From Chiloscyllium plagiosum (Eukaryota), in assembly GCF_004010195.1 (NCBI RefSeq), contig NC_057719.1, positions 28,629,153 through 28,692,026 of the forward strand: a DNA stretch of 62,874 nucleotides, given 5' to 3'. The position numbers and the translations under genes were made by a program. Below the pieces are notes generated by a model, which saw only the letters and a program-made list of their open reading frames with translations, ran no database searches and had not been told where the DNA came from. This document shows, one piece after another, positions 1 to 62,874 of the stretch; the first letter of the stretch is position 1; the number at the start of each line of letters is the position of its first letter.

Positions 1-1237
1 GAAGAGGTTTCTCCTCAACTCTGTTCTAAGTAGCGTACCCCTTATTTTAAACTCTGTCCTCTGGTTCGGGACTCACCCATCAGCAGAAACTTGCTTCCTG
101 CCTCCAGAGTGTCCAATCCTTTAATAATCTTATACTTCTCAATTAGATCCCCTCTCAGCCTTCTAAACTCAAGCGTATACAAGCCCAGTCGCTCCAATCT
201 TTCAACGTAAGATAGTCCCGCCATTCTGGGAATTGACCTCGTAAACCTATGCTTCACTCCCTCAATAGCCAGAATGTCTTTCCTCAAATTTGGAGACCCA
301 AACTGCGCACAATACTCCAGGTGTGGTCTCACCAGGGCCTGGTACAGCTGCAGAAGAGCCTCTTTGCTTCTATACTCAATTCCTCTTGTTAGGAAGGCCA
401 GCACGCTATTAGCTTTCTTCACTGCCTGCTGTACCTGCATGCTTGCCTTCATTGACTGATGTACAAGAACACCTAGATCTCGTTGTACCGTTCCTTTACC
501 TAACTTGACTCCATTTAGGTAGTAATCTGCCTTCCTGTTCTTGCCACCAAAGTGGATAACCACACATTTATCCATATTAAACTGCATCTGCCGTGCATCC
601 GTCCACTCACCTAGCCTGTCCAGGTTACCCTGTATTCTCCTAACATCCTCCTCACATTTCACCCTGCCACCCAGCTCTGTCATCAGCAAAATTGATAATA
701 TTACTTCTAATACCTTCATCTATATCATTAATGTACATTGTAAAAAGCAGCGGTCCAGCACTGATCCCTGCGGCACACCACTGGTCACCACCTGCCATTT
801 CGAAAGGGAGCCGAATATCACTACTCTTTGTTTCCTGTCAGCCAACCAATTTTCAATCCATCCCCTAATACCATGTGCCCTAATTTTGCTCACTAACCTC
901 CTATTTGGGACTTTATCAAAGGCTTTCTGAAAGTCTAGGTATGCTACACCCACTGGATCTCCCTTGTCCATCTTCAGAGTTACATCCTCAAAAAATTCCA
1001 GAAGATTAGTCAAGCATGATTTCCCCTTCATAAATCTCTGCTGACTCTGACCTATCCTGTTACTGCTATCCAGATGTGTCGTAATTTCGTCCTTTATAAT
1101 TGACTCCAGCACTTTTCCCACCACTGAGGTCAGACTAACTGGTGTATAATTCTCTGTTTTCTCTCTCCCTCCTTTCTTAAAAAGTGGGACAACATTAGCC
1201 ACCCTCCAATCCACAGGAACTGATCCTGAATCTATAC
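1..1237 (-). mobile_element. CR1-clade LINE ORF2 (reverse transcriptase) fragment, frameshifted
   Basis: ORFs 720..1214 and 42..719 carry CR1 RT motifs: NYTPVSLTSVVGKVLE, YLDFQKAFDKVP, SGVPQGSVL, RDLGVLV, LVRPHLEYC, LEFRRLRGDLIE. Confidence 0.95.
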
Positions 1238-1441
1238 AGACCCCCTAATACTAAGAGGGAAATTGAGAAACAAATATGGAAGGAGATCTCAGTTATCTGT
1301 AAGAATAATAGGGTGGTTATGATAGGAGATTTCAACTTTCCAAACAGAGACTGGGACTGCCAGAGTGTTAAGGGTTTAGATGGAGAGGAAGATTTTCTGA
1401 TTCAGTATGTGGATGTACCTACGAGAGAAGGTGCAAAACTT
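1238..1441 (+). mobile_element. CR1 LINE APE endonuclease fragment
   Basis: Translates to VMIGDFNFPNRDW...QYVDVPTREGAKL (GDFN motif and CR1 endonuclease C-terminal motif). Confidence 0.85.
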
Positions 1442-2226
1442 AGAGTCATAGAGATGTACAGCACGGAAACAGACCCTTCGGTCCAATTCATCCATGCAGA
1501 CCAGATATCCTAACCCAATCTAGTCCCACATGCCAGCACCTGGCCCATATCCCTCCAAATCCTTCCTATTCATATACCTATCCAGATGTCTTTTAAATGT
1601 TGCAATTGTACCAGCCTCTACCACTTACTCTGGCAGCTCATTCCATACACATACCACCATCTGAGTGAAAAGGTTGTCCCTTAGGTCGCTTTTATAGCTT
1701 TTCCCTCTCACTCTAAACCTATGTCCTCTGGTTCTGGACTCCAACACCCCAGGGAAAATACTTTATCAACAGTGGCCTAACCAATGTCCTGTACAGCTGT
1801 AACATAACCTCCCAACTCCTGTACTCAATACTCTTGACCAATAAAGGAAAGCATACCAAACACCTTCTTCACTATCCTATCAACCTGCGACTCCACTTTC
1901 AAGGAGCTATGAACCTGCACTCCAAGGTCTCTTTGTTCAGCAACACTCCCTAGGACATTACTAAGATTTGCTAAGATTTGCTTTCCCAAAATGCAGCACC
2001 TCACATTTATCTAAATTAAACTCCATCTGCCACTTCTCTGCCCATTAGCCCATCTGATCAAGATCCCGTTGTAATCTGAGGTAAGCTTCTTCGCTGTCCA
2101 CTACACTTCCAATTTTAGCTTCATCTGCAAACTTATTAACTGTATCTCTTATGCTCACATGCAAATCATTTATATACATGATGAAAAGTAGTGGACCCAG
2201 CACCAATCCCTGCGGCACTCCACCGG
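1442..2226 (-). mobile_element. HER1/CR1 LINE 3' fragment with internal deletion
   Basis: Begins with the reverse complement of the (CTATGACT)n tail (agagtcatagagatgtacagcac); RT remnant runs back to the GVPQGLVLGP motif. Confidence 0.9.
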
Positions 2227-3380
2227 TTTACAAACCAGTGAGCCTGACATCGGTGGTGGCCAAGTTGTTGGAGGGAATCCTGAGGGACAGGATGTACATG
2301 TATTTGGAAAGGCAAGGACTGATTAGGGATAGTCAACATGGCTTTGTGTGTGGGAAATCATGTCTCACAAACTTGATTGAGTTTTGTGAAGAAGTAACAG
2401 AGGATTGATGAGGGCAGAGCGGTAGATATGATTCTAAATGGACTTCAGTTAGGTGTTCGACAATTAGGTGTTCGGTAATTACTAACCATGGGAGACTGGT
2501 TAGTAAGGTTAGATCTCACGGAATACAGGGAGAACTAATCATTTGATTACAGAACTGGCTAAAAGGTAGAAGACAGAGGATGGTGATGGAGAGTTGTTTT
2601 TCAGACTGGAAGCCTGTGACCGGTAGAGTGCCACAAGGATCAGTGCTGGGTCCACTATTTTTCATCATTTATGCAAATAATTTGGATGTGAGCTTAAGAG
2701 GTGTCGCCAGTAAGTTTGTAGATGACACCAAAATTGGAGGTAGTGGACAGCGAAGGAGGTTACCTCAGATTACAACGGGATCTTGATCAGATTGGCCGGT
2801 AGGCTGAGAATTAGCAGATGGAGTTTAATTTAGATAAACGTGAGGTGCTGCATTTTGGGAAAGCAAATCTTAGCAGGATTTATACACTTAATGGTAAGGT
2901 CATAGGGAGTGTTGCTGAACAAAGAGACCTTGGAGTGCAGGTTCACAGTTCCTTGAAAGTGGAGTCGCAGGTAGATAGGATTGAGAAGGCGGCATTTGGT
3001 ATGCTTTCCTTTACTGGTCAGAGTATTGAGTACAAGAGTTGGGAGGTCATTGGTTAGGCCACTGTTGGAATATTATGTGCAATTCTGGTCTCCTTCCTAT
3101 CGGAAAATTGTTGTGAAACTTGAAAGGGTTCAGAAAAGATTTACAAGGAAGTTGCCAGGGTTGGAGGATTTGAGCTACAGGGAGTGGTTGAATAGGCTAG
3201 AGGCTGGTACAATTGCAACATTTAAAAGGCATTTGGATGAGTATATGAATAGGAAGGGCTTGGAGGGATATGGACCGGGTGGTGGAAGGCGGGACTCGAT
3301 TGGGTTCGGATATCTGGTCGGCATGGACGGGTTGGACCGAAGGGTCTGTTTTCGTGCTGTACATCTCTATGACTCTATGA
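2227..3380 (+). mobile_element. HER1/CR1 LINE RT-to-3'-end fragment
   Basis: YKPVSLTSVVAKLLE, VPQGSVLGPL, KFVDDTKI, QRDLGVQV; ends in ctctatgactctatga tail. Confidence 0.95.
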
Positions 3381-4929
3381 CCCAATTCTGCAAATTGTAC
3401 AGGAAGAATTCATTGTAAAATCAACTATATTATCTTATGATTTGGCTGTGTTTACTATGATGCACAATTCTGAGATTTGAGAGCTGAAGTATTTTAATAC
3501 AGTTTTATTTTGAGAAAATTGCGTATTATGGTAGTGTTTAAATGAAGGGCACTGAAATCTCAAGAACTTGTAAAAAGCAATATAGCAAAAAAATTATGGA
3601 GCTAAATATTTAATTACTAAAAATATTTTCTTGGTATGGCTTAGTAAACTGAGATGCAAATAAAACATTTGAGGCAATTTTCTTTCAGAAGTAGCCAAGG
3701 ATAATAAAGATGTGTTTCAGTTTGTAATATTTAATTGATGGATTTAATTTTTCACTCAAGGTGAAGATTCAAATTTGTTACTTGAATCTGTGTTATGATC
3801 TGTAATGCACAGTCTGAAAGAATGGTAGATGCAACTTCAACAGTGATTGTCTAAAATACATTGGATATGTACTTAAGAACAAAAATAAATGCATGACTAT
3901 GGTGAAAGACTCAGAGAGTAGAACAATTACAATAACTTTTTGAAAAACTGTCATGAAGGCAATAGGCCACTAGGTCTCTTCCCATGCTGTGATTCTGTGT
4001 GTTGAGTGATGTCTTATGGTCAGTATGCCCTTAAGAAACATGCAGGATGGTGTGTGAACTGATGGAACTCTTATTTTATCTTACCTCTGATCACTTTTAA
4101 GTATGACACTATACTGAAAGCATGTTTCTCAATTGTAACCTAATAGGCTGATATTAGCCCAGACACTTGTATGCTTGGGGATATATGTTTGTAAATAATA
4201 GTTTGTGTAACAAATATTTGTTGATTCTTCAACACCATAATACCTATGCTTAATTTCATATGGGAGATAACAAGCATTGCTGCATTACCTAATAGAACCT
4301 ATTGGAGACAAAGTCACTCCAGGTGGCACCAAGGGCTGTCTATAAAAAATACTCCAATTTCCTGGTGATAGACATTTGCAAAACTAAGTAAAGACCAACA
4401 GCACAACAGTTTTGGACAGAGAATTTGGACAAAAGGAGAGTTGCTCACTCTTGAGCAGCATCTATTTCTAAGAATAAAGAAAACTATGCAGATCTATAGA
4501 TAGGATACTTATGACTAAGAAAACAAAGATCATTTCTTTTGAGTAGGATAAAAGTTCTTTCACTATAAAATAAATTTAAGATTGCATTACTTAAAACAAA
4601 AAGGTGTAAATGCATTCTTGAGCTGAAATACAAAGCCACTGCACTGTAATAAGAAAAACTGGAAGATTGGAACCCTTTATTTCTGATAGTTGATACAAAA
4701 GTAATAATCTCTTGTAACAACAGCTGCAAAGAAAGTATCATTAAGGAAAGAACAACGTTGTATTTCCACTTATGCAAAGTCAAGATCTTACGGTTTAAGG
4801 CGATACAGGCCAATATTTTTAAAATGGAATTATAGATAGTAGAAACCTCATTATGATTGGGTATCCAGTGACAGCCTTACTGAATTATAACTGTTCAAAT
4901 AATGTATGCAGTTCTATCTTACACATCAA

Positions 4930-6090
4930 ATGATAGATGATCCCAAGAAAAGAGCGCTAAAAATCTTGCTCGTCACTCGCAAGGATGGATCAAAGAAGTA
5001 ACACATCTGGGCTTTTCATTGATGATCAGAAAGATCCAGATAAAATCTAGAAGGTTCTTGAAGACAAATCCAAGGTAAGAATTAACTTAATAGTTAACAG
5101 ATTCCAACTCATGTCTTACACAAGCAATTCCAGTTTGCTGAATAGATTATTGGAAGATGCCTCAGCAAAAGTCATGAATGATTTTTCTGAAGAGAGACTG
5201 TCAGAGAGGCTCATTAAAGTAGTTCCAAAGACCAAGTCAGAGACCAGAACAAAACAAAGGCGACCAACAAGTTGGTGTAACTCCACAACAATGTCAGCAA
5301 GGATATTGTTAACAAAATGCACAAGCACAAACAAAAACACCTCAATGAGGTTCAGAGTCAACCAAAATTTCCATGTTATTAAACGTGCACACCATACCAA
5401 CAATAGAAGGAGTACTAACCTTTTACAATTATTAATATAATTTGTCCTGAAAAGATAGGTCAATACACACTAAAGCCAAAATCAACAAAAGGAACTGGCG
5501 CTAACATTTTACTGCCAAGCATCCTGGAAGACATATACCTCAGCAATCACGAGTTCCATGCATTGTCAATATCACATTGTAGTGTTAATATGCAAGCACC
5601 TTAGTTTCCCAATATCCCTCTAGCTGGTAGATACTAATTGCTCAACACAGCAGAGCTCTGTATTCACAGATCTTAGTATACTCATAATTCATGAGTTCAA
5701 AATTACACCCAGCACGGCAGAACAGACCATGTTATGGCAAAACCAGAAGTCAACACGCTTCAACACCTATATTGCAACAGTTTTGTTGGAATCAGCAATT
5801 TTAAGGATGATGTGACATTGCATCCTAAGGAGATATAACCCCATTCATTGATCCTACAAGGAACTATAGTGTGCACATTCAGGAGAAGGTTCAAGTGCAA
5901 CTGAATGAGATGAAGCGAAATGGTATAATTCGAAAGGTCAAACACAGCGCAAAATGACATAACTCCATCACATGCACTTTAAAGATGGCACCATGACAGT
6001 AGGTCTCAATCCGTCACTCAAAAGGTGTCCAAACAAAATACCACTTAAATCCAAAGTTTTCAAAAGCAAGAATTTATTCTCCCAAGCTTT
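4930..6090 (+). mobile_element. Degenerate Ty3/Gypsy LTR retrotransposon gag-pol relic
   Basis: From 5841 the + strand reads PFIDPTRNYSVHIQEKVQVQLNEMKRNGIIRKVK, then after a stop and frameshift KDGTMTVGLNPSLKRCPNKIP. This matches the Gypsy RT N-terminus pattern (P..PPR...L..M...GII..V...KDG.IR.CLDP). The upstream part (FSEERLSERLI) is gag-like. Confidence 0.7.
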
Positions 6091-6312
6091 GCTGGCCGAA
6101 TAAAAGGAAAGTACTGTGGATGTTTCAGATTAAAATAAAAACAAAATTCTGAAGAAACTCAGCAGTGTTGGCAGCACCTGTAAAGAGAGAACAGAGGTTA
6201 CATTTCAAGTCTGATTGGACACATATTCAGCACTGAAGGGTCTGGGAAAAGTGATTGTTTTTATGCTGTTGAAAGAAGAAGGTTGAAAGACTAAGTGGAG
6301 CAGATGCTAAAG

Positions 6313-6840
6313 ATTCTGGTCTCCTTCCAATCAGAAGGATGCTGTGAAACCTGAAATTGTTCAGGAAAGATTTACAAGGATGTTGCCAGGGTTGGAGGAT
6401 TTGAACTATAGGGAGACGTTGAATAGGCTGGGACTGTTTTCTCTGGAGCGTCGGAGGCTGAGGGGTGGTCTTATAGAGGTTTATAAAATCATAAGGGGCA
6501 TGGATAGGGTAAATAGACAAGCTCTTTTCCCCAGGTTGAGAAGTCTAGAACTAGATGGCAGAGGTTTAGGGTGAGAAGGGAAAAATTTAAAAGGGACCTA
6601 AGAGGCAACTTTTTCACGCAGAGGGTAGACCATGTATGGAATGCGCTGCCAGAGAAAGTGGTGGAGGCTAGTACAATTGGAACATTTAAGTGCATCTGGA
6701 TGGGTCTGTGAATAGGATGTGTTTAGACGGGTACAGGCCAAGTGCTGGCAAATGGGACTAGATTAGTTTAGGATATCTGGTTGGCATGGATGAGTTGGAC
6801 TGAAAGATCTGTTTCCATGCTGTAGATCTCTATGACTCCA
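6313..6840 (+). mobile_element. HER1/CR1 LINE 3' fragment inserted in a decayed Penelope-like repeat (about 6135-6312 and 6841-7130)
   Basis: RFTRMLPGLEDLNYRETLNRLGLFSLERRRLRGGLIEVYKI; tail ctctatgactccat. Confidence 0.9.
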
Positions 6841-7397
6841 TGTGCAAAAACAAAAGATAAAGGTAGTGCTAATGGTCGGAAAAGAAATATAGATGAAGAG
6901 GCATTAATTGCAGGAAATAGGTCAGGTCTACTGAGTGTAAACCCATAAAAATCAGATGCATAGAGGGGGAGGAGTTGGTGGTTGTAATCAAGAACACCCT
7001 CATGAAGAGAGAAGCACAAGATAAGAATGCGGTTTGGAGAGGGAGAATTGAGCCACAACCTACATTAGACAGACAACTAAAAATACTGAACCAAATTTTA
7101 GACAACTATATCCTGTTGATAATGAAAATGGGTCGGGGGCCCTTGAAGAATCATAATTTCCCAAATTACACAGAATAATGAGACTTCTGTATTTCCTATG
7201 GGAGAGAATTGCCTTTTAAACTAAGGCACACTTTAAAAAGTGCATTGTGCAAGAAAACAAGATTTAAACAATCATTTCATCTCATTTACCCTCTTCAGGG
7301 TGAAGAAAATCTGCAGTAGAAACTAAAATCTACTCAACTGACTCTTCCCCACCTTGTTCTCTTCCCCCACCCCACCCTAAGCAACAACTTCAGAAAC

Positions 7398-7575
7398 AGC
7401 TGACGTTTTGAGTCTGACCCTTTGTCAAAGCTGACAAAGCCAAGCTTTGACAAGGGTCAGTTAGAATCGAAACGTCAGCTCTTTTCTCTCCTTACAGATG
7501 CTGCCAGACCTGCTGAGATTTTCCAGCGTTTTCTCTTTTGGTTTCAGATTCCAGCATCCGCAGTAATTTGCTTTT
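7398..7575 (+). mobile_element. Short Penelope-like element (pLTR) with inverted 5' arm and TSD
   Basis: 7398-7432 is an inverted copy of 7443-7480; hammerhead-like ...GAAACGTC motif; flanking near-direct repeat aacttc(a/g)gaaaca at 7386-7398 and 7576-7588. Confidence 0.75.
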
Positions 7576-8689
7576 AACTTCGGAAACATCTCTGCCTTTT
7601 TCAAAGTCAGTTTCTCCCTCTTTTTCCTTTGGGATCTTTCTTTGGTACAAAATTCTAGGTTACTTGTAGAACATATTACCAGACTATTAACATTTATTTA
7701 ACTGAGCTTTAAGCTCAAAGCTCAAAATGAAAGTTAAAATAAATAAAGCCCTCTTGGAGGTTATTTTACAATATGTATCTGAATGTCCAATAAGTACAAC
7801 TGCTAAATAGTTTCAAAATATGGTCCTTTCTTAAGGACTGGCATAACTTAGGCATATCAATGATGATGAGCTGTTTTCTTGTTTTGAAATTATGTATCAG
7901 ACTTTATAACACTACACACTACCTTTCTCCTTTCTGCTCTTTAATACTGCTGAGCACAACTGAGTCTGGAGCTGGACAACAGGAAGTAAGATTTTATGTT
8001 TTGTAACATAAACTCGTAAAATGGAAGGAACGTCATAACATGTTGTGCAGTTCAAGGTTTTTGAACAATTATTTATTGATTGATATGTATAACTCAGAAC
8101 ACCAATTGAAATACAGGTGCTCTGTTATGTAATTGTAAAGCTGTAATACTTTACCATATCATTGACAAAGGTTTCTTATTTTAATGTTTCAACACACAAG
8201 GTATTCAGAATTCGGAAAAGGCTGAAAATCCTTGGCATACATTTTAAATTATATTTTATAGAGCTAAATGTCATTTATTCAAACATGGCAAAACAGGTAA
8301 GAATGTGTCAAGTGGATAATTAAACCAAAGGCAACACTGTTCAGCCATTATCAGTGAATTTTCAGCACTATTTTGCTTCCCTATTTGGGCATAACGGTAC
8401 ATGCTCACAATTCTAACAGCTGTCATCCATTCAATTACGCTTTGCAAAAAACTGCAAGCTGTATAAATATTCCCCTAGCAACCATATGGCCACCAATAAA
8501 AAAGAACTAAATTAGCCAACTAAAATAAGCCATGTTTTCAATTGAGAGCAACACTAAAGTATTCTGCTTCTTTGCAAACATGTTCTGTCTCGTATCAAAT
8601 TTACATCATGTATGAATAGGAGTCCATATTAGATGCACCAATGTGACCAAATAATGCACTTGTTGCTCATTCAGTTGATCCACACACAA

Positions 8690-9350
8690 CTTTTATTTAC
8701 ATAGTACATTCAATGAGATAAAACGTCTCATTGTGTCACAGAGACATTATAGAAGAAAATATGACACTGCAACATTAAGGGGGATATTAGGGCAAATGAC
8801 AAAAAGTTTGGTCAAAGAGGTTGGTTTTAAGGAACGTCTTAAAGGAGGAAAGTGAAGTGGCAAGATGGTGAGATTTCTTAGGGGAGAATTCCAGAGTTTA
8901 GGACCTAGGGAATGGAAAGTATGGCTACCAGTGATAAATCAATTAAAATTACGCATCCTCAACAGGTCAGAATTAGAAACATGTAGATACTTCTTGAGGT
9001 TTATCAGATTGCACGATGCTATAAGAGTACTGAGACTGTCCAAGCAGATGTGGATTTAAGGACAATGAGAAGAATTTTAAAAGGTGTTCTTTAAACAGGA
9101 GTGAGCTTCGGTTATCAAGCCCACAGGTGATAGGTGAACAGTACTGTTGCAATTTAAGATACAGTGGCAGAGGTTTGAATGAAAATTAGAAATGTGAGAC
9201 GCCAATCAGGAGTGCATTAGAATAGTTAAGGTTGGGAGCAGCAAAGGAGCTGAGGCAGACAGAGTTGGAAACATGGGGCCTTCGAGACAGCACAGATAAG
9301 TGGTTGAAAGCACATCCTGGGATCAAATCTATCGCAACAGTTCTGAAGAA
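8690..9350 (-). mobile_element. L2-clade LINE 3' remnant
   Basis: Minus-strand translation includes LNYSNALLIG (RLDYCNSLL-type L2 motif); resembles 29640-30950. Confidence 0.6.
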
Positions 9351-10829
9351 GTTAATGCTCATGTTACATTGAGCTCCACCCATTCCATTAATCTACATAG
9401 AGCCTGTGGATGGAGATAATGAGTTCTATACTAACCTTCACACGGTGCAGATGTGTTCTCTTCTGCTCCCAAAGAGGCTTGGTAATTATGCCTAGCTGGT
9501 AATGCAGTTGTACTTATTGTTAGCATGCAATAAACCATCTTGTAAACTCAGAACAGTGCCGCTTTCTCTTAAGACTATATGGTCATGTGTCCTCTACTAC
9601 TGATTATTGGTCAGACCCTAGAAAAACTATACACAGAGGAGTATGGGTGGCAGCAAACTATCTCAAACAACTCTTCATCTGAACTACATACTGACAGAAG
9701 TGACACATACCACAAGGTGCTAGTAGCAGCAGTGTACGTGACTGCCAAATAGACAGGGTGTGTAAAAGAAACCTTGCAACCACCAGGTAACTGTGCAGGA
9801 ATAGGAATAACAGTCAGTGATGGCAATTTTCTGACTATGATTAAATAGATAATAATGAAAAGAGGCACACGCATTGCTACCTAGCTGGGGCAAGGTATAT
9901 AGGCATTGGAGGAAGATGATGTGATCAACTGTGGCAAAGAGCCACACACAGATTAGCAGGATGAGTGGGAATAATTTGTTTCTCTGGTAGTTACATAGAA
10001 CATCATTTGTGATTTTTATGAGTTATTTTGGTACTATGGCAGGGACAGGAAACTGATTAGATGGAATCAAAGCTGGTGTTCACAAAATATGGGCATGTAT
10101 TTGGGAGAGACATCATGTTGGAAGATGTTAGTCTAAAATCCACCAGATCACAGGCATATATCCACTAATTGAGAGGTGCAAATACAATGGGGAAAAAAAC
10201 GAGAAAACATTTGAGAAAAACAGTGAAAAGGTAAAACATCAAAGGGGGAAGATATTTGAAAATTCTTTTGAGCCACAAAAAGACAGACAACCCAAAAACA
10301 GAAAGTGAATTCGACTGCCAAAGTATGTCTGAAATTAGGAGGTGATTTTCCATTTGTTTCTATTTTCATAAGCCTCATTTGCCAAACACTGAAAGGATAG
10401 AGGCACAGAACTACTCAGAGGTTAAGAGCTCTTAGACATGACTGAATTGACCTTAAAATAAAGGCATGCATTATATCTGCTGCAGCATCAGAGTGTAACA
10501 GGACTCTTTACTAATTTTCTCAGAAATCCAATACATTTTTATGGTGTCAATAAACCAAGGTATATAGATTCTCTCTATATTAAATCAATTCAATTTGTTC
10601 AGGATCAGGGATCAATCACCTCGCATGGAGATGGACACAAAGTTCTTTGGAATTTGCTAGCCTAGATGACTGTGAACATTCCATCATGGGGTATACTCAA
10701 GCCTAGCAGGAAATCTTAGGAACAAAGAATTTGGGAAGTGGTTGGGAAAATGGAGTTGAGACAAAAGATCAGTCCTGATCATTCTGAAAGGTCGAACAGG
10801 TTCTAAGGGATCATTTGGTCTTTTTTTCA

Positions 10830-11100
10830 TTTTGTCATGGGAAGTGCTCTGTGCCACTATTTATTTGCCATTCCTAGCTGCCCCTGAGAATGTGTTGGGC
10901 CTTCCTGAACTGCTGCAATCCATTTGGTGGTAGTCAAATCCACAATGCTGCGAGGAAGGGGATTTCAGGGTCATGACCCAGTGACACTGAAAGAACAATA
11001 ATATATTTCCAAGCGAGGACTATGAGTAGCTTGGTGTGGACCTTGCAGGTGGTGGTATTTCCGGGTACCTGCTGCCCTTGTCTTTCTAGATGGTAGTGAC
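10830..11100 (-). mobile_element. LINE 3' end of a second family (related pieces about 15420-15700, 16125-16350, and 56020-56155 on +)
   Basis: Shared sequence ttgccattcctagctgcccctgagaa / ttgcttatccctaataacccttgagaaggtggtg; the 16036..16272 ORF has IVMEYSPLS...TIQDKA, a LINE ORF2 C-terminal motif. Confidence 0.6.
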
Positions 11101-12810
11101 TTACTCTTGCTCTGACTTCTTATATCTTGCAACATTAATTAGAGATTAATACGCTTTCCACAGAAATAGCTTAACACAATCTAAGAGGTGAATCCTCTAC
11201 TTAAGTTTGAATCAACCCCTATTGATTCAATGTCTCCTGTTGTTATTTCACAACTATAATAGATTAGTGGACACTAGAGGGCAAAATTACAACATATTTT
11301 ACAACGTCCTTTCCCAAATGCAAAACATTTATTCGTTCTTTGAGGTGTCAAAAGAACGAAGCAATGCAAAGACAATGGGGTACAATTTGTGATAAGCAAG
11401 TACAAAACATAAATATATCAAATATAGTAACTTGCCAGTTTCATAAATTTTTAGTGTGCTTTCACTTAACTCAGCTGAATACAGAATCAGTAGCAAAATG
11501 ACAGCACAATATACTTTTCTATCAGCTCAAGCAGAATGTGTTTCATAATCATATTGTCTGATCCTGTACTTTGGCATTTTGTTGGCCTATAACACAAGCA
11601 GTACAACTGTGGAAAAAAAAGTCAAAAAACAAAATGCAACCCTGGCTTTCCAAGTCACATTATCCCATGTATAGTGGCATGGAAGAATACAGAAGTTGTA
11701 ATTCACCGTGCTTCCAAAATGTTTCTACTGATATTTTTCTCACACTGCTTCAATTTATCAACAATTTCCATTTCTTTTCCCATCTCATGTACATTAAAAC
11801 AACACACAGTAGGCATATATACTATCAGTCAGATGATCAGCACAGTATTTGATTGTATTTATTTCATAACATCTTGAATCAATTCAGGATGTTTTTGCTG
11901 TATATTGTAGAATGAAATTTATTTGAGGAGCCTGCACATTCAGCAAAGTAATTAGGTAATTCACAAAGAAACAGAATTTCAAAACATTAAACCTAAAACT
12001 AGATAAACCAGGATTACTAGATTTCATATTTTTGACCGAATAAACATGATGCATGTTGCCGTGAATTGATTAGACACCAAGAGAAAGGAGACATACCATG
12101 GGCAAAAAGCATTAAATCTTAGTCATTTATTCAATGCAATGATTCAATTATTAGGCAGGAGTAAAAAAGCTTGCTATTTAACTCAATTAAGAATCAGGCA
12201 TATATTTCTCAGAAAGAACAAGTTTCCAATAGGTGCTTTTTCTTGCTGGAAAACTCAGGTTATTTCCAGGAGAAGGGCAGGTGAAGCAATATGCATTTCT
12301 TTGAATAGAATACGTAAGTAATTGCTCAGGATTTTATGCTTGAAATTTTGGGAAAAAAATACACAATACAAAAAATACACTATATACAACAGTTTTTAAA
12401 GTTTGATCAACATCAGTGAAATCTCAATGTTCACTTATGCGACAGGCATACAATACAGCATACAGGAAGGATCCTTATTAAATTCTGCACAGCAAGATCT
12501 TTACACATGCCTCGGCTTCATTGTCATGGGGCTTTTCTTACGTTTATCCAAAGAGAAACAGTAGAATAAGGTCCAGTCCTCTTTCTATTTTACGTTCTTC
12601 GTTAGTCACTTTTTTCCTATTATACATGCTGCAGGGTGTAAATATGAGGCACAATGCAACCATGCACACAGAAGTTCAATGTTCCTTTTGCAATGTATAT
12701 TGCACAAAAAACATCATGCAAGTGTGCTGACTAGGTCCTGATGAAGTAAGAATGGTAATCTAGCCAAGGACTAACTTTTAAGTACATTCTGCTTATTGTT
12801 TAAAGTAATA

Positions 12811-13015
12811 TCAGTTAGCTCAGTTGGATGGAGGGCTGGTTTCCAATGCAGAGTGATTCCCCCAGCACGGATTCAATTCCTGCACTGGCTGGGGCTACTA
12901 TGAAGGAGTCTCCTTCTAAACATACCCCATTCCTTGAGGCTCAGATTAAAACACCACCAATTGTCTCTTTCTAACGAGAGTGCACCCTATGGTCTGGTAA
13001 GACTATGGAGGCTTT
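12811..13015 (+). mobile_element. tRNA-derived SINE (second copy at 45232-45435)
   Basis: A-box-like tagctcagttgg and B-box-like gattcaattcc; both copies end in tatggt(c/g)tggtaagacta...ttta. Confidence 0.7.
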
Positions 13016-13049
13016 ATTCAATAAGAGAAGGTTTAGACTGGTAGTGTCA

Positions 13050-14650
13050 AAGCCACCTTTCCTTGCTCTCATCAGCTTTTCAGTCATTAATCAATGGGGA
13101 GGATTGAGATGTTTGATAGATTATGTCGTTAAAAGAATCCTTTTAGTCAATTTTCAATCCAATCAATTTGTTGGATATCACTTTCTTTTCCCATCACTAA
13201 CTTCTTTTAGAATTATTTCCCATTATTATAAGACACCTGAATGTTAATTATCTCAAGAAAACTTGTGTCTTTCTTTACGATGACAGTTACGAAGTACTTA
13301 TTTCTGCCATTTCTGTATTTGCTCTCTTGTCTCTGCCTGTAATAGATGCAAATTGGCCTGTGCTAAACTTTTCATTTTTACATATCTATAGAGACCAGTA
13401 CAATTCATTTTAATTTTTCTTTTGTTTGTCTTCATATTTTATTCTTCTCTTATCAAATTTCAAGGCCCTCCTTTGCCAAATGCTAAAATTCACCCCATCC
13501 TCTGGCTTAAAACTTTTTTGACAACTTTAAAAGCCTCCTCCTTTGGTCTAATAAAAGTTTTTTTTGTTAGCCATGACTTTTTTCCTTTTCCTGTTGAGTA
13601 TTCTTGCCTCATAGGAATGCTTGTTTTTTGAAAACTATGATCAATTCTTTGAATACAAGTCATCATCAACCTACCATGAAACGCACCTCAGCCAATCTTC
13701 TTCCTCGTACCTTCATAATTTTCCTTGTTTAGATTTAAGTCTCAATTTGAATTACATCTTTCTCAAACTTCACAGAAAATTCTAGGATGCAGTGGTCACC
13801 ATTCTCTAAAGCTTTTGCCTTTACAACAAGGATATTAATTGGACCATTCTCACTGCTTAGTAATAGATCTAAAATAGTCCGTGCCCTAGTTGGTTCACCA
13901 ACATATTGCTGCAGAAAATTATCTCAAATACATTCCAGGTCTTCCTCCACACATCACTGGTGCTCGTTAGATTTACCCAGTCTTTATGTAGATTTAAGTC
14001 ATGCATGCTTACTGTATTTCCCATGCTATCTGCACCTCTTGATTCACACAGTTCCCTACATTACCACTTGGTAATGTTTGGTGGCTTATAAACCACTTCT
14101 ACTAATACTTACTGCCCATTAATGGGTCTCTTAACTCCAACAAACAGGTTCTAGATCCTGATCTTCTGGTCACAGATCCTCGTCACTAGCACATTGATTC
14201 TATCCCTTATCATCAGAACAACCCCATTGCTATTTTCTTTTTTTGCCTATCCTTCATAAATATTTGATACCCTTTAATGTTTAGCTCCCAGTCTTAGTCA
14301 CCCTGCAGCCATATCTCTGTTATGGCAATTAAATTATTATTCTCTTTCTTGCTCCCACTTTCACCATAAATTCACTTCTCTTATTGGGAATGCTATATGC
14401 AACCTGATTGTGCTTCTAATTCTGTTTTGCTAACACAATTACGCAGTTTGACCATGGTTGACTCCAGGACTTCTTTTCACCATTTTCCACTTTCATTTAC
14501 AGCTTTCTATTTCCCATAAGCAGCTTTGATTTTATTCTATCTAAATTCCTTTACAAGTTCCCAACCCCTAATAAGCTACCTTAAAATTCTCAACAGCACC
14601 AGCAAGTCACTCTGCGAGGATGTTAGCCCCAGTCCTGCTAAAGTGTGACC
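13050..14650 (-). mobile_element. Old, highly decayed CR1 LINE (endonuclease region and adjoining sequence)
   Basis: Co-linear similarity to the CR1 endonuclease regions at 20500-21000 and 36100-37200. Confidence 0.6.
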
Positions 14651-15751
14651 ATGTGACTATTTAAACTTGAGACTACAATGCAGAAAATATAATGGCTCAC
14701 CATTCAGATCTAATTAATCTAGCTCCTTAGAAACACACGACTTAAGACTTTGTTCTCATGTCACAGGTTGTTAGTTTCTTTTGAAATTCAACAGTTCTGT
14801 GACAGTGGCTCATGGCTCTTACTCCCAGTTAAGTGGAGACATGTTCTGCTGATATCCTGTTTCTAGCATGTTTCCTTGCAGTTCCATTCACTGATTGATC
14901 TTCCACCGTCCACTTCTACTGAATAATGAAATAATTACTGATTCTAACTTCTGACCTTTCTCACAGAAAATGCTTTTCTTAGTAACCCACAGAGCATCGA
15001 CACAGATTCTGGGTAACTAGCTGTGCCCACCATGTATCCTCTACAACCACGAGTGCCACACACATTCAAACATCCATCACCCCACCCTCTTCTCATCAAA
15101 CCTTGCTCCCCTTAATTTCTCATTTATAGTCCCTCTCCAACCCTCCTCTTGGTTCTATTTTTCCGATCTAACTCTAGTCCTACTTGATCTGTGTACAGTA
15201 CTTAATATCATTTCAATTTAAATATTTGCAGATAACATAAAATTTGTACCAGTGTGAATCATAAGGAGAACAGTGATAGTCTTCAAGAGAACATACTGAT
15301 TGGTCAAAGAGGTGGAAGATTAAATTTTATGCAGTAAACTATGTGGTGATATACCTCAGTAGGAAAACAAGTAACAGGAAATATAAACATTTTTTATTAC
15401 TTTATAGAATGTGAGATTATTGCTTATCCCTAATAACCCTTGAGAAGGTGGTGAACTGGCTCAAGTCACTGCATTAGAAGTAAAGTAATTATAGCTACAC
15501 TGCTGATAGGAAGGGTGTCCCAGAATTTCTACCAGAAGAAGCAAGGGACAGCATCACATTTTCAAGCATGCAGCTTGCAAGAGAACGTACAGGTTTTCCA
15601 TTTTGTCTGCTGCCCTTAATCTTCCATGTGGAAGGGGCTGCATATTTGGAAGATGCTGTCAAAGGAACAGTACGTTTCATACATCAAGATGTGAAGTGAT
15701 GTGAGATGTCGCCGGATCCAAATTGTGGAACTCCCCTCCTAATGACACTGA

Positions 15752-16110
15752 ATAATGAGGGGCATAGATAGGATAAACAGACAAGGTCTTTTCCCTGGGG
15801 TGGGAAAGTCCAGAACTAGAGGGCATAGGTTCAGGGTGCAAGAGAAAAGATATAAAAGGCACCTACGGGGCAACTGTTTCACACAGAGGGTGGTGGTATG
15901 TGTAAGGAATGAGCTGCTAGAGGAAGTGGCAGAGGCTGGTACAATTATAGCATTTAAAAGGCATCTGAATGGGTATATGAATAGGAAGGTTTAGAGGGAT
16001 ATGGGCCAAGTGCTGGAAAATGGGATTAGATTAGATTAGGATAACCGGTCGCATGGAACAAGTTGTACCGAAGGGTCTATTTCCGTGCTGTACATCTCTA
16101 TGATTCTATA
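15752..16110 (+). mobile_element. HER1/CR1 LINE 3' fragment
   Basis: MRGIDRINRQGLFPGVGKSRTRGHRFRV...FTQRVV; tail ctctatgattctat. Confidence 0.92.
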
Positions 16111-16399
16111 TGGTATATGCCACTGGTAGAGGGAATAACTGTTTAAGATAGTGGATAAGGTAAGAGTTAAGTGAACTGCTTTATCCTGGATAGTGCTGGG
16201 CCTGTTGAGTATTGGAGGATCTACATTAATCTGGGAAAGTGGAGAGTATTCCATCACTATCCTGACTTGCACCTTATAGACTGTGGGGGCTTTGGGAAAT
16301 CAGATGGTGAGAATTCCCAGTCTCTAACCAGTTCTCCTAGCCATATGTTTATAAGTCAAGGGTAACCTTGATCTAAACTGCATAATTATAATTGGGTTA

Positions 16400-16980
16400 C
16401 AGTAGCAAATAGATCTGGGTGCATAAGTACATAAATTATTGAAGGTGGCAAGGGTTGAGAAGGTGATGAGAAAGGCAAACAGTATACTGAGCTTTAGAAG
16501 GATTGAGTGTTTTTAAAAAATTGACATTTATAAACAGCTTTGGTCTCTACTGGATATGTTTTGGAGATGCAGAGACTTAGAACAACAGTTCTAGTGGTGA
16601 CTTACTTGGACACATTGAAAAAGTTTGGATTCTTATCATTAGAGAAGGGTGTTGTGAGATTTCAAAGAGTAGACAAGTAGATCTAGAAAAGCTATCCCTA
16701 GTAATAAAGAGTTGAGAACTAGAGGACACAGATTTTAAGGTGACTGTCAAAAGATCAAAAAACGTCATAAGAACATTTATGTCCAGTGAATCGTTATGAT
16801 ATGGAGTGCACTGCCAAAGAATGATGGAGGTATATTCAGTCATGCCTATCAAAAGGAAATTGAATAAACCTATGAAGAGAAAATCATGCAGGGGTAAGGG
16901 CAAGGAGTCAGAACTAGCTAAATTCCTTGTGATTAGAGCTGATTGGTCTCGTTTTGTGTCGTAACCATTCTATGATTCTA
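16400..16980 (+). mobile_element. Older CR1 LINE 3' fragment
   Basis: actagaggacacagattttaaggt (TRGH motif) and ttctatgattcta tail. Confidence 0.7.
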
Positions 16981-19375
16981 ATTGCATGACTGTGGTGTTA
17001 TGACTTAAATAAAGTTTCTGTATCTCTAAAAAATCTATGTTCAACTTAATAACCTTGCACTTGAGCTGAATATGGACTATGTTGTCTGAGCAATGAAGGA
17101 GTATCCAATTTCCTAGGTGCATCAGAAACTGCCAGTGTTATGGATGTTTTTAATTCACACTTGTTTTGCCAACATGCCTCCATGAAATTATCTTCACATA
17201 AAAGAGAAAATATTGCAGAAGATTTGAAGGAAGTCCTGGATTGTATACCTGTTGTATCTCTTGTTTTGTGTTCTCTCTACTTTAGTGTAGGGGAAGAGCA
17301 TGAGAGTAAGAGAGAGACACACAACAGGGAGAGTATGTTCAATGTCGATTAAATTTTCCCAAGAAAAAAGCTGAAATTTTGCCAACTGATTACCTCATCA
17401 GTGTTTTGTTGACAGTAAAGGTTTATGCCTATTGCATACCTACAACCCAAATGTTAACATATGTGAGGGAAAGAAAGGGAACAAATAAAATAGTGGCACA
17501 GAGTCAGGAAAGAGGGTGACCATTTACTAATTATTCTTTACAATAAGACAGAAGATTGTGTGGTTGTTTCTCATAAAACTCAAAAGCCTGACATCAAAGA
17601 TCTCATTGTATTATTTTACAGAATAGTTGGTGAGATATCACTGGTGTCTTGGTCAAAATTTACCCCTCAATTAATATTACAGACATATCGTCTAGACATG
17701 ATCATATTAGTTTTGTGGCAACTTGCTATCAACAAATGGCTACCAGGTTTCCCTTATTACAACAGTGATTTCAGAAAGTATTTTAAAACAACCTGAGGTT
17801 GTGAATGGTGCTATATAAATTCAATTTCTTTTATTTCCCTCTTTTGTTGGTTTTAGATTACATTACAGGGTGTAATGCTTTGAAATAGCATGCCATTGGA
17901 AAGCTTATTTTTCCTTGCACCGAAGCCAAAATATAAGAAATTGACTTCCCTTTTGTAGCTTCATTTGGTTATAACCTTTAAAATACACTTTCAACAAACA
18001 TAATTTTTATTAGTGCACTGTCTTACAGCAATCTTACATTGTAGAAAATTTATATTGGATGGATATTATTTTGCTCACACTGAATGCCCCTCTTTGATGA
18101 AACAAATTCTCATTGAAGTGAATGTTATTTTTGTTGCTGTCTTTTTTTGCATATTGCAAAAATGATTATAAAAATTCTATCATGCAAAATATATTGACAA
18201 AGAAATGAGGGTTTTTAAAAAATTTATTTGTTATATAAATCTCTATTGTTCACTAATATCAGGTTTTTAATGGGTAATTTAACTTAAAGCCTGTTTACAA
18301 CAGCTTAGATTTTGTTCCCATTGAGTAGCATTAATTGTATTTTGTCTTCACTCCCTTCCATTCTTCCCAATATAATGTCTAATGAATGGTTAGACAACTT
18401 TCCCCTTTCATACCCACTGCATGTGGACAGCAGAAAATGTGAAGGCTGTGAATGGTAATCTCTATCAACAAATGAACATACTTTAATTTTTTAAAATAAC
18501 TGAAGACAAAATTGTGTTTTGATCAATAACTGAGAAAATATACAAGTTCTATTGTTAGGTTCTACCAATTGGTAAACCAAAGAAATGGATTCAACCAAGG
18601 TACTTTTACATTGAATTTTGATTTTTTTTTCATATAAACAACAGCTGATTTACCCAAGATAATGCAGCAGCATAAACACAACCTTATAAGAACATCCTAC
18701 ATAATATTTTAATTAGTTAAGCAAAAACGCCAAAAGAAAATTTCTTTCATAGTTCGTAAATTATAGACTTCAACTTCCTCTGAAAGAAATTTAAGTTTTA
18801 GTGAATGTTGTTTGAACTAGTTCATATGGCCTTGGTTTTGTTTTTGCTCAACTGTGAAACAGACATGCCTTGGCTAGCAACTGGTAATTCCACATTTCCT
18901 GAATATAACCTTTACTTGTTTTGTGCTTTTTTCTATTGCAGCCTAAATTCTTGGCCTGGTCTTGTCTTGGAGATTGAAAATGATGAATTATAAGTTTTGC
19001 TCCAGTATGTGTTCTGTCATCATCAAAGAGGGAGATTCAAAACAGGCAGTTAATTAAGTGTATGTAGTACCTGGCTTTGTTAATAGGGACATTCAATACA
19101 AAAACGAGGAAGTAATGCTAAACCTTTACAATTCTCCAGTTCGGTGTCAGTTGGAGTATTCTGTACAATACCAGGCTTTAGGAAGATGTTAAGATTCTAC
19201 AGAAGATTCAGAGGAGATTTACAAATGAAGTTTAGTAGAGTGAATAATGATATCAATTTTCTCTTTAAGAGTAGAAAAGGTTAAAGAGATATGCATCAGA
19301 GGATCCAAATTTGTGAGCGGTTTTGAGAGATCAAGTAGGGAGAATGTATTTCTTCTTGCAAGTGTCAGTATTACA

Positions 19376-21775
19376 ATAAGAACATAAGAACTAAGAGCAG
19401 GAGTGGGCCACCTGGCTGTTCGAGCCTGCTCCACCATTCAATAAAATCATGGCTGACCTTCCATGGTCTCAGCTCCACCTACCTGCCTTCTCACCTTAAC
19501 CCTAAATTCCTTTCCTGTTCAAAAGATTATCTATCTTAGCTTTAGTAACATTTACTGAGGAAGCCTCCACTACTTCACTAGGCAGGGAATTTCACAGGTT
19601 CACAACCCTCTGGGTGAAGATGTTCCTTCTCAATTCAGTCCTAAATCTGCGCCCTCTACTTTTGATGCTATGCCTTCTTGTCCTAGTTTCACCTGCCAGT
19701 GAAAACATCCTCTCTCCATTTATTTTATCTATTCCCTTCATAATTTTACATGTTTCTATAAGATCCCCCCTCTCTCTTCGAAACTCCAATGAATAAAATC
19801 CCAGTCTTCTCAGTCTCTCCTCATAAGCAAGCCCTGTCAACTGCAGAGTCAACTGAGTGAACTCCTCTGCAACCCCTCAAGTGCCAGAATATCCTTTCTC
19901 AAGTAAAGAGATCAAAACTGCATGCAGTACTCCAGGTGTGGCCTCACCAGCACCCTCTACAGCTGCAACATAATCACCCTGCTTTTAAACAATCCCTTTT
20001 GTAATGAAGGACAAAATTCTATTTGCCTTCCTAATTACCTGTTGCACCTGCAGACCAAACTTCTGTGATTCATGCACAAGGACACCCAAGTCCCTCTGCA
20101 CAGCAGCATGCTGCAACGTTTTACCATTCAAGTAATAGTCCTTTTTACTGATATTCCTACCAAAATAGACGACTTCACATTTATTAACATTGTACTCAAT
20201 CTGCCAGACCTTTGCCCACTCAAAATATCCATGTCCCTTTGCAAAATTTCACAGTCCTCTGCACACTTTGCTCTACCACTCATCTTTGTGTCATCCACAA
20301 ACTTTGACAAACTCCACGGGGTCCCCAAATCCAAATCACCTATGTAAATTGTGAATAATTGTGGTCCCAATACTGATCCCTGAGGCACCCCACTAATAAA
20401 TGATTGACAACCAGAAAATCACTCATTTATCCCAACTCTTTACTACCCATGCTAATACATTACCCATAACACCTTGCATCATTATCTTATGCAGCAGTTC
20501 CATTACACATTGTTCAAGAGAATCAGGGCTACATTCAATGAACTCCTCCTCAAGACTACCCTATCCGACCTGGTTCGACCAATCGATATGTAGATTAAAA
20601 TCTCCCTTGATAATTGCCGTATCATTTTTACATGCATTAGTTATTTCTTTGTTTATTGCCCACCCCAATATGATATTATTATTTGGTGGCCTATTGATTG
20701 CACATATCAGTGATATTTTCGTCTGAGAATTTCTAATTTCCACCCAAATGGATTCAACCTTATTCTCCATAAAACCTATATTATTTCTCACTACTGCCCT
20801 GATGTCATCCTTAAATATCAGAGCCACACCATCTTCCTTTCTGTCCTTCCGACAAGTTTGATACCCCTGGATATTCAACTCCCATTCGCAACCATGTCTC
20901 CGGAATGGCTACTAAATCGTACTCATTCATGATGATTTGTGGCGTTAACTAACCCACCTTGTTACAAATGCTACAAGCATTCAGGTAATGTACCCTTATG
21001 CTAGTTTTTATACACTCTTTATAAATTCCAACCTACATTAATAATGATTAGATTCCCTACAGTATGGAAACAGGCCCTTCAGCCCAACAAGTCCACACCG
21101 ATCCTCCAAAGAAACCCACACCCTACCCTATGTTTACTTCAGCTAATGCACCTAACACTAGGGGCAATTTAGCACTGCCAATTCATCTGATCTGCACATC
21201 TTTGCACAGTAGGAGGAAACAAGAGCACGCAGAGGAAACCCATGCAGATATAGGAAGAATGTGCAAACTCCACACAGACATTTGCCCAAGATGGGAACTG
21301 AACCTGGGTCCCTGGTGCTGTGAGGCAACAATGCTAACCACTGAGCCACTGTGCCACCCAGTTAACTCCTGAGCTATTCTTCCTTGTTACTTTTTTCATA
21401 GTAGTTAAACCTTCCTGCATGCATGCTAACCTGCTGCTTACCTTTTTATTGACCATCATACTTCCTGTCATTTTCCCCTTCCTTTACCCTCCACCACCAA
21501 TTCACTGGTTTAAAGTCCTAGTGACCACCCTATTTATCCTTTTTGCGAGAACTCTGGTTCAAGATCAGTTCAGGTAGAGATTGTCCCATCGGTACAGATC
21601 TTTCCTGTTCCAAAACTGATGCCAAAATCCCATGAAATAGAACCCCTCTTTCCCACACCACTCTTTTCGCCAGGTGTTTAAATCCCTAATTTTCATATCC
21701 CTAAACCAATTTGCACGTGGCTCGGGTACTAATCTGGAGATTAGAACGCTTGAGGACCTGTTCCTTAATTTGCTG
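19376..21775 (-). mobile_element. CR1 LINE (internally deleted RT, endonuclease and ORF1 end), interrupted by an HE1 SINE
   Basis: (TTCTTATG)n tail at 19376; LEFRRERGDLIE, PQGSVLGPQLFTIYI, KFVDDTK, NIQGYQTCRKDRK, GDFNLHIDW. Confidence 0.92.
21045..21359 (-). mobile_element. HE1-type V-SINE
   Basis: tRNA head (ggtggcacagtggctcagtggttagca...gggttcagttcc), V-domain (gtgtggagtttgcacattct...ggtttcctc) and a CR1-like 3' tail. Confidence 0.9.
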
Positions 21776-21863
21776 CAGATACAGATTGAAATTGCAATCC
21801 TACTCCATTTAGTTAAAAATCACACAACACCAGGTTATAGTCCAATAGGTTTAATTGAAAGCA

Positions 21864-21898
21864 CGCTAGCTTTCGGAGCGATGCTCCTTCATCAGGTG
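21864..21898 (-). ncRNA. Minimal type I hammerhead ribozyme motif
   Basis: Minus strand cac-CTGATGA-a-GGAGC-atc-GCTCC-GAAA-GCTA-gcg: CUGANGA and GAAA cores, 5-bp helix II, palindromic AGCT in place of helix III. Confidence 0.8.
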
Positions 21899-21903
21899 AC
21901 TAC

Positions 21904-21938
21904 CACCTGATGAAAGAGTGTCGCTCCGAAAGCTAGTG
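21904..21938 (+). ncRNA. Minimal hammerhead ribozyme motif (helix II partly mutated)
   Basis: cac-CTGATGA-a-agagt-gtc-gctcc-GAAA-GCTA-gtg; helix I cac/gtg. Confidence 0.7.
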
Positions 21939-22859
21939 TGCTTCCAATTAAACCTGTTGGACTATAACCTGGTGTTGTGTGATTTTTAACTTTGTACACC
22001 CCAGTCCAACACCGGCATCTCCAAATCATGACTACTCCATTTAAATAGGCTAAAATTGATTTTTTTGGTCCATCTACTCCAATTTTCAATGTTTTACATG
22101 CTGCCAGCTATTATAGAGGAGATTTTTTAAAACTCTGTAATTATGGAGTTTGTACATTGAAATGGCTTGATATTGGGAAATTCTCTCTCAATACCACTCT
22201 TTGTTCAATGTAATTATCTGGTATTGTTCTGCGGGAGTATTCTATTTCATCCTTTGCAGCTTGTTTAAACACATGAAAGGGATTGTTTCCTTTGTCATTT
22301 ACTAAAGCAGTTTGCGCCAGTATTTACCGGCAAGATTTAATAAATTGATTATTTTCTCTTTATAAATCAGCAGATCAAGCATTATAACTATAAATGAGTT
22401 TTAGCTTTTTGTCAGTCAATATTTACCTGATGTTTTGAGAACTATTCCTTGATCATTTTAAGATTGGTTATCGATTATAAACTTTTCTTTGTCATTAGAA
22501 TTTAACAAAATATAGATTAGATTTTGAAAATTAAATCTCTTGCACTGCAAATTAAATCCATTTTATTTGTCGTTCATATTCCCTGATGAAAGCATTTTAA
22601 GGATTGTGGAGGAGAGCAGGGAATATAATGATAACTTGCATTATGGTAATGATAGTCTCTAAAGACAAATTTTATGACTTCGATAATAGGTGCTGCGATT
22701 GTACAGTATCAACTGCTGCAGCTCCAAATTATTTTAAGTGATTTTCGTGAACAACTAACTACTGTGTAGCAGGGACAGGCAGAACTCCAATGTATGCCCA
22801 AAAGAAAATCTTGCACTTTAAAACCAATAAGTGCATTGTGTGTACATTTTGATCAGGAA

Positions 22860-23105
22860 ACAGGAATAACTTTCCTGTTCTTCTTTGAATAGTACCCCAA
22901 GATCCTTTACAGCTGCTCAAAAACATAAATAGCGCCTCAAATTAACATCTCATCTGGAAGATGTCACCTCCAATACGAACAATACTCCCTCAGAACTGCA
23001 GTGAAGTACCAGTCTAGGTGATGTTCTCACCTCTGGACTATTGATTGAGCTCATGAACTTCCGATATAGAGGCAAAAGTTCGCCTCATGAGTCAAGGCTG
23101 ACATC
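22860..23105 (-). mobile_element. DeuSINE-type (SacSINE1/AmnSINE-like) SINE; related copies at 51245-51612 (+) and about 17640-17830 (+, 3' part)
   Basis: Minus strand cactgcagttctgagggagtattgttcgtattggaggtgacatcttccagatgagatgttaatttgaggc...aaaggatcttggggtactattcaaagaagaacagg resembles the Deu-domain. Confidence 0.7.
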
Positions 23106-24071
23106 TAAGTCAGATGACTTGCATACAGGCAGCAAAAATTTGAAAATATTGCACGTTGTAGACAAAATATCACTCAGAATAATTAGGTAGATTTTAAGAT
23201 CAGTAATTCTGAATTAGTGACATGCAACTGCACAGGAAATGTGCTTTAGTCTTTCCTGTACATCCAGCCTACATTAAACAGGTTCCAGCTATCTTGTGTG
23301 GATATCACATTGATAAAGCATCTCTTCTTAAACAGCAGTCTAGGAGTTGACAATTGTTTGGAGATATGAATACTAATAAACTATATCAATGCAGATCTTT
23401 TACTTGTGATGTGAACCAGTAAACCACGTAGTTAATTTCCTATTTATTTCCCCATGAAATCTCATGAACGCCACACCACATTTTAGCAGGGTCATATGTT
23501 AAGATGTGATTTTCCACATTCACTGACGTGAAGATCGCTGCCATATTATTTCCCACAATACTCACACAGAGACAAGCTTGTAATTTTGATCTCAAATTTC
23601 TGATTTAATTTATTACTGTCATGTGTACTGAGGTACAGTGAAAAGTGTTGTTTTGTGTGTTTTACAGGTAGATTGTACTACAGAAGTGCATCCGGGGAAC
23701 AGAACGCATTGCAGGATGCAATGTTACAGCTGCTGAGAAGGTACAGAGAGAGAGAGATCAAATTAACATTACACATATCCAATTAAAAGCCTGATAACAA
23801 CAGGGAGAAGCTATTCTTGAATCTGTTTATATGTGTATACACAACTTTTATATCTTCTGCCCTATGGAAGAGGGTGAAATAGAGTATATTGGTTGCAACC
23901 CGCTGCAGTGGGAAGTATAGACGGAGTCAATGGATGGAAGGCTGGTTGGCGTGAGGTACTCAGCTGTATTCACAACTCTCGAAAGTTTCTTTAGGCCTTG
24001 GGAAGAGCAGTTGCCATACCATGCCATGATGCCTCCAAGTAGGATGCTTTCTACGGTGCACCTATACAAAT

Positions 24072-24183
24072 GTAAAAGTCACACAACACCAGGTTATAGG
24101 AACACTAGCTGTCGGACTATAACCTGCTGTTGTGTGATTTTTAACTTTCTCCACCCCAGTCCAACACCAGCACCTCCAAATCA
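24072..24183 (+). mobile_element. Internally deleted palindromic PLE (family B) with 8-bp TSD
   Basis: tcacacaacaccaggttatag ... ctataacctgctgttgtgtga inverted arms; TSD atacaaat at 24064-24071 and 24184-24191. Confidence 0.8.
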
Positions 24184-24816
24184 ATACAAATTTGTACGTG
24201 TCTTTATGGACATGCCAAATTTCCTTAGCTTCCTGAAGAAGTAGAGACATTGCTGAGCTTCCTTGACCACAGTGTCAACATGAGTGGACCAGGCCAGATT
24301 TTGGTGATCGTCACACCCAGGAACGTGACATTCTCTACCATCTCCACCATTGATACAGCTGGGGTGTGCCCTCCACTCCACTTCCTGAAGTCAATAACCA
24401 GGTCATTTGTTTTGCTGACATTGATGGAGAGATTGTTGTCTTTACACCATGCCATTAAGCACTGACTCTCTCTCCTGTACTCTATCTCGTCATTGTTTGA
24501 GATCTGACCTACAATGATAGCGTCATCAGCAAACTTGTAAATAGGGTTGGTGCAGAATTTGGCTACTCGGTCTTGTATGTATAAGGAATACAGTTGGGGA
24601 TCGCGAATGCAGCCTTGTGGGACACTGTATTGATGGTTATCGTACAAGAGGTATTGTTGCCCATCCTTTCTGACTGTGATCTGTTGATCAGGAAGTTGAG
24701 AATCCAGTTACAGAAGGGGTATTCAGGACCTAGGTCCCAGAGTTTGGAGATGAGTTGGTTTGGAATGAAGGTGTTGAAGCTGGAGATGTAGTCAGTAAGT
24801 AGGAACCTGACATAAT

Positions 24817-25185
24817 AATCATAGAGTCATAGAGATGTACAGCATGGAAACAGACCCTTCGGTCCAACCTGTCAATGCAGACAAGATATCCCAACCCAAT
24901 CTACTCCCACCTGCCAGCACTCAGCCCATATCCCTCCAAACCCTTCCTATTCATATACCCATCCAAATGCCTCTTAAATGTTGCAATTGTACCAGCCTCC
25001 ACCACATCCTCTGGCAGCTCATTCCCTACATGTACCACCCTCTGCGTGAAAATGTTGCCCCTTAGGTCTCTTTTAAATCTTTCCCCTCTCACCCATACCT
25101 ATGCCCTCTAGTTCTGGACTCCCCGACCCCAGGGAAAAGACTTTGTCTATTTATCCTATCCATGCCCCTCATAATTTTGTAAACC
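24817..25185 (-). mobile_element. HER1/CR1 LINE 3' fragment
   Basis: catagagtcatagag tail; RGERFKRDLRGNIFTQRVV. Confidence 0.92.
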
Positions 25186-26049
25186 CTTGTTACCCAAATG
25201 TTCCAGGGATGAGGGTAGGGCCAGGAAGGTGGCACCTGCTGTAGACCAGTTGCGCCAGAGATGAATTGCAAGGGATCAAGGCAATCTAGGAGGCTGGAGG
25301 TGATGAGAGCCATGACCAATTTCTCAAAGCAAGTCTTAATGATAGAAGTCAGAGCCATAGGGTCGTCGTTACTGAGGCACGTTGCATGATTTTTCTTTGG
25401 CATTGGCATGATGGTGATCATCTTGAAGCAGGTGGGAACTGCATATTGTAGTAAGGAGAGATTGCAGATGTCTGCGAATACTCCCGCCAGCTGGTCCACC
25501 CAGAGATTTTAGTGATTGACATTAGTTTCAATCAATTGCTGTGCCAGATTATAATGATCTAATGTGTAATTTCTAATTTTTGGTTCCCCTACAGATGGTC
25601 ACTATTATTTGCATTTTATGTATTACCATTGCAAACTATTGCTATACAGAGAATAGTTCTCCCAATGAGTTAAGGCTGACATACATGCAGGATGACCTGT
25701 ATGTTACCAACAAAAATCTGAAAATAGTCCATAGTGTAGACAAAATATTACTCAGGATAAATATGTAGATTTCAAGCACTGCGGTGACCACCTTGTGTAA
25801 TTCAAAGTCTGGTTAATCCATACTAGTTAGAAAAGCAAAGCTCTGTAGGGAACTGCCACTTAAGTCGAGTCAATCAAGTTGTTGGTTTGGGAATTAAAAA
25901 GATGGCTGCTATTTGACTTAAAAAATTTTAAATAAGCTTTCATTGTTGTCTATCCTCTAGCAAAAATGGTATCGGATCCATGAATGCCGAAAGTTTGAAA
26001 GGAGCAACTCTTTCAGCTAGGTTACCAAAACAGTGCTCTATGGATGCAC

Positions 26050-26410
26050 TCTCCCATACATTTCAAATATTCAGAAGACCTATATAGCAGGCACTTCAAA
26101 GTCCTGTGCAAGTTACCACTATCAGCACCATTATAGGATTCTGCAAGTCTGACAGCAAGAAAAGTAAATCAAAAGCAGCATCCTCACTCAAACCAACTTT
26201 CTCAGCATTAAGACACTAATCACTTAGAGCCACCTTCATTGAGTTGACCATGTCTTTCACATGCTGAACTCCAGACTCCCAGATCAGTGGCTTTACTTAG
26301 AACTCAAGCATTGCAGGAGAGCAATACCAGCTCAGTAGAAACACTTTCAGTATATCCTCAAAGGATTTGTGAAGAGGTCAAACTATCTGTGGACTCATGT
26401 GAGATGCTAA
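26050..26410 (+). mobile_element. RTE-clade LINE C-terminal remnant
   Basis: Translates to H*VDHVFHMLNSRLPDQWLYLELKHCRRAIPAQ*KHFQYILK, resembling RTE RWAGHV.RM...RLPKQ.LY.EL..G.R. Confidence 0.6.
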
Positions 26411-26427
26411 GTTTTGTTAATTAGACA

Positions 26428-26711
26428 AATCCACACCAACCCTCCAAAGAGTAACCCACCCAGACCCATTCCCCTACCCTATATTTACCCCTGACTAGTG
26501 CACCTAATACTATGGGCAATTTAGCATGACCAATTCACCTGACCTGCATATCTTTGGATTGTGGGAGGAAACCGCAGCACCTAGAGGAAACCCACGCACA
26601 CATGGGGAGAATGTGCAAACTCCACATAGACAGTCGCCCGAGGCTGGAATTGAACCCGGGTCCCTGGCGCTGTGAGGCAGCAGTGCTAACCACTGAGTCA
26701 TTGTGCCGCCC
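26428..26711 (-). mobile_element. HE1-type V-SINE
   Basis: ggcggcacaatgactcagtggttagcactgctgcctcacagcgccagggacccgggttcaattcc head plus V-domain. Confidence 0.92.
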
Positions 26712-27244
26712 AAAATATATAGCTGACTGACCAAAATATGTAAAGTTCATTCAGCAAGTCACCAACACATCACAAGACTTTGATAGGAATACGTAGAAGT
26801 GAAGAACAGACATCAGAGGGAGTGCAAACTTCCAAATAACCCTATATACCAGCCCTTTAGGCACTTGCTATCTTGTATACGGCAGAAGATTATGCATAGG
26901 ACTTATCAAGCCTTCTCAGAATTTAACAACCAGTTAAAGCAAGTCAGTAAGGATATAGATGAAACATAAATGATAAGTGATCTAAAAGTAAAGAGTTCTC
27001 ATTTTCATGAAAAAAAAGAGCATTGTATTGTATAATAATTTCTAGAGGACCAGGACTAGTCAGAGTTGATAGGTTCGCGTTAAAGGGCATAGTAAAGACA
27101 ATATCCAGCAGAGACTAGCTAAATCAACTGTGCTTACTAATCTAACATTTGACGAATCTAACTGATTCCTGTTGACAAGCTAGAGTATTGTCCCTCACAT
27201 TTACTTACAAGTAATTCAATGCAGATATTTTCTAATAAACCCAT

Positions 27245-27341
27245 TCAGAGATGTTGTTACAAGCCTCTGGAGCAGGTGGAACTTGAACTCAGACCTCCTG
27301 GCTCAGAGGTATGGACACTACTCCTGCATCATAAGAGCCCT
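27245..27341 (-). mobile_element. Short tRNA-derived SINE head (second copy about 28964-29048)
   Basis: Both copies read on minus gggctcttat(g/a)...gagccaggag...g(a/g)gttcaagt..cacctg.tccaga. Confidence 0.65.
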
Positions 27342-27571
27342 TAGTAGTTCAATGCAACCAAAAGGCTTCACCTGCAGAAAAACAATTGGTGGAATGAGTC
27401 AAATTGCTGGGATTCTTAATTAAGTCAAAGTAGGTGAGGACATGCTCTCCAATTATAATATCACAGCATTTTTTTCATTCCTACATAAAGTCTTGAAAGC
27501 TGGCCTCATTCAGTCTGTATAGAAGAAATGTAAAAGAACTACGCAATTTGTTCTGTCAAAAATTTGGATTA

Positions 27572-27794
27572 GCGCTGAAAATGTGTTGCTGGAAAAGCGC
27601 AGCAGGTCAGGCAGCATCCAGGGAACAGGAGAATCGACGTTTCGGGCATAAGCCCTTCTTCAGGAATGAAAAGAAGGGCTTATGCCCGAAACGTCGATTC
27701 TCCTGTTCCCTGGATGCTGCCTGACCTGCTGCGCTTTTCCAGCAACACATTTTCAGCTCTGATCTCCAGCATCTGCAGACCTCACTTTCTCCTC
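27572..27794 (+). mobile_element. Palindromic Penelope-like element (family A) with 16-bp TSD
   Basis: Perfect 87-bp inverted arms 27574-27660 and 27671-27757 with a 10-nt spacer; TSD tcaaaaatttggatta at 27556-27571 and 27793-27808. Confidence 0.88.
27633..27667 (-). ncRNA. Minimal type I hammerhead ribozyme motif
   Basis: Minus strand attc-CTGAAGA-a-GGGC-ttat-GCCC-GAAA-CGTC-gat; palindromic ACGT replaces helix III. Confidence 0.78.
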
Positions 27795-29379
27795 AAAAAT
27801 TTGGATTACTCAAGTACAAGTAACTATAAAATCTATTAAAGTTTAAGAGGTCTACTAGGTTTTATCTATTAGCTAAATAGACCAGAACTATTACATGACA
27901 TCAGATTACAACCCACATTTAGTATTAATTTAATCTTCAGAATTATTCAAATGAAACAATTGCAAATGGAGAAGGAAATGGGGGATGGGGAAAGACAGTG
28001 AGAGATGAGGTATAATGCGCATAGATATTTACCTATTATAATAAATAGAAGAATGCTGTTTGATAAAATAGTAAAAAACCTACATGAATTTCCACTTGCA
28101 TTATTTCATTTTCACTGCAAAAATTCATTTTTTACTGAAAGTCTCCCAATGGGTAAGTTTTATGCTTTATGTATACTCTAACAGAAGATAGCTAACTGGA
28201 TGAATGAATACATGCAAAATTCTTAAATTTGAAAACAATGGCAGTAAAGCAAAATAGTACTGCTCTCTATTATAAAATCTACAGTCATGTACAATGAGAA
28301 AATAGCAACCTGATCCACTATTGTTTTAATTATCTCAGTCAATACTACTTTTGAAAGAGTACTGACCATCACAAATCTCTTTCACACACATTGTAGCACA
28401 GTGTTTATTATGGGTTTAAATGTGCCCTGTAAACACTTGCACTAATAAATCTGTAGTCTTGCAAGCTTTCAAAGCAGTTGTTTCTCAAATTTCATAGCTT
28501 CTCTCAACCATAAAACTGTCAAGTTGCTTCAAAGATGGAAAATTGAGGTCAACATCATTCTGTTTTTACCCTCCTTTCTTCTCTCTATATAGTAGATAAA
28601 GCCTAATATATCATGCCAACTTCTGAAATAAAGTAGGACACTTCCAGTTTTCTTCACATGAAAGGGAACCAGAAAAAGTGACAATGTTTGATAGATCTAA
28701 GCCAGTGTCTACATTCTTTTGTTCAAAATTACAGAAATATTATCCCCCACTCTGAACAGTTTAGAAGTATTTTTAAATAATGTACAAAAATAATGTTCAA
28801 AACTAGTTTCTGTACCAGCGGCTAAAAAAAAAGCAATAAGCTAAAGTTACCAAATTACTCAGAATAGAAGTAATTTTTTTGTTATGCTTGATACTTGACT
28901 ACTCTTTAGGTGCTATGTTTCCTTCCTGTTTCCCCTGTTAAAAACAATTTTCTAATCAATCTGTCAGAGATGTTATTAGAGATGTCTGGAACAGGTGGGA
29001 CTTGAACCCAGGTCTCCTGGCTCAAAGATTACAGCACTATAAGAGCCCGTGTTAGCTGATTCTTTCTTTGGAAAAGGTTCTCTCTTCTTGTCTGTGGTAC
29101 CCCTCTCTGCTATTGTCAGTACATTCCTCAAAAGCAAATAAAGTCCTTGCTCCTTACATCCATGATAATTACCCACACCCAGCCTTCCATTCCTCTTCAA
29201 AGACCTTAGAATGTGCCATGACCTCCAACATCGATGCCATCTTTTTTGGAACTCCACATCTGATCATGCCCAATGAGATTTTTATTCCAGCACAATACCA
29301 GAATGTTCAGCTGTGGGACCATGTCAAACTTAAGACGTCTTTTTCAACCTGTCTACACCACCCATTCTTTTCGAACATA

Positions 29380-29538
29380 CAGAGGAACCTTGATTATCCA
29401 AAGGACAAGAGCAGGGAATATTTGACTCGGTTAATTGAATGCTGGATAACATAGTTAGCCAAGCGTCGGGACCTTGCGATTTTGTTCGGATAATCCAAAA
29501 TTCGGTTAATCGAATGCCGAATTATCAAGGTTCCTCTG
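29380..29538. mobile_element. Tc1/mariner (pogo/Tigger-like) MITE, 159 bp
   Basis: Perfect 15-bp TIRs cagaggaaccttgat / atcaaggttcctctg; TA on both sides (29378-79, 29539-40). Confidence 0.88.
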
Positions 29539-29639
29539 TATCGTTATTATTGTCTAGCTGGGTGGGTCTGCACTTGCTTGATTTGGTTCTTTGCTATTCA
29601 ATTATATCCAGAGAATACTTTCAGTAGTTTTTGTTCCTA

Positions 29640-30950
29640 ACTCTGCATCTTTACCTCTGGTGTCACACAAGGAACAATTGTTGACTTCCTCATTTTGTCA
29701 TCTGCATGCTGCCCTGAAAACATGATAACATCCAACTTGATCACACCACCAGCACATTGTCTCTCAACTGCAGACTTCTTCTCTGACATTTAATATCAAA
29801 TGAGTAGAAATTTCCCCAAGCTAAATATTGGAAAGACCAAAGCCATGGTCTCCGGTACAATCTCTTAAATTTGTTTCCTAGCGATTAGTTTGACTGCCCC
29901 TGGCAATTATCTAGGCTGAACCAGATGCTCAGAATCTTCATGTCATTCCTGATCCCAAGATGAGCTGCCAACAACATATCTGTGCCATCAATAAGAAAGT
30001 GCCCAACTCTGCCATGCTTCAGCTCATTTGCCACTGAAATCTTCATGCTTTTCTTACTTCCAGGCTTGATTATTCCAATGCAGTCCTGGCCAACCTATTG
30101 CATCCATCCAGTGTAAACTTGAGGTCACTCAAACATCTGCTGCTGTATATTTACTCATAGCAAATGCCATTCACTCATTGCTTCTGTGTTCACTGAAATA
30201 CACTGTCTCTCAGTTAAACATTTACAATCACATCTTCAAATTCCTCCACTGCCTCACCACTCCTATTTTTGTAACCTCCTCAAGCTCTCCAACTCTCAGA
30301 GATATCTGAGCTCTGCCAATGAGCGCTCTGCACTTCAATTATTCTACTAATAGGGTTGCCAATTGGACTAAATGGAGGTTTCATCAGTAACTAGCCCCCA
30401 AGCTTCAGTGTTAGTTGACCAATACATCCATCCTTGTGACACACTGCTTTCCTATAACATTGGAAAAGCAAGATGACTTATTGCTCAATTAGATGATGCT
30501 CAATTATCAGAGAAACAATCTTTCTTTCAACTCTCTTTCTATTACTTCATATAAATTATTGACAAAGAGAGATTTTCAAAGGAAATAACAAAAAAAACAA
30601 ATCTTTTTTAATGTCTGATTTTTTTTCCTTCAGGATTGCACACAACAGCATGCTGGAAGTTGATCTTTAATTCCTGGAAACCCCAGACTATCGTGAGGAG
30701 TCGACAATCACATCCAACATTGGTTGCTGTGTCTTCAGTTGCCTAGCCCACAAGCTCTGGAAAACATCCAGAAATCTCATCATCACCTTGAAGTAACTTC
30801 CCTTCTTTTAAGGTGCTCCTTCAATCTCTTTCTTCAATGAATCACTTGGTCAAATGTCCTAATTTTTCATTTGGCTTAGTGTTAAGTTTTAAATAACAAC
30901 TGTTGCGTTTGGATGCATTACTATTTTAAAGGAATTATATGTCAAGTATA
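29640..30950 (+). mobile_element. L2-clade LINE remnant
   Basis: ggtgtcacacaagga (GVTQG), aagctaaatattggaaagaccaaagcc (KLNIGKTKA), aggcttgattattccaatgcagtcctg (RLDYSNAVL). Confidence 0.7.
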
Positions 30951-31309
30951 TAAAGACAAAATGTCATTTTGCATTTTAGTAGTGCAGCCAACAGCCAAAG
31001 TATGTAGAATTCAACTTGTCACACAAACTTTAAATTTTGATTGCATCAATTGGTAACCAATTGTTCCTAGACCTTAATAGAAAGCGGACACAGATTCAAA
31101 AACACCACTCCTATCAGGCACCAGATGGACAGCATTACAGCAGCATTGAATGAGAGTGCAAATTGGGAAACATAGTGAAATGCAGTAACAACAGTGATAT
31201 CCCAAAGTTTTCAGTCACACACATTTCTGGGTAACTATAAATGCAACCTTGCCAGCATTACCCATATGCCAAGAAGAAAAGCTAAACTAACACCGCAACA
31301 TATAATAAG

Positions 31310-32204
31310 GTGATACAACAGACCTCCTAACAGCCAGCAGGAGATAGAGGGACAGGTACGTAGACAGATTATGGAAAGCTGTAAAAACAACAGGTAGGTG
31401 TAATGGGTAATTTTAACTTTCCCAAATCAATAGGAACTCTTTTAGCACCAGGTGTTTACAGAGGAACTTTGATTATCCGGCATTCGATTAACCAAATTTT
31501 GGATGATCTGAGTAACATGGCAAGGTCCCGATGTGTGGCTAACTATGTTATCTGGCATCGATTATCCAGCATTCAATTAACTGAATGAAATACTGCCCGC
31601 CCGCGTCCTGCAGAAAATCGAGATCCCTCCCTTTCTATTATGGTCTAGGAACAATTGGTTACCAATTGATGCAATCAAGATTTAAAGTAGATGGGATAGA
31701 ATCTGTTAGGTGCATCCAGGAGATTTTCTTAAAATAACACATAGATAGTCTAACGAGGGAAGGGTCATACTAAATATTGCATTGGGGAAGGAATTTGGCC
31801 AGATGATCAAAGTTTCAGAGGGGGAGAAATTTGGGAATAGTGATCATAATTCCTTTTCAGATTCTCATGGAAATGCATAAGGATAGACCTCGTGTGAAAG
31901 TGCTAAATTGGGGAAAGTTTATTACAATAGCAGTAGGAGGGAACCAGAGAAATTAGATTGGGGGCAGGGGGAAGAGCTGTTTATATGAAAATATAGGTGG
32001 TCTGATTACCAAGTTTGTAAACAACATGCAAATTGGAGGAGTTGTGGACAGTGAGGAAGACTGTCAAAGTTTAGTTGAAAAACTGGGTGGAGAAATGGTA
32101 GGTGGAGTTTAATCTGGACAAGCGTGAGGTGATGTACTTTACGAGGTCAAATGCAAGAGATAAGTAGACAGTAAATGGAAGGAGGCTTAGGATGTATTAA
32201 GGGA
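31310..32204 (+). mobile_element. Old CR1 LINE, 5' part (continues about 38800-38856 and 39377-39940)
   Basis: MGNFNFP (GDFN variant), FGNSDHNS, KVLNWGK, KFVNNMQIGGVVDSEED; the RT C-terminus resumes after the nested inserts. Confidence 0.75.
31459..31630. mobile_element. Second copy of the Tc1/mariner MITE, opposite orientation, right TIR damaged
   Basis: TA-cagaggaactttgattatccggcattcgattaacc...; internal sequence is the reverse complement of 29380-29538. Confidence 0.8.
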
Positions 32205-33146
32205 TAGAGTCATAGAGATGTACAGCACGGAAACAGACCCTTTGGTCCAACCCGTCCATGCCGACCACACATCCCAATCCAATCTAGTCCCACCGGCCAG
32301 CACCCGGCCCATATCCCTCCAAACCCTTCCTAATCATATAACCATCCAAATGCCTCCAAATCCAAATCCAAATGTATAACATTGATATACAGTTAAATCT
32401 TAAATAAATGATAACCAAAATCTATCAAACAAGAAAACAGAAATACCAAGAGATAAAATAAAGGACAAAAATTCAACTAACTACTCATCTAACTTACAAC
32501 TAACCAGAGTGTATCATTAAAATTCTTACATTGTTCAAGAGAAAATAAAAATCCAACGGATAACACATAAATTGAGCAGTGATATACACGCTCGGAATGT
32601 GTTAACATCAGATCACAACAAACCCGTATTTATCCAAAACAGCCCGAGCATAGAGCATATAAAATTCACAAAAATAAAAGCTCTTTAGTACATTCAGATC
32701 AATATAATGAAAAAAAAACCATTTCTAAATAGTAAAAAAAAGTATAAAACGTATTTAAATGGAGATCTTCCCCCTTATTCCCAGGGGGCATCACTTCCTT
32801 TCCAAAAAAACCCATCATAACCTCTCCCAAACAGTGCTCCACCCTTGACCCAGGCACCCCACGATAAGATAAAGAAAATTCAAGTATACTACTGAACTAG
32901 AACTAACAGTGAGTACCCTATCCCCCACCACACCCCCACCCACACCAACACCTGCATATATTTGGTAATGTTAATACCATATACGAACATATATGACTAT
33001 AAAATTACAGTCTCAGCAAATAATAATTAAATTTTGTTATATTAATACAAAATAACAGGGGAAAGCAACCCCACTCTCAAGGATAAAGAAAAAATAAGAT
33101 AAGGTAGCCACCTTCGCCCCATCTACATTAATTAGACCCCTTGGCC

Positions 33147-33147
<1 letters not shown>

Positions 33148-33178
<31 letters not shown>

Positions 33179-33182
33179 TATA
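33148..33182. repeat. (TA)n microsatellite; poly-G tract nearby at 33295-33309
   Basis: Directly visible. Confidence 0.95.
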
Positions 33183-33340
33183 AAAAAGGGGGGAAAGGAA
33201 ATTATTAAGTAAAGGATGAATAAATAATCCCTTCTTCCCACTCCCCGGAGATAATATTAAATAGTAAGATAGTGAAAGGAAAAAAAAAACGGTTGGGGGG
33301 GGGGGGGGGTAGACCGGGGTGGGGGTAGGGCAAAACAACA

Positions 33341-34186
33341 TCAATTAACTCTTATAGTTTGTCTAAGAGAGTCCAAAAGTTCCTTGGCCTTCTCTGGTGA
33401 TCCGAAGTTAAACACGGACCCTTCATGGCTAAAGCGTAGTATAGCTGGGTAGCGCAAGGAGTATTGAATGTTTAAATCCCTTAAACACTTCTTTGCTTCA
33501 TCAAACGCCTTCCTCTTTCAAACCAAAGCTAGGGAAAAGTCCTGAAATAACTTAATCTTTATGAGTCATGGCTTGTGGATCTTTCCCAAGATTTCTGGAG
33601 GCTTCCAAAAGCATCTGCCTCACCTTATAGCTCTGCAGCCGGAACAGGACTGGGCGGCGGCACTGGTTCAAGCCAGGCCCGCGTATTGCGACCTGGTAAG
33701 CCCGTTCCAACCTTACCTGGCCTGATCCAGCCTTCAGATTCAATAACTGCGGAAACCACTGTTCAAGGAACCTTGTAAACTGGCCTTCTTCTTCCCATTC
33801 GGGAAGGCCCAGCAAACGAATATTTTTTCGACGACCTCGATTCTCGAGGTTGTCAATGTGATTCTCTAAGGTCCGGACTTGCTGCTCGAGAGTCCGGACC
33901 CGATCCACGGCTGATTCTGCAATGGCCTCGGAGGTCGTGGCCTTTAGCTCCGCCCCTCCGACACGGCATTCAATTTCTTCGATGTCTCGGCCATACTTCG
34001 GGACTCTTCGATGAAAGCATCGATCTTCACGTCGAATTTGGAGATTATTTCCACGAGGCTCGCCACCGTAGGTAAGTCCCCCGGGGCGGCTGCGGACGCC
34101 CCAGCTGTAGCTGGGGAGGGTGGGGGAGGGGCTCCTATCTGCTGAGAGCTCCGGGCTCCTTTCTCCCCCCCCCCCCACCGAGTCAT
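33341..34186 (-). pseudogene. L1-type ORF1p (coiled coil, RRM, CTD; Transposase_22-like) with two frameshifts and one TGA
   Basis: Heptad region VRTLEQQVRTLENHIDNLENRGRRKNIRLLGLPE, LERAYQV, RPVLFRLQSYKVRQMLL, then KIKLFQDFSLALV*KRKAFDEAKK..YSLRYPAILRF..FGSPEKAKELL. Confidence 0.9.
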
Positions 34187-36628
34187 TTTTACAGGAGACT
34201 GAACTACATAAATTTAGTACTAAACCACTAATTACATTAAATAAAAACTATTTTTAGTTGATTTGGTGAGTGTGGTGGGGGAGGGTGGCCCACTTTGCCT
34301 AGGCCTTGGGAGGAGCACTATAGACTCAGACTTGCTGAGTCACCGCCATCTTGGATCTCCCAAATGCCTCTTAAATGTTGCAATTGTTCCAGCCTCCATC
34401 ACTTCCTCTGGCAGCTCATTCCATAAACATACCACCCTGTGTGTGAAACGATTGCCCCTTAGGTCTCTTTTATATCTTTCCCCTCTCACCCTAAACCTAT
34501 GCCCTATAGTTCTGGACTCCCCGACCCCAGGAAAAAGACTTTGTCTGACCATGCCCCTCATAATTTTGTAAAATAAGGTTACTCCTCAGCCTCCGACACT
34601 CCAGGGAAAACAGCCCCAGCTTGTTCAGCCTTTCCCTATAGCTCAGATCCTTCAATGCTGGTTACATCCTTGTAAATCTTTTCTGAACCCTTTCAAGTTT
34701 CACAACATCTTTCCGATAGGAAGGAGACGAGAATTGCAAGCAATATTCCAATAGTGGCCTAACCAATGTCCTGTACAACCACAACCAATGACCTCCCAAC
34801 TCCTATACTCAATATTCTAACCAATAAAAGAAAGCAGATCAAACCACTGCCTTCACTATCCTATCTACCTGCAATTCCACTTTCAAGGAGCTATGAACCT
34901 GCACTCCAAGGTCTCTTTGTTCAGCAACACTCCCTAAGACCTTACCATTAAGTGTATAAGTCCTGCTAAGATTTGCTTCCCCAACATACAGCACCTCGCA
35001 TTTATCTGAATTAAACTTCATCTGCCACTTCTCAGTCCACTGGCCCATCTGCCCCAGATCCTGAGGTAACCCTCTTCACTTTCCACTACACCTCCAACTT
35101 TGGTGTTATCTGCAAACTTACTAACTGTACTTCTTATGCTCGCATCCAAATCATTTATGTAAATGACAAAAGGTAGAGGACCCAGCACTCCGCTGGTCAC
35201 AGGCCTCCAGTCTGAAAAACAACCCTCCACCTCGACCCTCTGTCTTCTACCTTTGAGCCAGTTCTGTATCCAAATGGCTAATTCTTCCTATATTCCATGA
35301 GATCTAACCTTGCTAATCAGTCTCCCATGAGGAAGCTTGTCGAATACCTTACTGAGGTCCATATAGATCACATCTACTGCTCTGCTTTCATCAATCCTCT
35401 TTGTCACTTCCTCAAAAAACTCAATCAAGTTTGTGAGACATGATTTTCCATGCACAAAGCTATATTGACTATCCCGAATCAGTCCTTGCCTTTCCAAATA
35501 TGCGTACAGCCTGTCCCTCAGGATTCTCTCCAATAACTTGCCCACCATCAACGTCAGGCTCACTGGTCTATAGTTCCCTGGCTTGTCCTTACCACTTCTT
35601 AAACAGTGGCACGTTAGCCAACCTCCTGTCTTCCAGCATCTCACCTGTGACTATCGATGGTACAAATATCTCAGCGAGGCCCAGCAATCACATCTCTAGC
35701 TTCCCACAGAGTTCTAGGGTACACCTGATCAGGTCCTGGGGATTTATCCACCTTTATGTGTTTCCAGACATCCAGCACTTCCTCCTCTGTAATATGGACA
35801 TTTTGAAAGGTGTCACCATCTATTTCCCTGCAGTCTTTATCTTCCATACCCATTTACACAGTAAATACTGACGCAACATACTCGTTTAGTATCTCTCCCA
35901 TTTTCTACAGCCCCACACAAAGGCCGCCTTGCTGATCTTTGAGGGGCCCTATTTTCTCCAGGTTACCCTTTTGTCCTTAACGTATTTGTACAAACACTTT
36001 GGATTCTCCTTAATTCTATTTGCCAAAGCTATCTCATGTCCTCTTTTTGCCCTCCAGATTTCCCTCTTAAGTATACTCCTACTTCCTTTATTCTCTTCTA
36101 AAGATTCACTCGTTCTATCCTGTCTATACCTTACATATGCTTCCTTCTTTTTCTTACCAAACACTCAATTTCTTTAGTCATCCAGCATTCCCTATACCTA
36201 CCAGTCTTCCCTTTCACCCTCACAGGAATATACTTTCTCTGGATTCTCGTTATCTCATCTCTGAAGGCTTCCCACTTTCCAGCCGTCCTTTTACCTGCGG
36301 ACATCTGCGTCCAATCAGTTTTCAAAAGTTCTTGTCTAATACCGTCAAAATTGGCCTTTCTCCAATTTAGAACTTCAACTTTTAGATCTGGTCTATCCTT
36401 TTCCATCACTATTAAGGTCGCTGACCCCAAAGTGCTCCCCCAATGACACCTCAGTCACACTGCCCTGCCTTATTTCCCAAGAGTAGATCAAGTTTTGCAC
36501 TTTTTCTAGTAAGGCCATTTACATACTGAATCAGAAAATTTTCTTGTACAGACTTAAAAAATTCCTCTCCATTCTAAACCCTTAACACTATGGCAGTCCC
36601 AGTCTATGTTTGGATAGTTAAAATCCCC

Positions 36629-36784
36629 GAGGAGAAAGTGAGGACTGCAGATGCTGGAGATCAGAGCTGAAAATGTGTTGCTGGAAAAGTGCAGCAGGTC
36701 AGGCAGCATCCAAGGAACAGGAGAATTGACGTTTCGGGCATAAGCCCTTCTTCAGGAATGAAGAAGGGGATGGTAGGGGATTTG
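36629..36784 (-). mobile_element. Penelope-like element (family A) inserted in the CR1 endonuclease, 12-bp TSD, intact hammerhead core at 36728-36755
   Basis: TSD gttaaaatcccc at 36617-36628 and 36785-36796; minus strand CTGAAGA-a-GGGC-ttat-GCCC-GAAACGTC. Confidence 0.85.
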
Positions 36785-37320
36785 GTTAAAATCCCCTACC
36801 ATAATCATCCTTTTAATTCTTACAGATAGCTGAGATCTCCTTACAAGTTTGTTTCTCAATTTCCCTCTATTAGGAGTCTATAATAAGGTGATCATCCCTT
36901 TCTTACTTCTCAGCTCCACCCAAATAACTTCCCTGGAAGTATTTCCGGAAATATCCTCCCTCAGCATAGCTGTAATGCTATCCCTTATCAAAAATGTCAC
37001 TCCCCCCTCCTCTCTTGCCTCCCTTTCTATCCCTTCCTGTAGCATTTGTATCTGGAACATTAAGCTGCCAGTCCCGCCCATCCCTGAGCCATGTTTCTGT
37101 AATTGCTATGATATCCCAGTCCCATGTTCCTAACCATGTCCTGAGTTCATCTGCCTTCCCTCTTAGGCCCCTTGCATTGAAATAAATGCAGTTTAATTTA
37201 TTAGTCCTACCTTGTCCCTGCCTGCCCTGAATGTTTAACTCGCTTCTGTTCTCAACTATATCAGTCTCAGATTGATCTCTTTCCTCATTATCTCCCTGGG
37301 TCACACCCCCCGACACCTTA

Positions 37321-38237
37321 CTAGTTTAAATCCTCCCAAGCAGCTCTAGCAAATCTCCCTGCCAGTATATTAGCCCCCTTCCAATTTAGGTGCAAGCAGT
37401 CCTTCTTGTACAGGAGTTTCCAATGATCCAAAAATGTGAATCCTTCTCCCATACACCAGCTCCTCAGCCATGCATTCATCTGCTCTATTCTCCTATTCCT
37501 GCCCTCACTGGCTTGTAGCACCAGGAGTAATCCAGATATTACTACTCTCAAGGACCTCCTTTTTAAATTCCTGCCTAATTCACTGTAATCTCCCTTCAGA
37601 ATCTCAACCTCTTCCCTTCCTATGTCGTTGGTTCCAATGTGGACAATGACCTCCTGCTGGCCGCGCTCCCCCTGCAGAACATTCTGCACCCTCTGAGACA
37701 TCCTTGATCCTGGCACCAGGGAAGCAACACACCATTCTGATTTTTCGCTGCTGGCCACAGAAATGTCTTGTCTGTACCTCGGACTAGAAAGTCCCCTAAC
37801 ACAATTGATATCTTGGAACTTGGCGTACCCCTTGTTGCATTAGAGCCAGTCTCGATACCAGAAACTTGGCTGTTCCTGCTACATTCCCCTAAGAATCCAT
37901 TACCACCTACATTTTCCAAAACAGCATACTTGTTTGAAATGGGTATAGCCACAAAAGATTCTTGCACTACCTGCATACCTCTTTTACCTTTCCTGGAGTT
38001 AACCCATCTACGTGACTGTATCTGAGATTTCCCCCCCTTCCTATAACTGCCATTCATCACACAGTGTTGCTGTTGCAAATTCCTCATTGCTTCTAACTGT
38101 CTCTCCAACCGATCCATTCGATCTGATAAAATTCACAACCAACAGCATTTATGGCAGATATAATACGCAGCAATCCTTAAACTCTCTTTAATCTCCCACA
38201 TCTGACAAGAAGTGCATATCACTCTACTAAAGGCCAT
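37321..38237 (-). pseudogene. CR1 ORF1: zinc finger, coiled coil and SGNH/GDSL-type esterase, disrupted
   Basis: MAFSRVICTSCQMW..YICHKC, MDRLERQLEAMR, IVLGDFLVRGTD, VIVHIGTNDIGR, DCLHLNWKGANILAGRF. Confidence 0.88.
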
Positions 38238-38856
38238 TTTTGCTTCTTCACAATCTACAGACCCAGAAAATAACACAGTCTTATTCCTCTACAAATACTG
38301 CCCCAGATTAAATTAATAGTTATGGCTTACATTTTAAGTTTAATCAAGACACATATCTCCAAAAACATATGATCAAGAAAGAACCCTCTGCTGCAGACTT
38401 TCTGTCAGTCACACACTTAAAACAATACACTTATCTGATTCTGTGCTGTGAACTTCGCCCAACAGTTCCTCCAAGATCAGTTGTGAATTTCACTGTTTGT
38501 TAATTTTCCCAGCAATACATGAATTCAAACAGCAAAGGCAGTATCAGTTTCTTTCTTTCTTTCTCTCTCTCATGCACTGACCTCACCTCACCATGTGCTT
38601 CCTTTATCTGTTCTTCTCCCTTTTAAAACTGCTGTTGTTTTGACTTATTTTTCCCAAAGTTCCAAAACAATGCAACAGCATATAAAACAGTAATTGCTGC
38701 TCCTGGAAGTTGGGGAAATCACCTTCAGCACCTAAAATACCTCAAAAAAGGAGCAACTGTTACAGCCAGAAGTTTTTCCCATCTTCCATATTGGATTACG
38801 TAGTTTAGGTCGTCAAGGAGACTTACAGCGTGGTTGCCTTCACCGATTGGGCCATA

Positions 38857-39376
38857 TCCTGATGAAGGGTTTAGGCTTGAAATGTCAACTCGTCTGCCCC
38901 TCGGATGCTGCCTGACCCGCTGTGCCTTTCCAGTGCCACTCATAGATGCAGATGTACAGCACTGATGCAGGCCTTTCGGTCTAACTCATGCATGCTGATC
39001 AGGTATCCTATATTAGGGCTGGGGCTATTTTCCCTGGAGTGTCAGAGGCTGAGGGGTGACCTTGTAGAAGTTCATAAAATCATGAGGGAATAGAGTGAAT
39101 AACCAAGGTCTTTCTTCCAAGGTAGAGGAAATCAAAACAAGAGGGCATAGGTTTAAGGTGAGAGGGGAAAAATTTAAAAGGGACCTAATGGGCAACTTTT
39201 TCATGCAGAGGGTGGTACATTTATGGCATGAGCTACCAGACGAGGTGGTGAAGGCTAGTACAATTACAACATTTAAAAGGTGTCTGGATGGGTAAATGAT
39301 GAGGAAGAGTTTAGAGGGATATGGGGTAAATGTTTCGACTCTGACTCTCCAGCATCTGCAGTCCTCACTTTCTCCT
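38857..39376 (+). mobile_element. Decayed family A PLE split by CR1 pieces (about 38940-39326)
   Basis: cctgatgaagggtttaggcttgaaatgtc...ctttccagtgccac resumes as ctctgactctccagcatctgcagtcctcactttctcct. Confidence 0.7.
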
Positions 39377-42262
39377 ATAAAATTTGGCAAGTCATGTTGC
39401 AGTTGTATAAAGCTTTAGGCTATATTTGAAGTATTGTTTGCAGTTCTGGTTGTCACACTATAGAAAGGTGTGGAGGCTTTAGAAGGGTGCCAAAGAGATT
39501 TACCAGGATTTTACCAGGGAGTATTAGCGATAAGCAGAGGGTGGGAAAACATGGATTGTTTTCGCAACAGCATTAGAGGCGGCTGGACCTGATCAAATAT
39601 TGATTGGGTGGATAGTCAGAGTCTTTCCCAGGAGCATCTAGGGAGCATAGCTTTAAGGTGAGAGGGAGAAAGTTTGAAGGAGATGTGTGAGACAAGCCTT
39701 TTACACAGAGGGTGGTAGGTACCTGGAACACACCCAAGGGAGGTGGGAAAAGCAGATATAAAAGCAACATTTAAGAGGCATTTAGGCAGACACACGAACA
39801 GGCAGTAATTACAATGATACAGACCAATCAAAGGCAGATGGAATTAATTTAGAATAGCATTATCATTGGCACAGTCATGGTGTGTTGAAGGACATGTTCC
39901 TGTTCTGTACTGTTTTATATTTTATGTTCTATGTTCTATATCTAAACAAAGAAATCACACAATTGAAGGGTCAGTGAAGATCTGACACAATCTAGGTCTT
40001 CTATGCATCACCATCTTTAAATAGGGAGAACAAGAATAAAGATATTTGTAACCCAAAATGCCTTTGCATACTATTTAAACATGCATTATACACAAAGGGA
40101 GCTTGCAATATCATTTTATCAGCTTGGCCACCAACCCAGGTTTTATGCAGAACAATCTCTGGATTCTAATTTCAGAACGAATTACCCTGCTAAACAGCAT
40201 TGAAAGAAAATATTTGAACACAAAATTCTAACAAATTAGCAACTGATCTTTTACAAATTCAATTTTCCTTATCCGTTACCACATTTTACCATGAAATCCA
40301 AACTACTTCCATATCCTCCCAATTCAGCTTAGAGTAGAATATCAAGCAAAAGAAACAAATACAATCAATAGATTTCAATGGCAAAGAATACCATGGTTAA
40401 GACTAAGAGAGTCAGATTCCAAAGTGAAATCTGACTTGATAGATCAGAAGTCCGTTGTTTGCTATCTGGTTACAAGGTGCACAAATAATGAAGATTTAGA
40501 AGGACATTTAGAAAATGTACTTTTAGCAAAATAACGCATTTATTACACACAAAAAAACCAAAAGCTACATATATGATCATTTTTAAAGATCTTATGATAA
40601 GAGAGAAAGATTTAACCCTTTTTGTTTCAACAATATCCTTAACAGACACTCAACCCCAATGAAATATCACTCCTGTGTTAACATTTCTTAGTCAACTGAT
40701 GAGATTGCAAATGCTTCCTTTCAACAACTTTCTGCATGTTAAGTAGATGCGATTTCCTCCATCTCTCCCTGTAATATATCAGCAAGCTTATTCACTGATC
40801 TTCGCTCACAAAATCCCAAATTTTTAATCCTGTCCATTTGGAAAGCCAAATTAGCGCAAGACTACTTCCCAGGTCTGTGGACCCGGAGGCTGCCAAAAAC
40901 TAAGCTGCTGTTCTGCTGTTAAGAATTGTTTCTTCTGAACTCAACTAGCATGTGCTCACTAGCTTCCCCTTCATGATCATAAATCTCAGTCAACAGTAAG
41001 CAGCAATCCTCTCTCCAGATGGTTTGAATCATTTAGACTAAGTTATCATTATTTCTTGGAAAGGTTGTATGTGGTCATTACTATTTTTAAAAAAAATCAA
41101 ACTTTTCAACATTGAGAAACAAACTATTACTTTAGGAAAATAAAGTAGAAATACATTCTCCCGAAATAATAATGTTTATAAACTGCCCCATGAAATTGAA
41201 AAGGAAGCTGTAAGACATATTTTCATTTCCTATCAAAATTGCCTCCATTGCTTTTTCTATTTAACACTGATATAGAAGTATATCTGTACAATGGAGAATA
41301 TTTCTACGTATAATATAGAAATACATTAAACACAAGAGCTTTCATGACAATCATGTTCTATGCAAGTACATTTTGATCACAGTATTCACTTTCCTCCATA
41401 TTTGCTCATTACAAGGGCTCCATTATTGTACCTTCATGAGACATGAACGATATTCAAATTACATGGCTGCAGTATAAAACTCCAATAAAACAAAATGTCA
41501 GACTTTTTAATTATGGAAACATTTCCAGAAAGGGAACAGATGATACATATAAATAACACACTCTGCAATACTATGGAATATGCAGATTTCAAACTGTTGT
41601 ACACCCAAATACCAAGCTCGGTGCCTTTCTCTCCACTACTGAACATTTCTATTGACATGAATTTAGCTTGCTTGAAAACTACAGACTGGCTGTACAATCC
41701 CCATCTTTGCTCCTTGTGTTAAAACTGACATCAACAATAACTTTTCATGGGTTATCATAATTTGGTACTGTTAAAATTTGTTCAGCAGTCAATACAGTTT
41801 TCAGATTGTCAGAGGCAATCTTCTGTCCTTTCAAATGTATTGTTTTCTTCAACAAATATGTCAAAGGAGTTGCTACCAATATATCACTGAATTCCACATT
41901 TTGTCTTAGTCAGGGAAAAGTGCAAGATATCAGGGAGTCAAGGGTTATGGGAAAAAGGTAGGGTAGTGCTGTTGAGGATTGTCAGATCAGCCATGACCTT
42001 ATTGAATGGTGGAGTTAACATGGGCTGAATGGCTTACTTTTGCTCCTGCATCTTATGGTCCAACCTCATAAAAAAACAGACTAACCTATCCATAACAATT
42101 TTTATGGTAATTTTGCCCAAAGCCCAACATCACTAGTTGTTAAAAGATACTAATTCGTACTTCTAGTTTTAGATGGAGTCATGCACTATCTGTGGAACTC
42201 ACTGCTTAAAAGGGTGCTGGAGACAGAAACCACCAGACATTTAAGAAGTATTTAGACACACC

Positions 42263-42541
42263 GGGTGGCACAGTGGCAGGCGGCACTGGTTAACACTGCT
42301 GCCTCACAGCACCAGGGACCCACATTCAATTCCAACATCGGGCGACTGTCTGTGTGGAGTTTGCACATTCTCCCCGTGTCTGCTTGGTTTTCTCTGGGTG
42401 CTCCGGTTTCCTCCCACAATCCAAAGATGTGAAGGTTAGGTGAATTAGCCATGCTAAATTGCCCATAGGTGGGTTACTCTTCCGAGGGTTGGTGTGGACT
42501 TGTTGGGCCGAAGGGCCTGTTTCCACAAGGATTCTATGATT
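42263..42541 (+). mobile_element. HE1-type V-SINE inserted in a CR1 3' remnant
   Basis: tRNA head, V-domain and gattctatgat tail. Confidence 0.9.
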
Positions 42542-44004
42542 AGATGAACACTTGAAATGCGATTGTACACATCTCCTTCCCTCAATCCTGACTCCACAAC
42601 AAGCACTCATTTATTTATCTGGGAACCCACAGCCTCAGCAAACAGGCACCATAATCTCACACTGCCATTTCACAAGAGCTGTCAAAATGGCTGACTATGC
42701 AGATGGACATTAAAAAAAACTCCCTTTGAAATAAAATATTCAGAACCTCAAGGAGTCTGATTTACTTTGTCAAAAATCAAAGAAGAAGTTAGTTGGCTGC
42801 CCTGAGTCTGCTCCTCCTTCCTCATAGGTTCCTTGGGAACATGGTCTGCCTGTGCCACATATTATAGTTTTAGTGCTATTTCCTTTCATGATGCACCCTT
42901 TTCTGAGGACTGTAGTAATTTCTGTTACTATTATTGCTCTCCCATTCACTTCCTGCAATTAAATTTAGTATGTTTGGACCTAATACAATGGAAGCACATT
43001 TTATTTAAATATCACATTTAAGTTCTAGCCTCTCTCCTTTATTGTGTCAGCATCCTTTTGTTTGCTCTCTAAAACTAATATTTTTACCATCCCTGGATTT
43101 TCTGTTCTTCCAATTTCCTTGTTGATTCTTATTTCCACACATGTAACTTGTAATGGAGAGATCACAGATATCTGCCAGAATCGCTGCTTCTCAGATTATT
43201 GATATCTTATGATCATTTAAATAAGTCGAGAGAGTTAGTGGAACACTAATCTGTAATTCTTCCAAGATAGATAAATTCTCTCACATTTTCAACTCTTTTT
43301 CTCTATAATATTTCTTTCTACTTAGCAAATTCTACAAAGTCTGATTAAATTCCAGGCACAAACACATAAGCACTGAATTTAAATACTTTCAGTCTGCAAA
43401 TTGTTTTTCTGACAAACTGGCACACATAATCACATGAAGAGATACTGTAACATTCAAATGGAAACATTTTTTGAGCACTTTATTTTCCCAGCCTCTTTTT
43501 CAAAGTAGATGAAATATCTTACAACCCCATCCTCTAAATTTAGACACCCAATGTAGATTTTTAGTTAAATCACCAGATGTGATTCTTGCCATGAGTTAAA
43601 TCAAACTTCTCATTGGAATCAGAATCATCCTCTGAGCTAATACCTTTTCTTTTTTCGTTTTTTTTTAAAACTTGTCTCTAGCCAAGTCATGTTGCTCAAT
43701 TTTCCTGTGTCTTTGGAGTTCAAGTTATCTAAAATTCCACTTCTCTTTATTTTTCTCTCTCCTCACTTTGCAATTCACTTTTTTGTACTTTCAGCTCTCT
43801 CCTTTCTTTCTCCTACTTTTGCATTTTTGTCCCATTGCTCCTTTCTCTTCCAATTCAAGGATTTTTCATTTCTCTTTACTCTCCGAGTCAACTTCAAAAA
43901 AAATTAATAGAATCTTAACGAATTCCAGCAATTATATCACAATTTCAGGCTTCCTGGCTTTTAATTATAAATGCCAGATCATCATCTCATTCTTATGAAC
44001 TAAA

Positions 44005-45058
44005 TTGAACTTATTGTCACATGTACCGAGGCACAATGAAAAGCTTTGTCTTGCGAAAAATACAGGCAGATCACAGAGTTAAGTAGCATAGATGAGTAAA
44101 TAATAGGTAAACAGTGGCAAAAACAAAAACACAGGTACAGGTGAATGTAAACAGCTTGTGAGTCCATTCAGTATTCCAACAACAGTAGGGTAGAAACTGT
44201 TTTGAAACTGGCTGGTGCATGTGTTCAGGCTTTTGTACCTTCTCCCCGATAGAAGAGATTGCAGAAAAATATTGCCAGGATGGGATGGATCTTTGAGAAT
44301 GCTGGCAGCCTTTCCTTGACAGCGAGCCTGGTAGATGGATTCTGTAGATGGGAGGTTGGCCTTTGTGATTGTCTGGGCCGAGTTCATCACTCTCTATAAC
44401 TGTCTCCGATCTTGAATGGTACAGTTGCCATACCAGGTAGTGATACATCCAGACAGAATGCTCTCGATGGTGCACCTATAAAAGTTGGCAACGGTATTCG
44501 CCGTCATGCCAAATTTCCTCAGCTGCCCGAGTAAGAAGAAACGTTGTTGGGCCTTTGTAACCAGTGTGTCCGCATGAAGAGTCCAAGAAAGCTTGTGGTG
44601 GATGACCACTCCCAGGAACTTGGCACTCTCGTAGGGGAGCATGAGTAGCATCCCATCGAAAGTCAATAATAAGTTCCTTGGTTTTGCTGGCATCGAGAGC
44701 TAGGTTGTTCTCAATGCTCCATTTTTCTAGGTCTTCCACCACCTGTCTGTTTTGTTGCCATCTGAGATTTGACCAACTATGGTGGTGTCATCAGTGAACT
44801 TGTAAATGGCATTAGTCTGGTATTTGGCAATGCAGTCATGGGTACACAGTGAGTACAGTAGGGGGCTGCGTACGCACCCCTGGGGAGCTCCACTGTTGAG
44901 TGTTAGTGAGGATGAAATACTGTCCCCGATCGGATTGTGGCCTGTCGGTCAGGAAACTGAGGATCCAGTTGCAGAGAGTGGGGCTTAGTCCAAGATCACT
45001 AAGTTTAGTTATCAGCCTCAAGGGAATAATAGTGTTGAAGGCTGAACTGTAGTCAATG
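44005..45058 (-). mobile_element. Rex1/Babar-like LINE 3' fragment
   Basis: [67 protein letters not shown]. Confidence 0.9.
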
Positions 45059-47454
45059 AATGCTCATATTTATCTTAAATTTATCTGATAACTCTCTCCT
45101 TGTTAAAGGTCTTCAAATAATCCATTGTTATGTCTTCTACCTCCAGAAAGGTCTTAGCAACAATTAAGGTTATTTTGAAATTCCAAATTTCATTAGTCCT
45201 ATTCTTATGCCCAGTACCTCCACATAACGGAGTTCAGTTAGATCAGCTAGCTGAACGGCTGGTTTACAGAGCATGTTGATGCCAATAGTGTGGGTTCAAT
45301 TGCACATTGGATGAGGAACTTCTCAACCTTTCCCCTCGCCCAAGGTGTGGTGACCCTCAGGTTAAAGCACTACCAGTCATCTCTGAAGAGACAGCAGCAC
45401 TATGGTGTGGTAAGACTAAGGCGACTTTACCTCCACATATTTATTTCTTTAAAGATCCACAGACCCTTCTTAAATTCAATGGATTTTTATCCTTTGAAGA
45501 TCAATGCTTGGTAGCTGATGGTAGTATTGGACAAGTCTGATCCTCGATTGATAGACCATATGTTTTAATTTTGCAATTTGGTTACTGCCATGGGCAATCA
45601 ATAAACATATTTGCTACCAAAGCTACCAATGTATTTTTAACAAAGGAACATAAACATACTACACAGAAGGAAAAATGAAGTTGGAAGTTGTAAATATAGA
45701 TGATTTGAAAGATTTTATCATAAACAACAAGAAAGGAAGATTAATCCTTTTCCCGAGCAAAATCCATTACACTCATCCAAACCCAGTGAAGTATCAATTC
45801 TATCTTCAATTTAATATTTCGTATTCAACTAATGAGGTCATCAACAATTTCTTTCATTGACCTTCTACATATTCATCAGATGTGATTCTTGCCATACTGT
45901 CCCTCTCCTGAGACACATAGACAGACTAACTCACTGACATTTCCTCACTGATCTAGAAGATAAACGAAGGGATTTTTCCAACCCTGTCTATTTGAACAGT
46001 TAAAACAGCTCAATACTTATTTTCAGTGCCATTGGCCTGGGGCTGCCAAAAATAAAGATGCCCTTTTTCTGGTAAGGATCTTTCTTTCGGAGTTCAGTCT
46101 GATTTTGCTTCTGGCCACCCTTTTCCGGTCATAAAACCCTTTTAATAACAAACAGCAATTATCTCAACAAGGTCGTTTTTTGAGTCATTTAGCTTAAGTC
46201 ACATGATGCATTAGCTCACTGTTCCAAATTACTTTCTGACACATCCACGGAAATAAAACAGATCAGATCTTCACAGCACTGAAAACCAAATTTCCATTTA
46301 CCTCTACTTCAGAATCCAATTCCCAACAGTATACATTGTAAACTTCCATCATATAATATAATGAAAAGTTGCATTTACCAACTTTTAATATAGAATACAT
46401 CCTAAAGCACTTCATAAAGAAAGAAAAATGAACACTCAGGTAAAAGGAGGTAAAAAAGAACAGTTTGGGGAGGGAAGTACAAAGTGTAAGATTTAGTTAG
46501 CTGCAAGTTGAGATGTGAAGCAAAGTTGAGGCCAATGCATGAAAGTCTGGAATCAGAGAAATCGGTAGATCATGGAGCAAAATAGTATATTTGATGCAAT
46601 GTAGTATATGGTCATCAAAAACTTTTATAAGCTGTTTTCAGAGGGTGGAAAATAGAAGGGCAGACATATGAATAAAATAATTTTAAAAATGGTTTTGACT
46701 AGAGGTATGAATCAGCATTAACCAGCACATAGATTGAGGTAGGAGCAGAATTGGCTGACATTATTAAGGGATCAGAGATGGAAACTCAACCAGGTTGAGC
46801 AGGAGAATGAGGCTGCAAATGTAGAAACTGTCTGTTAATGACAATCTGAGAGAGATAGACAGGGAGGGATAGAGTGAGAGAGAGCAACAAGGATGTAGAA
46901 TTTGAGGTTGGAGCTAAACAGCTTCATTCTTCAGAATGTTTAGAAATTTCAATTGTAAGAGTAAAAGGATAGTTTCATTCTAATGAGATGTAATGATTTA
47001 TTCTCTGTTTAATCAAGTGTAATATATAACTATATGTGCATTGCAACAGCTATGCTATCATAACCTTGAAACCGGCTATTTGCATTATCTTTCATAAAAT
47101 AGTCAAACTCTAAATATGAGAACTATGTGCATGAAGCAAACATACTAATAGTAACAGGCAGAGATTAACCCAAAACCTGTTAATATATATCCACCAATCT
47201 CACACTATGAATCAGATCCATTGCCAAAACTGACAGAAAAGCCCAGCTGGATGTCTGCCAGAATAAATTGGCAGTAGACTCAAATTCCCTTTCAGTAAAT
47301 TTAAAAATATGTTCACACATATTTAATATACACTTGTCAATTTCCCATGGTGTTGCATATAGTCAAGACTAAACATAATCTTCAGAAAAATTGGGGTAGA
47401 AAGGGAGAGATTATTGGAATGGAGCAGCTTTTTAAAAATTTTTGCAATGAAATT

Positions 47455-47872
47455 TGGGCAGGATTGGCATTTTTTGCCTATCCCTAACCTGCCCCTAAAC
47501 TGAGTAGCTTGCAGCTGAGAGACAACCACATTGCCATAGGTCTGGTCTCACAGATAGGCCAGAGCAGGCAGAAACACATTTCCTTCCCTCGAGGACAGTG
47601 GTGAACCAAATGGGTTTTTATGATAGTTGAAAAGTGTGGTGCTGGAAAAACACAGCAGGCCAGGCAGCATCCGAGGAGCAGGAGAATCGACGTTTTGGGC
47701 ATAAGCCCTTCTCTTATGATAACCAACAATGGTAATAAGGTTGCCATTAAAGTAGATTTCATTCCAGATGTTACTGAATTCAAATTTCACCACTGGCCAT
47801 TGTGGGATTCAAACTCATGTCCTCACAGCACTAGTCTGGGCCTCTGAAGTGTGAGTCCAGTAACATTATCAC
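47455..47872 (-). mobile_element. tRNA-derived SINE interrupted by a family A PLE fragment (47626-47713, TSD ttatgata)
   Basis: Homologous to 48408-48710; TSD at 47618-47625 and 47714-47721. Confidence 0.75.
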
Positions 47873-48407
47873 ATGATAAAGCTGGTTGTTACCTATATAC
47901 AATTTACTTCCTAATTTTGCAATGCTATTGGTAACCAAGGGGCATAGATAAGGTAATTGGCATCAAAAACATAAAGTAGGTGAGGGGAAAATCTACACAT
48001 ACACATCATGCAAGAAACAGGAGAACTTGGTACATGTAGATATTGTTACAGAGGAAGCACAGGGTCAAAATCATCTCTTCCTGTTGCTCTCATATCATTT
48101 AATATTCCCAAATTAGTGTCTAGGATTGTAAAAGATGGTGCTCAGAGAGTAGGTAATGAAATAATGATGAAAGGATAGGTAACAGGAGGTAACAGATTTA
48201 AATTATTTTGCAAATGAATTAGAAATCAAAAGAGCAAGAAGAAAATTTTTATCTTGCACTCATCAGAACAAATACAAGAATGCCAAAAAGGAAAATTATG
48301 CAGCCAATTAATATGATTGGGTATGCTTGAAAAAAATGATGGAAACAGATTCAATTGTAACTTTCAAATGAAAATTGAATACATATCTGAAAGGAAACAT
48401 TTTGCAG

Positions 48408-50322
48408 GGGGAGACAATGGCCTAGTGGCATTATCACTAGATTGTTAATCCAGAGACCCACATAACATTCTGGGGAGCTGGGTTCAAAACCTACCATGGC
48501 AGATGATGTAATTTAAATTCAACAAAAAAAACCTGCAATAAACTGTCTAATGATGACCAAGCAACCATTGTTGACTGTCAGGAAAATCCCATCTGGTTAA
48601 CTAATGTCCTCTAGGGAAGGAAACTACCATCTTTACTTGGTCTGGCTTACATGTGACTCCAGACACACAGCAATGTCATTGACTCTTAACTGCCCTCTGG
48701 GCAATTTGGCTACAAGACGTAGGAGCATAAATTAGACCATTCAGCCCATCAAGTCTGCTCTGCCATTCAAGTTTCTCAACCCCATTCTCCCGCTTTCTCC
48801 CCTCAACCCCTGATCCGCTTGATACTCAAGGACCTATCACAGTCTTAAATATACTCAATGACCTGACCTCCACAGCCTTCTGTGGCAATGAATTCCATAG
48901 ATTCACCACTCTCTGGCTGAAGAAGTTTCTCCATATATCCGTTCTAAAAGTCTTCCCTTTATGGTATGCCTCAGGGATCAGTGTTGGGACCACAATTATT
49001 TACAATTTATATAGGTGATTTGGAGTTGGGGACCACATGTACGGTGTCAAAATTTGCTGATGACACTAAGATGAGTGGCAGAGCAGAGTGTGCACAGGAG
49101 TATGAAACTTTGCAGAGGAACATAGATGTATTAAGTGAGTGGGCAAAGTTCTAGCAGATGGAATACAATGTTAGTAAATGTGAAGTCATACATTTTGGTA
49201 GGAATAATAGCAAAATAGATTACTACTTGATTGGTAAAAGGTTGCAGCATGCTGCTATGCAGAGGGACCTGGGTGTCCTTGTGCATGAATCACAGAAGGT
49301 TGGTCTGTAGGTACAACAAGTAATTAAGAAGGCAAATGGAATTTTGTCCTTCTTTGCTAAAGGGGTTGAATTTAAAAGCAGAAAGGTAATATTACAGCTG
49401 TACAAGGTGCTCGTGAGGTCACACCTGTAGTACTGTGTGCAGATTTGATCTCCTTACTTAAGAAAGGAGGGGGTGCAGAGGAGGTTCACTAGGTTGATTC
49501 TAGAGTTGAGAGGTTGGCTTATGAGGAGAGGCTGAGTAGGTTGGGATTATATTCATTGGAATTCAGAAGAATGAAGAGGGACCTTATAGAAACATATAAA
49601 ATTATGACGGGAATCGATAAAATAGAAATAGATAGGATGTTTTCACTGGTGGGTGAGACTAGGACAAGAGGGCATGGCCTCAAGATTAGAGGATACAGGT
49701 TTAGAACTGAACTGAGAAGGAACGTCTTCACCCAGAGGTTTATTAATCTATGGAATTCCTTGCCCAGGGAAGTAATTGACGCTACTTTAGTAATCACTTT
49801 TAAAGCTAAGGTACATACTTTCTTGAAAAATAAAGAAATTAAGGGATAAGGATTAAACGCGGGTAAGTGAAGCTGAGTCCGTGAAGAGATTTTCCATGAT
49901 CTTATTGAGTGACGGAGCAGGCTCTAAGGGCCGGATGACCTACTCCTGCTCCTAGTTCTTATGTTCTTTACTCTAAGGCTATGCCCTCAAGTCTTAGTCT
50001 CGCTCTCCAATGGAAATATCTTCCCAAAATCTACTTTGTCTAGGCCATTCAGTATTCTGCATGTTTCAATTAGATACCGTTCCCCCCCCCCCCCACCTCA
50101 TCCTTCTAAACTCTATCGAGTATAAACCCAGAGTCCTCAAACATTCGTGATATTAAATTTTTAATTTCTGGGACCATTCTCGTGAACCTCCTCTGAACAT
50201 GCTCCAGGGCTAGTAATCCTTCCTGAGATATTGGGCCCAAAATTGTGCACAATGAAGGATAGACGACAAATGCTGCCTAGCCAGCGAAACCCTTATCCCG
50301 TCAATGAATAAAGAAAAAAAAG
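48408..50322 (+). mobile_element. tRNA-derived SINE (48408-48710 plus 50255-50322) split by a minus CR1 (48712-50252), which is itself split by a plus CR1 (48962-49967)
   Basis: SINE A/B boxes tggcctagtgg / gggttcaaaacc; inner CR1 PQGSVLGPQLFTIYI, KFADDTK, LEFRRMKRDLIE; possible TSD cttta. Confidence 0.8.
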
Positions 50323-51789
50323 TGCACGGCAGGAAAATTGAGCTAATTTCATTGCTTGTTCAAAAAGCTATCACAGGAATGATGGACTAAATTAACTCTC
50401 TCTGCACCAGTAAAATGTGATCATTTGTACGTAGAACGGACAGTGCAGAAATAGGACATACAGTCCATCTGGTCCATACCAACATTTATGTTCCACGCCA
50501 GTACAATTATATAATTATAAAATATATAACTTTCCATAAGGACATGAAAGATACATCCATTTAGCAAGAACAGATATCGTATTGTTGCAAATTAAATGTT
50601 ATTTTGCAGTAGTCTAAAAAGTGGGCAAATAAATGAGCTACGAAGTCCCACCATGGGCAACAGATCCAAAGACAGTGCAAGTTTATATAGGCAGAATCTA
50701 AAAGAGGTTTTGCAGCGCATAGGGAAAGATCAGGGGAAATTGAACTATGTGGACAGTTCTGGTTCAGGCAGACTGATCTCATCATAAATGATTGTACAGG
50801 AATTTATTATAGAAAGTAGTCATAAAAGATAGAAATATAAGAAGAAATGAAGTTTTGTGAACAAGCTGATCAAGCTATCGTGACATTGCACCTTAGCATA
50901 CATGAATGATAAGTGGACTTCTTTCTGAGGAAAGATTACACAAACTAGGGTTGTATTCCCTAGAATTTAGAATATTATAGGGAATTGATAAAAAGTTTAA
51001 GATATTGAGAGAAACAGATACAATAAGGCAAGTGAAACAATTTCCACTGATGTAGAAGTCAGTGCCTAAAAGTTAGAGGCACAATTTTCAAGAATGAAGT
51101 TAAGTAACATTCTATACAGTGAGTAGTTCAAGTTCACAAATAACTGCAATTTTTGCAAGATCAAATGTTAAAATTAAAGCTGAACTGATGGATTTTAATA
51201 GATCTATTTGGTAAACGGTCTTCTACTGTTCCTATGTTCAATGAAGGTGGCTTGGTTGGTAGAACTCATCCACCTCAGAATGTAAATACAAGGCTGACAT
51301 TACAGTGCATTACTACATTGCCATAGGTGTCACATTTCAGATGAATTTAACTGAGACCCACATCTGATCTCTAATGTGAAATTAAAAAGTTCGACATGCA
51401 CTATTTCAAACAGTAGGGGAATTATGCTTGATATCATGTCTGTTTAGCCTTCATTCAACATTCATTCATTGTCACAATACAGTTTGTAGGATTTTGATGT
51501 GTACAAATCTGCTGTCTGGTTTTCCACATTACAACAGAGTTAAATGGCTTCAAGACACATCGAGATGTCTGATGGTCATGCAAACAGCTGTATAAATGTA
51601 ATATTTTCTTTCTGTGACCAATATTTATTGCCATTCTGAGGAGGATAACCTGGGCAAATCCACATAGAAAATGTCAAAGCACAAGTCCTTTGCATAGAAC
51701 CTCAGATTATAGTTCTATTTTAAGAAACCAAAGTATCTTATACCGCTTTGTGGTCCCAAGAAAGCCCTATACAGTATTATTCTTTTTTA

Positions 51790-54700
51790 TAGAGCTTTTG
51801 TGCACCCAGTACTTGTTTTCTAGGCTTTCTAAGCCTGGTGTTTGAACATGCAAAGTTTAGGTCCCAGATATTATTAGAAGTAGCCTCTTATATACCATAG
51901 TGTACTGCTGGGAACAGCATATCTGCATGTTAACATTTTTATCTACCCTCTCTTTTACTTTTAATACCTTGAAGACTTCAATCAGGTCACCCTTCAACTT
52001 TCTAAATTCTAGAGAAAACAGGTCTAGTTTTCTCTAGAATTTCCTTATAACTTGACAGAAGTCCAGATATCATTTTTGCAAACCCACTGTACTCCACGGA
52101 GAAAGGAGGACTGAAGATGTTGGAGAGTCAGAGTTAAAATGTGTGGCGCTGGAAAAGCACAGCAAGTCAGGCAGCATCCGAGGAGCAGGAGAGTTGACGT
52201 TTTGGGCATAAGCCCATCATCAACAACGAGGGGTGCAGGGGAGGAAGGAAGATAGCTGGGAAGGCAATAGGTAGGTGAAGGTGGGGGGATGGTGATTGTG
52301 ATAGGTCGGTGGGGAGGGTTCAGCAGATAGGTAGGAAGGAAGATGGGCAAGTAGGACAGGTCAAGAGGGTGGTGTTGAGTTGGAGGGTTGGATCTGGGAT
52401 GAGGTGGGGGAGGGGAGGTTTGGAAACTAGTGAAGTCAATGTTGACGCCATGCAGTTGAGGTGTCCCAAGGCGGAAGATATGGGGTTCTTTCTCCAGTCA
52501 CTGGGTGGCTTGGATTTGGCAGTGGAGGTAGCCCAGGACTTGCATACCCTTGATGGAGTAGGAGAGGAGAGTTCAAATGGTTGGCCAAAGGGCAGTGGAG
52601 TTGTTTAGTGTGTGCGTTCCAGAGATATTTCCTGAAATGCTCCGTGAGTTGGCATCCTGTCTCTCCAATGTAGAGGCGACCACATCGAGAGCAACAGACA
52701 GAGTAGATGAGATGGGTGGATGTGGAGGAAAATCTCTGCCAGATGTGAAAAGATCCTTTGGGGCCTTCAATAGGGGTGATGGGGGAGGTGTGGGCACAAG
52801 GCCAATATAACCTTCCAAAGATATGGTGCCCAAATCTGCTCACAGTTCTCCAGGTGGGGTCTAACCACAGTTTTGCACAGCTGTAGCCTACTCTGTATCC
52901 TTGTAATCCTGTCCTCTACATAAATAGGTCAACATTCCATTAGCCTCCTTGATTATTTTCTGTACTGGTCTGTAGCATTTCAAAGACCTTTGCACTTGAA
53001 CCCCCAAGTCTCTTTGGACATCCACTGTATTTAACCTCATACCATCTATGAAATACTCTGATCTATCCATTTTTGGTCTAAAATAGATAACTTCATGCTT
53101 ATTTACATTGAAATCCATCGAGAATTTTGCTCATTCAATTAGTCTATCAATATCCCTTTATAATTCCATGCTATCATCTACAATGTCTTTTCTTTGTACC
53201 ATCAGAAAATTTGGATATGTGACTTTCTATGTTATATACAAGTCATTAATAAATAATGTAAATAATTGAGGGCCTAACACAGATAATTGTTGAACACCAC
53301 TGGAAGCAATCTGCCAATTCGAATATCTACCCATTATCCCTACTTCCTCCCCGTACCAGTCAACCAGTCTTCCAGCCTTGTCAGTAATGTATCCTCAAAG
53401 CTGTGGTCTTTCACCTTAGTTAACAGTCCCTAATGTGGGACTTCATCAAATGTCTTCTCTAAGTCCAAATGAACTACATCTATAGAGATTCCCCTGCCCA
53501 TTACCTTAATCACATTTTCAAAAAATTCAGTGAGGTTTATCATGACCTCCCTGTCATAAATCCATGCTGGTTTGCTCTGATTAACAGAAAATTTAAGATT
53601 TTTTTTAAAAACTCCATCCTAGATTATAAACTCCAACAAATTCCCCACCAGAGTTAGGCTACCTGGTCTGTAATTCCACAGTATTCCTCTTCCACCCTTC
53701 TTAAATTTTCCAATACAGAGGGACAACTCTTGTACTCAGGAATATCTGAAAGATTATAGTTAGGGCATATACAATGTGCTCCCCTACTTCTTTAACATCC
53801 TTAGATGGAAACCATCAGACCTTGGGAGCCTGCTGCTCTTTACTTCCATTAATTGCCTCATTACTGATGCTTTACTTACATTCATTTAATTCAGTCCTTG
53901 TCCACGACCCACTATTAATTTCCTCGGGGCTTCCAGAAAGCTATCCTCCTTTCTTACTGTAAGTACTGAAGTAATTATTCAGCATAACTGTCATTTCCCG
54001 GGAGTCATTGGCAATACCTCCACTTTCAGTTTTCAGTACATCATCGGCATTGCTGCTGACAATAGCTTTCCCTTTATGTAACTGCAAAATTTCTTATTGA
54101 TTTTGATTTCCCTGCAAGTTTCCTTTCAAAATCCCTTTTAGTTATTACAAGATAATTTGCTTGTCTTTGTATCTGTCCCATTCAGCAGGATGTGTTCTGT
54201 TTTTACTTTTTTGTAAGCCATTTGGTTTAGTTTTATGCTGTCTCTTTTATGTTTAGTTGTGCATGGCTGTTTCTTTTTCTGTGAAGCAGAGCTTTTTGCT
54301 CTCAGGGGCATACGCTGGTTCTTTTGCAGGTTTAATGTTTCTTTAAACATCCTGCACAGTTTTTCAGTTATTTCAGATGTTAGCAGATTACCCAGTTTAC
54401 TGTGGATACTGTCACACCTTACTAAAGACAACTTTACATAAATCTATAATTATATTTGTGATTTTCACTTTCAAATGCAACAGTGAATAAATGCTATGAT
54501 CACTATTCAATAAATGCTCACATATAATTAGATTAATAATTAAACTCAGCTCATTATTCAATCCAATATTGCTTGCCACCTTGTTGCATCCAGGACATAT
54601 TAACTGTTTTAAACTATTCTGGAAATGTTGCAGAAATCTACTACCTTTCTGACAGTTGCATGCCTGTCCTTTCAAATCTATGATAAAGTTAAAACTCTCC

Positions 54701-55330
54701 ATTGATACTACTCTGCCTTTATACACACTTGCCTAATTTCTGTAATTATATGATCTAACACTTCAGCGCTGCTACCAGGGAGTCTATCTACAACACCTTT
54801 TACAGTTTTAGATCCATTACTCTTTTTCAGTTCTACTCATAAGGTCACCGCTGGATGCTTTCCCCTCACTATACCACCACTGACATGATTTTGTTGTTAA
54901 TCACTGAGACTACTCAACCCTTCTGCCATTTTCCCTTCCCATCCTGTAAATCGTATAACTTGGTATATTTAGTCCCCAGTCCTGACCATCCTCAGCCGTG
55001 CCTCACTAACAGGTACTATATCATAATTATGAAAGTGAGTTTATGCCTGCAGCTCATTTAATTTATTACTTAAACTACATGCATTTGTATACAGAACTCT
55101 TACTTGGGCCAAACAATCTAGCCTGTCCCTCAGTAGTGATGCTTTATTCACCTGTTTATTATTTCAATCTTCTGGTTTCTTCAATATACTTCTTACAATT
55201 TTGCCATTATCTGTCATACCTGAAATAGGTTTCTTGACTGTTTCTGTCCACTCTGTCCATTTATTTGTTTTTGCAACTGTACTGACTTCCCAGCCAGTTG
55301 AAGGCCTTCTGCAGGTTTAGCAGCTGGGAA
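51790..55330 (-). mobile_element. Old long CR1 LINE remnant interrupted by a PLE
   Basis: MDFNVNKHEVIYF..QRDLGVQV; co-linear similarity to other CR1 RT and endonuclease copies. Confidence 0.75.
52098..52800 (-). mobile_element. Penelope-like element 3' part with GIY-YIG endonuclease remnant and family A pLTR
   Basis: GPKGSFHIWQRFSSTSTHLIYSVCCSRCGRLYIGETG...PLANHLNSP; pLTR 52098-52222 homologous to 27574-27794. Confidence 0.9.
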
Positions 55331-58300
55331 GAGCTGGAAGCCCTGCCCATGTGAAATGTTAGCAAGTCAGATGTTGGCAGCTCTTTTGCTCAACAATGCC
55401 ACTAGAGATGCTAGTGGCTCTATTAGAATGACAACCACTGATTGTCATTCAATATCCTATTGCAAACAAGACAAAAACATTTGATGACAGGAAGGGTTTT
55501 GCAGGGTAGATGCTAGACGGAAATTGTGCCAGGGCATTAGCAGCAAGGCCAAGGAAGTGGTACTCAGTGGCCACTTCCCTCAACTCCCTGCCCCATGGTA
55601 GGTCCCTTGATAAAGTAAGAAGTGCCTTTGAGTAGCCTCCTCCAACCCAGGAATCTTCAAGGAACCCATTAAGATTCAGGTCCAACCCAACTGAGTTACT
55701 TCTAATGGTATTTGGAAACAATTGTTAACATAAGGGGATCACTGGGTAGCAGGGCAAGAGGGCAGTCGATGGGTCTTCCCGCCACTAACCCATCCAGTTA
55801 AATACTATCCTTATGCTAAACTTGTAACAGCAGAGAGTGTAAAATTCCAACCAAAAAATCAGTTCAAATTTTTAAATTCAATCATATCAAATACAACCAC
55901 AAAGCACTATATATTTTAATGTACTACATACTGTATGCAATTCCCAAAGTATGCATACTCCATTGCCTCTAGGCTTTTATGAAACTGTCAGAAGTAAACA
56001 GCCAATACTGCAACGAGTAACTCACCTCCTAACTCCCCAAAGCCTGCCCACCGTCTATAAGGCATAACTCAGGAGTGTGATGAATATTTCCCACTGGCCT
56101 GGATGTGTGCAGCTCCAGCAACACTCAAGAAGCTTGACAGTATCCAGGACAAAACTGAGGTCCAAGTTCTGATCCCTGAAGTACCCCACTAGTCACTGGC
56201 TGTCACTTGGAAAATGACCCGTTTCTTCCTACTCTTTATTCCTGACCTGAATGAAATCAGTTCTGTCATAGCACATGATAACATAAGCAAGCTCACACTA
56301 ATAAAACACATTAATGTAAGTTTGCAGGAGTGTCTGCATAATTTTTAACAAACCTATAAGCTAGTGCTCAATGTAAGTATCAAAAACCTCAGCAGCTTAA
56401 AAAAGATGTAAGGGTTTATTTAAAATCTGGTTCAATCATTACCATTTTTACCAAGAAAAATTAATCTTTCATGAGAAAGTTCTGATTTATATATTATGAT
56501 AAGGAGAATACTGAAATCGACAAAATTAAAAACAGTTTTTAGTCATTCCTGTATACACTGGCAAACTGTTAGACATAAAAATCAGTCTGTTAAAATGGAA
56601 CGCTTGTTACTCACTGAGCAGACAACATAAAAGGTCTCTATTGCCATGCAGGAAATAACTAAGGCCCCACAGAGTAAATTTGAGAATTTTCAGGTGCTGA
56701 TTTATGGCTAGTATGTTAAAGACTACTGCACTTTTATTAGTGAGTTTGCTACACCACCAAACTGAAACAAAAATTGAACTACTCATTGGGACAAAGTGTA
56801 CACAAAGTTTCTCTTTTAGTTGCACAAAACTACACCTGCAATTCTTACTAACTTCTGCATCTCACTGAAAAAACACCTAATGATTATATATGATAATAGC
56901 TAAGGTGCTAAAGACTAATGAAGTCCAGCATGAAAAACACAATGTTAACTCTGAGGAAAAATTTCATCTGCACACCTGCTGCTCTGTCACTCTGTACAGG
57001 AAACCATTTCAGCTCCACATCATAAAGTGGCATAACTCTACTTATTAAAGCATTAATCATGTTCTGCTATATCCTGACCAACTGCCAAAATTTACTGTTA
57101 CATCACAAAAGAAATCTATTAAGCAAAACTCGATTTTAACATTTTACAGAAACTTACTCAAAGTTCAGTTGTATTGTCTACTCTATACATCTATTTTCTG
57201 TACTAGTCATTCATTTAAAATGAAAGGATTAACAATGCACTGCTTTAAATGGCATTTTACAGTATAATTGATAATTTGGAAATCTTGGATTTGCTTAGTC
57301 GCTTCACAAAACTCATGCCAACCAAGAACAAAATTAGTACTAAATTTTGTAGCACAGAAAATTACTTATATTAGTTACGTTTTACTTAATGAACAACTAT
57401 AATTTTAAACGGTATAAACTTGTCAGCACGCACAGCCGATGGCAAAGTTTTTTTATACGAAATACTTTCTTTCGCAGAACATCTCAAAATAATTAGTGTT
57501 CGTATCCTATATGCAGAACCAAAGTAATAATACATTTGTTAAAAAGTTGAATTGTAAAAATTGTAAACCAAAAACAGATAGGACAAATAAAGTAAACTAT
57601 AAGGCAGCAAAATTCTGAAATATTTCATTCTAGAAGTGGTTATACCAGCCAGTAGCAAGTTTCCTTACAATTCCCATCTCAAGTGCACCTTGAGATTTTT
57701 AGTGACTATTTTCCCCTTGACAGACATCAACCACTATGTGAAGGAACTGGACAGAAAAAATGATGGAGAGGATTGCCCACAATAGATAAAGAAACAGACA
57801 GTAACAAAAAGGCAGGTTTAAGAAGAGATAAGTAGAAGATGCTAGAGGGATAAAAGAGAAACCACATAATCAGCAAAAAGATAAAACTGATGAGAGCAAC
57901 CATATTCTCTGATTTACCATGTTTAATGCCATTGGTGATGAATGGTAAAAAGAATGACAACTGAGTTAAAAGGAACTCTTAAGTTGCTAAATTCAGAAGG
58001 CAGTAACATTTAAGATGTGGCCAACGGAGTTTCTAAACCAACTAGCTTCAGATGATGAAAGTTATTGTGGACGTTTCAGTCACTGATCATCTGGTTAAAA
58101 TTACTTGATTCTCATGAGATCAGGAGTTGTTGTTGCCTGGTAACCTGATATGATTCTGCTTTCACTATGAAGACAGCCATGAGATGTGAAGATGCACAGT
58201 TGACTATAAAATGCTCTGAAACTGCTACAATGATTATCACAACTGTAAGTTTTTTTTTGTAAGTGATCTAGGAAGCACAACATGTTCACCGTTTGGTTTT

Positions 58301-60784
58301 TAAAGACAAGGCCAGATACAAACAATTAGGTTAGTTAAACTTCAACAGATATAATAATATTGACTTTATTCAACCAATCTTTGTTTTTTCATATTTGTAC
58401 AAAATAATGAAGACATTATATCTCCCTAAATCGGTGGATCATCATGATTCATTTAAAAAATTACTAATCACTATTCTGCATTCTAAACTTCTCAATCTCG
58501 TAAATGCAGTGTCCTCAAAGACGCTAACATATTGGAGAGAATACCAAGAATTCCAAGAGGATGATTTCTCAGATTCTAAATCTGAAAAGTTGATTTAATT
58601 GAATAAGTACACTGAGAGTATTTCCATTGAAGTACTGATAGGAGCACATGCTACTATAATAGTTAATACTTATCCATGGCCTTTGACAGAAATATATTGC
58701 TCAAACCCTTTTCAAATAAGTACAAAGAAAAGGAATGGTAATCTAGGAAGAAGTGATCAAGTTGAGTCATAGAGATGTACCGCATGGAAACAGACCCTTC
58801 TGTCCAACTTGTCCATGCCAAAAGCTGAGAACTTAAGGCAGGGAAGTCTCAGGCAGCTAAGTATTATGATGCCAATAGTGGGGTATCATGAAATTAATGT
58901 AACAGGCCAGAATCAGAGAGTTGATTATTCAGGAAAGGTTGCATGGCTGGAAAAGACTATTAAGCACAGATGGTTCAAAGCAACGAAGAGAAGTGCTGAT
59001 GAGAAGCATTTTAAGAGCTTCAGTAAGCAAACAGGGCATGGGCAAATGGTAAATCAACAAATGGAAATTTATGTAATCAAGATGTCATGGCAAACGTTTC
59101 AGCATGCTGGAGTTTAGAGGTGTGTCAGAATGGGAAACCAGCAAGAAAGAGATGTACAATCTGGAGGGTATCAATATACGATAGTCACCAAAACACCCAA
59201 TGAAGAATGCAGATCAAACCTCTTTTCCTAAAGAGCAGCAAGTGTGTGGAATTCTCCACCAGAATGTGACTTGTACAAATACATTTAAGGGAAAGCTAGA
59301 CAAACATATAACAGGGAAAGGAATAATTTATTATGATGGTAGCATTAAATGAGGAAAAATGAGACAAGGCTCAAAAGGAATATATTTGTTGGTACAGATT
59401 AACTGTGTCAAATTGCCTATTTCTGTACCACATTTCCAATGTAATCCTATGTCCTGAACAAGATTATATTGCAAGGGAATAACAGTAATGTGAAATTAAG
59501 CAATTTCTCCATCTACACCAGTTGTCATATTCTCATGAGCATTTTGAAGAGACTAAACAATATCGGTATGCTGTGTATAGTGATGATAAAAGGCTGTTTG
59601 AAAACTTGTACAGTTCAAACACTTAATTTCTATAGTTATGTGTTTTTAAAATTAGGTTAACATGATGCAAGCCTAAGTTATTGCCTCAATTGCGTATTGG
59701 AGGACTTTTTCTGTCATCGCCTGCATTATAGGGTGGCACAATTGCGTTGATGTAAATTTATACTGTGAAATCTTGATAAACCTTTTGAGGAGGAGGAATA
59801 CCGTGATGTTGCGCATTGTGAACTGAGCATTCTATTAAAATGATACATGTTCTATCTTTAATCCAGTACCTAACATAGTAGCACTTCCTGTCAGGCCTGG
59901 ATGGACTATAAATGCATTCCTTGTCAGTGATGCCCACTTCCCACAAATAACAAAGAAAATTCCCTCTATCCTAGATATTGATCATCAATGAAGGGTTGTG
60001 AGCAGGTTTTCTGACAATCGTACTGGTAGCAAAAACCAAAGATCAAAATAATGAAAAATATTGGATAACATACTCCGATAGAAATAAATCTGAACTATTC
60101 AAAGAGAACCCTGCTAAACATATTGCAGCTTAACTTTAGGTAATATATTCTTTTAGCAGCAACTATCCATTCTTTACCATTAAAGGGAGGTTTAAGTTAT
60201 TTTTCATTTATGAAGTCCACAAACAATGAATACCATATGAATTACAAGGCAGCTCAATTTCAATGAGTTTGTTACAGAAATAGACTATTTACTGGTTTCA
60301 CAATGCTTAATCACTAGGATCATCCAACAAACATATTGCCAGTTTCTCCTCTTTTTTTAAAAAAAGCTTAGCCATAAAGAAAGAGAAGATTACTTCTGGT
60401 TTCATGATAAATGAAGAAATTCAATTAAAAAACCATTCATGGAAAATTTCAGGATACAAGAGAACCAAAGTAGGAACAGGGGCCATGAAGTAAACATGTC
60501 AGAATAATCAAAAGGACTAATATTTTAAAGGTTTATCAGTAAAGGAGAATTGTAGAAAGTAAGTTAGGACCACTGGCAATGGATAATTGTTAATTAGTAA
60601 ATAATCAGAAAAATGATTATGGCACTTAAGTACTTGTCATCAGTCATCACCAAAAGAAGGGCACAAGAGAAGAGAAAAAGGAAAATTAAAAATATGATAA
60701 ACAAAGATAAAGTATATAGTTTGCATGCAAAGATTCTGAGGAAGATGAGGAAGAGAACTGCAGAGACACCAGAAAAATATTTAA

Positions 60785-61408
60785 GGATTGCCTTCATTGC
60801 CATTAAGCATTTGAGTTGGAATATCATTTTGTGGTTGTACAGGACATTGGTGAGACCACTTTTGGAGTACTGGATACAGTTCTGATTACCCTGCTATAGG
60901 AAGGATATTATTAAACTGGAGAGAGTTCAGAAAAGATTTACCAAACTGTTGCTGGGACTGGAGGGCTTGAGTTATAAGGATAGGGTGGATAGGCCAGGAC
61001 ATTTTTCACTGGAGCGCAAGAGGTTGAGGGGTGACATTACACAGGTTTATAAAATCATGAGTAGCATGGATAAGGTGCATAGCAAAGGTCTTTCCCTCGG
61101 ATAAGGGAGTTAAAACTAGGGGGCATATTTTTAAGGTGGGAGGAGAAAGATTTAAAAGGGACTTGAGGGACAACTTTTTCACACAGAGCATAATTTACAT
61201 GTGGAATAACCCGCCAGAGAAAGTGGTAGATGCAAATACAGTTACAACGTTTAAAAGACATTTGGATAGGTGCATATTAGAAAAGATTTAGAGGGATATG
61301 GGCCAAATGCAGGCAAGTGGGGCTTGTTTAGTATGGGAAACTTGATCAGCATGGACGAGTTGGATCAAAGCTTCTGTTTCTAAGTTGTAAGACTATGAGT
61401 CTATGATT
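60785..61408 (+). mobile_element. CR1 LINE 3' fragment
   Basis: LYRTLVRPLLEYWIQF, aaaactagggggcat (TRGH), ctatgagtctatga tail. Confidence 0.9.
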
Positions 61409-62591
61409 GCATTATGGCAAACCAGAGCATGACCAATTTCTGCTAATTTAAAAAAAATGGAGATAGATCATTCAGGTAATTAAAGGGAATTAGCTTAACG
61501 CTAATGATAACAAATATATGAGAGAGGATGATTGAGAATGATGCCTGCTCTGATGAAAAGCAAACAAAGACTTTCAGTAAACAGAGCTCTTTTCATTTGA
61601 ACAATGCAGACTATAAGAAGGCACAACAAGTTATGAAAGAACACAGGAACATATCGCTCAAAATCAAACATACTTTTCAACATCACATAACATTTTTATT
61701 TGTAAAATTGAACCTCAACTATTAAAGCAGTGTGAGCATAGTTTCAAAATAACATTGGGAAGATAGCATGATTTTTTGAGAGGGCACAGGGATATTCACC
61801 AGAATTATTCTAGAAATAGGGAGAGTCAGTATATGAAGAGTAATTAGAGAAGTTAAAGGGAAGAGTTAAAATTGATGAGGGCTTTATTAGAGTGGAGTAA
61901 ACAATGTCAGTATCAAAAAATATATCAGATATCACATTGGCTTTCAGCTCTTAGCTCTGACATTACTTCTGGGATTAAAACAGAAAGGAACATAAAACAT
62001 AATAATTCCCCTCAGTTTGTTTGAGGTGGGCTGTCGACTGACAAAACAACGTGTTAGACAGCAATGCACTAGTGATTCAATAGTAGATCTCCGGGAATAT
62101 CACGTATCAACATAAACATGCAATGGTGCAGCACCTGCACAAGATGCTTTAAAGTGCTCTATGATGGAGAAATACATACATGGATTCAAGAAAGAACAAA
62201 AGAAAATATAAGGGAAGAGAATATAAGGGTAGAGCATTGCTTGAGAGACAGGCAATAAGGAGATTTTTAAAAGTAGGGAGACGAAGTGAAAGGAGCCAGA
62301 GAAGCAATTTTAGAGGACTGGAAAGTGATAGCTGAAAAAGCAAACAACAATTTTCAAACAAAGCAGCAAGAATGAAAATAAACTTCACATTGGATGAACA
62401 AATAATAATGTGGAATGGAAATCAGAAGATCATTTTTCTAGTTTGAGATTTCCAGATAATTTGGAAATGTGGATACAAGTTTTAAGATCAACAGTTTCTG
62501 GTCACAGGAAATAAATAGAGCTTAAAGATGATTGGTGGATCAGGAGCGTTGAAACTAATACAAGCAAGGACAAAAACAATGCATTTTGGAT

Positions 62592-62874
62592 TAGAGTCAT
62601 AGGGATGTACAGCATGGAAACAGACCCTTCGGTCCAAGTCGTCCATGTAAACCAGATATCCCAACCCACCTGCCAGCACCCGGCCCATATCCCTCCAAAC
62701 CCTTCCTATTCATATACCCATCCAATTGCCTCTTAAATGTTGCAATTGTACCAGCCTCCACCACATCCTCTGGCAGCTCATTCCATACACATACCACCCT
62801 CTGCGTGAAAAGGTTGCCCCATAGATCTCTTTTATATCTTTCCCCTCTCACCCTAAACCTATGCCCTCTAGTTC
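62592..62874 (-). mobile_element. HER1/CR1 LINE 3' fragment, truncated by the window end
   Basis: RGERYKRDLWGNLFTQRVVCVWNELPE; agagtcatag tail. Confidence 0.93.

Follow-up and report, generated by a model that had tools for sequence, protein, structure and literature searches.

The stretch of DNA analysed here (the window) covers 62,874 nucleotides of the Chiloscyllium plagiosum genome and contains a minus-strand L1-type element inserted into the 3′ end of a resident LINE, which we take to be CR1-type (Table 1). The initial annotation of the locus had described an insertion that splits a LINE 3′ end and is flanked by an exact 11-bp target-site duplication (TSD). The repeat is present as described, and joining the two flanks with one repeat copy yields an unbroken 3′ end of the host LINE, which can be aligned to other host copies. 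The element begins at position 34359 with the letters GAGATCCAAGATGGCG, followed by a 173-nt 5′ UTR that runs to the ORF1 start codon at 34186, both as annotated. The YY1-type motif placed at the element's very start was likewise recovered, an identical start being found in 38 of 44 related 2.0-kb copies.

Table 1. Features of the window insert and its host LINE (positions counted from the first letter of the window).
Feature	Position	Strand	Remarks
TSD, 5′ copy, GAGGCATTTGG	34360..34370	-	TTTAA just before it, an L1-endonuclease-type site; compare target sites of sister copies
5′ UTR, 173 nt	34187..34359	-	YY1-type motif CAAGATGGC at 34353-34345; putative internal promoter
L1 ORF1 (coiled coil, RRM and CTD by homology)	33341..34186	-	broken in the window copy by two frameshifting deletions
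Inter-ORF spacer of parent L1, 710 nt, 41% T	32631..33340	-	cut ~45 nt upstream of the parent ORF2 start codon
Family-wide deletion junction, GGATA/AATACGGG	32630..32631	-	spacer fused to parent 3′ UTR; 85 places, control 0
Parent L1 3′ UTR, 257 nt retained	32374..32630	-	final ~40-70 nt and A-tail absent from the window copy only
Filler, 17 nt, ATTTGG repeats resembling the target site	32357..32373	-	not in the sister copies shown; likely repair scar
TSD, 3′ copy	32346..32356	-	exact repeat of the 5′ copy
Host LINE, upstream part, RT-bearing	34371..35650, reaching further	-	RVT_1 E=4e-12 at 35288-35650; empty-site alignment
Host LINE 3′ end, resuming past the insert	32200..32345	-	empty-site alignment

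ORF1 of the window copy is broken, in agreement with the initial annotation of a full-length but disrupted ORF1p. The frame ends at 33341 and carries a 12-nt G-run insertion at 34174 and two frameshifting deletions, one of ~34 nt near 33990 and one of 8 nt at 33559. An intact relative matches human L1 ORF1p (PDB 2ykp; E=6e-9, residues 104-282); Pfam returned weak coiled-coil matches only. Among named proteins the closest are those of Chiloscyllium punctatum and Hemiscyllium ocellatum, in keeping with a shark host. The ~985 nt downstream of ORF1 had been described as T-rich non-coding sequence devoid of endonuclease (APE) and RT motifs. The window copy indeed holds no piece of ORF2, but this region is a composite of two parent L1 parts, 710 nt of spacer and 257 nt of 3′ UTR, joined at 32631/32630. 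We read the locus as a dead member of a multi-copy L1 family that has ORF1 alone.

A search of the genome with the ORF1 protein gave 8157 candidates, of which 150 were scored, and 20 loci were inspected at 10 kb. Most of these span ORF1, stretches of N and the end of ORF2. Endonuclease and RT pieces were found at two loci (L076 and L077; Pfam endonuclease and RVT_1), and the best PDB match of the parent endonuclease is human L1 ORF2p (E=1e-26). Placement in the L1 clade is based on the ORF1p and ORF2p matches. The parent element is ~6 kb long and consists of a 5′ UTR, ORF1, a spacer of ~750 nt, an endonuclease/RT ORF2 and a 3′ UTR. Laid on this parent, the 2.0-kb element falls into two blocks, one extending from the 5′ end to ~45 nt before the ORF2 start and the other lying in the 3′ UTR.

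Searching the shark's own genome with the element produced 60 matches from 40 scored of 3628 candidates, and most of the best 30 align over almost the entire query, with identities of 83-90%. Sister copies share the start motif, continue 40-70 nt beyond the point where the window copy stops and then end in an A-tail. The initial annotation had called the window element complete and without poly(A); neither description holds for the family, as the window copy is clipped at its 3′ end and the loss of the tail is local to it. Pattern searches of the same genome with up to 1 mismatch located the 2.0-kb junction in at least 85 places, the junction of a related 2.5-kb form in at least 80 and the unjoined site in 495, with 0 for the control in each case; these counts include a few tandem repeats within a single locus and do not reach diverged copies. 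In the 3′ UTR, a motif belonging to the short lineage occurs in 178 places.

The copies have A-tails and L1-type target duplications at their ends. Among 44 copies of the 2.0-kb form (24 best matches and 20 picked by junction, a sample leaning to full length), the 5′ motif is found in the 38 mentioned above, including 16 of the 20 picked by junction, and a tail motif in 35, 23 with AATAAA and 12 with a shorter end lacking it. Four of the nine 'no tail' calls are motif misses, with tails seen by eye. Target duplications flank 25 of the 31 copies with both ends; they measure 10-18 bp, and most begin with AA preceded by T (T/AA sites). The 2.5-kb copies have a tail motif in 37 of 43 cases and a target duplication in 20 of 30, and the target sites of short copies resemble those of ORF2-bearing copies. 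Both short forms have been amplified with A-tails and L1-type target duplications, gaining shared changes of their own. The initial annotation had proposed a non-autonomous ORF1-only family and had made this depend on other copies not running past 32357 into an ORF2. None of the 44 2.0-kb copies continues into ORF2 beyond the junction; together with the single junction at 85 places and the grouping of the short forms in one clade (see below), this upholds the proposal.

At the 2.0-kb joint the 2.5-kb copies carry ~500 extra bases: the last part of the spacer, 162 nt from the beginning of ORF2, ~235 nt of out-of-frame sequence from its end, and the first part of the 3′ UTR. The first deletion, which took out ~3.4-3.5 kb bounded by two GGG triplets, generated this form with its dead ORF2 stubs. 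The second removed ~495 nt, stubs included, from a late lineage of 2.5-kb copies and gave the 2.0-kb form. The joint it left sits between two similar motifs and has neither GT nor AG. Both deletions may stem from microhomology, through template switching or DNA repair.

The order of these events is recorded in the copies. A set of 150 loci was aligned to one 2.5-kb copy, and 130 entered a first tree, leaving out 3 unclassified loci and 17 with fewer than 1100 columns. Diagnostic columns comprise 79 that are common to both short forms as against ORF2-bearing copies, 21 specific to the 2.0-kb form and 2 that group the 2.0-kb form with ORF2-bearing copies. The 21 bases specific to the 2.0-kb form build up stepwise within the 2.5-kb form, whose copies have between 0 and 17 of them, and the tree is a ladder leading from ORF2-bearing to 2.5-kb to 2.0-kb copies. 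The short forms make one clade with an SH-aLRT of 88 in a tree of 50 rows and of 93 in one of 62 rows that includes the closest ORF2-bearing relatives, all of which lie outside the clade. The initial annotation had suggested an ORF1p tree against autonomous L1s; in the trees built here the short forms stand apart from the ORF2-bearing copies. The 2.0-kb clade is not clean, as two 2.5-kb copies (L021 and L134) fall among its members. One row labelled P in the 62-row tree (L248) belongs to the 2.5-kb form and has undergone an additional deletion. Copies lie at a median of 4.2% (2.0-kb), 5.6% (2.5-kb) and 6.8% (ORF2-bearing) from the majority sequence of their group. The window copy lies 4.4% from its group majority and 13-21% from ORF2-bearing copies, and belongs to the latest group of the tree, which contains the short-tailed copies.

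Selection on ORF1 was assessed by a counting test rather than a branch model: variants common to several copies were attributed to source elements and singletons to decay after insertion, with CpG changes removed. In ORF1 of the 2.5-kb form, shared variants comprise 34 synonymous and 19 nonsynonymous changes, as against 125 and 325 for singletons (ratio 0.21, p=4e-7; 0.18 at a stricter threshold). The ratio is 0.30 for both short forms together (p=2e-9) and 0.11-0.15 for ORF1 of ORF2-bearing copies. For the 2.0-kb form alone it is 0.43 (p=0.026), 0.45 (p=0.12) and 0.27 (p=0.018) for variants found in 4, 6 and 8 copies, respectively. The ORF2 stubs served as a control. In ORF2-bearing copies this region has a ratio of 0.09-0.14 (p=4e-7 at 0.14); in 2.5-kb copies the ratio is 0.44-0.53 (p=0.08-0.24), which is not 1 and differs from that of ORF1 in the same copies (p=0.01-0.02). 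A single stop codon in the ORF2 stub is common to 22 of 35 scored 2.5-kb copies and to 0 of 33 ORF2-bearing copies. The spacer of the short forms displays no constraint, its shared-to-singleton ratio being 0.11-0.14 vs 0.15 at ORF1 four-fold sites, and spacer, UTRs and stubs all change at the rate of those sites.

Shared ORF1 changes are thus biased towards synonymous ones, without a fixed stop or frameshift, and in each group the majority sequence has an open ORF1 free of common stops and indels. ORF1 stayed under purifying selection after the loss of ORF2 in the 2.5-kb form, and the signal is weaker and threshold-dependent in the 2.0-kb form. The dN/dS check proposed in the initial annotation, run here as the counting test, gives a significant result for the 2.5-kb copies and one significant at two of three thresholds for the 2.0-kb copies. 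In the 2.0-kb form the parent ORF1 stop codon has become a Gln codon, making the frame six residues longer. No live source copy was seen, since ORF1 frames of at least 270 residues occur in just 1 of 42 2.0-kb and 0 of 36 2.5-kb copies.

Several other histories could be imagined for such elements. An ordinary L1 might have been primed internally in its long inter-ORF spacer, the alternative raised in the initial annotation, or polyadenylated early there. The window copy has no tail and the fish-type L1s described in the available text of PMC5381506 have long T-rich spacers, as such an origin would suggest, but the last 257 nt of the element are parent 3′ UTR from past ORF2. Because spacer and true 3′ UTR together make up the T-rich 985 nt, internal priming and early polyadenylation in the spacer are ruled out, and neither AATAAA nor ATTAAA occurs in the spacer for the latter. 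A one-off deletion is contradicted by a junction common to 85 places, so that these explanations taken together are vanishingly improbable. A separate matter, concerning this copy only, is how its tail was lost. The 3′ end at 32374 stops short of the usual A-tail, by ~40 nt when compared with the short-tail form and by 65-70 nt when compared with the long-tail form. The tail would have been removed by a later deletion that was repaired with templated filler. Loss during insertion, by internal priming or aberrant joining, or an assembly error is the less probable course. In its favour, the TSD is exact and clean, and L1 products that lack a tail yet have duplications are on record (PMC5322556, in the part available). 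Internal priming requires the element end to match the start of the duplication, whereas the window element ends in TATAC and the duplication starts with GAGG; a tailless internally primed retrocopy was rejected on this primer complementarity, examined at the window copy. Moreover, the filler reproduces sequence from the target's far end, and the 3′ duplicate lacks the two A's with which it should begin.

Splicing could in principle account for the first deletion, as the 2.5-kb junction would fit a GT...AG intron given a founder with CAG at the right breakpoint: the product ACGACAGG/GAAGAG (slash, joint) is the exact outcome of a GT donor and a CAG acceptor, and CAG stands at the breakpoint in 21 copies, including one close to the short clade (L184). 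The usual state at this breakpoint is CGG, found in 99 places genome-wide vs the 21 with CAG, in 24 vs 4 of 35 sampled copies and in 7 of the 9 closest ORF2-bearing relatives (CAG in 2 of 9), and the CAG state fits CpG decay. With CGG, the breakpoints share a 3-nt GGG microhomology, which makes a microhomology deletion the likelier event. The donor is also weak (GTGGAT), a single junction in a single clade speaks against repeated splicing, and the second junction has no splice signals. A spliced L1 retrocopy was accordingly discarded, as the ends of the deleted parts lack GT...AG at the second joint and show AG at the first only in the minority, CpG-decayed state; splicing is an unlikely origin of the first deletion. 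A different challenge concerns the selection on ORF1, which may have acted in a still-evolving autonomous L1 that shed the short copies repeatedly as deleted RNAs or cDNAs. This would explain the constraint without any advantage in cis, and ORF2-bearing copies with the same spacer-end motif do exist: the motif of the 2.5-kb form occurs in 46 places, and ORF2 is still present in 7 of 30 examined. Of nine such ORF2-bearing copies, all seven with enough columns for the tree fall outside and basal to the short clade. The junctions are identical, the ORF2-stub stop described above is confined to the 2.5-kb side of the comparison, and a pattern search for unjoined ORF2 downstream of a later base of the lineage found 0 places. 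Repeated shedding is therefore very improbable, and a hidden co-evolving autonomous source is unlikely as judged from the 69 ORF2-bearing loci sampled, although many such loci have N stretches.

The 2.0-kb form probably extends beyond this genome. Contigs bridging the 2.0-kb joint by at least 31 bases on each side were found in runs of three coded organisms, A (X1), C (X10) and D (X15, guessed to be RNA), and among the matches listed there is no bridging contig from organism B. No run contains more than 0.42 of the window copy's words. The form is therefore likely older than the split of several related species, although the codes are silent on how distinct these are. In one single-cell RNA run (X21), 64 reads fall on a 131-nt junction stretch; 16 of these continue into unjoined sequence, and no read is shown to span the junction. 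A further run (X22) has 0 reads on the stretch. The listed runs that hold the element include no RNA record.

By its features the element is a shark HAL1 (half-L1), all features of this class that could be tested being present. It is L1-derived, has ORF1 only, is multi-copy with one structure, and ends in an A-tail with an L1-type TSD (the tail being absent from the window copy itself). ORF1 was kept functional in source copies, as judged from the lack of a majority stop or frameshift and from ratios of 0.18-0.21 for 2.5-kb copies and 0.27-0.45 for 2.0-kb copies, where only some thresholds give significance. The primary HAL1 paper is reportedly that of Bao and Jurka in 2010. As far as the available parts of the later literature go, HAL1, including rat RNHAL1, is placed in mammals (PMC5753468, PMC2241872, PMC5322556, PMC5786205), and the success of rat HAL1 is attributed to ORF1p binding its own RNA (PMC2241872). 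With the mammalian elements as described there, the shark family shares its L1 derivation, ORF1 as sole frame, a retained 5′ promoter end, A-tail and TSD, multiple copies, ORF2 deletion and dependence on L1 enzymes. It differs from them in its shark host, in its parent, a fish-type L1 whose 5′ UTR is short and whose long spacer persists in the derivative, and in the survival of parent, amplified 2.5-kb intermediate and final form in one shark genome.

The parent matches the fish/frog-type L1 layout given in the accessible text of PMC5381506 (5′ UTR of ~0.16 kb, spacer of 257-1032 bp that is T-rich in fish, AATAAA and A-tail), from which the shark short forms differ in lacking ORF2. The YY1 start motif, described there for mammalian L1, stands at the start of this shark L1; that text makes no mention of HAL1, non-autonomous elements or sharks. 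According to the available portion of PMC5786205, bipartite LINEs that keep ORF1 include HeT-A (Jockey clade) and Ag-Sponge (CR1 clade), which follow the same strategy of retaining both ends and ORF1 while losing ORF2, in other LINE clades and other hosts. The engineered human construct ORF1mneoI, an L1 5′ UTR and ORF1 RNA like that of the shark family, requires functional ORF1p and ORF2p in trans in cells (PMC11260458, as far as available); the shark family, in contrast, is natural and has an evolutionary record. No case of HAL1 in sharks was found in the published literature as available, and an entry in Repbase or Dfam is possible. The shark family is notable for a preserved series of its origin and for measured constraint on ORF1.

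Taken together, the window copy very probably belongs to a multi-copy, ORF1-only family that arose from an L1 resident in the shark by two nested ORF2 deletions and whose source copies likely made their own ORF1p and borrowed ORF2p from intact L1s. Source copies would have been transcribed from their 5′ UTR into a polyadenylated RNA of ~2 kb. This RNA may have been coated by its own ORF1p, and such binding in cis would be the reason for keeping ORF1. The coated RNA would then have captured ORF2p supplied in trans by intact L1s, and mobilisation by L1 ORF2p is suggested by target sites like those of ORF2-bearing copies. The balance of evidence leans towards a half-L1 origin independent of that in mammals with its whole birth on record, namely a single-source lineage, two deletions, an altered 3′ end, ORF1 under selection and a parent lineage diverged by 13-21%.

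With parent, intermediate and end form side by side, one can ask cleanly which parts a hitch-hiking RNA has to retain: ORF1 shows constraint, while neither the ORF2 stubs nor the spacer does. The annotation of shark repeats is affected as well, for such copies would pass as broken L1s. If the independent origin is true, the family would provide natural evidence that ORF1p made in cis helps an RNA to capture another element's ORF2p, and half-LINEs may recur in cartilaginous fish rather than be a mammalian oddity.

In the 2.0-kb form, the ORF1-only L1 derivative to which the window insert belongs, a Gln codon replaces the stop codon that ends ORF1 in the parent L1, and ORF1 is thereby six residues longer. 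The latest 2.0-kb copies terminate ∼25 nt short of the 3′ ends of the other 2.0-kb copies and have lost the AATAAA signal; A-tails and target-site duplications are nonetheless present. In the genomic copy L017 the 3′ 330 nt is tandemly repeated and adjoins an N stretch, and in the copy L018 the A-tail is reached ∼170 nt early.

An internal motif served to select ORF2-bearing (parent-type) and 2.5-kb copies (loci from L171–L210 and L111–L170), and complete 5′ ends are common among them, the YY1-type start motif being present in 30/40 of each group. The motif used for this selection is located ∼1.9 kb downstream of the element start, so these counts tell little about short truncated copies. The 2.0-kb copy L159 is inserted in another repeat at a target resembling that of the window copy, with the duplication GGCATTTGGA; the likeness is probably due to chance, since host repeats are abundant.

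Judged by their residues, the long open frames of the window look like pieces of other LINEs, and no host exon was recognised among them.

Locations of ORF1-end, 3′-end and open-frame features
Feature	Location	Basis
Stop-to-Gln change and ORF1 extension	window 33341-33361; also 2.0-kb copies	
Short-ended, AATAAA-less 2.0-kb copies	L002, L003, L004, L008, L013, L016, L029, L030, L158, L159, L168, L170	
Long open frame	window 45-1244	residues
Long open frame	window 2975-3415	residues
Long open frame	window 24228-25508	residues
Long open frame	window 37324-38132	residues

The 3′ two-thirds of the inter-ORF spacer looks constrained in ORF2-bearing copies: shared/singleton variants stood at 0.18-0.22, versus 0.51 at ORF1 four-fold sites (p=0.002-0.012, with fewer rows than for ORF1). 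The same comparison revealed no such constraint on this region in the short forms (2.0-kb and 2.5-kb). Constraint on the ORF2-bearing spacer would be in keeping with a function in translating ORF2, for example through an IRES of the kind that PMC5381506 predicts.
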